From Heptranchias perlo (taxonomy: Eukaryota), in the NCBI RefSeq assembly GCF_035084215.1, contig NC_090328.1, positions 17,236,001-17,300,000 of the forward strand: a DNA stretch of 64,000 nucleotides, given 5' to 3'. Positions 1-64,000 of this stretch are shown here, in pieces. Within the stretch, counting starts at the first letter, position 1; each line of letters begins with the position of its first letter. The notes below the pieces were generated by a model, which saw only the letters and a list, made by a program, of their open reading frames with translations, was not told where the DNA came from and searched no databases. Both the position numbers and the translations under genes were made by a program.

Positions 1-197
1 TACCTCTATTAATCTGAGTCCAGCATCTACTTCATTCTTTTGACAAAACCTTCTTGTTACAAAATGTCACCTTGATCAAAATATAGTTGATTTGATATTC
101 AGATCCCAAATACTCTATCCTGTGGTGTTGCCATAGTGCATTAACGCACAAACATGTGGGTTTGTAACAAATTCCCAACAGATAGTGAATAGCATGA

Positions 198-1410
198 GAT
201 AGTTAATCAGAGAGCCAGCATGGATTTGTGAAAGATAGGTCATGCCTGACAAACCTGATTGAATTTTTTGAAGAGGTGACTAAAATAGTGGACAGGGGAA
301 TGTCAATGGATGTTATTTATATGGACTTCCAGAAGGCATTTGATAAGGTCCCACATAAGAGACTGTTAGCTAAGATAGAAGCCCATGGAATAGAGGGAAA
401 AAGTATGGACTTGGTTAGGAAGTTGGCTGAGCGAAAGGCGACAGAAGGGATAATGGGTAGGTACTCACATTGGCAGGATGTGACTAGTGGAGTCCCGCAG
501 GGATCTGTCTTGGGGCTTCAATTATTCACAATATTTATTAACGACTTAGATGAAGGCATAGAAAGTCTCATATCTAAGTTTGCCGATGACCAAGATTGGT
601 GGCATTGTAAGCAATATAGATGAAAACATAAAATTACAAAGCGATATTGATAGATTAGGTGAATGGAATTCAATGTAGACAAATGTGAGGTTATCCAATT
701 TGGATCAAGAAAGGATAGAACAGGGTACTTTCTAAAATGGTAAAAAGTTAAAAACAGTGGATGTCCAAAGGGACCTAGGGGTTCAGGTACATAGATCATT
801 GAAGTGTCATGAACAGGTGCAGAAAATAATCAATAAGGCTAATTGAATGCTGGCCTTTATATCTAGAGGACTAGAATACAAGGGGGCAGAAGTTATGCTG
901 CAGCTGTACAAAACCCTGGTTTTACCGCACCTGGAGTACTGAGCAGTTCTGGGCACCGTACCTTCGGCAGGACATATTGGCCTTGGAGGGAGTGCAGCGT
1001 AGGTTTACTAGAATGATACCTGGATTTCAAGGGTTAAGTTACGAGGAGAGATTACACAAATTCTCTGGAGTTTAAGGTTAAGGGGTGATCTGATTGAAGT
1101 TTAAGATATTAAGGGGAACGGATAGGGCGGATAGACAGAAATTATTTCCACTGGTTGGGGATTCTAGGAGTAGGGGGCACAGTCTAAAAATTAGAGCCAG
1201 ACCTTTCAGGAGTGAGATTAGAAAACATTTCTACACAAACGGCAATTGATACTAGCTCAATTGCTAAATTTAAATCTGAGACAGAGCTTTTTGGCAACCA
1301 AAAGGTATTAAGGGATATGGGCCAAAGGCAGGTATATGGAGTTAGATCACAGATCAGCCATGATCTTATCAAATGGCGGAGCAGGCACGAGGGGCCTACT
1401 CCTGTTCCTA
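198..1410 (+). mobile_element. CR1 LINE, 5'-truncated, degraded RT and 3' end
   Basis: ORF 228..623 [13 protein letters not shown]...[11 protein letters not shown]...GVPQGSVLG...KFADD; frameshifted. Confidence 0.92.
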
Positions 1411-2572
1411 TCTTTCCTAAAACGAATTCAGGCAGCCATTCAAACTGTTTCTTTTCCAGCAGGTTTTCTTGTAAGGTATTTATTTGTGTTTCAATCTTAT
1501 ACAGTGAAAATACTTTGTAAAAGAACCACAGTAGATTTTCAGCATTTTATTGAAAAAATATTACAGTACACCAAAAAAGGTGAAACTTAACATTCCTTTA
1601 TGTAGAGCTACATGTGCTCAATTATGCCTCCTTCCTTTCAGTATCATATTTCAGATTACCAGTGGGATTAGGGAAGTGAATAGAAATACAGTAGAGTACA
1701 CCACATTTGGTATGTGCTCCTGTATAGCCAATTCAATTCACTCCACATATCAAGAAACAGCTGAGTGCACTGGATATAGCAAAGGCGATGGGCCCTGACA
1801 ACATCCCAGCTGTAATGTTGAAGACCCGTGCTCCAGAACTAGCCGTGCCTCTAGCTAAGCTGTTCCAGTACAGCTACAACACTGGCATCTACCTGACAAA
1901 GTGGAAAATTGCACAGGTATGTCTTGTCCATAAAAAGCATGACAAATTCCAATCCAGCCAATTATCAACCCATCACTCTACCCTCAAATCATTACCAAAA
2001 AGTGATGGAAGGTGTTGTCGACAGTGCTATCAAGCGGCACTTGCTCACTGATGCTCAGTTTGGGTTTCGCCAGGACCACTTGGCTCCAGACCTCAATTCA
2101 GCCTTGGTCCAAACATGGACAAAAGAGCTGAATTCCAGAGGTGAGTGTGACTGCCCTTGACCTCAAGGCAGCATTTGACCAAGTGTGGCATCAAGGAGCC
2201 CTAGTAAAATTGAAGTCAATGGGAATCAGGGGGAAAAAACTCTCCAGTGGCTGGAGTCATACCTAGCACAAAGGAAGATGGTAGTGGTTGTTGGAGGCCA
2301 AGCATCTCAGCCCCAGGGCATTGCTGCAGGAGTTCCTCAGGGCAGAGTCCTTGGCCCAACCATCTTCAGCTTCTTCATCAATGACCTTCCCCCTATCACA
2401 AGGTCAGAAATGGGGATGTTTGCAGTGTTCAGTTCCATTCGCAACCCCTCAGATAATGAAGCAGTCCATGCCCGCACGCAGCAAGACCTGGAAAACATCC
2501 AGGCTTGGGCAGTTAAGTGGCAAGCAACATTCGTGCCAGGCAATGACCATCTCCAACAAGAGAGAGTCTAAC

Positions 2573-5334
2573 GCAAGAAATAGGAGCAGGAGTAGGGCAT
2601 ATGGCCCCTCAAGCCTGCTCTGCCATTCAATAAGATCATGGCTGATCTTCAACTTCAACTCCACTTTCCTGCCCGATCCAGATATCCCTCGATTCCCCTA
2701 GAGTCCAAAAATTTAATCTTTCTTAGCCTTGAATATGCTCAATGACTCAGCATCCACAGCCCTCTTGCATAGAGAATTCCAAATATTCACAACCTTCTGA
2801 GTGAAGAAATTCCTCCTCATCTGTCGTAAATGTCCTGCGACTATGCCCTCTAGTTCTAGACTCTCATGCAGGGGAAACAGCCTCTCAGCATTTAACCTGT
2901 CAAGCCCTCTCAGAATCTTGTACGTTTCAATGAGATCACCTCTCATTCTTCTAAACTCCAGAGAGCATAGGCCCATTCGACTCAACCTCTCCTCATTAGA
3001 ACAACCCTCTCATCCCAGGAATTAATCTAGTGAACCTTCGTTGCACCACCTCTAAAGGCAAGTATATCCTCCCTTAGATAAGGAGACCAAAACTGTACGC
3101 AGTACTCCGGGTGAGGGCTCACCAAAGCCCTTTACAACAGTAAGACTTCCTTACTCTTGAACTCCAACCCCCTTGCAATAAAAGGCCAATATGCTATTTG
3201 CCTTCCTAATTACTTGCTGTACCTGCATGCTAACATTTTGTGTTTCTTGTACTAGGACACCTAAATCTCTGAGCACCAACATTTAAACAGTTTCTCACCA
3301 TTTAAAAAATATTCTATTTTTCTATTCTTCATACCAAAGTGAATAACCTCACAATTCCCCACATTATACTCCATCTGCCACCTTCTTGCCCACTCACTTA
3401 ACCTGTCTACATTTCTTTGCAGACTGTGTCCTCCTCACAGCTTACATTCATAGCTTTGTATCGTCAGCAAACTTGGATACACTATCCTCGGTCCCTTCAT
3501 CCAAGTCATTAATATAGATTGTAAATAGCTGAGGCCCAAGCACTGATCATAGAAGTACCCCACTAGTTACAGCCTGCCAACCTGAAAATGACCAGTTTAT
3601 CCCTACTCTGTTTTCTGTTAACCAATCCCCTATCATGCTAATATGTTAACCTCCAACCCCATGAGCCCCTATCTTGCATCACAACCTTTTATGTGGCACC
3701 TTATCAAATGCCTTTTGAAAATCTAAAAGATACTACATCCACTGGTTCCCCTTTATCTGCGCTGCTAGTTACAGCCTCAAAAAACTAATAAAATTTGTCA
3801 AACATGATTTTCCCCTCATAGAACATCATGATATGATTCAGCAGACTCAACATGGTTTTAAGTGCCCTGTTACCACTTCCTTAATAGTGGATTCCAGCAA
3901 TTTCCCGACGACTAATGTCAGGCTAATTGGCCTGTAATTCCATTTTCTCTCTTCCTCCTTTCTTGAATAGCGGTGTTACATTTGCTACCATCCAATCCGC
4001 TGGGACTGTTCTAGAATCTAGAGAAGTTTGCAAGATCATAACCAAAGCATCCACTATCTCTGTAGCCACCCCTTGGATGTAGGCAGTCAGGTCTAGGGGA
4101 TTTATCGGCTTTTAGTCCCATTAGTTTCTCAAGTACTTTTTCTCCACTGATAATTACTTTAAGTTCCTCACTCAGAACACCTTTGTTCCCCACTATTTCT
4201 GCTATGCTTTTTGTGTCTTCTACACTGAAGACAGATACAAAATATTTGTTTAAACGCATCTGCTATTTCCTGATTCCCCATTATAATTTCCCCTATCTCA
4301 GCCTTTAGGGACCAACGTTTACTTTTGCTACTCTCTTCCTTTTTACATACTTGTAGAAGCTCTTACAATCATGGGAACACCACCACCTGCATGTTCCCCT
4401 CCAAGTCACACACCATCCCGACTTGGAAATATATCGCCGTTCCTTCATTGTCGCTGGGTCAAAATCCTGGAACTCCCTTCCTAACAGCACTGTGGGAGAA
4501 CAGTCACCACACGAACTGCAGCGGTTCAAGGCGGCGGCTCACCACCACCTTCAAGGGAAATTAGGGATGGGCAATAAATGCTGGCCTCGCCATCCAGTGA
4601 ACGAATAAAAAAAAAATCAGTTTTTATATTTATTGCTAGTTTACTTTCATATTCTATTTTTTCCCTTATCAATTTTTTGGTCATCCTTTGCTGGTTTCTA
4701 AAACTCTCCCAATCTTCAGGCTTACTACTCTTCTTGGCAACATTATAGGCCTCTTCTTTTAATCACTTTTCCCGTAGAGTTTTTATTTCTCAATGGAATG
4801 TATATTGAAATATTTCTTTAAATGTTTGCCATTGCTTTTCAACCACCATACACTTTAATTTAATTTCCCAATCTACCTTAGCCAACCCTCCCCTCATACC
4901 TATATAATTGGCTTTATTTAAGTTTAAAGACTCTAGTTCCTGACTTAAGTACATCACTCTCAAACGCAATGTGAAATTCTATCATATTATGATCACTCTT
5001 CCCCAGAGGATCCTTTACTGAGAGATTACTAATTAACCCTGTCTCATTACACAATACAAGATCTAAAGTAGTCTGTTCCCTGGTTGGTTCCATGACATAT
5101 TGCTCTAGGAAACCATCTCAAATGCATTCCATGAACTCGTCCTCCAAGCTACCTTTGCCAATTTGATTTGCCCAGTCTGAAGAATAAAGTCCCCCACGAT
5201 TACTGCATTACCTTTGTTACAAGCTCCTATTATTTCATGATTAATACTCTGTCCAATGGTATAGCTACTATTAGGGCCCTATAAACTACTCCCGCCAGTG
5301 TTTTCTGCTACTTGTTATTTCTTATTTCCACTCA
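2573..5334 (-). mobile_element. CR1 LINE, degraded ORF2, nested in family B element
   Basis: ORFs 2713..2985 and 4011..4259 give CR1 ORF2 peptides; homologous to 43995-47013. Confidence 0.92.
4371..4617 (+). mobile_element. Family B LINE 3' fragment nested in the CR1 above
   Basis: Matches 5790-6050 and 50290-50545; poly-A end; short AATCA direct repeat at both flanks. Confidence 0.85.
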
Positions 5335-6274
5335 TAACCGCCTCCCCTTGACATTCAACAGCATTACCATCGCTGAATCCCCCATCAACATCCTGGGGGT
5401 CACCAGTGACCAGAAACTTAACAGGACCAGCCACACAAATGATACAAGAGCAGATCAGAGGCTGGGTATTCTGTGACTCACCTTCTGACTCCCCAAAGCC
5501 TTTCCATCATCTACAAAGCACAAGTCAGAAGTGTGTTGGAATACCCTCCCACTTGTCTGGATGAGTGCAGCTCCAACACTACAAGAAGCTTGACACCAAC
5601 CAGGACAAAGTAGCCCGCTTGATTAGCGCCCCATCCACCACCCTAAACATTCACTCCCTCCACCACCGACGCACCGTGGCTGCAGTGTGTACCATTTACA
5701 TGGTGCACTGCAGCAACACGCCAAGGCTTCTTCGATAGCACCTCCCAAACCCACAATCTCTACCACCTAGAAGGATAAGAGCAGCAGGCACATGAGAACA
5801 CCATCATCCGCGCATTCCCCTCCAAGTCACGCACCATCCTGACTTGGAAATATATCACTGTTCCTTCATCACCACTAGGTCAAAATCCTGGAACTCCCCA
5901 CCCAACAGCACTGTGGGAGAACCTTCACCGCATAGACTGCAGCTGTTCAAGGTGGTGGCTCACCACCACCTTCTCAAGGGAAGTTAGGGATGGGCAATAA
6001 ATGCTGGCTTTGCCAGCGACACCCACATCCCATGAATGAATAATAAAAAAAATTGTCAGCTAAAACAATTCCTTTTGATTGGGGAATAGTTACACTCCAA
6101 AGTAGTCCAAACAATCTTAAATAGAAACCTTGATGAAACAGAAGTAGTTCCAAATGAAACAGATTTGCAAGTCTTTAGTGCAAATCCTAACAAATTTGTT
6201 ATTTGGAAACAATTAGTACTAAATCAAGTAGCTTTAAGTTCTGTAACGCTCCTTAAATTCAATGCAGCATCTGC

Positions 6275-6645
6275 TCAGGTGGACGGAAAAGATCCCAAGG
6301 CACTATTCAAAGAGCAGGGGAGTTCTGTGTCCTAGCCAATATTTATCCCTCAAGCAGATGAAAAAAAACTTGCATTTATATAGTGCCTTTCATGACCTCA
6401 GGACATCCCAAAGCACTTTACAGCCAACGAAGTGCTTTTGAAGTGTAGTCAGTATGTTTGTACTGTAGGGAATCTGGTCATTTATCTCATTGTTGCTTAT
6501 GGGATATTGCTGTTCGCAAATTGGTTGCTGCATTGTCCTACATCACAACAGTAACTACACTGCAAAAATACTTCATTGGCTGTAAAGCACTTTCGGACAT
6601 CCTGAGGCTGTGAAAGGCACTATATAAATGCAAGTTCTTTCTTTA
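6275..6645. mobile_element. Deu-domain SINE fragments, with an opposite-strand SINE tail inserted at about 6360-6470
   Basis: AAAGATCCCAAGGCACTATT and GTGAAAGGCACTATATAAATGCAAG motifs shared with 13944-14368. Confidence 0.75.
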
Positions 6646-7149
6646 CCCAATGTTAGTCATCAATGCAATTCATGCTAAAGTTCTGTAGAGCTAGCTGGTT
6701 TAGCAATTCTCTGCTGCCAACAGTAAATTAGTTGTAAACGTAGCAGCTTATAGTAAAGATATCCATGTAGATCAGTACAACCATTTATTTAATCAAACAC
6801 CATGTAGTCCCAGATAACAAGGGTCAAAGCTTACCTTGCAAATTCTTTCAAAGTTGCTAAATCAGTTTCCAAGTCCAGATGTATACAACATTTCCTCCCC
6901 AAAAACAAGTTGCATTGCCTTAAAATAATTTATATTTAAAAATATTTTAAATATTAAATAGTCCCAATTTAATAGCTCTCAGCATTTATTCTCCAACATT
7001 TTTAACAGCATCATTTAAATCTTGTAATCAGAATTCAGTCCCCTTTTAACTTTAACCTTTGAATGAATCTTTCAAAACACTTATTGTTGTACAATCACTG
7101 GAATAAAAAGATTATCTCAACTATCTACCAACATGAAACACAAACAGTC

Positions 7150-7860
7150 TGGATGTAGAATGCCATTGGTCCCTTAACCTTCCAGAACATCAGCCTTTCC
7201 ATTTTCTCACTAGGAACTAGCTTGTTCTTAAAAATGAGCCCAGAATCCAGACTCCAGATACCCTTTCTGCCTTGAACAGAGCTCTGTACTGCTTCAGTAT
7301 GAAGTCAACTCATTTGGCAATATATCCCAACATCCTGTTCCAAACAATGTAGGCCAGAAAACAAGGCATGTGGTGAGTGTCAAGTCCACTAGCATCCTTA
7401 AGTGTCTCAACATCCCCTTTGGCACTTGGTACACGTAGCTCCTATTTTTACTGCCAATATATACTGCCTTGCATTGTCCATTGTGAATTTCATTGACCAC
7501 TGTTCAACCCTATTGAGCCTTCTTTCGAAGATCCTGGCTGTCTCCAAGTCCATCCCAGACCCATGGGTACCCATTGAATACCCTGTCCCCATTTCGACCT
7601 AGATCCCCTTATGCTTACCCTTTATTTCCTTTCTATTAGCCAGCTATCAAGCCACGTCTTACCCTTTATATCCACTGATCTTATTTATAAAGAATCTCAC
7701 AGGACTTTGAACAAAGGCCTTCTGGAAGTCCAGGTACTATGCCACCTGATCTCTCCCATCCACCATATCAATTTGTCATCGCCTCAAAAAGTCTATGATG
7801 TTAGTCATGCAAGATCTACTCCTGAGGTTTTGTAGGCCACCATTTAATTGTCTTGCGAAC
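7150..7860 (-). mobile_element. Highly degraded CR1-type LINE fragment
   Basis: ORF 7407..7592 RLNRVEQWSMKFTMD resembles the CR1 W..WQMKFNVDKC motif. Confidence 0.5.
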
Positions 7861-8185
7861 ACCAAGAAAACATGAATTTACATCATTGTATATCTGGGTG
7901 TCAACGGTTTCACTGCACTTACGCACAGGCCAAACAGCAAATTTCAACTACAGTTAAAGTCAGTTAATCAAAATGTTCCTCTAGACATCATTGTAAAGAG
8001 GCTTGTAAACTGGACAAGTGTTGTAGTCTTTCACAATATGAATTTATTTTGTAGACATTCTGCTCGATATAGTTAAGTTCAAGAAAAGTTTACTCAAGGT
8101 TATTTATGTCCTGTATGGCTTTAGCTTTTCTCTCAAGAAACTGGTTTCAGGCATCTTATTAACAGGTTTTATTTTAAAGACTTAC

Positions 8186-8319
8186 CATAACTCCCAGTTG
8201 TGTTGGCACAGATAAGTGCACCAAAAAACTTTGGGTAATATTTTTGAATTCTTGCAATAGCCTTCTGGCAAGCTGTTGTTGGGTCAACCCCTAATCTCAT
8301 ATATTCCACTGCTTGGTAG
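8186..8319 (-). CDS. AGA: AGA exon 8
   Basis: 134 nt, AG/GTAAG; [44 protein letters not shown](G). Confidence 0.97.
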
Positions 8320-8664
8320 CTAATTTGAAAGGCAAAAACATCAAACTAAGATAATGCCCACATTGAAAACATACTTGAACAGCAAAATCACACATTCTGC
8401 AGCACAAGCTTACCAAGCATATTTAGTCTACAGTCAAGCACAAGACAAATTTCTATTAAAGCAGTAACATGGAGCCCATTATGATTATGAGAGCAGGCAT
8501 TTGACTTGATCCCAGGCCACAAACGCTGCTTCTTTAGCATCAAAGCAGACTGGGTGATGTACAGTCCAATATCCCCAAGCCTTCTCTGGGAGCATGATTG
8601 AAATTGGAAACTTGTGTGGAGAATCCAAGGTGCAAACCCACTTCCTACCCTCCATAGTGCAACA

Positions 8665-9370
8665 TATTGGGCTGGATCTTGCTGGAGTGGGACATGTCGC
8701 AGCATACACTGTTAGCTAGACTGTTTCCTGCATCCTTCAGCTCAAAATGTGTGTGCCGTAATTTGCTGGAAATGTGAGCTGATAACGGCGCGGTGAGGGC
8801 AACTGGGACCTTAGTGAATGGCAGGGCCAACAGTGTATCTCCTTAACCAATGAGATTTAAGGATCAAGAAAGAAACAGGAATGATGGAGAAGGAGGGTGA
8901 ATTAGAATCAAATCAGATACAGAAAGAAAGATTGGATTAAGGAGATAGGAAGAGAGAGAAAGGGTAAGAGTTTTTTTTAAATTTGACATTTTTAAAATCA
9001 CAAACAATTTACTACATGCAGGGATGAGATTGAACAGTTTAAAACTGTTCCCTTTCTGGGTTTGGCATTGCATTAACAATTATCATGTCGGTAAAAAGGT
9101 ACTTACGCTGTAAGTTTCAGCCCTGACTTTCTGCAGCAAGTTTAATCGTGCAAATCCAATCAGTTCTTAAAAATAACGGGGAGGCTGTGGGCGAGATGCC
9201 CTGTGTGTGAAGCAAATGATGGAGCGGCATTAAATCGACCAGCAAGTCCTGGAGACTCTCAACTCACAGCGTATCTCTTAATCCCCTGGACTTGCTGGCT
9301 GCTTTGCACATTAGTGATGGCTTGTGTTGTTAACACGCCGTTACTTTTTCCAGCAAGATTCGGCCCAATA
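8665..9370. mobile_element. Non-autonomous DNA transposon (MITE-like) in AGA intron 7
   Basis: Terminal inverted repeats TATTGGGCTGGATCTTGCTGGA / TCCAGCAAGATTCGGCCCAATA (20/22); interior resembles 36590-38194 in the opposite orientation. Confidence 0.7.
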
Positions 9371-9681
9371 GCATACCAATATCCTACAACACTTAAAATT
9401 CTTGTTACCCACCTGTGATTATGGTTAAATAACCTTTTGTTCCCATGATGATCACAGTGTAGAAATGTGACACAGTTACATACTTAAAAAGGTTACTGCT
9501 GCTGCTCGGTCTATTAAGGAAGTGAAATTTATACAGTAAATCCAAGCCATGCTTTTAAACATTGGCTTCACTTAAAAGAATGATGAGTAGTTAAATGTTG
9601 CAGCTTTATTCAGTCACCTCATTATGGTGACGGGTTTTAAAAACACATCTTCCACTAAAAGTAAATTTGAGCACGACATAC

Positions 9682-9789
9682 CTTGGCAGAAATCGCATCA
9701 TAATATCTCCAATTCCAGTAGCAGCTGCAGCTCCAGCTGTGCCATCAGCATAAGCACCTGCTCCAGCTATTGGCGAATCCCCTACGCGG
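9682..9789 (-). CDS. AGA: AGA exon 7
   Basis: 108 nt, AG/GTATGT; [35 protein letters not shown](S), substrate-binding RVGD motif. Confidence 0.97.
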
Positions 9790-10974
9790 CTGTAAGAAAT
9801 ACAAATAGAACGTCCGATGATAATTATCATTTTAAACAAATGCACATCTGGATTGCCCCAGAGATAAGATTTCACTGTTGAAAGTTTATCAACCTGGTGC
9901 ACCAAAGCATGTAGCATTGAGCAAGTTTCCACCCCCCCCCCACCACCCCATGATTCCCTAAGCATAGAGTGAATCTCTCCAATCTCAGCAGAAATTTGGG
10001 GGTTGGGAGAAGCACCAAATGTACTCAACGATTCACCAAGCAGTCACACCACACTGTTCCCAAATGGTCATATAACACTTACTCCAGAGGCAGATTTAGT
10101 TGAAACTGGGACAGAGGTGCACTCTAAATGGGAAGTCAAATATTAGCAATATTGGGCTCCTATCTAACCTTTTTATTAGTCTCAATTACAATGCCAGAGT
10201 TTTTTTTTTGAAGATAGATTTTATTTTCATTTTCTCTTGCAATATATTGTCCTACCATTATTAGTGGTTTCTCTTTCATTATCCCAACAGAAACTATTCT
10301 ATTAGAGTGAGGGAGGAAAAGAGAATGGAATTATTTTTATATACCAGGGTAACTTCTCTCATGTCCCACAGTTCCAAAGATTTGCATGCAGAGGACTGGG
10401 TGTATATCATCTGTTTCTCCACTTTTTTTTTGTTCTTAGGATGTAGTTAACAACTATGACACACAGTCACACTTATTACCCATCCCTAGTTGCTCCACGA
10501 ATATTTGAGTGGCTTGCAAAACCACTTCAGGCAATAACTAGAGTCATATGTAGGCCAGGCAAGGGTAACAGATTCCCAGACATGAGTGAACCAGTTAGCT
10601 TTTCACAATTATTCAGAAGCTTTGATAGCAGTTGTTTTCTGTAACTTGCTCATAAATGATCAGATTTATTGATTTCAACAACTTGCTATGATGGGAATTG
10701 AACTCAATTCTTCAATTAATATACAAGATAAATGACAATATTACAGATGCTGTGACATAAAAGCACATAGAGGCAGGGCAGTGCTGAGTTACTGGTACCA
10801 TAACTTTGATACCCATTTCACTGTCCTCTTCAGTCCAATGTCCATATACATGGACTTGCAGCAAGGCTGGGTGGAGGGAGGAAAAGAGATGGCTATCGGC
10901 CAGGAGTAGGAATCTTGGTACAAGGCTAATTGCAGCACCCAGCAGCAACCCTGGCTATGACCTTACTACTACAA

Positions 10975-11263
10975 CTACAACTTGCATTTAATAGCACTTT
11001 TAACATAGTAAATGTCTTGAATGTATTAAAACATCCCAAGGAGCTTCACAGGAGCATCTACAGACAAAATCTGACACTGAGCCACATAAGGAGATATTAA
11101 GACAGGTGATCATAAGTTTGTTCCAAGAGGTAGGTTTTAAGGAGCATCTTAAAGGGAGCGGGGTAGAGAGGCGTAGAGGCCTAGGGAGGGAATTCCAGAG
11201 CCAAGACAGCTGAAGGCACGGCCACCAGTGGTGGAGCAATTAAAATCAGGAATGCACAAGAGG
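10975..11263 (-). mobile_element. L2-type LINE 3' end
   Basis: ACAACTTGCATTTA..AGCAC.TTTAAC tail; WNSLP peptide; homologous to 16995-17270 and 34335-34600. Confidence 0.8.
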
Positions 11264-12090
11264 AATAGAGTTCTTGGATTTTATTAACTAAACACTAACT
11301 AGGGATTGAACCTGGGACTTTCCTGACCTAGCTACTCAAAATTTTTAACAAGCTAAGTCGTCAGGGGATGTTAATACTAAGTTTTAAAATCAAATTCTTC
11401 AATAAATATGCAAGGTAATGACACTATTACAGATGCTGTGATAATACAAGCAGTGCTGGGTTCTTTTCAAACCAATTTTAGGGGCACAGTATTATTCATT
11501 AAACAGTTCTAAACACATTTAGAAACATATGTTGAGACCAATAAACAGCCATAGCCTTATAAAGTATGATCAGTTTTACAATATAGGGTAATTTTCAACT
11601 TTGCTGCCTGGGAAGTAATGTGGTGGAGCAGACTGCCCACCAGATTTTCACTCCATAGTATAACTGTCCAATCAATTTGGTTTTACATTTCTACTTAGTT
11701 GCAGCATCATCATGCCAGTACTGGTAGCTGTGATAAAAGTACAAAGTAAAAGAAAATACATTATAGAAGTAAACCACTAAAGATAAACTTGCAAGAAGTC
11801 ATCTTACCGCAACCCATAATCCAATAAAGAATGACATTTAGCATGTTGCTTACAACAAGTCAACTCCAAATATTGACTGAAGTTTATTCAAAATTGTTAA
11901 TATTAAGATAGGCAAGGATATAGTCTTAGGTGGAATAGATCTGGCCCAAAAGATATCGACTTGAGGGTCCTCAAGCGTGGGTGAAAAAGAGAGACGTTGT
12001 TCACGAGAAGCTTTAACAGAGCAGGCTCGAGGGGCTGTATGGCCTACTCTGGCTCCTATTTCTTATGTTCTTAAACGCAAGAATACATAC

Positions 12091-12166
12091 CCTGGGATTT
12101 TATGCCTTAGACCGTTAGTAGACGTCCCCGCAGCTATGCTTCCGCTTTTATCAATCACAATCATAC
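12091..12166 (-). CDS. AGA: AGA exon 6
   Basis: 76 nt, AG/GTATGT; (G)MIVIDKSGSIAAGTSTNGLRHKIP(G), conserved AGTSTNG motif. Confidence 0.97.
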
Positions 12167-12286
12167 CTAAATTAAAAATCAGTAATTAAGTGAAATCACA
12201 CATGAATCTCCAAGTCTTCCTTACAACTGCAAAGTGTCTTCATGCTAAAAGTCCCATTTACAAGAGATAGAAGAAAAAGGACTTAC

Positions 12287-12404
12287 CAATGGTGTCGTGG
12301 TTGTGAAAATTGACCTCCTGTACTGGCATTCTCTGTCTTTTTGACCACAGCCCTTTCATTCGCTTGTATGGTCCACAAGAAGTTTTAGCATTTGGAGACA
12401 CATT
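12287..12404 (-). CDS. AGA: AGA exon 5, containing the autoproteolytic HD|T site (catalytic N-terminal nucleophile Thr)
   Basis: 118 nt, AG/GTAAGT; NVSPNAKTSCGPYKRMKGLWSKRQRMPVQEVNFHNHDTI(G). Confidence 0.96.
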
Positions 12405-12549
12405 CTATAAATATCAATTGTTTTTCCACAATAGGTTATTAGTTGACAGTAATCTAAAAATCTGTTTCTTTATTTCAGACCTGGCAGCACATCTTAAAAG
12501 CATCTAAAATATTAAAGTAGGCCTTGTCCTTCATAGAAATGACACTCAC

Positions 12550-12662
12550 CTTCCAGAAATTGGGCTGGCACTTTTTGCCCAGCCATTCTGAGTGCATGGA
12601 CAGAGATGTATTCATTGTTAATTCTTCACTTAGGAAGCCCATATTCTGAGCAAAAATAGATG
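12550..12662 (-). CDS. AGA: AGA exon 4
   Basis: 113 nt, AG/GTGAG; (A)SIFAQNMGFLSEELTMNTSLSMHSEWLGKKCQPNFWK (within track ORF 12475..12696). Confidence 0.97.
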
Positions 12663-13943
12663 CTGTTGAAAAAATATTGTAGTTATAATGGAGCATTTAA
12701 AGATGTCTGGATACATTAATATTGTTAAATGCATTAGTATTGCAATGAACTTTCTAATTCACTGCCTTTTAGCCACTTAAATATGCTTTGGAAGCACGGT
12801 ATTTTTTCATATGGGAAAAATACTCTGGGAGACACTACTTTTTGTTTGAAAGTACTTCCCCCAACCCTTTTATACAAGATGATATTAGCCCAGGAATGTT
12901 CATTTAGCATTTTTAAATATATCAATTTTCTTACCACCATGAAGACCTTGGAGTAGAGCCTTGGCTGTCTCAGCCATGTTACCAGTGAACATCCCTGAGC
13001 ATTGGTATAGGATACGGCAAGGGCCATAAATTCATATTAGCCCCCCCCACCAAGAGCTAATTCAGATCTGTTTGACCCCAGGAAACCAAACATGCTGAGG
13101 AGGCAGATTCCCAAGATTGTAGCAAGATTTCCTGGGTTTGAACAGTTCTAGATCGGCCATTTCCCTATGGACACAGTTGGGAGCATTGCCCATTAATACC
13201 ATCAATACAGCCCATCAGGAAAGGAGACCTGACCCAAGTAAATTCAACATAAAATCGCTGTCAAAGCAAGTCAATTCCACTCTACTGTATAAAATATTTT
13301 TCTTACATCAATAGAGACAGCAGGCAGAGTTTTCACAGAATCATTAAAGCTTGTGTCAACTACCTATTATCTCACTTGATTAGTTAATTATTAAAGATCT
13401 GTTTCTAACCTAATTACCAAGATCTTGAGTAAACATTTTGGAAACATCTGGAGATTATATATAAAAACTTAATACAAGCACTATACTATAGCATATGATT
13501 GATCATAATTTGCTTATGTTTTACCATTTTATAATATGAATCTTTATCCTTTACAAGACATTATACCCCACATATTGTTTCAAAAAGGTCATTCTGCCTT
13601 CCAACTGTATTATTTGTTGATAGTTAATTTTGAACTAGTCTCCTTACTACGTCTGCATATTCCGTTAAAAAGAGTATCCTCACAGGAACTGACTGACTCT
13701 GGGAACTTAAAATACAAATTGCCATGCCGCATAAATGAATCCGTTATGTTCCCATAGCTTTAATGTTAAAGTCACTCCAATAAAAAAAAAAGTTAAAATA
13801 AATTGCAGCTGGCCTTTTTCTTTTGGACTAGTTAATACATCCATTCAGTAATGAAATCTAAAATGAGAGATTTTGTTTTGTCTTGAATTAACCATTTTTT
13901 TTTTAAAACAATCATCTTTTATTTAAATGCCTCTCACAGTATT

Positions 13944-14368
13944 AGCCGTGGCTCAGTGAGTAGCATTCTCACCTCCGAGACAGAAGGTTATGGGTTCTAT
14001 TCCCATTCCAGAGACTGGAGCATAAGATCTAGGCTGACACTCAGTACAGCACTGAGGGAGAGCTGCACGGTTGGAGGTGCCATCTTTCGGATGAGACATT
14101 AAACTGAGACCCCATCTGTTTTCTCAGGTGACATAAAAGATCCTATGGCACTATTCTAAGAAGAGCAGGGGGTTCTCCTTGGTGTCCTGGCCAATATTTA
14201 ATCCCTCAACCAACATCACAAACAGATTATTTGGTCATTATCACATTTCAGTTTGTGGGACCTTGCTGTGTGCATTTCCTACATTACAACAGTGACTACA
14301 CGTCAAAAGGTACTTTGGGACATCCTAAGGTTGTGAAAGGCACTATATAAATGCAAGTTCTTTCTTTC
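13944..14368 (+). mobile_element. Near full-length tRNA-derived Deu-domain SINE (SacSINE1/AmnSINE1-like)
   Basis: tRNA-like head TGGCTCAGTGAG...GGGTTCTATTCCC; core GGTGCCATCTTTCGGATGAGAC...GGTGTCCTGGCCAA; L2-like tail CTATATAAATGCAAG and TTTC repeats. Confidence 0.85.
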
Positions 14369-14396
14369 TCAAAGAACAATGGGGACTAGGGATTAC

Positions 14397-14509
14397 CTGC
14401 CTCCCCCACCAACAGTGAATGACTGCTGTGTTCCATCACAGCTCGAGCAACACTGATCGCACTTTTAATTCTTCGAAGGTTTCCAACTGCTCCAACCTCG
14501 ATCGTGTTA
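14397..14509 (-). CDS. AGA: AGA exon 3
   Basis: 113 nt, AG/GT flanked; [37 protein letters not shown]. Confidence 0.97.
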
Positions 14510-15154
14510 CTGAAGAAGAGTTTTTAAAAATATATTTAATTAGTGATGAATCACAATATTTTATAACATTATCTGCTGATTAAATTATTGAGAGTTTTCA
14601 TTCCCCCTACATTTTCACTCTGGCCTTGACATTCATGTCTGCTGTACTCTCATTAAAAATGTTAAATCATAAAATGTCACATCACATGAAATCTAGTGTA
14701 CAAATCACATGTAACATTCATACAAGTTGCATTTAATACCTTGAACTGCTTGCAATTAAATTAAAATGCATTTCAAAAATCAAGAGTGCAGTCACATACA
14801 AGAAAATGGAGAACATCAGAAGCAATTCTAGGATTTGGACATAAACTGTTTCAAAAAAAATTGAGCAATGCAGAGAGAGAGAAGAGAAAGAGGAAGCACA
14901 CCCTCATCGTACCATCCGGTGATTGCACCCACATTGAAAACTAAAGTAGTGGACTGAAGCAAAACAGCGAAGCAAAGATATTGAAAACTGATTTTAATTT
15001 TCACAGGTATTTATAAAAGGTTAGTGGCCTTTTGGGTTATTACTAAAGGGCAGTCATGACAACAAGTGTAATTCATTGCATATTTGGCCTTAAAAGCCAA
15101 TTTGTAAATAGATACATTTCCCAGTATTCAGCACTGATCAGGTACATTACTTAC

Positions 15155-15308
15155 CCATTCATAATCATAGCATCCAGTGTTGTCTCTCCATGTTCATCTG
15201 GGCTTCCTCCATATCCCACAGTACCACCACACTGGTCAATTTCACACTGACTGCAACCTTTTTCCACTGCATCCAAAGCTGAACCTCCAGACTGAAGAGT
15301 GCTCCATG
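15155..15308 (-). CDS. AGA: AGA exon 2
   Basis: 154 nt, AG/GT flanked; (A)[51 protein letters not shown]. Confidence 0.97.
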
Positions 15309-16660
15309 CTAAATGCAAAACATTTAATCCAAAAACAGTAGAAAGCAGTTTACACAGGGAAAATAAATTTCAACTGGTTTAAGAACGTGTGTGACGCCCT
15401 TTTAAAAAAAAAACACGTCTTGTCCTGGCAATAAAAGTATGAAAATTAAAAAAAGAGAACCAGTTTCAAAAGGAAGTCAAGTTTCAACAGTTGACAATAT
15501 GTGCAGTATCTTTTTTTAAAAATAAAATCACCATAGCACATCTTATCCTTGCAGCAAATGGGTAAAGAAATAATCATTTAATTAGCTAGTCACAGAAGCA
15601 AAAAGTACAGCTTTATGACCAAAGCTCTTAAGTTCCCCACTATTCGACTGACATTATTTAATGGCGATATTAAGGTAGCTCGAACCCCATAGCGCAAGCA
15701 CCATCAATGTAAAATGTAAAAGAACAGATCAGGCAAATCCGAATCAGTGATTAGTTGATGCCAAGAATGGGTTTTAAAAGTCTGTGAATATTGGACAAGA
15801 ATAAGGAAGACAGAAAAATAGGAAATTCCACAATTTCAAGAGCCTGGAAAAGAATGAGTTAGTGTGGAAGACAGTGGCGAGCCTGAGTATTAAACACAAT
15901 AATCCCATACGGAAGAGAAAGTGCATGTAGGGCAGCATAGAAGCTTAGAAAGAACAGAGAAAAGTTTAGAACACTAACTATAGTAATAGATGGAGAAAGG
16001 TTTGAAGTCAAGTAAGAGGGGAAACACTTCTCAAATGAAAAGCCCCTTTTCTTTTCTCTATCTAGGAGTAACAGATGCAAATCCTTCCAGTTATAGGAAT
16101 AATCAGCAGCAATTTCCTCAGCTTCTCCTAGACTAGAGAGTTTGAGGGAAAGGTATTCTGCATAGGTAATAACAGTTGTCTCTAGTCGACACTAGGTCGA
16201 ATTTTAGAGTTACTGTTAGCATCAGCTCTAATGTGACAGATGATACTTTGCCATTATAGAAGTGTTAATATCCCTGAACATGACAAAAAGAAACTTCTGT
16301 GCTGATATGCCACAGTTATACATGCCATTAGTTCAATGTTGAAATGCCGATTGGAATGGAAAGAGCATTGTACTATGAAGAATGGATGCCAGGAGTATAG
16401 CTGTTTGTGATTACTTTCAATGGAGAGTGTATTTTTTTTTAAATGGTTCCTTTATCAAAAAAAAAATCACTACCTCACCTTTTCTGATCTTCACCCTGTA
16501 CAAAATCCTTGCAATACTGCTCGCTTCACTTATTTTATTTAAAACATTTCAAGCCGCTCCATTAAAAAAACGCACACGCTTGGACTTAACACAAGAATGT
16601 AAAAACATTCACCTCATTAGTGAGGTCTGCTTGCTGAAGTTGCTCAGACCATTTCCATCT

Positions 16661-16930
16661 TATAGAATCGTATAGGACAGGAGGCCATTCAGCCCATCGT
16701 GCCTATGCTGGCTCCCATTAATCTCACTCCCCTCTCCCCTGTTCTTTCCCTATAGCCTTGCAAAATTTTCATTCTCAAATATTTATGCAATTCCCTTTCG
16801 AAAGTTACTATTGAATCTGCTTCCACTACCCTTTCAGGCAGTACATTCCTGATCATAACTCGCTGCGTAAAATAATTTTGTCCTCATCTCCCCTCTGGTT
16901 CTTTTGCCAACTACCTTAAATCTGTGTGCT
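16661..16930 (-). mobile_element. CR1 3' fragment in AGA intron 1 (absent from the duplicate)
   Basis: Homologous to 33490-33770; empty site near 24890. Confidence 0.8.
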
Positions 16931-16994
16931 CCCACTCATAATAGTAACACCACGTGTATTTATGGACCAATTTACAACCAAAAAAACCAAAAAC

Positions 16995-17885
16995 AACTTG
17001 CATTTATATAGCGCCTTTAACATAGTAAAACGACCCAAGGCGCTTCACAAGAGCGTTACCAAACAAAAAATTTGACACCAAGCCACATAAGGAGGTATTA
17101 GGACAGGTGACCAAAAGCTTGGTCAAAAAGGTAGGTTTTAAGGAGCATCTTAAAAGGAGAGTGAGATAGAGAGGCTTAGGGAGGGAATTTCAGAGCTTAA
17201 GGCTTAGGCAGCTGAAGGCACGCCGCCAATGGTGCAGTGATTAAAATCGGGGATGTGCGAGAGGCAAGAATTGGAGGAGCGCAGAGATCTTGCAAGGTCG
17301 TAAGGCTGGAGGAGGTTACAGAGATAGGTGAAGCCAGAGAAGGATTTGAAAACAAGGATGAGAATTTTTAAAAATCGAGGCGTTGCTGAATGGGAGCCAA
17401 TGTAGGTCAGCGAGCACAGGGATGATGGGAGAAAGGGACTTGGTGCAAGTTAGGATATGGGCAGCAGAATTTTGGATGAGCTCAAGTTTATGGAGGGTGG
17501 AAGATGGGAGGCCAGCCAGGGGAGCATTGGAATGGTCTGAAGGTAACAAAGGCATGGAATGAGGGTTTTAGCAGATGAGCTGAGGCGGGGGCAGAGACAG
17601 GCAACATTGTGGAGGTGGAGCAGATATGTGGTCAGAAGCTCATCTCAGGGTCAAATAGGACACCAAGGTTGCAAACAGTCTGGTTCAGCCTCAGACAGCG
17701 GCCAGGGAGAAGGATGGAGTCAGTGGCAGCGACCAAAGACAATGACTTCGTTCTTCCCAATATTTAGTTGGAGGAAATTTTTGCTCATGTCAGACCAGCA
17801 ATATGACAAATGAGAGACAGTGGAGGGTCAAGGGAGGTGGTGGTGAGGTAGAGCTGGGTGTTGTCAGCGTACATGTGGAATATGA
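16995..17885 (-). mobile_element. L2-type LINE 3' portion in AGA intron 1 (absent from the duplicate)
   Basis: ORF 17316..17555 LAGLPSSTLHKLELIQNSAAHILT...PVLADLHWLP is typical of the L2 ORF2 C-terminus. Confidence 0.88.
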
Positions 17886-19314
17886 CTTGTTTATTAAAAC
17901 TAAAAATTCAAGGGTGGGGGGGGCGCATATTGTTGAGAAATTAGTTAAGTGTTTGGAAGAGGACTGGGGTGTTAGTGAGTTACTCCACTATATTTTGACA
18001 GCTTTGGGACCAAAGTGTCTTCTCTCAGATAGCTTCAATGTTGCAATTTTTGTCACTGGTTCTGTGATGCTTGGGTGATAAGTTTGCACATCTGTAAATA
18101 GGGTTTGTGATTGCTGCATATCAGGGTTAGATCAGGACACGAGGACCTCGAAATTAGTTTGCGCTGATCTGCTGGCGAGTACGGGAAATGATCCCTGCGC
18201 CTGAACGGGTAGGCCCATGGCAAACCTGATATTGGGCCTCAGGCCTCATTTAAATGAGACCAGTGATCTGCGAACACCTGCTCGGTGTCGCAAGGCAGCT
18301 CGTTGACGAAGAGGCTTCGTATTTTGGGCTGCTGCATCGCCAGAAGCTGCCTTCAGGCAATTCATTAAAGTGGGAGGGAGGCGACTTGGAAAGGGAGGGA
18401 AATTGGGAACGGGTCGATTGGGAGATGGGGGGAGCTTGGGAGAGGGGGGCACAGTGACTAACAGCAACCGCAAATTTTAATGTGGAGTTGGGAGGAACAA
18501 TCCTGCACTTCACGGCTCCACATTCTGGTATTTTTAAAACAAACTTACCTTTTTGGTGGCAGCCTAAAGTAGTCCCTTTAAAAAGGACCACCAGTTGGGC
18601 AACATGTAGATCTGTTTTTTTTTATTGCAGCTAGCCAGGCACTGGTCCCATTCAGGGCAACCCAATTTTGAACAGGGGGTCCCACAGGAGTTAGGCTCCT
18701 TATTTACATACGCAAAGGACTAAATACCTGTTTCAGGCGCAGATCCTGGACGCCTATTTTATTACCATCATCAATAGGGCAGGTGGCGCGCTTCTAGTTA
18801 ATAGTCTAAAAATTCTAGCACTTCCTACCCGCCATATTTGAAGTTTGAGTGCTCGATAAACAGACGTGACACCATCAAATTTCTTGGTCGAGTTTCCTAC
18901 ATAGCAGGAGGGTTTATTAACACTGCACCTATCAGTCAGACTGGTAGCCGCAATTTGGGTTCCAAGCTACAACATTACCCAACACCTACTTAGAATGAAC
19001 TAAATCAGTCTTGTCCAGGAGAGCGCTGTGTCATAGCTCTCTCCCAACAGTTAAAAATGAAAATGTTTAGAAAGCAGGGAGGAGTGAATCCCATTATCTA
19101 AACATTTTAATTGAAGTTAAGTGGATTTACAAATTGTCCAGAGGACCCAATAGACTATGTAAACCAGGTTTGATACTACATTGGATTCACATTCCATCCA
19201 TTGTGAAACCAATGCAGTCCAAGACTATCCTGCCAAGAAGTCTCATGAGACAGCTTCTGACACCAGATTTACAGATCACCATAGTATAAATGTACCATAA
19301 TGCATTTCATAAGG

Positions 19315-19690
19315 TGACTCCAGAGGCTTGAGTACATAATCTAGGCTGACACTCCAGTGCATTACTGAGGGAGTGCTGCACTGTCAGAGGTGCCATCCTT
19401 CGGATGAGATGTTAAACTGAGGTCCAGCCTGTTCTCAGGTGGATGTAAAAGATTCCACGGTACTATTCAAAAGAGCAAGCGAGTTCTCCCAATGTCCTGG
19501 CCAATATTTATCCCTCAATCGACATCACTATAACAAATTATCTGGTCATGATCTCATTGCTTCTCGTGGGGCCTTACAGTGCACAAATTAGCGGTTGCGT
19601 TTCCCTACATTTACAACAGTGACTGCACTTCAAAAGTATTTCATTGTCTGTAAAGCACATCCTAAGGTCGTGAACGACGCTTTACAAAGG
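19315..19690 (+). mobile_element. Deu-domain SINE, 5'-truncated
   Basis: Homology to 13944-14368. Confidence 0.8.
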
Positions 19691-20039
19691 GCAGTTTAGT
19701 TGACGTAGCCACATTGCCAGTACATCACTCACTGGCCACTGACAAACTCACCCAATCATATTACCCACAATATACAAATGACACGGACTGGAGAGAACTG
19801 CTGCACTTGTGCTTAACAGTAACTGCCACATCATCATCCCGAAACTCGTGGTTAAACGTGTTGACAGTACCACACATGCTCATTAGAAGTAATCCTAACC
19901 ACTCCTAGAATTTAAACAGCTCCGTTTTGCATCGCCCCAAAATAACTGGATTAAAGACCGCAAAGTAGCAAACTAGTGCATAATAACTACCACGATACAA
20001 ATGCATGTGGTGTGTAAACATACACAAATGGAGTCACTT

Positions 20040-20345
20040 GGTTTCCCCGCTTTGCTTTGCTTTGCAGTGCAGCGCAGTGCCTGGCTGTCACTCACCTCGC
20101 TGCGTTGCGTCTTTAAAGGGCCAGGTGTTGATGACGAGGGGCAGCTGGGCGGCCGCGAGCGAGCAGCTGGCGCTGAGCGCGAGGATGACGGGGAGGCAGC
20201 CCGGGAACCCCATAGCGGCGCGAGCCCGATCCCAATCCCCGGGCACAGTGAGAGCCCCCGCACCGCTTATCACTACTTATACCAAGAAGTTCCTCGCTTC
20301 CTACCACACCCACGTACGGTGGCTGCCAACGGACGGCGAGGGAGG
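20040..20345 (-). promoter_or_regulatory. CpG-rich promoter/first-exon island of AGA exon 1a
   Basis: Strong local GC and CpG enrichment around the ATG in an otherwise CpG-poor background. Confidence 0.7.
20096..20213 (-). CDS. AGA: Aspartylglucosaminidase coding exon 1 (proximal copy, 1a): signal peptide and start of alpha chain
   Basis: ATG at 20213 in GCCGCTATGG context; encodes MGFPGCLPVILALSASCSLAAAQLPLVINTWPFKDATQR (human ...LPLVVNTWPFKNAT); 118 nt, phase-1 donor G|GTGAGT. Confidence 0.95.
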
Positions 20346-20749
20346 CAGTACTTCATTCTTAAAAAAAAAATCAAACTGCCTGCTGAGCAAGACTGCAAGG
20401 TCTGCTCCTCTCCAGCTGTCATCGGATCCCCTTCCCCATTATGATTTTAGCATGTTCTAATTTAATGGGGAAGGCACGTGTGTGTTTGGAGTTAAAATGG
20501 TACTTTTATTGCAAATGTAATATTCCTCTCAGAGTAATTTGACTTTTATGTATCTCTCCAAGTTAATTTAATAGATTTTTAAAAAAATCGACTTTCAGTT
20601 TTAGAATCTGAATAGCCAGTGTCCTGGCCAATATTTATCCCTCAATCAACACCTAAAAACAGATTATCTGGTCATTATCACATTGCTGTTTCTGGGAGCT
20701 TGCTGTGCACAAATTGGCTGCATTACAACAGCTGTGTTTCCTACATTAC

Positions 20750-20985
20750 GTGGAGATGCCGGTGACGGACTGGGGTTGACAATTGTAAACAATTTTACAA
20801 CACCAAGTTATAGTCCAGCAATTTTATTTTAAATTCACAAGCTTTCGGAGGCTACCTCCTTCCTCAGGTGAACGATGTGGACATTTCACATCGTTCACCT
20901 GAGGAAGGAGGTAGCCTCCGAAAGCTTGTGAATTTAAAATAAAATTGCTGGACTATAACTTGGTGTTGTAAAATTGTTTACAATT
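20750..20985 (-). mobile_element. Short Penelope-like element with inverted pseudo-LTR (99-bp perfect palindrome), inserted in a SINE
   Basis: Arms 20781-20879 and 20887-20985 are exact reverse complements with a 7-nt spacer; flanked by the direct repeat TTTCCTACATTAC (20737-20749 and 20984-20996); contains a minimal hammerhead motif. Confidence 0.85.
20894..20932 (+). ncRNA. Minimal type I hammerhead ribozyme motif (mirror copy on the minus strand at 20834-20872)
   Basis: UUCAC-CUGAGGA-A-GGAGG-UAG-CCUCC-GAAA-GC-UU-GUGAA: stem I, CUGANGA core, stem II, GAAA, palindromic AAGCUU in place of helix III. Confidence 0.7.
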
Positions 20986-21092
20986 TCCTACATTACAACA
21001 GTGACTACACTTGAAAAGTACTTCCATTGTTTATAAAGTGTGTTAGGACCATGTGAAAGGTGCTATATTGATGCAAGTCTTTCTTTTCCCAG

Positions 21093-21412
21093 TAGGGTTG
21101 CCAACTCTGGTGTCAGATATTCCTGGAGGATTGATCACATGACACTAACCCACAGTTTGCACATGTTATTGCATTTACCTTATGGCGGTTGGGTCCCCTG
21201 TAGTGGAGTATCTTTGCTCGCGGTTTTGCGCCTGCAGCTGTCACGCGAGAAGCTCCGAGAACCAGGAGGTCGCTCGTGAGCTGGCGAAGAAAGTATGCAG
21301 GCACAAACCACAGATGCAAACTGCAAGCTATACTTTTCTCCCGAGTCACTATCAGCAGTGTCATGGAGATTAATCTTCCATTCCAGGCAATCCAGGATGG
21401 TTGGCAACCTTA
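21093..21412. mobile_element. hAT-Blackjack-like MITE
   Basis: TIRs TAGGGTTGCCAAC / GTTGGCAACCTTA (12/13); no clear 8-bp TSD. Confidence 0.55.
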
Positions 21413-21609
21413 CCCCAATGCTGATTCCTGCCCACTGACCCGGGATAGAGGGAGGGAATATCAGCCAAGGTTCCTGCTCCTGATCACTATCCAGTGACCC
21501 TCTACTGCAAACCATCAGTGGATGTTGGGCGAGGACTGGATCAGGGTTAGCTGTTACGACTTTCAAGGCGAATAGTCTGCTGGACTTCAAACACTGATAA
21601 GTGAGTGCC

Positions 21610-21840
21610 TGGGTAAGATACGGGGTGGAGGGAAACAAAGACAGGGTAGGGTAGGGTGGGGTGGGGAGGGAAAGAGGTGAAAAGGAGGAGAAAATGATTG
21701 GGGCAATGGATAAGGGAGGAGAAACAGAGAGGGGAAGAGGAGACACCAATGGGGGAGGGTAAAGGACTAGAATCTGAGGGGAAGGAGGGTAAAATGAAGG
21801 TGGGAGAGGGAATTGCAGGGGAGGTGTCAGGAGGTGGGAC
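21610..21840. repeat. Purine/G-rich low-complexity tract
   Basis: GGGTAGGGTAGGGTGGGGTGGGG and GA-rich runs. Confidence 0.7.
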
Positions 21841-22399
21841 AAACTTTGATTCCACCAGTAACTAATAATTAATTACTCACAAATTGCACCGGTAACTAAA
21901 AAGTAATATTGTTAACACTCAGATTCCCCTCAATCAGCAGCAATAAAATAACTCACTGACAGTCTATATAACACCCCAATATCCTACATGTAACTAGTAT
22001 TAATCCTATAACCCTTTGATATTCGCCAAGTAACTACAGCAAGAATTCCCCTGCACTGCATAAGGTGCAGTTAGGCTTCCTAGTCAATGCCACTTTTAAC
22101 AGGCCCCGTCATTCTCCCTACCTCTTTGGGCTACGGTTCTGTGCGAAGATGACAAATCTAAACTGGAAGCCTCAGTCAGAGCTGATCTGTACTTAGACTT
22201 TACAGGTTGAAGGGGAGGAAAACCAAAATCGGCCAATACAGACCGACCTGAACCGAACTGTGAGATCGCGTAAAGGGGAGCGGGTTCGATGTTTTGGGCA
22301 CTTCTCAAAGGGCACAGCCTCCCAAACTCAACCCAACACCATCATTTTTAAACCAGTCCCTGGACTCAGACTCGTTAAACGGAGAGTTTACAAAGATTA

Positions 22400-22995
22400 A
22401 TAGAAATTGCAGCACAGGAAGTGGTCATTCGGCCCCAGTGCCTGTGCTGGTGCTTTGACTGGAGCTCTCTTCTCTAATCGTATTCCTCCTCTGATCCTTT
22501 TATATTCCACCTTCATAAATACTTATCCCATTCCCTCTTAAATTATGTTATAGTTTCTGTCTCAATAGCCACTTGTGGTGAAGCACCCCATGATCTAATA
22601 GCCCTCGATGTAAAAATCTTCCTTCTCTAAAACATAATAGGACCAGGAGTGGGCCATACGGCCCCTCGAGCCTGCTCCACCATTCAATCAGATCATGGCT
22701 GATCTTCAACCTCAACTCAACTCTCCTGCCCAATCCCCATATCCCTCAATTCCCCTACAGTCCAAAAATCTATCTATCTCAGCCTTGAATATACTCAACG
22801 ACCCAGCATCCACAGCCCTCTGAGGTAGAGAATTCCAATGATTCACAACCCTCTCAGTGAAGAAATTTCTCCTTATCTCAGTCTTAAATGGCCGACCCCT
22901 TATCCTGAGACTATGCCCTCTAGTTCTATACTCTCCAGCCAGGGGAAACAACCTCTCAGCATCTAGCATGTCAAGTCCCCTCAGAATCTTATAAA
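22400..22995 (-). mobile_element. Two adjacent CR1 3' fragments
   Basis: ORF 22712..23005 RTRGHSLRIRG...FFTERVVNHWNSLP; older fragment at 22400-22625. Confidence 0.88.
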
Positions 22996-23354
22996 ACCCC
23001 TTCATGCCCTACCATTACCTTCATAACTATTTTGTACACATGGGAAAACTGGCACCCATCGAATAAATGCCTCTTCCTCCTGTGTTTCTAGATTTTAATT
23101 CAATCAACAAATGCAATTTATAGGTTGACAGATGTGGGTAGAGTAGCCCCCTTCTCCCTTGGTTCTTCCCTATGAGATTCCTCAGTCTTTATCCTTTTGT
23201 TCCTCATACGCCCACCATTGGAAACAATCTTTCACTATTTACCCAGAGTAAAGTCCCCAAGTTTCATTCCCCCATTTACTGGCTGCTCCTCTTTTGGTAC
23301 CACTCTCACTCACTATGTTACTGCTGCAGGAAATTCTGGGCCCCAATTGCCCTG

Positions 23355-23706
23355 ATTCCTAGTCTCCATCTTTCTCTCCCCCTTCCGCCACCCAGCAACC
23401 CACCCCCTGAGCCCTAAACCCCTGACCTCCAGTTTTCCTCTCTTCCACCCCAAGCTCCAGTCCTCCAGCCCTCCATGCCCCAGTCACCCTCTCTCCCCAA
23501 CCCCCAGTCCTCCTCTCCCTCCTCCCCCACCCCACCAGAGGCCCGATCCCCTAACCCCATTTCTCCCCAAGTGCTCAATCCCTGAGCCATAGCCCACTGT
23601 TGCCCTCTTTCCCACCCCCAGCCCCAACCCAATCCCCTGCCCCCTAGTTCTCATTTAGCTTCTTCCAGCCCAGCTCCACCCCTCTCCCTAGTCTGTCTTC
23701 CCCCAC
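23355..23706. repeat. Pyrimidine/C-rich low-complexity tract
   Basis: Many C runs on the + strand. Confidence 0.7.
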
Positions 23707-23744
23707 ATGTACATATCTATCTTTCTTGAGTCGGCTTGAAGTAA

Positions 23745-24065
23745 AGAAAGGCAGACAGACTTGCAATTATATAGTGTCTTTCACGACCTCAGGATGTCCC
23801 AAAGCGCTTTACAACCTTTGAAGTGCTTTTGAAGTGTAGTCACAGTTGTGATGTAGGAAACACGGCAGCCAATTTGCACACGGCAGCCAATTTGCACACG
23901 GCAATATGATAATGACCAGATAATCTGTTTTAGTGATGTTGGTTGAGGGATAAATATTGGCCAGGATACCAAGGAGAACGCCCCTGCTCTTCTTCAAATA
24001 GTGCCATGGGATCTTTTACATCCACCTGAGGGGACAGCCAGGGCCTCGGTTTAATGTCTCATTGC
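23745..24065 (-). mobile_element. Deu-domain SINE with internal 18-bp tandem duplication
   Basis: Reverse complement of the SINE tail and core; CACGGCAGCCAATTTGCA repeated twice. Confidence 0.82.
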
Positions 24066-25784
24066 AGAGAGGTGATGTCACCGAGCGGGAGATGGTCTTA
24101 CTGCTGTGGCAGCAGAAGGTCGTCATGTGGACCTTCCTCATCTCTCTGTTAAAATGATCAAACATTTATCAAATGACAAGCCTCTTTCCCCCCTGTCAAG
24201 GAGTAAGAGAAGTTCACAAAGGCTCCCCAGGTATAGAGATAATAACAATTCCCTCAGGGCTTCTATTGCTCAGCCATCATAAGTAAACAGGGTTTCCGCC
24301 AAAGTTACGGCAACAGTGTGAGAAAACCCTCAGGGAAATTCCTGATGAATATTGTAGTCTCGGATGGACTTGAGCTTTGGAGAGAGAGTTTTTGAAGGGG
24401 AAATTATTCTGTTTAGGACGTAACAAAATTACCACTAGTCGGCACCATGGGTAGAATTTTACTGTTAGCATCAGCTGTAATGTGACACAGATAATACTTT
24501 GCTATTATAGATGTGTTAACATCGCCTACCATAACAAAAAGGAACTGATGTGCCATAGTAATCTATGCCGTCAGTTTAATATTGAAATGCCAATTTGAAT
24601 GGAGAACTAGAGCATAGTTCGGATGCCAGAAGTATAGCTGTCTGGGACTACTTTCACTGGCAAGTGTATTTTTTTTTTAAATGTTCTTTTATCAAACAAA
24701 AATCACACTACCTCACCTTTTCTGATCTTCACCCTGTACAAAATATTGCTTGCTTCACTAACTTATTTCATTTAAACATTCCAAGCCCCGCCATACAAAA
24801 AACAACACAATTGGACTGAATAATGAACGTAGGAAGCCTCATCTCATTAGTGAGATCTACTGACTGAAGTTGCTTAGATAATTTTCATCTCCTTCCTAAC
24901 TTTTGCTAGTCGTAGCAACTCCATGTGCATTTACCGACTGATTCACTAACATTAAAATTAAAAATTCAAAGTGTATTGTTGAGAAATTGAATGTGTTTGG
25001 AAGAGGACTTGGCTGTTACAATGGGTTAAATCCACTACACGTTGGCAGTTCTGGGACCAAAGTTTATTCTTTCCTGATAGCTTCAATGTTGCAATGATAT
25101 TGCACTTTTGTCACTGGTTCTGTGATGCCTTGGGTGATAAGTTTGCACATCTGTAAATAGGGTTTGTGATTGCTGCATGTCAGTGATACATCAGGAGGCT
25201 TATGCCTAGAAAAGGCCAGCACAAACTGGGTGCAGGGATCGACCAGTACTATTTTGCTACCTACACCAAAATGGCAGGTGGCACACTTCAGGCTCATAAT
25301 GATCATGCACTTCCTGCCCACCATATTGGAGGCTTAGGCACTCGTTTGTCACCCAAAAAACACACAGCAACATCAAATTTCTTTGCCTAAGATCCTACAT
25401 GGCAGAAGGGTTCATTTACACTGCACCTACCAGTCGGACTAGCAGCTGCACCATGGGCTCTCTCCAGTTACAGCATTACCCAACACTTACTTAGCAGGAA
25501 CTAAATCAGTCTGGTGCTGGTGAAAGCGGGCGGTGTATATACCTGGACACAGAAGGGAGCATTACTCTCGTCCCAACAGTTTAAAAATGTAAATGTTTAG
25601 AAAGCAGGGGAGGAGAGAATCCTCACCACATTTTAACTGAAGTTAGGTGGATTTGTTAAAAGCTAACAACTCCCCCGAAAATAACCGGATTAAGGACTAA
25701 AAGTAGCGTCTGGTGCACGAGTTTATAATAACTATCACGATACAAATGCAAGTCACGTCTAAAGAGACCCAAGCGTGGGCTACT

Positions 25785-26070
25785 TTGCAGTGCCTGGCTG
25801 TCACTCACCTCGCTGCACTGCGTCATAATAGGGCCAGGTGTTGATGACGAGGGGCAGCTGGGCGGCCGCGAGCGAGCAGCTGGCGCTGAGCGCGAGGATG
25901 ACGGGGAGGCAGCCCGGGAGCCCCATAGCGGCGCGAGCCCGATCCCAATCCCCGGGCACAGTGAGAGCCCCCGCACCGCTTATCACTACTTATACCAAGA
26001 AGTTCCTCGCTTCCTACCACACCCACGTACGGTGGCTGCAGAAGAACGGCGAGGGCACCACCTCCCCGTA
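25785..26070 (-). promoter_or_regulatory. CpG-rich promoter/first-exon island of duplicated exon 1b
   Basis: CpGs retained; near-identical to the 1a island. Confidence 0.6.
25809..25926 (-). CDS. AGA: Duplicated AGA exon 1 (distal copy, 1b): candidate alternative first exon or pseudo-exon
   Basis: 118 nt, same Kozak context and same phase-1 G|GTGAGT donor; MGLPGCLPVILALSASCSLAAAQLPLVINTWPYYDAVQR; no exon-2 copy seen between 20540 and 24160. Confidence 0.7.
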
Positions 26071-26654
26071 TATACCTTTATTGCAAATTTAATATTCCTC
26101 TCCCCAAGTTATTTTAATACAGCCCTTTCCCCAATTTACCATAGAGGTATTGGGCAGTTTTAGTATCTCCTTCCAGAGACTCGACATTTTGGTTTCTTTC
26201 GGCCGAGGTGTTACTCCCAGCGATGACGTGAGGTTTCTCTAAAAGTTCTGCTGTTGCAAGATCATCTTTTAATGTTGATTTTGGAGTTGTATAAATTGGG
26301 TAAAGTTGTACAGAAGGGAGGGAGAAAGAGGAAAAGCGAAATGTTGAATAGTTCTCCTTTATAAACCTTGTAGTGTTGATAGTTCCGGGCAATTCAGATC
26401 ACGGACTGCTTACACAGATTTCCCTGCAACTGCTCATCAACTAACTCATCAACCTCACCATTTTTAACTTGCTCCAAATTTTGTGGGTTTTCTAATTAGA
26501 ATGGTATTTTGAGTCGGAGCATAATTATTGCTCTGCGTGTTAAACTTGCTATCTATGAAATAAAACAGCTTAATTATTTTGTATCTGGTCTCATCTTACT
26601 AAGTGTTTAATTGGTTTGTTTTTGAAAATATTGAAAAAGCACGTGAGAGTACAT

Positions 26655-26825
26655 GCTATTCTCTACCTCTCTCTTTAAGAGGCTCCTTAAAACTTATCCC
26701 CTTGATCACCTGTCCTAATCTCTCCTCCTTTAGCTCGGTGTCAATTTTTTTTGTCTGATTACTCTCCTGTGAAGCCTTGGGATGTTTTACTACGTTAAGG
26801 GTGCTATATAAATGCAAGTAGTTGT
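26655..26825 (+). mobile_element. L2-type LINE 3' end
   Basis: GGGATGTTTTACTACGTTAAGGGTGCTATATAAATGCAAG tail. Confidence 0.75.
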
Positions 26826-26999
26826 TATGTCAAGGGGGATTTATTGTTGCATCCCCTGGATTATGCTATTGTGTAGTAGATATTAGGTATGGTGAGGCAA
26901 CTCTGGCATGTGAGGAGTGTAGGATTCACTTACAGGAGTAACTGATGTCACTAAACCCAAGGAGATATCTACAGCAAACCTGAATTTGTAACACACAGA

Positions 27000-27460
27000 A
27001 AGAAAATTTGGATTTATATAATGCATTTTACGACCTCAGGACCTCCGACTTTACAGCCAATGAAATACTTTTGAAGTGTAATCACTGTTGTAATATAGGA
27101 AACCCGGCAGCCAATTTGCACACAGCAAGGTTCCACAAACAGCATTGGGATAATGACCAGATAATCTGTTTTAGTGATGTTGGTTGAGGGATAAATATTT
27201 GCCAGGACAAAATCCCCTGCTCTTCTTCAAAATAGTGCTATGGGATCTTTTATGTCCACCAGAGAAGGCAGATAGGGCCTCAGTTTAATGTTTCACCTGA
27301 AAGATGGCACTTCTGACAGTGCAGCACTCCCTAGGAGTGTCTCAGTGCAGCACCCTCTAGGAGTGTCAGTCTAGATTTTGTGCTCCAGTCTCTGGAGTGG
27401 ACTCAAACCCACAACCTTCTGACTTAGAGGCGAGACTGCTACCAGTGAGCTACAGTTGAC
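27000..27460 (-). mobile_element. Full-length Deu-domain SINE
   Basis: Reverse complement of 13944-14368 including the tRNA-like head. Confidence 0.85.
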
Positions 27461-29269
27461 ACACATGTATGTTAAGAAGAGCCCAGGCATAACTTTACCT
27501 ATTTCTGAAGTTTATAAGTATAATTAATATAATACAATATAGCAGTTTTTATTTTTGTCATGTGTCTGAGTAGCACCTACAATAATTACTGTTAGAACAA
27601 TCTGGTCAAATAACAGTTTAAAAACTGCAATGTGTTTTCCTTTTATATATTAGTCCTGATGAAACTGTTGCTCACTAAGCAGTAAAGGTTGTCTGGCAGA
27701 AAGGTTGAAGAAGCAAAATATTTTTAAATGAAAACATGTACAGTCCTTCAAAGGTGAACAAAAATTGTATCATTTTGTTGGCATTGCATTACCACATTTC
27801 TGAATCAGCTGATCTCAGATCAGCTTCACTGACAGGTGCAATAGTGTGCTAGTGTTATCAGTTGGGCAGACTGTAAAACAGGATTAGCTTACAGATGGGT
27901 AGTGGTGTGCCACTATATTCTATTGTCTTCCTACATTCATAATGGCAGCCCTGTCAGGGCAGGTGTGTGCTATTCTATACTGAGAATTCATTTTTGATGA
28001 TAAAACCACGATAGTGAAGGTCCTTTAAATATTACTTCCATCACAAAATGGCCTCGTGGCTGTACTGTAGCAATGCTGTATAAATGACTTCTAAAATGGT
28101 TGACATCCTCAGTTGATGTCATGCAGTGTGCTAAATGGCATAAAGGATTTTAAATTCCATGTCCCTCTCGAGGTTACAGCCTTTTGACGACGGGAAGAGT
28201 AACTGCTGTTTTACAATCGCAACACTATCAAACACGTCAGTTTAAAATAAATTTAATTAAATTAATTTCAAGCTTAAATTAAATAAGAATTTGTTCACTT
28301 AAATATTGCCTGCCATAAATTACTTGTATGCACTACTGAAATGTGTATTACTTCATCAAAAATAATGTACTTGTGACATTTTAATAATTGTGCATAAAAT
28401 GTTAAATATGAAATTTAATGAAATTTGAAAATGTTAAATAATACTTTGACAGAACTTATTTAAGAACTAAAATATATGGTTTTCATTATTCATCCGAAGT
28501 AATGAAGCAAATGGATATATGAGTTGTGTATCAAAGGCTATCATTGAGTTGTCAGCCTGGGACTGATACCTACTGGCTGCAACGTGGCATCAGCAAACCC
28601 ATGTTATTCTGCAGACCGATCTGAGTTTGACCAGCACTAAGGTGCGAAAGCAAGAGATCTCTGCCCATCTTCAACACGTGGTTGGAGCTCCATTCTCCTG
28701 GCTGCTTATTTTTAAAGTTAGTCATGGGATCTTAAATGTCCACCTGAACCACTGGAAAAGGCAAATGGTGCCTTGGTTTTGCATAATTTCCAAAGGAGGG
28801 CACTTGTGACAATGCAACACTCCCTCAGTAATGCATTGGAGATAGACAATGATCTTGAAGTGTGATGAAATTCCAGTTTCTACTTTGTTTAGCAGTGACC
28901 ATGGAGCCTTTTGATGTTAATTGCTCTATCTAGTTTTAGATCAATGTTTAGATAGTTTTCCCTTCTTTCCTGATGATGAACCAGGAACATATCATCCTTT
29001 TTCATCTTTAATGGCCTAGCTCTGAGTCAATGGCCTACATAACCTCTTTTTCTCTATTTTGCAAACAATTGGCATGACAAGTTAAGAAGCTTGATTTGCA
29101 GTTTTTGACAAGCTAGAAATTTTTCAATAGTTCAAAGGGGCATTGCTTTGCAGTTTTGTAAGAATTTTGTGAAGCACTTTACCTCAGCATTGAATTTGCA
29201 CCAATGTAGTATGACTTTTCTATCCCTGGATTTGAGGTTGTAAAAGTGGCTGTTCCACAGGTAAGCAGC

Positions 29270-29685
29270 TGGGATGGGAGACCTTGAAAGATCTGGTGAG
29301 GACAAGAGTGTCAAAAGTGAAGGCAAGGCAGATGTCTACCAGGTCCTCAGAGATGTCATGTCTGGAGGACCACAGGAGGGGAGTTTGGAATTAGAGAGGG
29401 TGGTAGTGAGAAAGCTAGAGTAATTTTTTCCAAGGCCAGTGGGGAAGGGTGGAGGTTTGAAGACAGATAGGATATGGGTGGTGAGGAGAACAAGGAAGTG
29501 GTCAGCAACTACCTTGCTAATGATTGAGACTTCAGATGTGGAGAGGCCTCCGGTGATGGTGGTCAAGGTAGCCGTGCAGAGTTGATGTACAGAGTGAGGT
29601 TGGGTTAGGACAGGAGGATACAGAAGTTGGAGGAGAGGGGGCAAAGGGAATTTAGGTATAGGTTGAATTTAGCTGTAGAGAGAGA
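29270..29685 (-). mobile_element. Old L2-like LINE fragment (endonuclease region)
   Basis: ORF 29336..29644 ...GLSTSEVSII...DHFLVLLT resembles the APE SDH motif. Confidence 0.45.
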
Positions 29686-31484
29686 CAAAAAAGAAGAGCA
29701 CCCATTGCTACTGAACTTCACATCTATCCAAGCCTCAAGGTTTCATTAATAAAGCCTGAAATATTTAGGGCACAGATGAGTTTATTATTCCCAGAGCTAT
29801 TTAAATATGTACATAATGTACTATATTAATGGCTGCTTCAAAAGGGGTACAAGTTCTCTTCTGTGAGTCCCTGCAAATCTTGTCATTCCAGATGGACAAT
29901 CTGGGAGAGGTAAAGTATTCCCCCAGATGAAAGGAAGAATGGTGGTTAGTTGAGTCACCCCAAAATGTTCTTGTAGTTACAGAACAGTGATGATAAAGAC
30001 TTACTGGGAAACTTACTCAAAGAATTCTACATGTTCTGTGAGAACTCCTAAAAAAGAAAACTTAGTAAAGTTTGAAGGTGATGTCAATGTAACCTTGGCA
30101 GTTGCTTTAAGTTTTCTCAAGTCATTGTACAGAAGTTTAGTTTCAGTACACATCTCAACCCAAATAAAATGAGGAAAACAGCCCGATGGCTACCAACAGG
30201 CTTATAATTGTCAAAGTATATCAAAGTGTTTTGAATTTTAAATAACTTTTAAGTCTTCTGTTGAAACTTTAAATTATAGTTTTAATTAATGCCCTGCATT
30301 ACAAATTTAAATACAAAGCACTTTCCTGTTCATTGAATATATAAATATTGTTTTACAGTACTTCACCACACTGCCAGTTGAAATAAAATGTATCACTTGT
30401 ACCTGTCAACCAAATTGCAGTTTAGCTTCTAATTGGTAAATACCAGCCGAGCAATTGACATCCTGTTGAAGCCCAAGTGTCCAAGATCTTCATTAAGTAG
30501 TGTGTCAAGTTACAATGTCGTATTACCCAGAGCCAGACAAGTTAATTATAAATATCCGATTACTTTTCAGCAGTCAACTGACACCAACACATTTTATTCA
30601 TAAGGGAGGATTTTTTTTTACCATAATCTGCACCAAATTATTTTACATTACAAGAATGTGTGAGTCTAGTGTAGCCTGTATTTCCTATACACTGCAGTTA
30701 CTTGCTACTACTGATGAATGAGGCATATTTGTTTTTTGCTGGTAGAGTTTTTATTCCTGTAAGTTCACCAACAGTTTTTGCTGCCTTACTCACAACCCAG
30801 CACATTTTGTAACTTTCACATCTTGCATCCTTATCTTAAAAAAAAGTTCCAATGATCTACATGCAATTATATTGCAATTGTCAATTGTTATTAATTCATC
30901 TTTTGAAAAGGCTATAGTCCGGAAATAAGTTAGTAGATCTGTATTAATCATCTCTTTGAAGTTTGAAATACCTCGTTCCAGATTAAGTTGATATTAAGTT
31001 TTTGTATTTCTGCATCAGAGACCGAAAGTTGCTAATTGCTGGACATTGCCTCCAGTATTAAGTGTTTGGTTTTCATGTCATCCCTGATAATTATATACAA
31101 TGTAAACAAAATATAAACATTCAATGAACAATTGGCATTTGTAAACTTCATGATGTTGAGCTCTGTTCTTCCAGCCTAGCAGCTGGATTAATTCTTTGTT
31201 CTAGACGTATAATCAAACATGGATTCTGTTTTCACTGCTACAAATAAGAAATTTGAGCATTATCCTGGTCTGCGTAGGAATACAGGAGCTGAAAAGTCAC
31301 AATCTGTTCATTCTAAAACATAAGTGAACAAATTTGTGCTTACTAAAACAATTCTGTATTCTTAAGTCAATGAGTAAAAGAACTAAGAAGATTTTTCACA
31401 TGTTATTTTGGGTTCACGGTTTTCATGTTAAATCTATATGAAATTTTTTAATTGTTACTTGTTCGTTAACACAAAAAGGAAACT

Positions 31485-31615
31485 AGAATGCTACATATGG
31501 TGGAAACACTCAGCAAGTCAGACAGCAGCTGTGCAGAGAGAAACAGAGTTAAGTTTCAGGTCGATCACCTTTCAAAGGTCATTGATCTGAAATGTTAACT
31601 CGGTTTCGTGCTCCA
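31485..31615. mobile_element. Degraded palindromic remnant of an older Penelope-like family
   Basis: GAAACAGAGTTAAGTTTCAGGTCGATCACCTTT / AAAGGTCATTGATCTGAAATGTTAACTCGGTTTC imperfect inverted repeat; related to 48720-48815. Confidence 0.55.
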
Positions 31616-33331
31616 ACCAACAAGATTTGCTATTTAACTATAAATGATTTCAAATTAAAATATATTAAATTAAGTACAAAATGTGTAACTTTAAAATGGA
31701 GGCTGATTTTCTTTATTAGTTCTTGGATTATGGACAACACTGGCAATTCAGTATTCATTACCAATCCTTGGTTGCATTAAGAGTCAACCACATAGTGGGG
31801 GATTGGAGTGACATGTAGGCCAGAGCAGGTAGCGGTGGTAGCTACCTTCGCTGATATTACTTGGGTTTTTATGACAATCCAGCAGCATGGTCGTTTTATC
31901 TGGTGCTAGCTCAAAAATTAGCAGATTTATTGTATTCAATTTCACAACTTGCCCCGTAATGGGATTGAAACATGTGACCTCTGGGTTACTAGTCCAGTAC
32001 TATAACCACTAGGCTACCGTACCTGATTATAGCTGTGCGTACAGGTCTAATTATCCCGTGCCCTCTAACCCCACTTCACCTGAAGACTACAATTGCTCTT
32101 GACATCCTGGGATAATTTTTACTTTCGGTAATGGTGTAAAGCAGGCAATCTTGGATATACAGACCGTTCGATTTTCCTTTCCACTTTACGCCATTGCTGA
32201 AAATTAAAACTACCCCTCCCACCCCATGTGCAATGCCAGGGAGATGGCTTAATAAACAGAGCTCAAGCTCCCAACCCTGATTCTCTGCTTTATGGCCCTC
32301 CTTACTTCAATGCTTACTCCGCCCAGACTGAAAATTGTGAAGCTGATATTTAAGAGAGTCTGCCGTTCACCTGATTTTACTCTGATATTTTCTTTTTATT
32401 GTTAAATAAAAAAATTAACTAGTAAATTATCGAATTTTGCGCAAATGAAAATTTGCCACAAAAAAAACACCAAAGCCCCAAGGGTTTCTCGCTCAGAACT
32501 GAAAATGCTGCCTAGATTTTGCACTCTAGTTTCATTAACTTATCCAATGAAACTTGGGCAGAATTTGGTGGAAAATTCATTGGAAGGCAGTTACCCGCTC
32601 ACCCCTGCCACTTTTGGCTTTTACTACCACAAGTGAAGGACAGCTTAGACTACATCCAGGCAAATATGGGCAGATGTATTCAAATATGCTGCAAAAGATA
32701 GGAACATATCACATGACATAATTTGCACCTTAACCAAACTAGGTGCAAGGAATGGACTCTGGATGGGGTGGGTTGATGGACCAAATAACCTCTTGCCACT
32801 TTGGACCTTTTTATCTTCGTATACTTATGCCGTATGAAATATGTTCTATTATAGAAATAGTATTATTTTGTGATCGGTCATGGCATTGCTCATGGATAGT
32901 TCAGGTCTAGCATACAGTTGTGATGTTTAGTTGCTAACCTGGCCTGGTCTTTTAAGATCACTAATTTTAATTGGAAAATTCAGAATCTACTTACTGATAA
33001 ACTTCAATCAGAGGGCAATTGTAATTCATTTTAAGTTTCAGGCTCCAAGTCAATGACTGACTTTTTTATTTCGAAGTTTATTTTGCATCTAATGCAATAT
33101 GATGTCCGTTATGTGATGGGCAAATGATACATGCAAGCGCCAGTAATTTCTGCAGGGTAGTTTCCTGATCTTCTGCCTTAACTTCAATAGAAACTCCGGA
33201 CAAATGGTAACCTTCTGCTGAAATTACGGCGGGAGATCAGGAGAACCCCCAAGCAAATTCTACATCAAGATTTTTAAAAATTTACTTGCAAATCTCCCCT
33301 GACATTGCTCAAAGTAAGTCACATGACACGC

Positions 33332-33478
33332 TGAGGGTAATTCTGACTTTAGGCGATAGTGTAAAACGGGCGATATCGGATGACTTCAACAGAAATTAAA
33401 ATAGAGAGCGATGTATAACGGGCGGCTAATCCGATATCACCCGTTTCACACTATCAACCAATGTCAAAATTACCCTCA
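33332..33478. mobile_element. Short hairpin-forming MITE
   Basis: TGAGGGTAATTCTGAC..GATAGTGTAAAACGGGCGATATCGGAT pairs with ATCCGATATCACCCGTTTCACACTATC..GTCAAAATTACCCTCA; related degraded hairpin at about 32110-32216. Confidence 0.7.
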
Positions 33479-33489
33479 CTGTTTTATAA

Positions 33490-33965
33490 GGATAGAATGA
33501 TACAGAACTGAAGGAGGCCATTCGGCCCATCTTATCTGTGTCAGCTCTTTGAGAGCTGTCCAATTACTCCCCTGCTCTTTCCCCATAGCCCTGCAAGTTT
33601 CTCCTTTTCAAGTATACATCCAATTCCCTTTTGAAAGTTACTATTGAATCTGCTTCCACCACCCTTTCAGGCAGTGCATTCCAGATCGTAACAACTCGCT
33701 GCACAAAAAAATTTCTCCTTATTTCCCCCCTGGATTTTTTGTAAATTATCTTAAATCTGTGCTCTCTGGTTACTGACCCTCCTGCCAGTGGAAACAGTTT
33801 CTCTGTATCAACTCTATCAAAACCCCTCAAGTTTTAAACACCTCTATTAAATCTCACCTTAACCGTCTCTGCTCTAAGGAGAACAGTCTCAGCTTCTCTA
33901 GTCAATCCACACAACTGAAGCCACTCATTCCTGGTAACATTCTGATAAATCTCCTCTGCACCCTC
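33490..33965 (-). mobile_element. CR1 3' fragment
   Basis: ORF 33564..33830 RRNFFVQRVVTIWNALPERVVEA. Confidence 0.9.
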
Positions 33966-34334
33966 TCAGGAATGTTAGATCATTTAACGCACATATGTTA
34001 TTCTGTTACAGTAGAGTTATGTGTTATTAAGCCAGCAAAGTCTTATTGTTGTTAAGTAGAAACTGACAAGCATTTTACAAGTTGCAAATTTACTTAACCA
34101 AAAATCAGTTAGAGGCCACTCAGAGTTTGCCATCGTTTGGTCAGGCAACTTTGCAAATCATAAAGTTTTCATCAGCATCAGCTATAGATAGAAAAACCCA
34201 GCACTAAAGAACTGACTTTTTTTCAAGAATGTTTTGCACCTGTATTACTACAGCATTGCTCAGAGTAAGTCAGATGATACACTGTTTTATAAGGACCATG
34301 GGATATCATGTAATGCAGAATGTATTACTCTCGA

Positions 34335-34620
34335 TTTTCATCGTTCCATCATTGGAAGCCGTGCCTTCAGCTGCCTAGGCCTTAAGCTCTGGAATTCCCT
34401 CACTAAACCTCTCTGCCGTTCTACCACTCTCTCCTCCTTTAAGATGCTCCTTAAAACCTACTTCTTTGATTAAGCTTTTGGTCGCCTGTCCTTACATCTC
34501 CTTATGTGGCTCCGTGTCAAATTTTGTTTCATAACGCTCCTATGAAGCGCTTTGGGATGTTTTACTATGTTAAAGGTGCTATATAAATGCAAGTTGTTGT
34601 GGTGGTGGTGGTGGTGTTGT
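34335..34620 (+). mobile_element. L2-type LINE 3' end with (GTG)n tail
   Basis: IGSRAFSCLGLKLWNSL...SFKMLLKTYFF. Confidence 0.85.
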
Positions 34621-36589
34621 TATTGCTGCTAAGGTGAAATTGCATACCTTTAAGGCCACAAAGCCTAATTGCTATTAAGTAAACAATGGATGAGGTCAGA
34701 GTTTAATTGCTTTTCAGGCTGCAAGTCACAATCTTGATTTTCTTTTTTTTTGTGTGTAATTTGTAAACTCATTCTAAAGATTATCTTGGGCATAACAAAT
34801 TCAGACAGTTAATAGTAACAGATTATTAACAGAGCTAAACGTAGGCATAACGACAGAGCACATGGAAGCTCCTCTGAAACTTCAAAACGTGCAGCCTGAA
34901 GAGCAATTAAGCTCTGACCTCATCCATTCTTTACTTAATAATAGCAATCTTGGTTAGAACACTTTGTAACACATACTGTTTTGCATCAGTTACTATGTGA
35001 CTCAAATTGTTCATTTGTATATTTTTAATTCTAGTATGTATTATATCAGCCAAGAGATTAAGTCACAGAGGGCAATCATGCTAATTTTAAAAATTTTCCT
35101 CCCACTGAAAACAATAGTAATACTAGTCTAAGTGTAAAAGTCATCAACGCTGACTTTCCTCCGTTGTGCGCTTGGAAGGCTCAGTTCCCAGGCGCAAAGC
35201 AGCGGAAAAGGAGGTTGTGAGGGTTAAACGTCGTATACCAGGACTCCACCCCCCCCCCCCCCCCATTGTATCGCCCAGAACTTTCTTGGGGTCCCGCCGG
35301 GGGTGGGGACAGCACAGCTATGTCCACATCTGGCATAACCAGGGTCATATCATGCAAATGAGGCAGAAGAAACGTAGCAGGCCCGCCCATCTCATTTTCC
35401 TGTTGGAATGCTGGGTGGACGCCCACTGGAAGGAGCGCCCAGAAGAAGTGGGCTTCGGCTTTGCGTCCAATCCTGCTCAGATCCTCTGACCTGTTGAAGC
35501 CGTGCAGAAGGTTTTTAAATTTTAAACATTTTTATTTCCAGCTGGAGGAAGAAGAGGTTAAGAGCTCAAACCTTCTGGCTGCTGTTTTTTTTGGCTAGCA
35601 GCCAGAAGGCCCTCACCCTGCAGCTATTGCTGCAGCTGCAGGCCTCTCAGCTAACATCCCTTCCCCACCAACAGGTGGTAGGTGCTTCCAGAGGCAGGCC
35701 TGCTCTAGGGGAATGTCCAGCCTATGGAAATGACCTAAACTGTAAATACAGACAGTTTCAGGATATGTCAGACGGAGCACACTTTGGGTGCACTACACCC
35801 GAGTGGAACCCAGATTGGGAGGTGAGAAAAATTGTTCCTTCCACCCCTCCCTCCTGTAGTTGTGTTAATTGCCCCTACCGGTGCAGTAAAACGACAGGTT
35901 CTGCCAGCTACCACTCACCACCCCCCACCCCCCACCTCTCCACTCTCTTGAGGCCCATGGCTGTCGTCTGAGTTGGCCAAACTTGCAGTCCCCCATGTCC
36001 GGTGAGTTGCCTCTTGGACTGTGAATGGTGCCTGCAGCTTACCGCTAATGAGGTCGGCAGACCAATTTGCCGTGGTCCTCTCGCCGGTATTATCAGCATG
36101 TGCTACACCAGGATTGTGCTCTGATTCTGGGGTGTCATCCAATTTCTAGGCCCTAGTTTTTCCAAGATTTTAGCTCCCTTGTAGTGATGATGAAAAATTT
36201 CCTAAAATTCCAACAGTGTAAATTTATTTGGCTATTAGAAGCAACTTTATTTTGAATACATTGTTATATCACCATAACTGTGCTTAGAATTTTAAAATAA
36301 AAAAAACTTTTAGTGGCACTAAACAAGAAAGAGCAGGGAGTTCTCCCATTGTCATGGCCTATATTCCTACCTTGACCAAACCAACAAAAACAAATTCATT
36401 GATCATTTTCTCATTTCTGTTTATAGGATCTGCTCTGTGCATAATGGTTGCCATATTGTGTACAACAGTCACTCTATTTTAAAGTAATGTATGAAACGTG
36501 AAACATTATAATGTCTCTGAGAGATATGATAAGATTCTTTATAAATGGAAATTCTTTCCAGTCCTCACTTTTGTATCCATTTTTAATAC

Positions 36590-38194
36590 AATGGCCCAGA
36601 ATTTACTGTGAAAATAACAGTGAGGCTAACAGCAGTCACTGCTTTTTATTCGCAAATCGGACAGCAACTTCAGGCGAGCGCACATGCGCCATTAAACGCA
36701 GGAATCCGTAAGTTGCTGTCTGCTGTCAACTTCACGAAAATGGCATCTCGCCGTCTGACTCACCATTCAAATATATTGAATGGCATGAGGTTCCTGTACT
36801 TGTGTACTCGCCACAAAAAGTTAGGGCTTATCTATTCCTGTCTAAGTGCCCTTTTAATGGTATGGTAAGTTTTAATTACTGCCAAACAACCTCTCTGGCA
36901 CTGAAAATTAACCTTTACAAGTGTGGAGTCTCATTCCTTCAGCTTTTAATTATTGTTGGAGCTTTAAAGAAAATTTTAAAAACTTTTTTTACTTTTTCTT
37001 TCTGACTCTCTTTTCTCTCTCTCTTAATCCAGTCTTTCTTTCCCTCTCTTTATTTCGCTTTCTGTACCTGATTTGACATTGAATTCACTATTCTAATTTA
37101 CACTTCCTGATTCAAACTCTGTGCTGTTATTAATGATTCTTCAATCTGATTTGTTAAGGAGATACACAGTTGCTTCATGCTATCATAGTAGGTACAGCAC
37201 AAGAGGAGGCCATTCGGTCCATCGTGCCTGTGCCGGCTCTTTGGAAGAGATATCCAATTAGTTCCAGTCCCTTGCTCTTTCCATGTGGGCGTCGCTGGCA
37301 AGGCCAGCATTTATTGCCCATCCCTAATTGCCCTTGAGAAGGTGGTGGTGAGCCGCCTTCTTGAACCGCTGCAGTCCGTGTGGTGAAAGTTTTCCCACAG
37401 TGCTGTTAGGTAGGGAGTTCAGGATGTTGACCCAGCGACAATGAAGGAACGGCGATATATTTCCAAGTCGGGATGGTGTGTGACTTGGAGGGGAATGTGC
37501 AGGTGGTGGTGTTCCCATGTGCCTGCTGCCCTTGTCCTTCTAGGTGATAGAGGTCGCGGGTTTGGGAGGTGCTGTCGAAGAAGCCTTGGCGAGTTGCTGC
37601 AGTGCATCCTGTGGATGGTACACACTGCAGCCACGGTGCGTTGGTGGTGAAGGGAGTGAATGTTTAGGGTGGTGGATGGGGTGCCAATCAAGCAGGCTTC
37701 TTTGTCCTGGATGGTGTCGAGCTTCTTGAGTGTTGATGGAGCTGCACTCGTCCAGCAAATGGAGAGTATTCCATCACACTCCTGACCTGTGCCTTGTAGA
37801 TGATGGAAATGCTTTGGAGAGTCAGGAGGTGAGTCACTCGCCGCAGAATACCCAGCCTCTGACCTGCTCTTGTAGCCACAGTATTTGTGTGGCTTTTCCC
37901 TTCAAGTATTGATCTAATTCCCTTTTGTCTGTTAACGGCAATACCATTGATGTACCTGAAGTGCCCATTTGTAAATTGAAGCAAAGTTGAGCAGGCTCTT
38001 TGACACTGAAGGCATTTGTGTGGATAACAAGCTAATATCAGAAGTGGGACCTAGATGCCCTGTAGATGCGCTTTTTGGATGTCCCGCTGACAGCAACTTG
38101 CCGTGCAAAACCCCTAGAAAATCTATGGGCAAATGCGAGTCTAATAAACGGTAGGCGCCGTTTGTTCGCCACTCACAGTAAATTCTGGCCCATT
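36590..38194. mobile_element. Non-autonomous DNA transposon with nested CR1 tail and family B LINE fragment
   Basis: TIRs AATGGCCCAGAATTTACTGTG / CACAGTAAATTCTGGCCCATT (20/21). Confidence 0.72.
37282..37892 (-). mobile_element. Family B LINE 3' portion
   Basis: Reverse complement of 49920-50530. Confidence 0.9.
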
Positions 38195-39167
38195 AACTTT
38201 TTTATATTATTTTTTATTTATTCTAACTTTTACTGGGCCTTACTTATTACCTGCAAAGGTTCTGTGGCTAAATTCAGACCGAAATAGATACAGTTTTCAG
38301 TCAGCCATGTCTCATGATTTAAAGACTGACCCTATCACAAAGATAAATGCAGATGAGAGACTCTATCTGACCATCAGATTCATGTCTGTCCCTTGAAACC
38401 CAAGGTTCCCACCTCATCACCGCATATAACTGCTTCAAGAATGATCCATTGATCTCACTGAAGTGACTGTGATGCTGGTTTTTGCAGTGATGTTGGGCAC
38501 TTAATGCCAACTTAATAAGACAACTCGCTGGCTACTCAGTGGAGCAGGCACCACTGAAATAAATTCAAATGTTGGGATTAAACACCATTTATTAACATTT
38601 CGCTCAGATAACAGTCACTATGCTTCAGAAAGTAATTTATTTTGTGTAAAATTACTTTGAGATGTTTTAACATGAAAGACATTATATAAATGCAAATATT
38701 ACTATTATATCACAGCTTACAGTTGTCCTATAATGCTGCATACTATTGAGTACACCTATCATTATACTATGCTGAAGAAGGTACATATCCAGCATTCATT
38801 CTTCATTATTTTATATATATTTATATATTTTACTATGATAATTATAAAAGTATTAAAGCCACATCATTTTGATGATTGTTTTTAGTAGAGTTTTAATCAT
38901 TTGTTTCACAAATGTATGATGTAATCACAAAAATACTCCCCAAATTTTACATTCCTTTTGCATGGGCTTTGTGAAAAAATTGATGCAAAGCCCTTTTGGC
39001 TCTTCTTCCTTAAACAACTAAAAACAGGCTTGACAAACACTTTTTATGAAGACATTGCCCCTTTTATAACCGATTATTAGAGGCTATTAGCATTGGTATC
39101 GTGCCACCTGTTAACAGAACTCGGTCATGACTAAGGTCTGGATATGATTTTTCTATCCTGTTATTGG

Positions 39168-39634
39168 AAAGAAAGAAAGACTTGCATTTATATATTGCCT
39201 TTCATGACCTCAGGATGTCCCAAAGTGCTTTACAGCCAAAGAAGTACTATTGAAGCGCAGTCACTGTTGTAATGTAGGAAATGCAGCTGACTATTTGTAC
39301 ACAGCAAAGTCCCACAAACAGCAATGTGATCATGACCAGATCATCTGTTTCAGTGATGTTGGTTGAGGGATAAATATTGGCCAGGATACCAGGGAAAATT
39401 CCACTGCACTTCTTTGAAATAGTGCCATGGGATCTTCTACATCTAACTGAGAGGGCAGGTGGGACCTTGGTTTAACGTCTCATCTGAAAGACAGAACATT
39501 CGACAGTGCAACACTTCCTTAGTACTACGCTGAAGTGTCAGCCTAGATTTTGTGCTCAAGTCTCTGGAGTGGGACTTAAACCCACAGCCTTCTGACTCAG
39601 AGGCGAGAGTGCTACCACTGAGCCACAGCTGACA
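39168..39634 (-). mobile_element. Full-length Deu-domain SINE
   Basis: tRNA-like head (minus: TGGCTCAGTGG...GGTTTAAGTCC), Deu core, tail. Confidence 0.87.
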
Positions 39635-41844
39635 ATTAGATAAGTACACAGACTGTCAATCTTCAAGGGAGCTGTATATGAGCATTTTATATTGAAACAA
39701 GGTGAATTCATTGAACTATAAACAAAAGGAATTATATTTGTAATTTTCTATCTTATGACAGTTTATATAAATATACAAATTAATAATTGTCCACTTAATT
39801 TCTTTATTCTGTATTTGGATGTCCTATAATTGGTACTTTTTTGCTGTATTTGTCTGGGTTTTTGCCCTTAGTACCCCAAATGAACCCATTAAATGCTAGT
39901 TATCATATTTGTTGTGTTAACTGCACTTGGAGTGAAATTGCATTGAATGATATTAATAACTAAGTTGATATGAAATTCCTTTCTCTGGTATTTCAAAAGA
40001 GGCATAAATAAATGTTTTTAAAAAATGGGTTAAACCATTGTTAAAATAGAAATTTTGCACAAATGTGTTCAGTACTAAAGAAAGAACTTGAACTTGCCTC
40101 AAAATTTTTCTAGCACTCTCATCTTCCAACCCCACGTGGGCCCCACTTCAACCCCTTTTGGCCTGAGCAGAAGCAATTTAGACTGAGATGATTAAATCCT
40201 TCAAGAAGGAGTTGTATCATAATTTGAAGACAAAATGGCGGCAATCTTGTTCTCAGAAAGAGCATTTATATAACGCCTTTCACGGCCTCAGGACATCCCA
40301 AAACATTTTACAGCGATTGAGGTACTTTTAAAGTGCATTCACTGTTGTAATGCAGGAAATGCGGCAGCCAATTTGAGCACAACAAGATCCCACAAAGAGC
40401 AATTAAATAAATAAGCAGATAATCTGTTTTTGGTGGTTTTGGTTGAGGATAAATATTAGCCGATGCATTGCAGATTGTTTCCAGTGATCACAGAAATTAC
40501 TCCGATGGGACAATAAAATTTACAACAGGAAATGACCATGATGACAAGTGACCTTTCTGCCCATCCCTAGTTAAAATTCAGATTTAGCTGCCCTTCAAAT
40601 ATATAACGAAAAATAAATGAAGACACAAACTTTACACTTAATACTTGCTGTAGGTCAGAAAGTCGGGGCAATGAAAGAAATATTGAGACCTTTGGAAAGA
40701 GAACATTTTAACCATGAGTTTAGTCAGAAATACTTAATGTGGATTAATATACATATTACATTTAAACAAATTATTTCTTATGCTGATCCAATCAATGCCC
40801 TTATAAAATTGTACAGGCACAGTATTGTACGGGTACTATATCATTGTATATCACAGGGACTGCTCTGACCTTTAGAACGGCAATGCAGCAAATTTCATGG
40901 GAAATTACTACATTTGTTAAGAGATACTGCAGTGGTTCATAATGAATGTTCATAACACCAGCCCGAGGAAAAAAATGGGTTGGTATTTTAAAGGACAGTT
41001 TTGAAGCAACTAAAATGTGTCTTCCTCACAGAGCATGCAACCACATTACCTTGATGAAGCAGAAAATTATTTAATTTGTAATTACCATTCAGGAATATGG
41101 TACTGTAATGCTTATGGTACAGGAGTAACAGCCTAAAGGTTAACAGTTCAAATCCCAAATTGTGCAATAAAATTCAATAATCATGAGTTGAAGAATGACT
41201 GTGGTAGCTTTTTTCTACAGAAGCCCAACTGGTTCAGGGAAGGATCACCACCATTCCTGCCTGATCTAGCCTACAAAATAGTGATTGACTCTTAAAGGTC
41301 TCTGACTGTTTTACACCCAAGTAAAACAAACAATCACTTCAAGAAAAAGGACCACCACCATCTTCTCGGGGGCAACGAGGGGTGGGCTTGCCAGCAACAC
41401 CCACATCCTGAAATCAAATTTTAAAAATTGAATTTGGTTCAGATGGTTGACACTAATAATTTTTCATGGGAGAAGAAAATGTTTTTATGATAACTTCGAA
41501 AACAAATTTATGCGTCCAAGTTTGTATTTACTGATTTAATAAGAGGTGAAGATTCTACAGTCTATTACATGCTTTTTCTTTGTTGCTGTTACTAATGTGC
41601 TGCCACCGTTTGGAGAATCTCTTTATCACCCTTTCTGTTTGTTCTACATAGGACCACACCAACCACAGTAGAGGTAAAGCAGCTATGGCTATGTGAGTTC
41701 TCATCAATCATACTGGATATTCACTGCTGTACAAGGAAGAGCCTATCGGTCTCTACCTTTGTGACAAGAGGTGATAGGTACAGGATGAGGAAGAGAAATG
41801 AACAGACATGCTTGATTCTACCTTCAAGAAAATGGTGCTTTTAT

Positions 41845-42310
41845 AAAGAAAGAAAGACTTGCATTTATATAGCACCTTTCACAACCTCACGGCATCCCAA
41901 AGTGCTTTGCAGCCAATTAAGTATTTTTGAAGTGTAGTCACTGTTGTAATGTAGCAAACACATCAGCCAATTTGTGCACAGCAAGGTCCCACAAACAGTG
42001 ATGTGATAACGACCAGATAATCTGTTTTAGTGATGTTGGTTGAGGGATAAATATTGTCCAGGACACTGGGGAGAACAGAATGTAGAGTGGAGATACGCTA
42101 ACTTCAGTTTGTAGTACAAGTTTGGTTCAATGGTAGCACAGCTCCACGGTGCTAATCGAAGATCGGGCCAACTGGTTATTTATCTCATTTGCTGTTTGTG
42201 GGACCTTGCTTTCATAACAATAGTGACTACGCTTCAAATTCATTAGTTATGAAGTGCTTAGGGACGTCCTGAGGATTTGAAAGGCATTATATAAATGCTA
42301 GTTCTTTTTC
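41845..42310. mobile_element. Two Deu-domain SINE 3' fragments in opposite orientations
   Basis: 41845-42075 (-) and 42170-42310 (+) match the SINE tail; further partial copies at about 36320-36555, 40255-40460 and 49025-49400. Confidence 0.75.
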
Positions 42311-42984
42311 AATGCAGGAAAGCATGCAGGACCTACGTTTGACCTTGTACAGTGACATAGAGTGGTGGAGATTAGCAAGCAGGATTTGAAAAGCTCTTTA
42401 ACAGACCTGTATAGTGTTTTGGATTTCCAGTTGGCAAGAATTTAGTCCACTATAGAGGATTCATGAAACTAATGTGGGTACAGCATTGCTGTTCGCTGTC
42501 CAGGTTAAGTAACCTGTATATAGACTGACTTATAACCTTCTCTTCTTATTGGTTTTATAGCCTAGATGCTTAAGCACAATCTGCACCACATCGCTGTTTG
42601 GCTGACACAGATTGGAATATATTCTGCTTGGCAGACATTAGGAGTGATTTTAGGATGTCATCCAGAGTGGTTTCAGCCAAAATATATGACCACCTGGCTG
42701 TGTGCGACATCCCATATACTTGAGTTGGAACCTCTGAGACAGAGGCGTAGTATCTAATGAGCATGAACATGGTGTTAATTTTAAATTTAAATGACAGCTC
42801 GTTGGAAGCTATCACCGAAGACATACTGCTCTACAATCAGCATACCAGCACATTGATGCATTTGTATGAGATTCCTCAGGCTACTATTTTAACAAGGGCA
42901 TTAACACATTCAAAGTAAATAGGTTCAGGCCTCCATTAAAGTAGTGGGCCAGAGGAATTTCACACTAATGAGCTCATATAAAAG

Positions 42985-43405
42985 ACTCAACAGGCTGCGG
43001 CTCTTTTCTCTAGAAAAGAGAAGGTTGAGGGGTGATCTGATCGAGGTCTTTAGAATTATGAAGTGATTTGATAGGGCAGGCGTAGAGAAGATACTGTGGG
43101 AGTATCCAAAAATAGGGATCATAAATATAAGATAATCACCAATAAATCCGATAAGGAATTCAGGAGAAACTTCTTTACGCAGAGAGTGATTAGAATGTGG
43201 AACTTGCTACCACATGGAGTAGTTGAGGCGAATAGCATAGATGCATTTAAAGGGAAGCTACATAAGTACATGAGGGAGAAAGGAATAGAAGGATATGCAG
43301 ATAGGGTTAGATGAAGTATGGAGGGAGGAGGCTCGTACAGAGCATAAACATCGACATAGACCAGTTGAGCTGATTGGCCTGTTTGTGGACTGTAAATTCT
43401 ATGTA
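42985..43405 (+). mobile_element. CR1 3' fragment
   Basis: ORF 43096..43314 EFRRNFFTQRVIRMWNLLP; TTCTATGT-type tail. Confidence 0.9.
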
Positions 43406-43997
43406 AAATCTATGTAAAATGTTAACATCACATAGCACAATTTCACCCTGATCAACTCGAGAGAATTTCAACACAACAATTTCTCAAATAAATATCAAAA
43501 ACACTGGCAATGCACAGGAGGCCAATTAATACTGTAAAGAAAGTTCAGGACCCTTCTCGACTAATAGATTTCTCGGTTACTTTGGTCATAGACGCACGAT
43601 GATAATTGTTTTAATTGATGTTTTTAATCAACATACGCTCTTCCTTTTGAAAAGCTGCCGCAAAGAATGCAAAGTAGCAGTGTTTAACAGAAGTCGTGCT
43701 TTACCACCAGAACTAACATACAGCAGTTCAATATATTACTCCACACCGAACAATCCAGGAAATTGATACTTGATTAGCCTTTTTTGCATTGGCGAGCATA
43801 AATCTTAATGAGCAAAAGCATTTTTTAAATCATATCGAAATATTTATCTAAAAAATCTTTGTGTGGAAATTTCGTACGAGGTTGTTCCAGCTGAATGGCA
43901 GATACACAAATATTATTGTTGTATATTGAAAGTCAGATTCCACAGTTAATAGAGACTTTTGATAACAATAATAAAGAGGATACAACTATCAGGAAAG

Positions 43998-46900
43998 ATA
44001 GAAAATAGGAGCAAGAGTAGGCCATTCGGCCCTTCGGGCCTGCTCCACCATTCAAAATGATCACGGCTGATTGTCTAACTCTGTTCCCTTTAGCATTAAG
44101 AAATATATCTATCTCCTTGAATACATCTAATGACTTGGCCTCCACTGCCTTCTGTGGTAGAGAATTCCACAGGTTCACCACCCTCTGAGTGAAGAAATTT
44201 CTCCTCATCTCTGTTCTAAATGGCATACCCCGTATCCTGAGACTGTGACCCCTGGTTCTGGACTCCCCAGCCATCGGGAACATCCTCCCTGCATCTAGTG
44301 TATAAAGTCCTGTTAGAATTTTATATGTTTCAATGAGATCACCTCTCATTCTTCTAAACTCTAGTGAATATAGGCCTAGTCGACCCAACCTCTCCTCGTA
44401 CGTCAGTCCTGCCATCCCAGGAATCAGTCTGGTAAACCTTCGTTGCACTCCCTCCATGGCAAGCACATCCTTCCTCAGATAAGGAGACCAAAAATGTACA
44501 CAATACTCCAGATGTGGTCTCACCAAGGCCCTGTATAACTGCAGTAAGACATCCTTGCTCCTGTACTCAAATCCTCTTGCAATGAACGCCAACATACCAT
44601 TCGCCTTCCTAATTGCTTGCTGCACCTGAATGCTCGCTTTCAGCGACTGGTGTACAAGGACACCCAGGTCTCGTTGCACTTCCCCTTTTCCCAATCTATC
44701 ACCATTCAGATAATAATCTGCCTTTCTGTTTTTACAACCAAAGTGGATAACTTCACATTTATCCACGTTATATGTATCTGCCATGTTCTTGCCCACTCAC
44801 CCAACTTGTCTAAATCACTTTGGAGCCTCTTTGTATCCTCCTCACAGCTCACATTCCACCCCAGCATTGTGTCATCTGCAAACTTGGAAATGTTAAATTC
44901 CGTTCCCTCATCCAAATCATTGATATATATTGCGAATAGCTGGGGCCCGAGCACTGATCCCTGCGGTACCCCACTAGTCACTGCCTGCCACCCGGAAAAA
45001 GACCCGTTTATTCCTACTCTCTGTTTCTTGTCTGTCAACTAATTTTCAATCCATGCCAATATATTCCCCCCAATCCCATGTGCTTTAATTTTGCACACTA
45101 ACCTCTTGTGTGGGACCTTATCAAAAGCCTTCTGAAAATCCAAGTATACCACATCCACTGGTTCTTCTCTATCTATTCTACTAGTTACATCCTCAAAAAA
45201 CTCCAGCAGATTTGTTCAGCACGATTTCCCTTTCATAAACCCATGCTGACTTTGTCCAATCCCGTTAATGCCTTCCAAGTATTCTGTTATCACATCTTTT
45301 GTAATAGACTCTAGCATTTTCCCCACTACTGATGTTAGGCTAACTGGTCTGTAATTCCCTGTTCTTTCTCTCCCTCCTTTTTTAAATAGTGGGGTTACAT
45401 TTGCCACTCTCCAATCTGTAGGAACTGCTCCAGAGTCTATAGAATTTTGGAAGATGATCACCAATGATCACCACTAATTCAAGGGCCACTTCCTTTAGTA
45501 CTCTGGGATGTAGATTATCAGGCCATGGGGATTTGTCAGCCTTTAGCCCCATTAATTTCCCTAGCACTTTTTTTTTTACTAATACTGGTTTCCTTCAGTT
45601 CCTCCCTCTCACTAGACCCTTGGTACCCTAACATTTCTGGGAGGTTATTTGTGTCCTCCTTTGTGAAGACAGAACCAAAGTATGTGTTTAATTGTTCTGC
45701 CATTTCTTTGTTCTCCATTATAATTTCCCCCATTTCTGACTGTAAGGGACCTACATTTGTCTTCATTAATCTTTTTCTCTTGACATATTTATAGAAGCTT
45801 TTACAGTCAGTTTTTATGTTCCCTGCTAGTTTACTCTCATACTCTATTTTTCCCCTCTTAATCAATCTCTTTGTCCTCCTTTGCTGAATTCTAAACTGCT
45901 CCCAATCCTCAGGCTTGCCGCTTTTTCTGGCAATTTTATATGTCTCCTCTTTGTATCTAATACTATCCCTAATTTCTTTAGTAAGCCACGGTTGAGCCCC
46001 CTTTCCTGTTTTATTTTTGTGCCAGACAGGAATGAATAATTGTTGTAATTCCTGCACACATTCTTTAAGTATTAGCCATTGCCTATCCACCGTCATCCCT
46101 TTTAGTAAAGTTCCCCAATCTATCATAGCGAACTTGCACCTCATACATTCGTAATTTCCTATTTTTAGATTCAGGACCCTAGTTTTGGATTCAATTACTT
46201 CACCCTCCATCTTAATGAGGAAATTCTATCATGTTATGGTCGCTCTTCCCTAAGGGATCCCGCACAACAAGATTGTTAATTAATCTTTTCTCATTGCACA
46301 ATAGCCAGTCTAGGATCGCCTGTTCTCTAGTTGGTTCCTCAATGTATTGGTCTAGAAAACCATCACGTACACACTCCAGGAATTCCTCCCTCACAGTATT
46401 ATTGCTAATTTGGTTTGACCAATCTATATGTAGATTAACGTCACCCATGATTATAGTTGTACCCTTCTTGCATGCATCTCTAATTTCCTGTTTAATGCCC
46501 TCCCCTACATTTCTACTACTGTTTGGGGGCCTATAGACAACCCCCACCAATATTTTCTGCCCCTTGGTGTTTCTTAGCTCCACCCACACAGATTCCACAT
46601 CGTGATTTTCCGAGCCAATATCCTTCCTCACTATTGCATTGATTTCCTCCTTTACTAACAACGCTACCCCATCTCCTTTCCCTTTTTGCCTGTCCTTCCT
46701 AAATATTGAATACCCCTGGATGTTCAGTTCCCATCCTTGGTCACCCTGCAGCCATGTCTCCGTAATCGCAACTATGTCATAACCGTTAATATCTATCTGC
46801 GCTGTTAATTCATCTAGCTTATTGCAAATGCTCCGCGCATTTGGACACAATGCCTTTAGACTTGTCTTTTTAAGATTGCTAATTATCTTAGTTTTATTTT

Positions 46901-47013
46901 GCACTATGGCCCTATTTGTTTTTCGCCCTTGTTTTCTCTGCCTTCCACTATTGTTTCTTCCCTTTCTGTCTTTTGTTTCTATCCTTGTTTCCCCCTCCTC
47001 TGTCTCCCTGCTC
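43998..47013 (-). mobile_element. CR1 LINE with near-complete but frameshifted ORF2 (APE endonuclease plus RT)
   Basis: ORFs 46212..47168 (NARSI..AITETW..GVVYRPP..SDHN), 45536..46210, 45216..45464, 44706..45038 (KFADDT), 43933..44796. Confidence 0.96.
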
Positions 47014-47015
47014 AG

Positions 47016-47428
47016 ATTGAATGGACAAGGGCTCTTTACTCTAGACCTGATAGAGGTCTTTAAAATTATGAAGAGTTTCAATAGGGTAGATGTAGAGAAG
47101 ATGTTTCCACTTGTGGGGGAGTCCACAACTCGGAACCATGAATATAAGATAGTCACTAATAAATTCAATAAGGAAATGAGGAGAAACTCCTTTACTCAGA
47201 GAGTGGTGAGAAGGTGGAATTCACTACCACATGGAATGGTTGAGGCAAATAGCATAGATGCATTTAAGGGGAAGCTAGATATGTACATGAGGGAGAAAGG
47301 AATAGAAGGATATATTGATAGGGTGGGATGAAGTAAGGGTGGGAGAAGGCTCACATGGAGCATAAACACCGACGTAGACCTGTTGGGCCGAATGGCCTGT
47401 TTCTGTGCTACAAAATTCTATGTAATGT
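47016..47428 (+). mobile_element. CR1 3' fragment
   Basis: DLIEVFKIMKSF...RNSFTQRVVRRWNSLP; similar to 42985-43405. Confidence 0.9.
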
Positions 47429-47727
47429 GACGAAATATGAAATGAAGGAAAACTTAAGGCTGATGCACTTGCTTGAAATTTTGCAAGCCTTAAAAGCCAT
47501 GGTACATCTATATAGATATAATCCAGCCTTTCATTTCTATGTACCATTTCTCCAATCCATCCTATCCACTCTGGCCTCTGCATAGTTAGTAATGATTGTT
47601 TCCCACAGATAGCTGTGCATACCGATTTGTAATTACATTTTTTCTCACGTATAGATAGAGCCAATGAAACCCATTTTTGAAAAGAAATTATGTTTACATG
47701 AACAATGCATTTAGAAGGCCTAGAACC

Positions 47728-47884
47728 TTTGCAGCGGAGATCGATATCAGTGACATTGTAGGCTCTTGCTCATGCCACTGATCTCTGTAGTTTATCCTAT
47801 GTTCCTGCCAATCAAAAAGATAGAGCGTAGAGCTGAAGACTGAAGGTCAGTGCCATTAGTGCCCATATCGATCTCCATTGCAAA
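47728..47884. repeat. Inverted-repeat (MITE-like) element
   Basis: TTTGCAGCGGAGATCGATAT / ATATCGATCTCCATTGCAAA (18/20). Confidence 0.55.
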
Positions 47885-48227
47885 AAAAAGGCCAAAATAT
47901 CTTCAAGGTAGGGATTTGTGCGGAAATTCTTTTTCATGAACACTTCCATTTTTTTTAGACCTTACCCCACAAAAATACCATTTTGAGTGATTGCTGCTTT
48001 TAAGAACAGAGTTTGGGATTGGGTTTTTCTTTGGTTTTTCATTCCAAATTTCCTTGATGCTGTATTAAATTTGCTTGAAATTCGCAAAATAATTTTGTTC
48101 ATAGCTATGAATGGAATTGTTGAAAAAAACAGCAACCTCTCTGTACAAGGCAGAAGGGAGGTGGAATTGGCTTGTCCAGGTCTTACATACAAACTTACAT
48201 GACAGAACAAGGTAGATTGAGTGACAC

Positions 48228-48815
48228 AAAAGCAAAATATTGCAGATGCTGGAAATCTGAAATTAAAAAATGAAAGAAAATTTTCTCTCAGACAGCAGGT
48301 GCTGGTAATGGAGGATGGCTGCACCAGAGCCTCTGGGAGTGGAGGAGGCGTGGGCTGGTACTTAGGGTGGGGATCCCCTATCGGTATATGATGGGGTGGT
48401 CCGCACTCCTGGGGCCTACCTGCCTTTCTTTCCCCATATTCTTGAGCCGTTGGAGCCTTCCCTTAGCCAGATTTTTCATGCTTCTCTCTTCCTCTGATAT
48501 TGTGCTGTAACCATTTACACCTCCTCAGGACTCACGTTTTGGTTCTATACTTGTCTCATTATCACTTCCTTTTGCCTTGCATCATCATCACTTTCGTCAT
48601 GTAATCATGCCCTCCACCCTACTACAGACCTTCCCCTTTGTTCATTATCTAACCACCCCTCCCCCTTTTCCGTGGCTCTGCAATTGGTTAGAAGCTGTTC
48701 ATCTTTAACGCCTTGCATTTCCGATGAAAGGTTGTCGAGATGAAACCTTAACTCTGTTTCTCTCTCCACAGATGCTGCCTGATCTTCTGAGTGTTTCCAG
48801 CATTTTCTGTTTTTT
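48228..48815. mobile_element. Degraded Penelope-like remnant (older family) with inverted ends
   Basis: ...CCGATGAAAGGTTGTCGAGATGAAAC...CAGATGCTGCCTGATCTTCTGAGTGTTTCCAGCATTTTCTG at the right end, and a related TGCAGATGCTGGAAATCTGAAAT block in the opposite sense at the left end. Confidence 0.5.
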
Positions 48816-49754
48816 AAGGTAGATCGAGCGGCTTTTATCTTGTTCCTCTTCTTGAAAAAGATATCCTTTTGCACACGGTGTAGCAAAATCATGGATTGTT
48901 TAGAAAGAATAGTTTCACAAATTAGTTTCACTGAACTCAGAAGATCTTACAGCTTAGATTGTTATGAGATTAGTATGTTACAAAAGAACACCTGATATCT
49001 TTACTTTACAGCGCCAATTTGACTTCGTTAGTAGGGCTCTCACCTCCAGAATCAGAACGTTGTGGGTTCAGCCCCATTACAGATTTGAGTACATAATCGC
49101 GGCTGATGCTTCAGTTCAGTACTGAGGGAGTGCTGCATTATTGGAAGTGGCACATTTGTTTGAGATGTTAAACTGAAACCCTAACTGTGTACTTATCCCT
49201 TAGCACTATTCAAAGACGAGCAGTGATTCCTCGCACCGTCCTGGCCAACATTCCTCCCACAACGCCAAAAACAGATTCCCTGGTCATTCACGTATTTCCT
49301 GTTCCTACATATTAAAAGTGACTGAATGTCAAAAGTAATCCATTGGTTGTAAAGCACTTTGGGACATCCTGAGGACATGATAAGGCACTATAATGAATTA
49401 AAGTTTGTTCTCTCTTTCTTCCTTCCTTTCTCATATTCTGAGAATTGCATTTAGGTTTCTGAAACTTCCACATACACTCTCTGTAGAGGCCCACTGTACT
49501 GAATTATTTGCAGTGCGAAATCGTACAGATTCTATGCTGTAATCTGGAACTTTGAGCTAATAAAAGAACATGGCTATCACCTTATGCTTGAGTTAACCTT
49601 CTATTCCTATCATATCCTGCAGCCATAATGAAAAAGACAGAATAAAAGTACAAGAAGTGAAAAACGCTTCCTCATTTATTTCTCAGATTTGTCAGTCTGT
49701 ATGTTGTCATAGGTAGAATGACAATTCACCTTTCGGAAATTGCCTGATGTTCGT

Positions 49755-50545
49755 GAAGTAACATTCGCACCAGACAAGTGCCAGGCAACGACCATCTCCA
49801 ACAAGAGAGCGTCTAACCACCTCCCCTTGACATTCAACGGCATTACCATCGCCAAATCCCCCACCATCAACATCATGGGGGTCATCATTGACCAGAAACT
49901 TAACTGGACCAGCCGTATAAATACTGTGGCTACGAGAGCAGGTCAGAGGCTGGGCATTCTGCGGCGAGTGACTCACCTCCTGACTCCCCAAAGTCTTTCC
50001 ACCACCTACAAGGCATAAGTCAGGAGTGTGATGGAATACTCTCCACTTGCCTGGATGAGTGCAGCTCCAACAACACTCAAGAAGCTCGTCACCATCCAGG
50101 ACAAAGCAGCTCGCTTGATTGGCACCCCATCCACCACCCTAAACATTCACTCCCTTCACCACTGGTGCACTGTGGCTGCAGTGTGTACCATCCACAGGAT
50201 GCACTGCAGCAACTCGCCAAGGCTTCTTCCACGGTACCTCCCAAACCCACGACTTCTACCACCTAGATGGACAAGGGCAGCAGGCACATGGGAACAACAC
50301 CACCTGCACGTTCCCCTCCAAGTCACACGCCATCCCGACTTGGAAATATATCGCCGTTCCTTCATCATCGGTGGGTCAAAATCCTGGAACTCCCTTCCTA
50401 ACAGCACTGTAGGAGAACCTTCACCACACGGACTGCAGCAGTTCAAGAAGACGGCTCACCACCACCTTCTCAAGGGCAATTAGGGATGGGCAATAAATGC
50501 TGGCCTCGTCATCGACGCCCACATCCCATGAACGAATAAAAAAAA
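49755..50545 (+). mobile_element. Family B LINE 3' portion
   Basis: ORFs 49740..50018 and 50028..50483; poly-A end. Confidence 0.92.
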
Positions 50546-51205
50546 ACTGACTGGCCTATAGTTGCTGGGTTTATCCTTACACCCTTTTTTGAACAAGGGT
50601 GTAACATTTGCAATTCTCCAGTCCTCTGTCACCACCCCCGTATCTGCGGATGTTTGGAAGATTATGGCCAGTACCTCCTCAATTTCCACCCTTACTTCCC
50701 TCGGCAACCTAGGATGCATCCCATCCGGACCAGGTGACTTATCTACTTTAAATACAGCCAGCCTTTCTAGTACCTCCCTTTATCAATTTTTAGCCCATCC
50801 GATATCTGAACTATATCTTCCTTTACTGAGGCTCTAGCAACATCTTCTTCCTTGGTAAAGACAGATGCAAAGTACTCATTTAGTACCTCGGCCATCCCCT
50901 CTGCCTCCATGAGTAGATCTCCTTTATGGTCCCTAATCAGCCCTACTCCCCCTTCTTACCACCCGTTTACTGTTTACATGCCTGTAGAAGACTTTTGGAT
51001 TCCCTTTTATGTTGGCCGCCAGTGTATTCTCATGCTCTCTCTTTGCCCCTCTTATTTCCTTTTTCACTTCCCCACTGAACTTTTTATATTCTGCCTGGTT
51101 CTCACTTGTGTTATCAACATCTGTCATGCGCCCCTTTTTTCCGTTTCATCTCACTCGCTATCTCTTTTGTCATCCGGGGGCTCTGGCTTTAGTTGCCCTA
51201 CCTTT
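50546..51205 (-). mobile_element. CR1 ORF2 internal fragment
   Basis: DWRIANVTPLFKKG..NYRPVS; NIKGNPKVFYRHV. Confidence 0.9.
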
Positions 51206-52239
51206 CGTCAGCTTCGTGTACTTCCAACATTTTCTGATTAGGATTCAGAAGCATTACTGGGGAGCTGGCTTTTGTGCTACACAAGAGGTGATAGAAGGGT
51301 GGGTTGGTTTTCTTTTCACTGGGCTCTATTATTTTGCGTAAATGCAAAAGACCAAACGTCAGTATGGTATTAAAGCTATTAGGCCAAATAAATACTGACA
51401 CCATTTATTTTTGTCTTGAAAAATATTCAAGTGGTTAAAAGAAATGTTCGGGGTAATATTATAGATAGTACATATGTATCTTTCAAAATACACAATGCAA
51501 AAGGAAGCTCGAATTACTTCAGCACAGTGACATTTTATTTCTATCTTTACGAACAGAACGCCCAATTAATTTAGCCAACTCCAGTAATCCCGCTGCTAGG
51601 GATGCATCTGTATGAGGAATGATGATTGCAAGCTGTAGGGGAGGTGGCTTACGAAGCTTGTTGGAAGGATAATATAACACGCTGGCAGCCCACTTTCCAA
51701 GGTTCCTAGACTAGGCTAATAAGCTGACAAGACATTACATGTGGATCGGCAAACCATTACCATACATAAGGCACTCCACGGAGGATCAGAGATTTGTACA
51801 GCAGTATTTATTAAAGAACTGCACAAAATTCTTCAATGACACAGGCCACTGTCAAAATGTCTATTTTTTTGCTCTGTTAACCAACCTTTGTAGAATTAGT
51901 TTGCTCTTGTCAAATCTGGAGAAGATTAAGGTCTGCTCAGTTGAAAGTCATGGGTAAAACTTTGGCTTGCTGAAAGAAGATAGTGGCTGGTCCCATTGTC
52001 TCAGAGTCCATTCCAGGATCTGAATGTAGATGTGTTAACCTCTCTCCAGGCAGGCACGTGTGATTCACAACTGTGCGCAGTCTGCAGTATAACTCAAAGT
52101 GCCGCTGGCCAAGTTTTGCACTCGACAAGCCACTGGTTTCAGAGAGGTGGTGCGGCATGACTGCAGCGCACGTAACAACTACTGAGAGAAGGCAAATTAC
52201 TTTGAAAAAGGAAATAATTATTTACAATGACATTTCACT

Positions 52240-54015
52240 TTTTTTTTTCTTCATTCATGAGATGTGGGCGTCGATGGCGAGGCCAGCATTTATTGCCCAT
52301 CCCTAATTGCCCTTGAGAAGGTGGTGGTGAGCCGCCTTCTTGAACCGCTGCAGTCCGTTTGGTGAAGGTTCTCCCACAGTGCTGTTAGGAAGGGAGTTCC
52401 AGGATTTTGACCCAGCGACGATAAAGGAATGGCGATATATTTCCAAGTCAGGATGGTGTGCGACTTGGAGGGGAACTTGCAAGTGGTGTTGTTTCCATGT
52501 GCCTGCTGCCCTTGTCTTTCTAGGTGGTAGAGGTCGCGGGTTTAGGAGCTGCTATTGAAGAAGCCTTGGCAAGTTGCTGCAGTGCATCCTGTGGATGATA
52601 CACACTATAGCCACGGTGCGTCGGTGGTGAAGGGAGTAACTCGCCGCAGAATACCCAGCCTCTGACCTGCTCCTGTAGCCACAGTATTTATGTGGCTGGT
52701 CCAGTTAAGTTTCTGGTCAATGGTGACCCCCAGGATGTTGATGGTGGGGGATTCGGCGATAGTAATGCCGTTGAATGTCAAGGGGAGGTGGTTCGACTCT
52801 CTCTTGTTGAAGATGGTCATTGCCTGGCACTTGTCTGGCGCAAATGTTACTTGCCACTCATCAGCTCAAGCTTGGATGTTGTCCAGGTCTTGCTGCATGC
52901 GGGCACGGACTGCTTCATTATTTGAGGGGTTGCGAATGGAACTTAACACTGAGCAATCTTCAGCGAACATCCCCATTTCTGATCTTATGATGGAGGGAAG
53001 GTCATTGATGAAGCAGCTGAAGATAGTTGGGCCTAGGACTCAGCCCTGAGGAACTCCTGCAGCAATGCCCTGGGGCTGAGATGATTGGCCTCCAACAATC
53101 ACTACCATCTTCCTTTGTGCTAGGTATGACTCCAGCCACTGGAGAGTTTTCCCCCTGATTCCCATTGACTTCAATTTTACTAGGGCTCCTTTGTGCCACA
53201 CTCGGTCAAATGCTGCCTTGATGTCAAGGGCAGTCACTCTCACCTCACCTCTGGAATTCAGCTCTTTTGTCCATGGTTGGTCCAAGGCTGTAATGAGGTC
53301 TGGTGCCAAGTGGTCCTGGCGGAACCCAAACTGAGCGTCGGTGAGTAGGTTATTGGTGAGTAAGTGCCGCTTGATGGCACTGTCGACGACACCTTCCATC
53401 ACTTTGCTGATGATTGAGAGTAGACTGATGGGCCAGTAATTGGCCGGATTGGATTTGTCCTGCTTTTTGTGGACAGGACATACCTGGGCAATTTTCCACA
53501 TTGTTGGGTCGATGCCAGTGTTGTAGCTGTACTGGAACAGCTTGGCTAGAGGAGCAGCTAGTTCTTGAGCACAAGCCTTCAGCACTACAGCCGGGATGTT
53601 GTCGGGCCCCATAGCCTTTGCTGTATCCAGTGCACTCAGCCTTTTCTTGATATCATGTGGAGTGAATCGAATTGGCTGAAGACTGGCTTCTGTGATGGTG
53701 GGGATATCGGGAGGAGGCCGAAATGGATCATCCACTCGGCACTTCTGGCTGAAGATGGTTGCAAACGCTTCAGCAATGTCCTTTGCACTCACGTGCTGGA
53801 CTCCGCCATCATTGAGGATAGGGATGTTTGCAGAGCCTCCTCCTCCCGTTAGTTGTTTAATTGTCCACCACCATTCACGACTGGATGTGGCAGGACTGCA
53901 GAGCTTAGATCTGATCCGTTGGTTGTGGAATCGCTTAGCTCTGTCTATAGCAAGTTGCTTCCGCTGTTTAGCATGCATGTAGTCCTGAGTTGTAGCTTCA
54001 CCAGGTTGGTACCTC
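52240..54015 (-). mobile_element. Family B LINE, longest copy (RT region, internal deletion near 52636)
   Basis: 333-aa ORF 53040..54041 with PISLLSIISKVME, QFGFR, LDIKAAFDRVWH, GVPQG. Confidence 0.94.
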
Positions 54016-54800
54016 AGTGGTGGGGAAACTTTTAGAAACAATAATCCGGGACAGAATTAACAGTCACTTGGACGAGTGTGGATTGATTAGGGAAAGCCAT
54101 CACGGATTTGTTAAATGCAAATCGTGTTTAACTAACCTGATAGAGTTTTTTGATGAGGTAACGGAGAGGGTAGATGAGGGCAATGCAGTTGATGTGGTGT
54201 ATATGGACTTTCAAAAGGCATTTGATAAAGTGCCGCATGGTAGGCTTATCATCAAGATTGCAGCCCCTGGAATGAAGGGAGCGGTAGCTACGTGGATACA
54301 GAAGTGATACGAACCAGAGATTAGTGATGAATGGTTGTTTTTCGGACTGGAGGGAGGTGTACAGTGGTGTTCCCCAGGGGTCGGTGCTGGGACCACTGCT
54401 TTTCTTGATATATATTAATAATTTGATAGAGGTATTCAAAATCATGAAGGGTCTAGACAGAATAGATAGAGAGAAACTGTTCCCATTGGCGGAAGGGTCA
54501 AGAAACAGAAGGCATAGATTTAAGGTGATTAGCAAAAGGACCAAAGGTGACATGAGGAAAAACTTTTTTACACAGCGAGTGGTTAGGATCTGGAATGCAC
54601 TGCCCGAGGGGGTGGTGGAGGCAGATTCAATCATGGCCTTCAAAAGGGAACTGGATAAGTACTTGAAAGGAAAAAATTTGCAGGGCTACGGGGATAAGGC
54701 GGGTGAGTGGGACTAGCTGGATTGCCCCTGCATAGAACTGGCGCGGACTCGATGGGCCGAATGGCCTTCTTCCATGCTGTATCTTTCTGTGATTCTACGA
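54016..54800 (+). mobile_element. CR1 RT/3' fragment with internal deletions
   Basis: ORFs 54017..54307 and 54324..54716. Confidence 0.92.
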
Positions 54801-56214
54801 TTCCATGGTTCTATACACAGCAGATCCATCAGCCCCTGAAAAGAAGGCATAATATTTTGGGTTGAGACTCTAACCAGAAATATTTCAGCGTTTTTTTCAG
54901 CTTTCCCTCATTTGCTGTTTTTATGTTTTTACATCTATTGTTTTTGAGATAGTCAGCTGGCTAAAATAGCTATCCTGGAGCAAGCCATCCATTTGGTGCA
55001 ATGCTGAGTTAGCATATGTTTTAGCACAAGCAATATTTTCTCTGTTGTGCCAACACTTGTGGAAATAGAGAATAGGGGCTGATTATCCTCGGGACCACGT
55101 GTCTCGTCACTGGACTAGCACAGCACGCATGAACTGGGCTGTGCCTGTCCGAACCGAAGTATGTCTGAATTTGATGAGCTTATTTGTAGCCAGATGCAGG
55201 CCCATCCCCTGCCGGTGGCTTGCACTGGGAAATGGGGCAGAAGCAGGAGCTCAACTACAGGCCTCTTACCACCATCTTCGGAGCCTGCAGGCCTCCGGGG
55301 AGCTGTTGGAGAATAGCTGCCAGAAAGCCCGGATATCCGTTGGGTACTGAAAAGAAAATGTAGGTGATTTACCCTGCCGGCTGTCTTCGCCTTGCTCCCT
55401 GCCTCTTCAATCTGAGCGGCAACCAGGGTCAAGGCCTACTGCCATCTTATTGGGCCTCCACTGAAAATGGGCATAAATTTGATTTTATTGTTTTAAGGGA
55501 GACTCCTTTTTGCTAAAGTGTTTTCTCTCTTTACTTTCCCTGGTTTCTCCATACCACACATCATCTGTAATCAGGAGGGCAGATGAACAACCTGCTCCCT
55601 GGCATTCACAAATGCCACTCAAACTGGCCACTGAGTTGCGCAGAAGAATGACTTGGATGCACTTTCCTCTCTGTTTTCCTCCCTCACCCTGGAAAGGTAT
55701 CTACCCTCTGCATACCACCTCCCTAAAATGTACTGCGGAGATTGTTAATGAAACATGTGGAAAATTGTGTGCACTAATCCAGTCCCACAGCTATTTTTAA
55801 TGGTATATTTTTCTATTATACCACATACATGGACTCAATATCGCTGGTGTAGTGTACTGATCCATTCCATGCTTTGCACCTGACTTTTGGCCGTAGATTT
55901 TCCGCAACATTACCGCTCCATATCAGGCAGTAGCTGGGTGGTCAGCATCTGGCGATGAGTGGATGTATTCAAATTAGACATTAGCGGCAGGATTATGTCA
56001 CCTGACAGATTTTCTGTCATCCCAGCATCCAGTTTTGCATAAGTGATGGGGGAGAGGGGGAGTTTAAAAACAAAAGAGCCACCTTATCTAGTGCAAACAA
56101 TCGCCGCGTCATCTATTTCACCGGGCAAGGAGAATAGTTCAAAGATTAAAATATTTTCTTCGGTCAAGGCCATACTATTAAGTGGCAGGTACCACAGCCA
56201 TTTCCCTCTTTGAT

Positions 56215-56448
56215 GTGGAGATGCCGGTGATGGACTGGGGTTGACAATTGTAAACAATTTTACAACACCAAGTTATAATCCAACAATTTTATTTGAAATT
56301 CACAAGCTTTCGGAGGCTTCCTCCTTCCTCAGGTGAATGTTGTGGAAATGAAATCCTCGAACCCTTCGCATTTATAAATCACAGAACAATACCTGGTGAT
56401 TACAGATAGTCTTTCCTTGGCTGCCTTGGCAACGGGCAGTTGGAAAGA
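56215..56448 (-). mobile_element. Second copy of the same Penelope-like family (3' end), with hammerhead motif at 56299-56337 (-)
   Basis: Starts GTGGAGATGCCGGTGATGGACTGGGG like 20750; about 130 bp closely similar to 20750-20880, then additional element sequence. Confidence 0.82.
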
Positions 56449-57809
56449 TCCACTGGGGTCAGCGATAACTGGGAAGGGTGTTGCAAAGCTTGGCCACTCA
56501 CTGATCTGTTGGGATTCCCAGTAGATCGAAAAATCCAGCCCCTGATGTAGTAGATTAATCTATTCCACGTTTTGCATCTGATTCTAGCTCAGTCTGATTA
56601 AGAAATCGAATAGTAGGCTAGAAACAGCAAGTACTGGACTATCTGCCTAAGCTGAGATCGAAGGTCAGAGTGCAGGAGACTTGTAGAAACCAGTTGATAC
56701 TGGCTGGGCTGAGAGTTGTTTGAGTAATACTGAACTGAATGAACTCTGGAGCTATCTGTGTCCTAAGTCTTTATGCGCTACAGATGGTACACATTTGGTG
56801 AATTATTTCTGAAACCACCTCTTTTTATGATTCCTGAAATCATGTGATGCAGCACATGCATGACATAAAAACTATTTTCCCTGTGCTGTAATTTTCCACC
56901 GGTCGCAGTTATTTAGTGACTGCTGCAACTTGAACTGGAAGCAGATTAACAAATAACAATGAACCGTTCAGTATTTTGTGCTGCAGAGTGCAGCCAGCGA
57001 CCAGCCCATCTCCACATCGAGCTCATCAACTGCCATGTGATCAGGTCACAGTTTATCAAGACTCATGAGAAAAAAGAACAGAATGGAGAGCAATGTGAAG
57101 GAAGACAGCTAGCATAGTGAAACACTAGGGCAAAATAAATAGATGCATATGGAGAGAAACAGAGACTACCCCAAATAAAGTGAATAGGCGAGTTAGACAA
57201 TGACTGGGTTGGAACAGGGAATTTGCAGCAACATTAGTTCCAACAGTGATGTCTAAGATCTGTAAGCAGGACCACTGGAAAATCATGATGACATTTTTAT
57301 CAAGGACCCACAAAAAAAATCACCATAGCATGAAAATCTCATCACCTGCTCCATTTCCCCAACTTACCCCTTACTGCCACTCTCAGCTCCTCTGTAACTT
57401 TAAACTGGTCCTAACTGGAGAGCACTGATCATAATGCAACATCTGTACTATAGATTGTAATACTCTATATATCTGCAAGCAAAAGCAGTTCATATTGGCC
57501 CCAAATTTCGTGGATCGCACTTAGGCAGAAATTATGCCAAAAAAATTTTGGTGCTGATCTTACAGATGGGAATTGGCACCGAAATTTCCTGCGAAGCTCA
57601 TTTGCCGACTGGAATGTAAAAACCAGTATAAGACAAGTGCAAATGCAGCATCACCAATAGGGGGTGGGTTGCTGTTTTCTGCCGCGATGCCTCACTCTCA
57701 GCTCTTCTTGCCTCTGCTGTTACCTCATCCTCTTCTATTATTTGCTAAAAATAGATAATAGGGAAAATCTTCCCACCCTATTTACAGTGTTGCTAACACA
57801 TAGCATAAA

Positions 57810-60800
57810 TATAAGAACATAAGAAATAGGAACAGGATTAGGCCATACGGCCCCTCGAGACTGCTCCGACATTCAATATGATCATGGCTGATCTTCCACC
57901 TCAACTCCACTTTCCCACGTAATCCCCATATCCCATGATTCACTTAGAGTCCAAAAATCTATCTATCTCAGCCTTGAATATACTCAACGACTCAGCATCC
58001 ACAGCCCTCTGGGGTAGAGAATTCCAAAGATTCACAACCGTCTGAGTGAAGAAATTCCTCCTCATCTCAGTCCTAAATGTCCGGCCCCTTATCCTGAGAC
58101 TATGTCCCCTAGTTCTAGACTCTCTAGCCAGGGGCAATATCCTCTCAGCATCTACCCTGTCAAGCCCTCTTAGAATCTTATATGTTTCAATGAAATCACC
58201 TCTCATTCTTCTAAACCCCAGAGAGTAAAGGCCCATTCTACACAATCTAACCTCATGGGACAACCCTCTGATCCAAGGAATCAATCTAGTGAACCTTCGT
58301 TGCATGACCTCTAAGGCAAGTATATCCTTCTTTAGGTAAGGAGACCAAAACTGTACACAATGCTCTGGGTGCAGTCTCACCAAAGCCCTGTACAATTGTA
58401 CTCCAACCTCCTTGCAATAAAGGCCAACACACCATTTGCCTTCCTAATTGCCTGCTGTACCTACATGTTAATTTTCTGTGTTTCGTGTACAAGGACACCC
58501 AAATCCCTCTGAACGCGAACATTTAATAATTCCTCACCATTTAAAAAATAGTCAGTTTTTCTATTTTTCCTACCAGAATGAATAACCTCACATTTCCCCT
58601 TATTATACTCCATCTGCCACCTTCTTGTCCACTAACTTAACCTGTCAATATCCCTTTGCAGACTCTTTGTGTCCTCCTCACAGCTTACGTTCCCACCCAG
58701 CCTTGTATCATTAGCAAACTTAGATACATTACACTCGCTCCCTTCACCTAAGTCATTAATAGACATTGTAAATAGTTGAGGCCCATGCATTGATTCTTGC
58801 GGCATTAGTTACAACTTGCCAACCCGTAAATGACCTGTTTATTCCTACTCTCTGTTTTCCATCTGTTAACCAATCCTCTATCCATGCTAATATATTACCC
58901 CCAATCCCATAAGCCCTAATCTTGTGTAACAACCTTTTATGGGGCACCTTATCAAATGCCTTTTGAAAATGCAAATATATTACATCCACTGGTTCCCCCT
59001 TTTCTGCCCTGCTAGTTACACCCTCAAAAAACTCTCATAGATTTGTCAAACACAATTTCCCTTTCATAAAACTGTGTTGACTCTGCCCAATCATATTTTG
59101 ATTTTCTAAGTGCCCCGGTACTATGTCCTCAATAATAGATTCTAGCATTTTCCCTACTACTGATGTCAGTCTAACTGACCAACAGTTCCCTGTTTTCTCT
59201 CTCCCTTCTTTCTTGAATAGCAGGGTTACATTTGCTACCTTCCAATCCATGGGGACCGTTCAAGAATCTAGGGAATTCTGGAAGATCAAAATCAATGCAT
59301 CCACTATCTCTGCAGCCACCTCTTTTAAAACCCTAGGATGTAGGCCATCAGGTCCAGGGGATTTGTTGGCTTTTAGTCCCATTAATTTTTCTAAAACTTT
59401 TTCTTTACCAATTGTAATTACTTTAAATTCCTCCCTCTCATTAGATCCTTGGCTCCCCACTTGGTATATTTTTTGTCTTCTACTGTGAAGACAGATATAA
59501 AATATTTGTTTAACGTCTTTGCCACTTCCTTATTCCCCATTATAATTTCTCCTGTCTCTGCAAGGGACCCACGTTTACTTTCAATAATCTCTTCCTTTTT
59601 ATATACTTGTAGAAGCTCTAACAATCTGTTTTTATATTTCTTGCTAGTTTACTCTCATATTCAATTTTCTCCCTCTCTATCAACTTCTTGTTTATCCTTT
59701 GCTGATTTCTAAAACGCTCCCAATCCTCAGGCTTACTCCTCTTTTTGACAACATTGTAAGCCTCTCCTTTTAATCTAATACTATCCTTAACTTCTCTAGT
59801 TAGGCACGGTTGGATCACTATTCCTGTGGAGTTTTTATTCCTCAAGGCTATGTATATTCGTTGGGAGTTATGAATTATTTCTTTAAATGTTCACCATTGC
59901 TTATCTACTGTCATATCTTTTAATCTAATTTCCCAATCTACCTTAGCCAACTCACCCATCATACCTACATAAGGGCCTTGTTTAAATTTAAGATCATAGT
60001 TGTGGACTTAACTACATCACTCTCAAACTAAATATGAAATTCTATCATATTATGATCACATTGCCCCAGAGGATCCTTTATTATAAGATTACAAATTAAT
60101 CTTGTCTCATTACAGAATACTAGATCTAGAATAGTTGGTTCCTAGACATACTGTTCTAGAAAATTGTCTCGGATGCATTCCATGAACTCGCCCACCAAAC
60201 TATTTTTGCCAATTTGGTTTGTCTAGTTTATATGAAGATTAAAATCGCCTATGACTATTGCATTACCCTTATTACATGCTCCTCTAATTTCCTGATTTAT
60301 ACCCTGTCCAATACTATAACAACTGCTAGGGGGCCTGTAAACTGCTCCCACCAGTGTTTTCTGCCCCTTGTTATTTCTTAGCTAGGTCCAGACTGATTCT
60401 ACATCCTGATTTTCTGAGCTAAGATCCTTTCTCACTGCTGTCTTTATCTCATCCTCTATTATCAGGGCTACCCCCTCCCGCACCCCCCCCCCCCATTTTC
60501 CATTTTTGTCTATCTTTTCTAACTGTCAAGTAACCTGGTATATTTAGTTCACAACTTTGGTCATCCTGCAACCACCTCTCAGTAATGGCTATTAGATCAA
60601 ACCCATTTATCTCTATTCGTGCCATTAATTCATCTATCTTGTTACGAATGCTTTGTGCATTCAGAGACAGTGCCTTTAATTTTAACTTTTTACTTTTATT
60701 CCCTGATGCAACCTTAGTCACTAATGCCCTATTAACTTTGTTAAACTCTCTGTCCCTTTCTGACACACTCTGCTTGTTTTTACACAAATCTGCTGTACAG

Positions 60801-60860
60801 CCTTGACGTTTCTTTTTAGACTGATAAAATTACCCTTCCCTGAACCCTCCTCCCCTCTCA
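57810..60860 (-). mobile_element. CR1 LINE, near-complete degraded ORF2
   Basis: Chain of short ORFs from APE (60449..60787) through RT to the C-terminus (57940..58395). Confidence 0.95.
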
Positions 60861-61494
60861 GCAACTAGAGGAATTCTTTCCATTAAGGCTGTCAACAAAT
60901 ATGTACTTCAGTGAAGCCGCTTTACTTCTGCGCTTAGCTCCTTGACCTGGAGGTTACGATGGTGCTGGATCACCTAGCTTCAAATCTTGGTTAATCGAGA
61001 ATTTAGGTCAAGTATTCCTCAATTTGGGGACAAACCACTTTGTAGATTCTGAAGGTCTATATAGAAAATGAGGTTGTTGTTATTAGTGGACATCAGTGAT
61101 CACATTTAAAAGCTGATTTAATTTAACAGGAAATGGAATATTGGTAATAGCATGCTGGTGATTCGATGACATCAACAGTACGTGCTAGCCTGGTTTGGGT
61201 GAAGCAGAATTGGCCATTCTCAGCACTCAAAGAATTAACCTTGCTGTGGTCAAAAGATGAACTTAAAGGTCAATTAGATTTTGACACAACCTTTTAACAT
61301 CTTTTCCCATCTCGCTTTATTTATAATTTGTCATTTCATTTTCAACCAAATCAGTAGCTCTACTTAGTGGCAGCTGCAGCATTCAGCATTAAGAATAGTC
61401 AGATAATGGAGAAAACCACATAACCAATCCATTAGTGTGTCAGGGATGATGCCAAGGAGCAAGATTTTTGATAACTGCAGGATAATTCTAAATT

Positions 61495-63778
61495 CATCGC
61501 AACTGGTTCATGCTGGGGCTTATGCTCCACACGAGCCTTCTCCCTACTTCATCTAACCCTATCAGGATATCCTCTATGCTTTTCTCCTTCGTGTGCTTAT
61601 CTAGCTTCCCCTCACATGCATCTATTTGCCTCAACTATTCCTCGTAGTAGCACGTTCCACATTCTTGCTACTCCTTGAGTAAAGAAATTTCTCCTGAATT
61701 CCCTATTGGATTTATTAGTGACTATCTTATATTTATAACCTCTAGTTTTGGACTCCCCCACAAGTGGAAACATTTTCTCTATGTCTACCCTATCAAACCC
61801 TTTCATTATCTTAAAGATCTCTATCAGGTCACCCCTCAGCCTTCTGTTTTCTAGAGAAAAGAGCCCCAGCCTGTTTAGTCTTTCCTGATAAGTATATCCT
61901 CTCAGTTCTGGTATCATCCTTGTGAATCTTTTTTGCACCTTCTGCAATCATCCAAACATCCTTTTTATAATATGGAGACCAGAACTGTGCACAGTTCTCC
62001 AAGTGTGGTCTAACCAAGGTTCTATACAAGTTTAACATAACTTATCTGCTTTTCAATTCTATCCCTCTAGAAATGAATTCCAGTGCTTGATTTGCCTTTT
62101 TTATGACCTTATTAACCTTCGTCACTACTTTTTGTGATTTGTGTATCTGTACCCCAAGATCCCTTTGCTCCTCTACCCCATTTAGACTCTTATTATCCAA
62201 GCAGTATATGGCCTCCTTACTCTTCCTACCAAAATGCACCACCTCACACTTATCTAAATTGAAATTCATTTGCCAATTACATGCCCGTTCTGCAAGTTTA
62301 TTAATATCTTCCTGCATTTTAATGCATTCTTCCTTTGTATCGACTATACCTCCCAATTTGGTGTCTGCAAATTTTGAAATTGTACTTCCGATTCCCGAGT
62401 CCAAATTGTTGATGTAAATTGTGAACAACAGTAATCCCAGCATCGATCCCTATGAAATACCACTTCTCACCTTTTGCCAGTCTGAGTAGTTACCCTTAAC
62501 CCCCTACTCTCTGTTTTCTGTTTTGTAGCCAGCTTGATATCCATACTGCTACTTGTCCCTGACACCACATGCTCTGACCTTAGTCATGAGTCTACAATGT
62601 GGTACCTTATTGAAGATCTTTTGAAAATCCAAATATACTACATCTACTACATTACCCTTGTCTACTCTTACTGTTACTGTTACTTCTTCAAAGAATTCAA
62701 TAAGGTTGGTCAAGCATGACCTTCCCTTCTGAAATCCGTGTTGACTATTCTTTATTATATTTTTGTTCTCTAGTGTTAATTGTATCCATATGATTTCTAT
62801 CAATTAGTGTTAATTGTATTCAGGTGGCGTGCATCAACTGGGGACTCTCTTGTATCCATTTATATGAGAGCTTATCTAGATGGTGCACAGAGGGTAATGT
62901 GGATCTCTGTGAATAAAGGCTTGGAAGTTACTGAACACCAGGCTCTAGGATTCTATCGTTCATCACCTGATTACCCAATTTATTACATCTAAATGTCTTT
63001 CTATTATACCTTTGAGTAAAGATTATCCATTTTCTTTCTTATCACCAACATTAAGCTAACTGGTCTATAGTTCCCTGGACTTGTTCTATCTCCCTTTTTA
63101 AATACAGGAATAACATTAGCTGTCTGCCAGCACTATTCCCTTTTCTAATGATTTTTTATATATATGTAATAGTGCCTCTGCTATCTCTTCCTTAGCTTCT
63201 TTTAATATGCATGGATGCAATGCAATCCATCTGGACTAGGTGTTTTATCCTCTAAGTTTGATTAGTTTAGCAATTGTATCCCCCCTTTCTATCTTAAATG
63301 TCTTTATACCTTTTTTGATCTCCTCTTCTAATGTCATACTCACCTTATAAGTCTCCCTGATAAATACTGAAGCAAAGTAACTATTCAATATTTCTGCCAT
63401 TTTGCTGTCATTACCTGTGAGTTTATCTTGTGCATTCCTTAGTGGCCCTATTCCTATCCTGATTTTCTTGTTATTTATGTGTCTGTAGAATACTATTTCT
63501 TTTTATATTCCTTGATAATTTAATTTTGTAGTTACTCTTTGCTTTCCTAATTATTTTTTCAAATCCTTCCTAACCTCTTCAGATATCCTTTTTCACATCC
63601 CCTCCTTTATTGTCTTTGTACTTAAAGTATGCTTTTTTTAGTTTCAATGTTACCTTTATCTCTTTATTCATCCATGGTATATCATTATTGGCTAGTTTGT
63701 TCTTGTTTTTTGAGGAAAATATTTCTCCTGAACTCTACTGATCACCATTTTAAATATTTCCCAATGCTGTTCTATCTC
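61495..63778 (-). mobile_element. CR1 LINE, older subfamily, degraded ORF2 (interrupted at about 62775-62990)
   Basis: ORFs 62549..62803, 62042..62443, 61612..61947. Confidence 0.92.
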
Positions 63779-64000
63779 TTAGAATCATAGAATCATAGAA
63801 GTTACAACATGGAAACAGGCCCTTCGGCCCAACATGTCCATGTCTCCCAGTTTATACCACTAAGCTAGTCCCAATTGCCTGCACTTGGCCCATATCCCTC
63901 TATACCCATCTTACCCATGTAACTGTCCAAATGCTTTTTAAAAGACAAAATTGTACCCGCCTCTACTACTGCCTCTGGCAGCTCGTTCCAGACACTCACC
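63779..64000 (-). mobile_element. 3' end of another CR1 subfamily, running off the window
   Basis: (TAGAATCA)n tail microsatellite and GGCCCTTCGGCCC 3' UTR hairpin. Confidence 0.82.

Follow-up and report, generated by a model that had tools for sequence, protein, structure and literature searches.

The AGA gene of the shark Heptranchias perlo has two first exons, 1a and 1b, in front of a single body. We consider it probable that exon 1b is the surviving first exon of an old type-B AGA gene whose other exons have been deleted, and that it is spliced at a low level onto the shared exons 2–9 to give a chimera with the type-B loop. The combination of a type-B motif, a genome-unique collinear remnant of intron 1 and a single gene body leads us to read 1b as the 5′ end of a lost tandem paralog. 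Positions are those of the window, the whole stretch of 64,000 nucleotides that was analysed (contig NC_090328.1, 17,236,001 to 17,300,000).

The two first exons, their flanks and the shared body

The coding part of exon 1b (25809..25926, minus strand) encodes a putative signal peptide and the mature N-terminus NTWPYYDAVQR with the type-B motif; a phase-1 GT donor comes next, at 25808. Exon 1a (20096..20213, minus strand) encodes the canonical, type-A sequence NTWPFKDATQR and is joined to exon 2 in all four RNA-type runs. The initial annotation had described 1b as a second first exon with the length and donor of 1a, and this is borne out: each exon is 118 nt long and in phase 1, with identical donors (GTGAGTGACAGCCA), and the two ATGs are separated by 5,713 nt. 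The six nucleotide differences that it had reported are likewise confirmed; they lie at CDS nt 7, 98, 100, 102, 109 and 110, and all change amino acids (F3L, F33Y, K34Y and T37V). Five of them (F33Y, K34Y, T37V) fall within a 13-nt patch (25817..25829, minus strand) that is flanked by stretches of full identity, 90 nt on one side and 30 nt on the other. This clustering has a post hoc P of about 0.002. That all six are non-synonymous has a P of about 0.17, and an argument for positive selection from this was rejected as not significant. In neither isoform is there an N-x-T sequon (25809-25830, 20096-20117) where 1APY_A has NAT, a sequon that is glycosylated in human AGA.

Exon 1b sits in a 269-nt block (25787..26055, minus strand; GC 0.65, CpG o/e 0.83) made up of the 5′ region, exon 1 and the first 22 nt of the intron, which is 96.3% identical to 20074-20342 and has exactly two matches genome-wide. 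The identical runs around exon 1 measure 119, 90 and 30 nt, the last extending 22 nt into the intron, and we take the block to be a probable gene-conversion tract. The intact promoter claimed for 1b is a candidate, read from a CpG-rich stretch of 119 nt, identical in both copies, that lies upstream of CDS nt 7. In contigs from raw DNA, exon 1b is present with separate flanks of its own. Contig depths in run X1 were 8.5 and 8.8 for the 1b flanks (0 other letters), 12.1 and 11.4 for the 1a flanks and 17.6 for the shared block, and this separation indicates that both exon copies are real; X1 possibly derives from the assembled sample, and as such checks the assembly and is not independent of the animal.

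Downstream of 1b lies a decayed copy of AGA intron 1 (24160..25786, minus strand), in five collinear blocks that are 69-80% identical to 16022-20027. The blocks fall within 24160-25772. At 24160 the similarity breaks off beside a dispersed repeat (~23746-24062), some 0.7 kb before the place where exon 2 would be expected. In a genome-wide comparison 24160-24900 pairs best with the 1a intron, at E 3e-92; none of its 12 other matches is stronger than 2e-7. The arrangement points to a deletion breakpoint at or below 24160. No exon 2-9 remnants were detected in the spacer with dispersed repeats that follows (20531..24159, no strand), nor was an exon 2-9 copy found between 1b and 1a by Smith-Waterman scoring against shuffles or by HMM, in agreement with the earlier claim that no exon-2 copy follows 1b. 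A high score for exon 9 and its 3′ flank in 20530-24400 was discarded, as it lay on the opposite strand on a dispersed repeat; no other score rose above shuffles. No exon 2-9 remnant was found in 100 kb of neighbouring DNA, a whole-genome search returned one AGA body, and N letters are absent from the window and from the 100 kb of neighbours. About 0.6 kb upstream of exon 1a there is a near-perfect palindrome of 205 nt (97.6%; 20781-20985; partial copy at 56215-56350) that resembles a small inverted-repeat element.

The proposal that 1b is a locally remodelled duplicate exon is largely undone by these results: the type-B motif and the intron-1 remnant suggest instead that it is what is left of a second AGA gene. 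Its start codon, open frame, donor and phase are all compatible with shared exon 2, so the in-frame splicing foreseen by the initial annotation is possible, and RefSeq, by automatic prediction, has an isoform X2 (XP_067838626.1) that corresponds exactly to exon 1b plus exons 2-9.

The shared body comprises, on the minus strand, exon 2 (15155..15308), exon 3 (14397..14509), exon 4 (12550..12662), exon 5 (12287..12404, 3′ end approximate), which terminates in HDT with the nucleophile Thr204, exon 6 (12091..12166, 5′ end approximate), exon 7 (9682..9789), which holds R232, D235, T255, G256 and I257, and exon 8 (8184..8319); exon 9 lies outside the window at G000:C4:17233243-17233338. Against isoform X1 of the RefSeq AGA entry for Heptranchias perlo, the exons in the window are 100% identical. 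A further predicted isoform, X3, uses an alternative last exon (6860-6919, minus strand) with 20 unrelated residues in place of exon 9. Elsewhere in the genome there is another gene of the Asparaginase_2 family at G000:C8:89825665-89831972, only distantly similar to AGA with 47-61% in short segments, and three other loci of the family lie on C5 and C8.

The body is a mosaic of the two AGA types described below. It is A-like at residues 98 and 101 (A98 and N101, exon 3), 173, 181 and 297, B-like at 225 (L225, exon 6), 257 and 302, and has Gly at 67 (codon 15226-15228, GGT), a site that is Asp in 21/21 type-A and Arg in 19/19 type-B proteins. The B-like state at 225, 257 and 302 is also found in Pristiophorus A. 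Gly67 was confirmed in RNA contigs. In runs X6-X8 one contig of 1.3 kb shows no other letters across the listed exons, and its depth equals that of the whole exon 4-5 bin, which indicates that Gly67 is real and that no second body is visible at 88% likeness. In the exon-2 bin there is unexplained extra depth in X6 and X8. A reading of Gly67 as a unique intermediate between Asp and Arg is weakened, as Gly67 also occurs in Latimeria and Syngnathoides. Residue 257 (exon 7), beside the conserved Thr-Gly, is Ile, Met or Val in sharks and Asp or Asn in 100 bony-vertebrate rows, a possible shark-wide change near the active site.

Type A and type B AGA in elasmobranchs

AGA proteins of 21 other elasmobranch species (12 sharks, 9 batoids) were gathered from protein searches and cluster look-ups. 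Two full-length types are present in 19 of the 21 (11/12 sharks, 8/9 batoids). In most of the elasmobranchs sampled AGA is thus a family of two genes, which the initial annotation did not foresee. Mustelus asterias and Pristis pectinata yielded no type-B protein, which is not evidence of loss. The protein searches retrieved no AGA of other hexanchiforms, and the Callorhinchus proteins retrieved are A-like. Type A, the canonical W-x-F33 form, has F33 and D67 in 21/21, G98 in 3/21 and L225 in 2/21, and type B, with W-P-Y33 and V or A at 37, has Y33 in 17/19 and R67, G98 and L225 each in 19/19, the classes having been assigned from these same residues. The fair test of the classes is whether the exon-1 motif goes together with residues in exons 2, 3 and 6, and it does. 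Outside the cartilaginous fishes both canonical positions are nearly fixed, with F33 in 98 of 100 bony-vertebrate rows (the other two are without a proper N-terminus) and D67 in all 100; among 162 non-chondrichthyan proteins of a wider set, Y33 occurs in one and G67 in two.

Exon 1a is of type A. Exon 1b is of type B, its NTWPYYDAVQR standing one residue apart from the common shark NTWPYHDAVQR, and a search for conservation of PYYDAV, suggested by the initial annotation, found PYHDAV-like motifs in other sharks and in rays. In the type-B proteins of Rhincodon and Stegostoma, which form a long branch, PYHDAV is replaced by PNQVVV and PDQVAA. The product of 1b with exons 2-9 has G67, A98 and N101 and is without the type-B residues R67, G98 and Q101 (Q101 in sharks). 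Judged by these residues, isoform X2 is an A/B chimera and not a type-B member, and with R67, G98 and Q101 absent it would be only partly type B, the full type-B specialisation not being rebuilt.

Phylogenies from two residue ranges of the protein differ. Over residues 24-128 the 19 B proteins of sharks and batoids group in a single clade (99/96), a result that is partly circular given how the classes were assigned. Over residues 40-342 B does not form one (p-AU 0.033), and in Pristiophorus and in Heterodontus the A and B proteins of the genus pair with each other. In our reading a single duplication preceded the split of sharks and batoids, and gene conversion recurred afterwards; a pair of independent, convergent duplications is less likely. 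The split is put at 261-306 Ma in PMC3692497. Within-species A/B pairs of 11 sharks have 15-23 of 23 signal-peptide residues in common but only 1-3 of 7 at positions 33-39, a pattern that fits conversion with selection sparing the patch. The preserved patch may predate the undated deletion in Heptranchias, so that selection after the deletion is only a possibility. Near-consecutive accessions and within-species agreement of records, rather than DNA, suggest that A and B are adjacent in other species as well.

There is also a hint of type B at the protein level. In chain catshark skin mucus, two peptides with 8% coverage, from 1 of 10 samples, were assigned to A0A401NTT0 (PMC10707392, in a table whose column heads were taken from the dogfish sheet), an entry that represents type B of Scyliorhinus torazame. 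Of the fully tryptic peptides common to the torazame A and B entries, the longest two add up to 23 residues, which is less than 8%; since common peptides fall short of the coverage, at least one of the mucus peptides is probably B-specific, though missed cleavages were allowed.

The encoded proteins are recognisable glycosylasparaginases. PF01112 (Asparaginase_2) matches on the exons, phmmer aligns the protein to 1APY_A with E 3e-70, a hydrophobic N-terminus precedes the region aligning to residue 2 of 1APY_A, and the predicted structure of X2 (mean pLDDT 75), an Ntn-hydrolase fold, matches glycosylasparaginase precursors, 1P4K among them (TM 0.72/0.83, E 1.6e-32). T204, R232, D235, T255, G256 and W31 align with human AGA and are near-invariant. 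In the X2 model residues 32-33 lie between a strand (26-31) and a helix (34-45). In canonical AGA the Phe two residues after the Trp presumably lines the glycan side of the pocket, and residue 33 would contact the glycan. No literature source was found for a role of human F36 or D70. The Trp itself, W34 in human and W31 here, is listed as a substrate-binding residue of AGA in PMC5524358, and mutants of the bacterial equivalent W11, which is needed for activity and processing, keep about 3% activity according to PMC13204146. The 1a and 1b isoforms are three mature residues apart on an identical body. With catalytic residues common to both they should carry out the same type of reaction, and we predict that both are glycosylasparaginases that differ from each other in substrate preference or activation rate. 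A trafficking difference arising from the signal peptide, in which one residue differs, is unlikely.

Possible expression of exon 1b and competing accounts

Six of 18 sequencing runs were compared with the locus. The RNA data are four runs, X5-X8, of one sample, the RNA nature of which was guessed, and consist of contigs only. The earlier call was for reads joining 1b to exon 2. This junction is predicted by RefSeq as X2, a model that could rest on alignments of relatives' type-B proteins; no 1b-to-exon-2 junction was found among the junction contigs listed in X5-X8, which are all 1a-type. Contigs drop minor variants and show presence, not absence. They also break where the assembly graph branches, and breaks at diagnostic sites can be read in this way. 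The mRNA contigs of X6, X7 and X8 begin at CDS nt 8, one base past the diagnostic site at nt 7, and the junction contig of X5 begins at 25859, at the same graph branch as in the DNA run and 30 nt from the nt-98 site. In addition, 25927..26400, which includes 1b-specific upstream DNA and is single-copy apart from a short repeat, lies within an unstranded X5 contig of 598 nt with depth 41.6 and 1 other letter. Nothing in X5 covers 25400-25807, in the 1b intron. The graph breaks and the upstream X5 contig together suggest minor 1b expression. Heterozygosity at nt 7 of exon 1a might explain the start at nt 8, the break in X5, a heavily fragmented run, could have arisen by chance, and the upstream contig may be antisense. 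On balance we think it likely that a spliced 1b mRNA exists as a minor form in these tissues. In the RNA-type run X16, from a related organism, low-depth contigs match 26195-26356 (upstream of 1b) and 25494-25609 (1b intron remnant), hinting at homologous flanks there; the sole exon-1 contig of that run is type A.

For the origin of the locus we propose that the ancestral tandem order was B then A, and that a deletion would have run from late intron 1 of B to a point upstream of the promoter of A. Repeated gene conversion may have homogenised the exon-1 blocks, with selection sparing residues 33-37. Transcription would then start at the 1b promoter, exon 1a, which has no evident acceptor role, would be skipped, and the exon-2 acceptor would be used. 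The rim of the substrate pocket would be altered in the product, because the turn that follows Trp31 and the beginning of the first helix are made up of residues 32-37.

The same origin could have left 1b with no selected role, as a dying remnant that is intact by virtue of recent deletion and conversion from 1a and yields at most leaky transcripts. We regard this as rather unlikely while giving it serious weight: conversion alone accounts for an ATG, reading frame and donor that are still intact, exons 2-3 no longer have the partner B residues, the junction contigs listed are only 1a-type, the upstream X5 contig reaches about 1% of the AGA exon contig depth (a weak measure), and only an A-type exon 1 appears in X16. 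It sits less easily with the existence of RefSeq X2, with graph breaks at diagnostic sites in all four runs and with the persistence of the B patch inside an otherwise homogenised tract. Divergent transcription is known at human AGA, and the 1b block might instead be mainly regulatory, for example a bidirectional CpG promoter for an upstream antisense RNA or for AGA dosage, with the residue differences as neutral relics. The X5 contig does reach at least 470 nt upstream of the ATG, and the seven sense-strand ATG triplets in 25927-26524 are awkward for a 5′ UTR; such a role would leave both the conserved B patch and the X2 model unexplained, the contigs are unstranded, and we judge it very unlikely.

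Tandem paralogs with conversion are prone to collapse in assembly and 19/21 relatives have two genes, so two full genes might have been merged and the type-B body dropped. Against this, the 1.3-kb contig of X6-X8 leaves no exon 4-5 depth for a second body at 88% likeness, the introns of the copies, at 69-80%, are too divergent to collapse, and there are no N letters in the window or its 100 kb neighbours, making an artefact highly improbable. A lineage-specific duplication of exon 1a alone, later remodelled to PYYDAV, would agree with the 96% identity of the exon-1 blocks. The motif nevertheless matches type B of sharks and batoids, and 1.6 kb of genome-unique intron-1 homology at 69-80% speaks for an older and larger duplication, by which this account is largely refuted; we give it hardly any credence.

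Meaning and comparison with known systems

If exon 1b of a former type-B gene is spliced as we propose, one gene could make both ancient versions of the active-site loop. Two old paralogs would here have merged into a single gene that has alternative first exons, the reverse of the usual passage from isoforms to duplicated genes. The isoform pair on an identical body offers a clean test of how the loop after Trp34 tunes the human disease enzyme (aspartylglucosaminuria), and an AGA paralog common to sharks and batoids changes positions that hardly vary in other vertebrates. Should 1b turn out not to be expressed, the locus would keep a modest interest as a well-preserved trace of a paralog lost recently. 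A bolder version of our reading, which we hold only tentatively and think somewhat doubtful, is that sharks and rays have maintained a second, undescribed AGA over 260-300 million years, its active-site rim retuned by Y33, R67, G98 and L225 and its role a separate one in mucosa, possibly as a secreted protein, that this shark re-fused both genes, and that selection keeps both first exons so that both pocket variants are made on an A/B mosaic body.

AGA itself is well known, as PMC9140057, PMC5120323, PMC8256714 and PMC9248843 attest. The 1b isoform is already in RefSeq, and none of tandem duplication, conversion or the use of alternative first exons is new as a process. What appears to be undescribed is the merging of two old paralogs into a single gene with two first exons, and likewise the B paralog: a search confined mostly to open-access literature listed no paper on elasmobranch AGA duplication or on a type-B paralog.

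Compared with lysosomal AGA (EC 3.5.1.26; PF01112; PDB 1APY, 1P4K), the gene has a putative signal peptide and the same W31 (human W34), HD-T204 cleavage site, R232, D235, T255 and G256, but differs in having two first exons, in the Tyr of isoform 1b in place of the almost universal Phe of bony vertebrates, and in Gly67 of the shared body where their rows have Asp. RefSeq X2 has the same exons as the predicted 1b isoform and says nothing on paralog origin. The elasmobranch ‘AGA-like’ type-B proteins (XP_078417926.1, XP_067885429.1, XP_072904149.1 and UniProt A0A401NTT0) have, like the chimera, Y33 and V37 in exon 1 and L225 in the body; they are full-length with R67 and G98 (and Q101 in sharks), whereas here only exon 1 and part of intron 1 are left. 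In the UGT1A and clustered protocadherin loci, variable first exons with their own promoters are spliced to constant exons. As in those clusters, alternative first exons here give a variable N-terminal part to a shared body, but there are two such exons with few variable residues, and their origin would lie in the collapse of two whole genes rather than in serial exon duplication.
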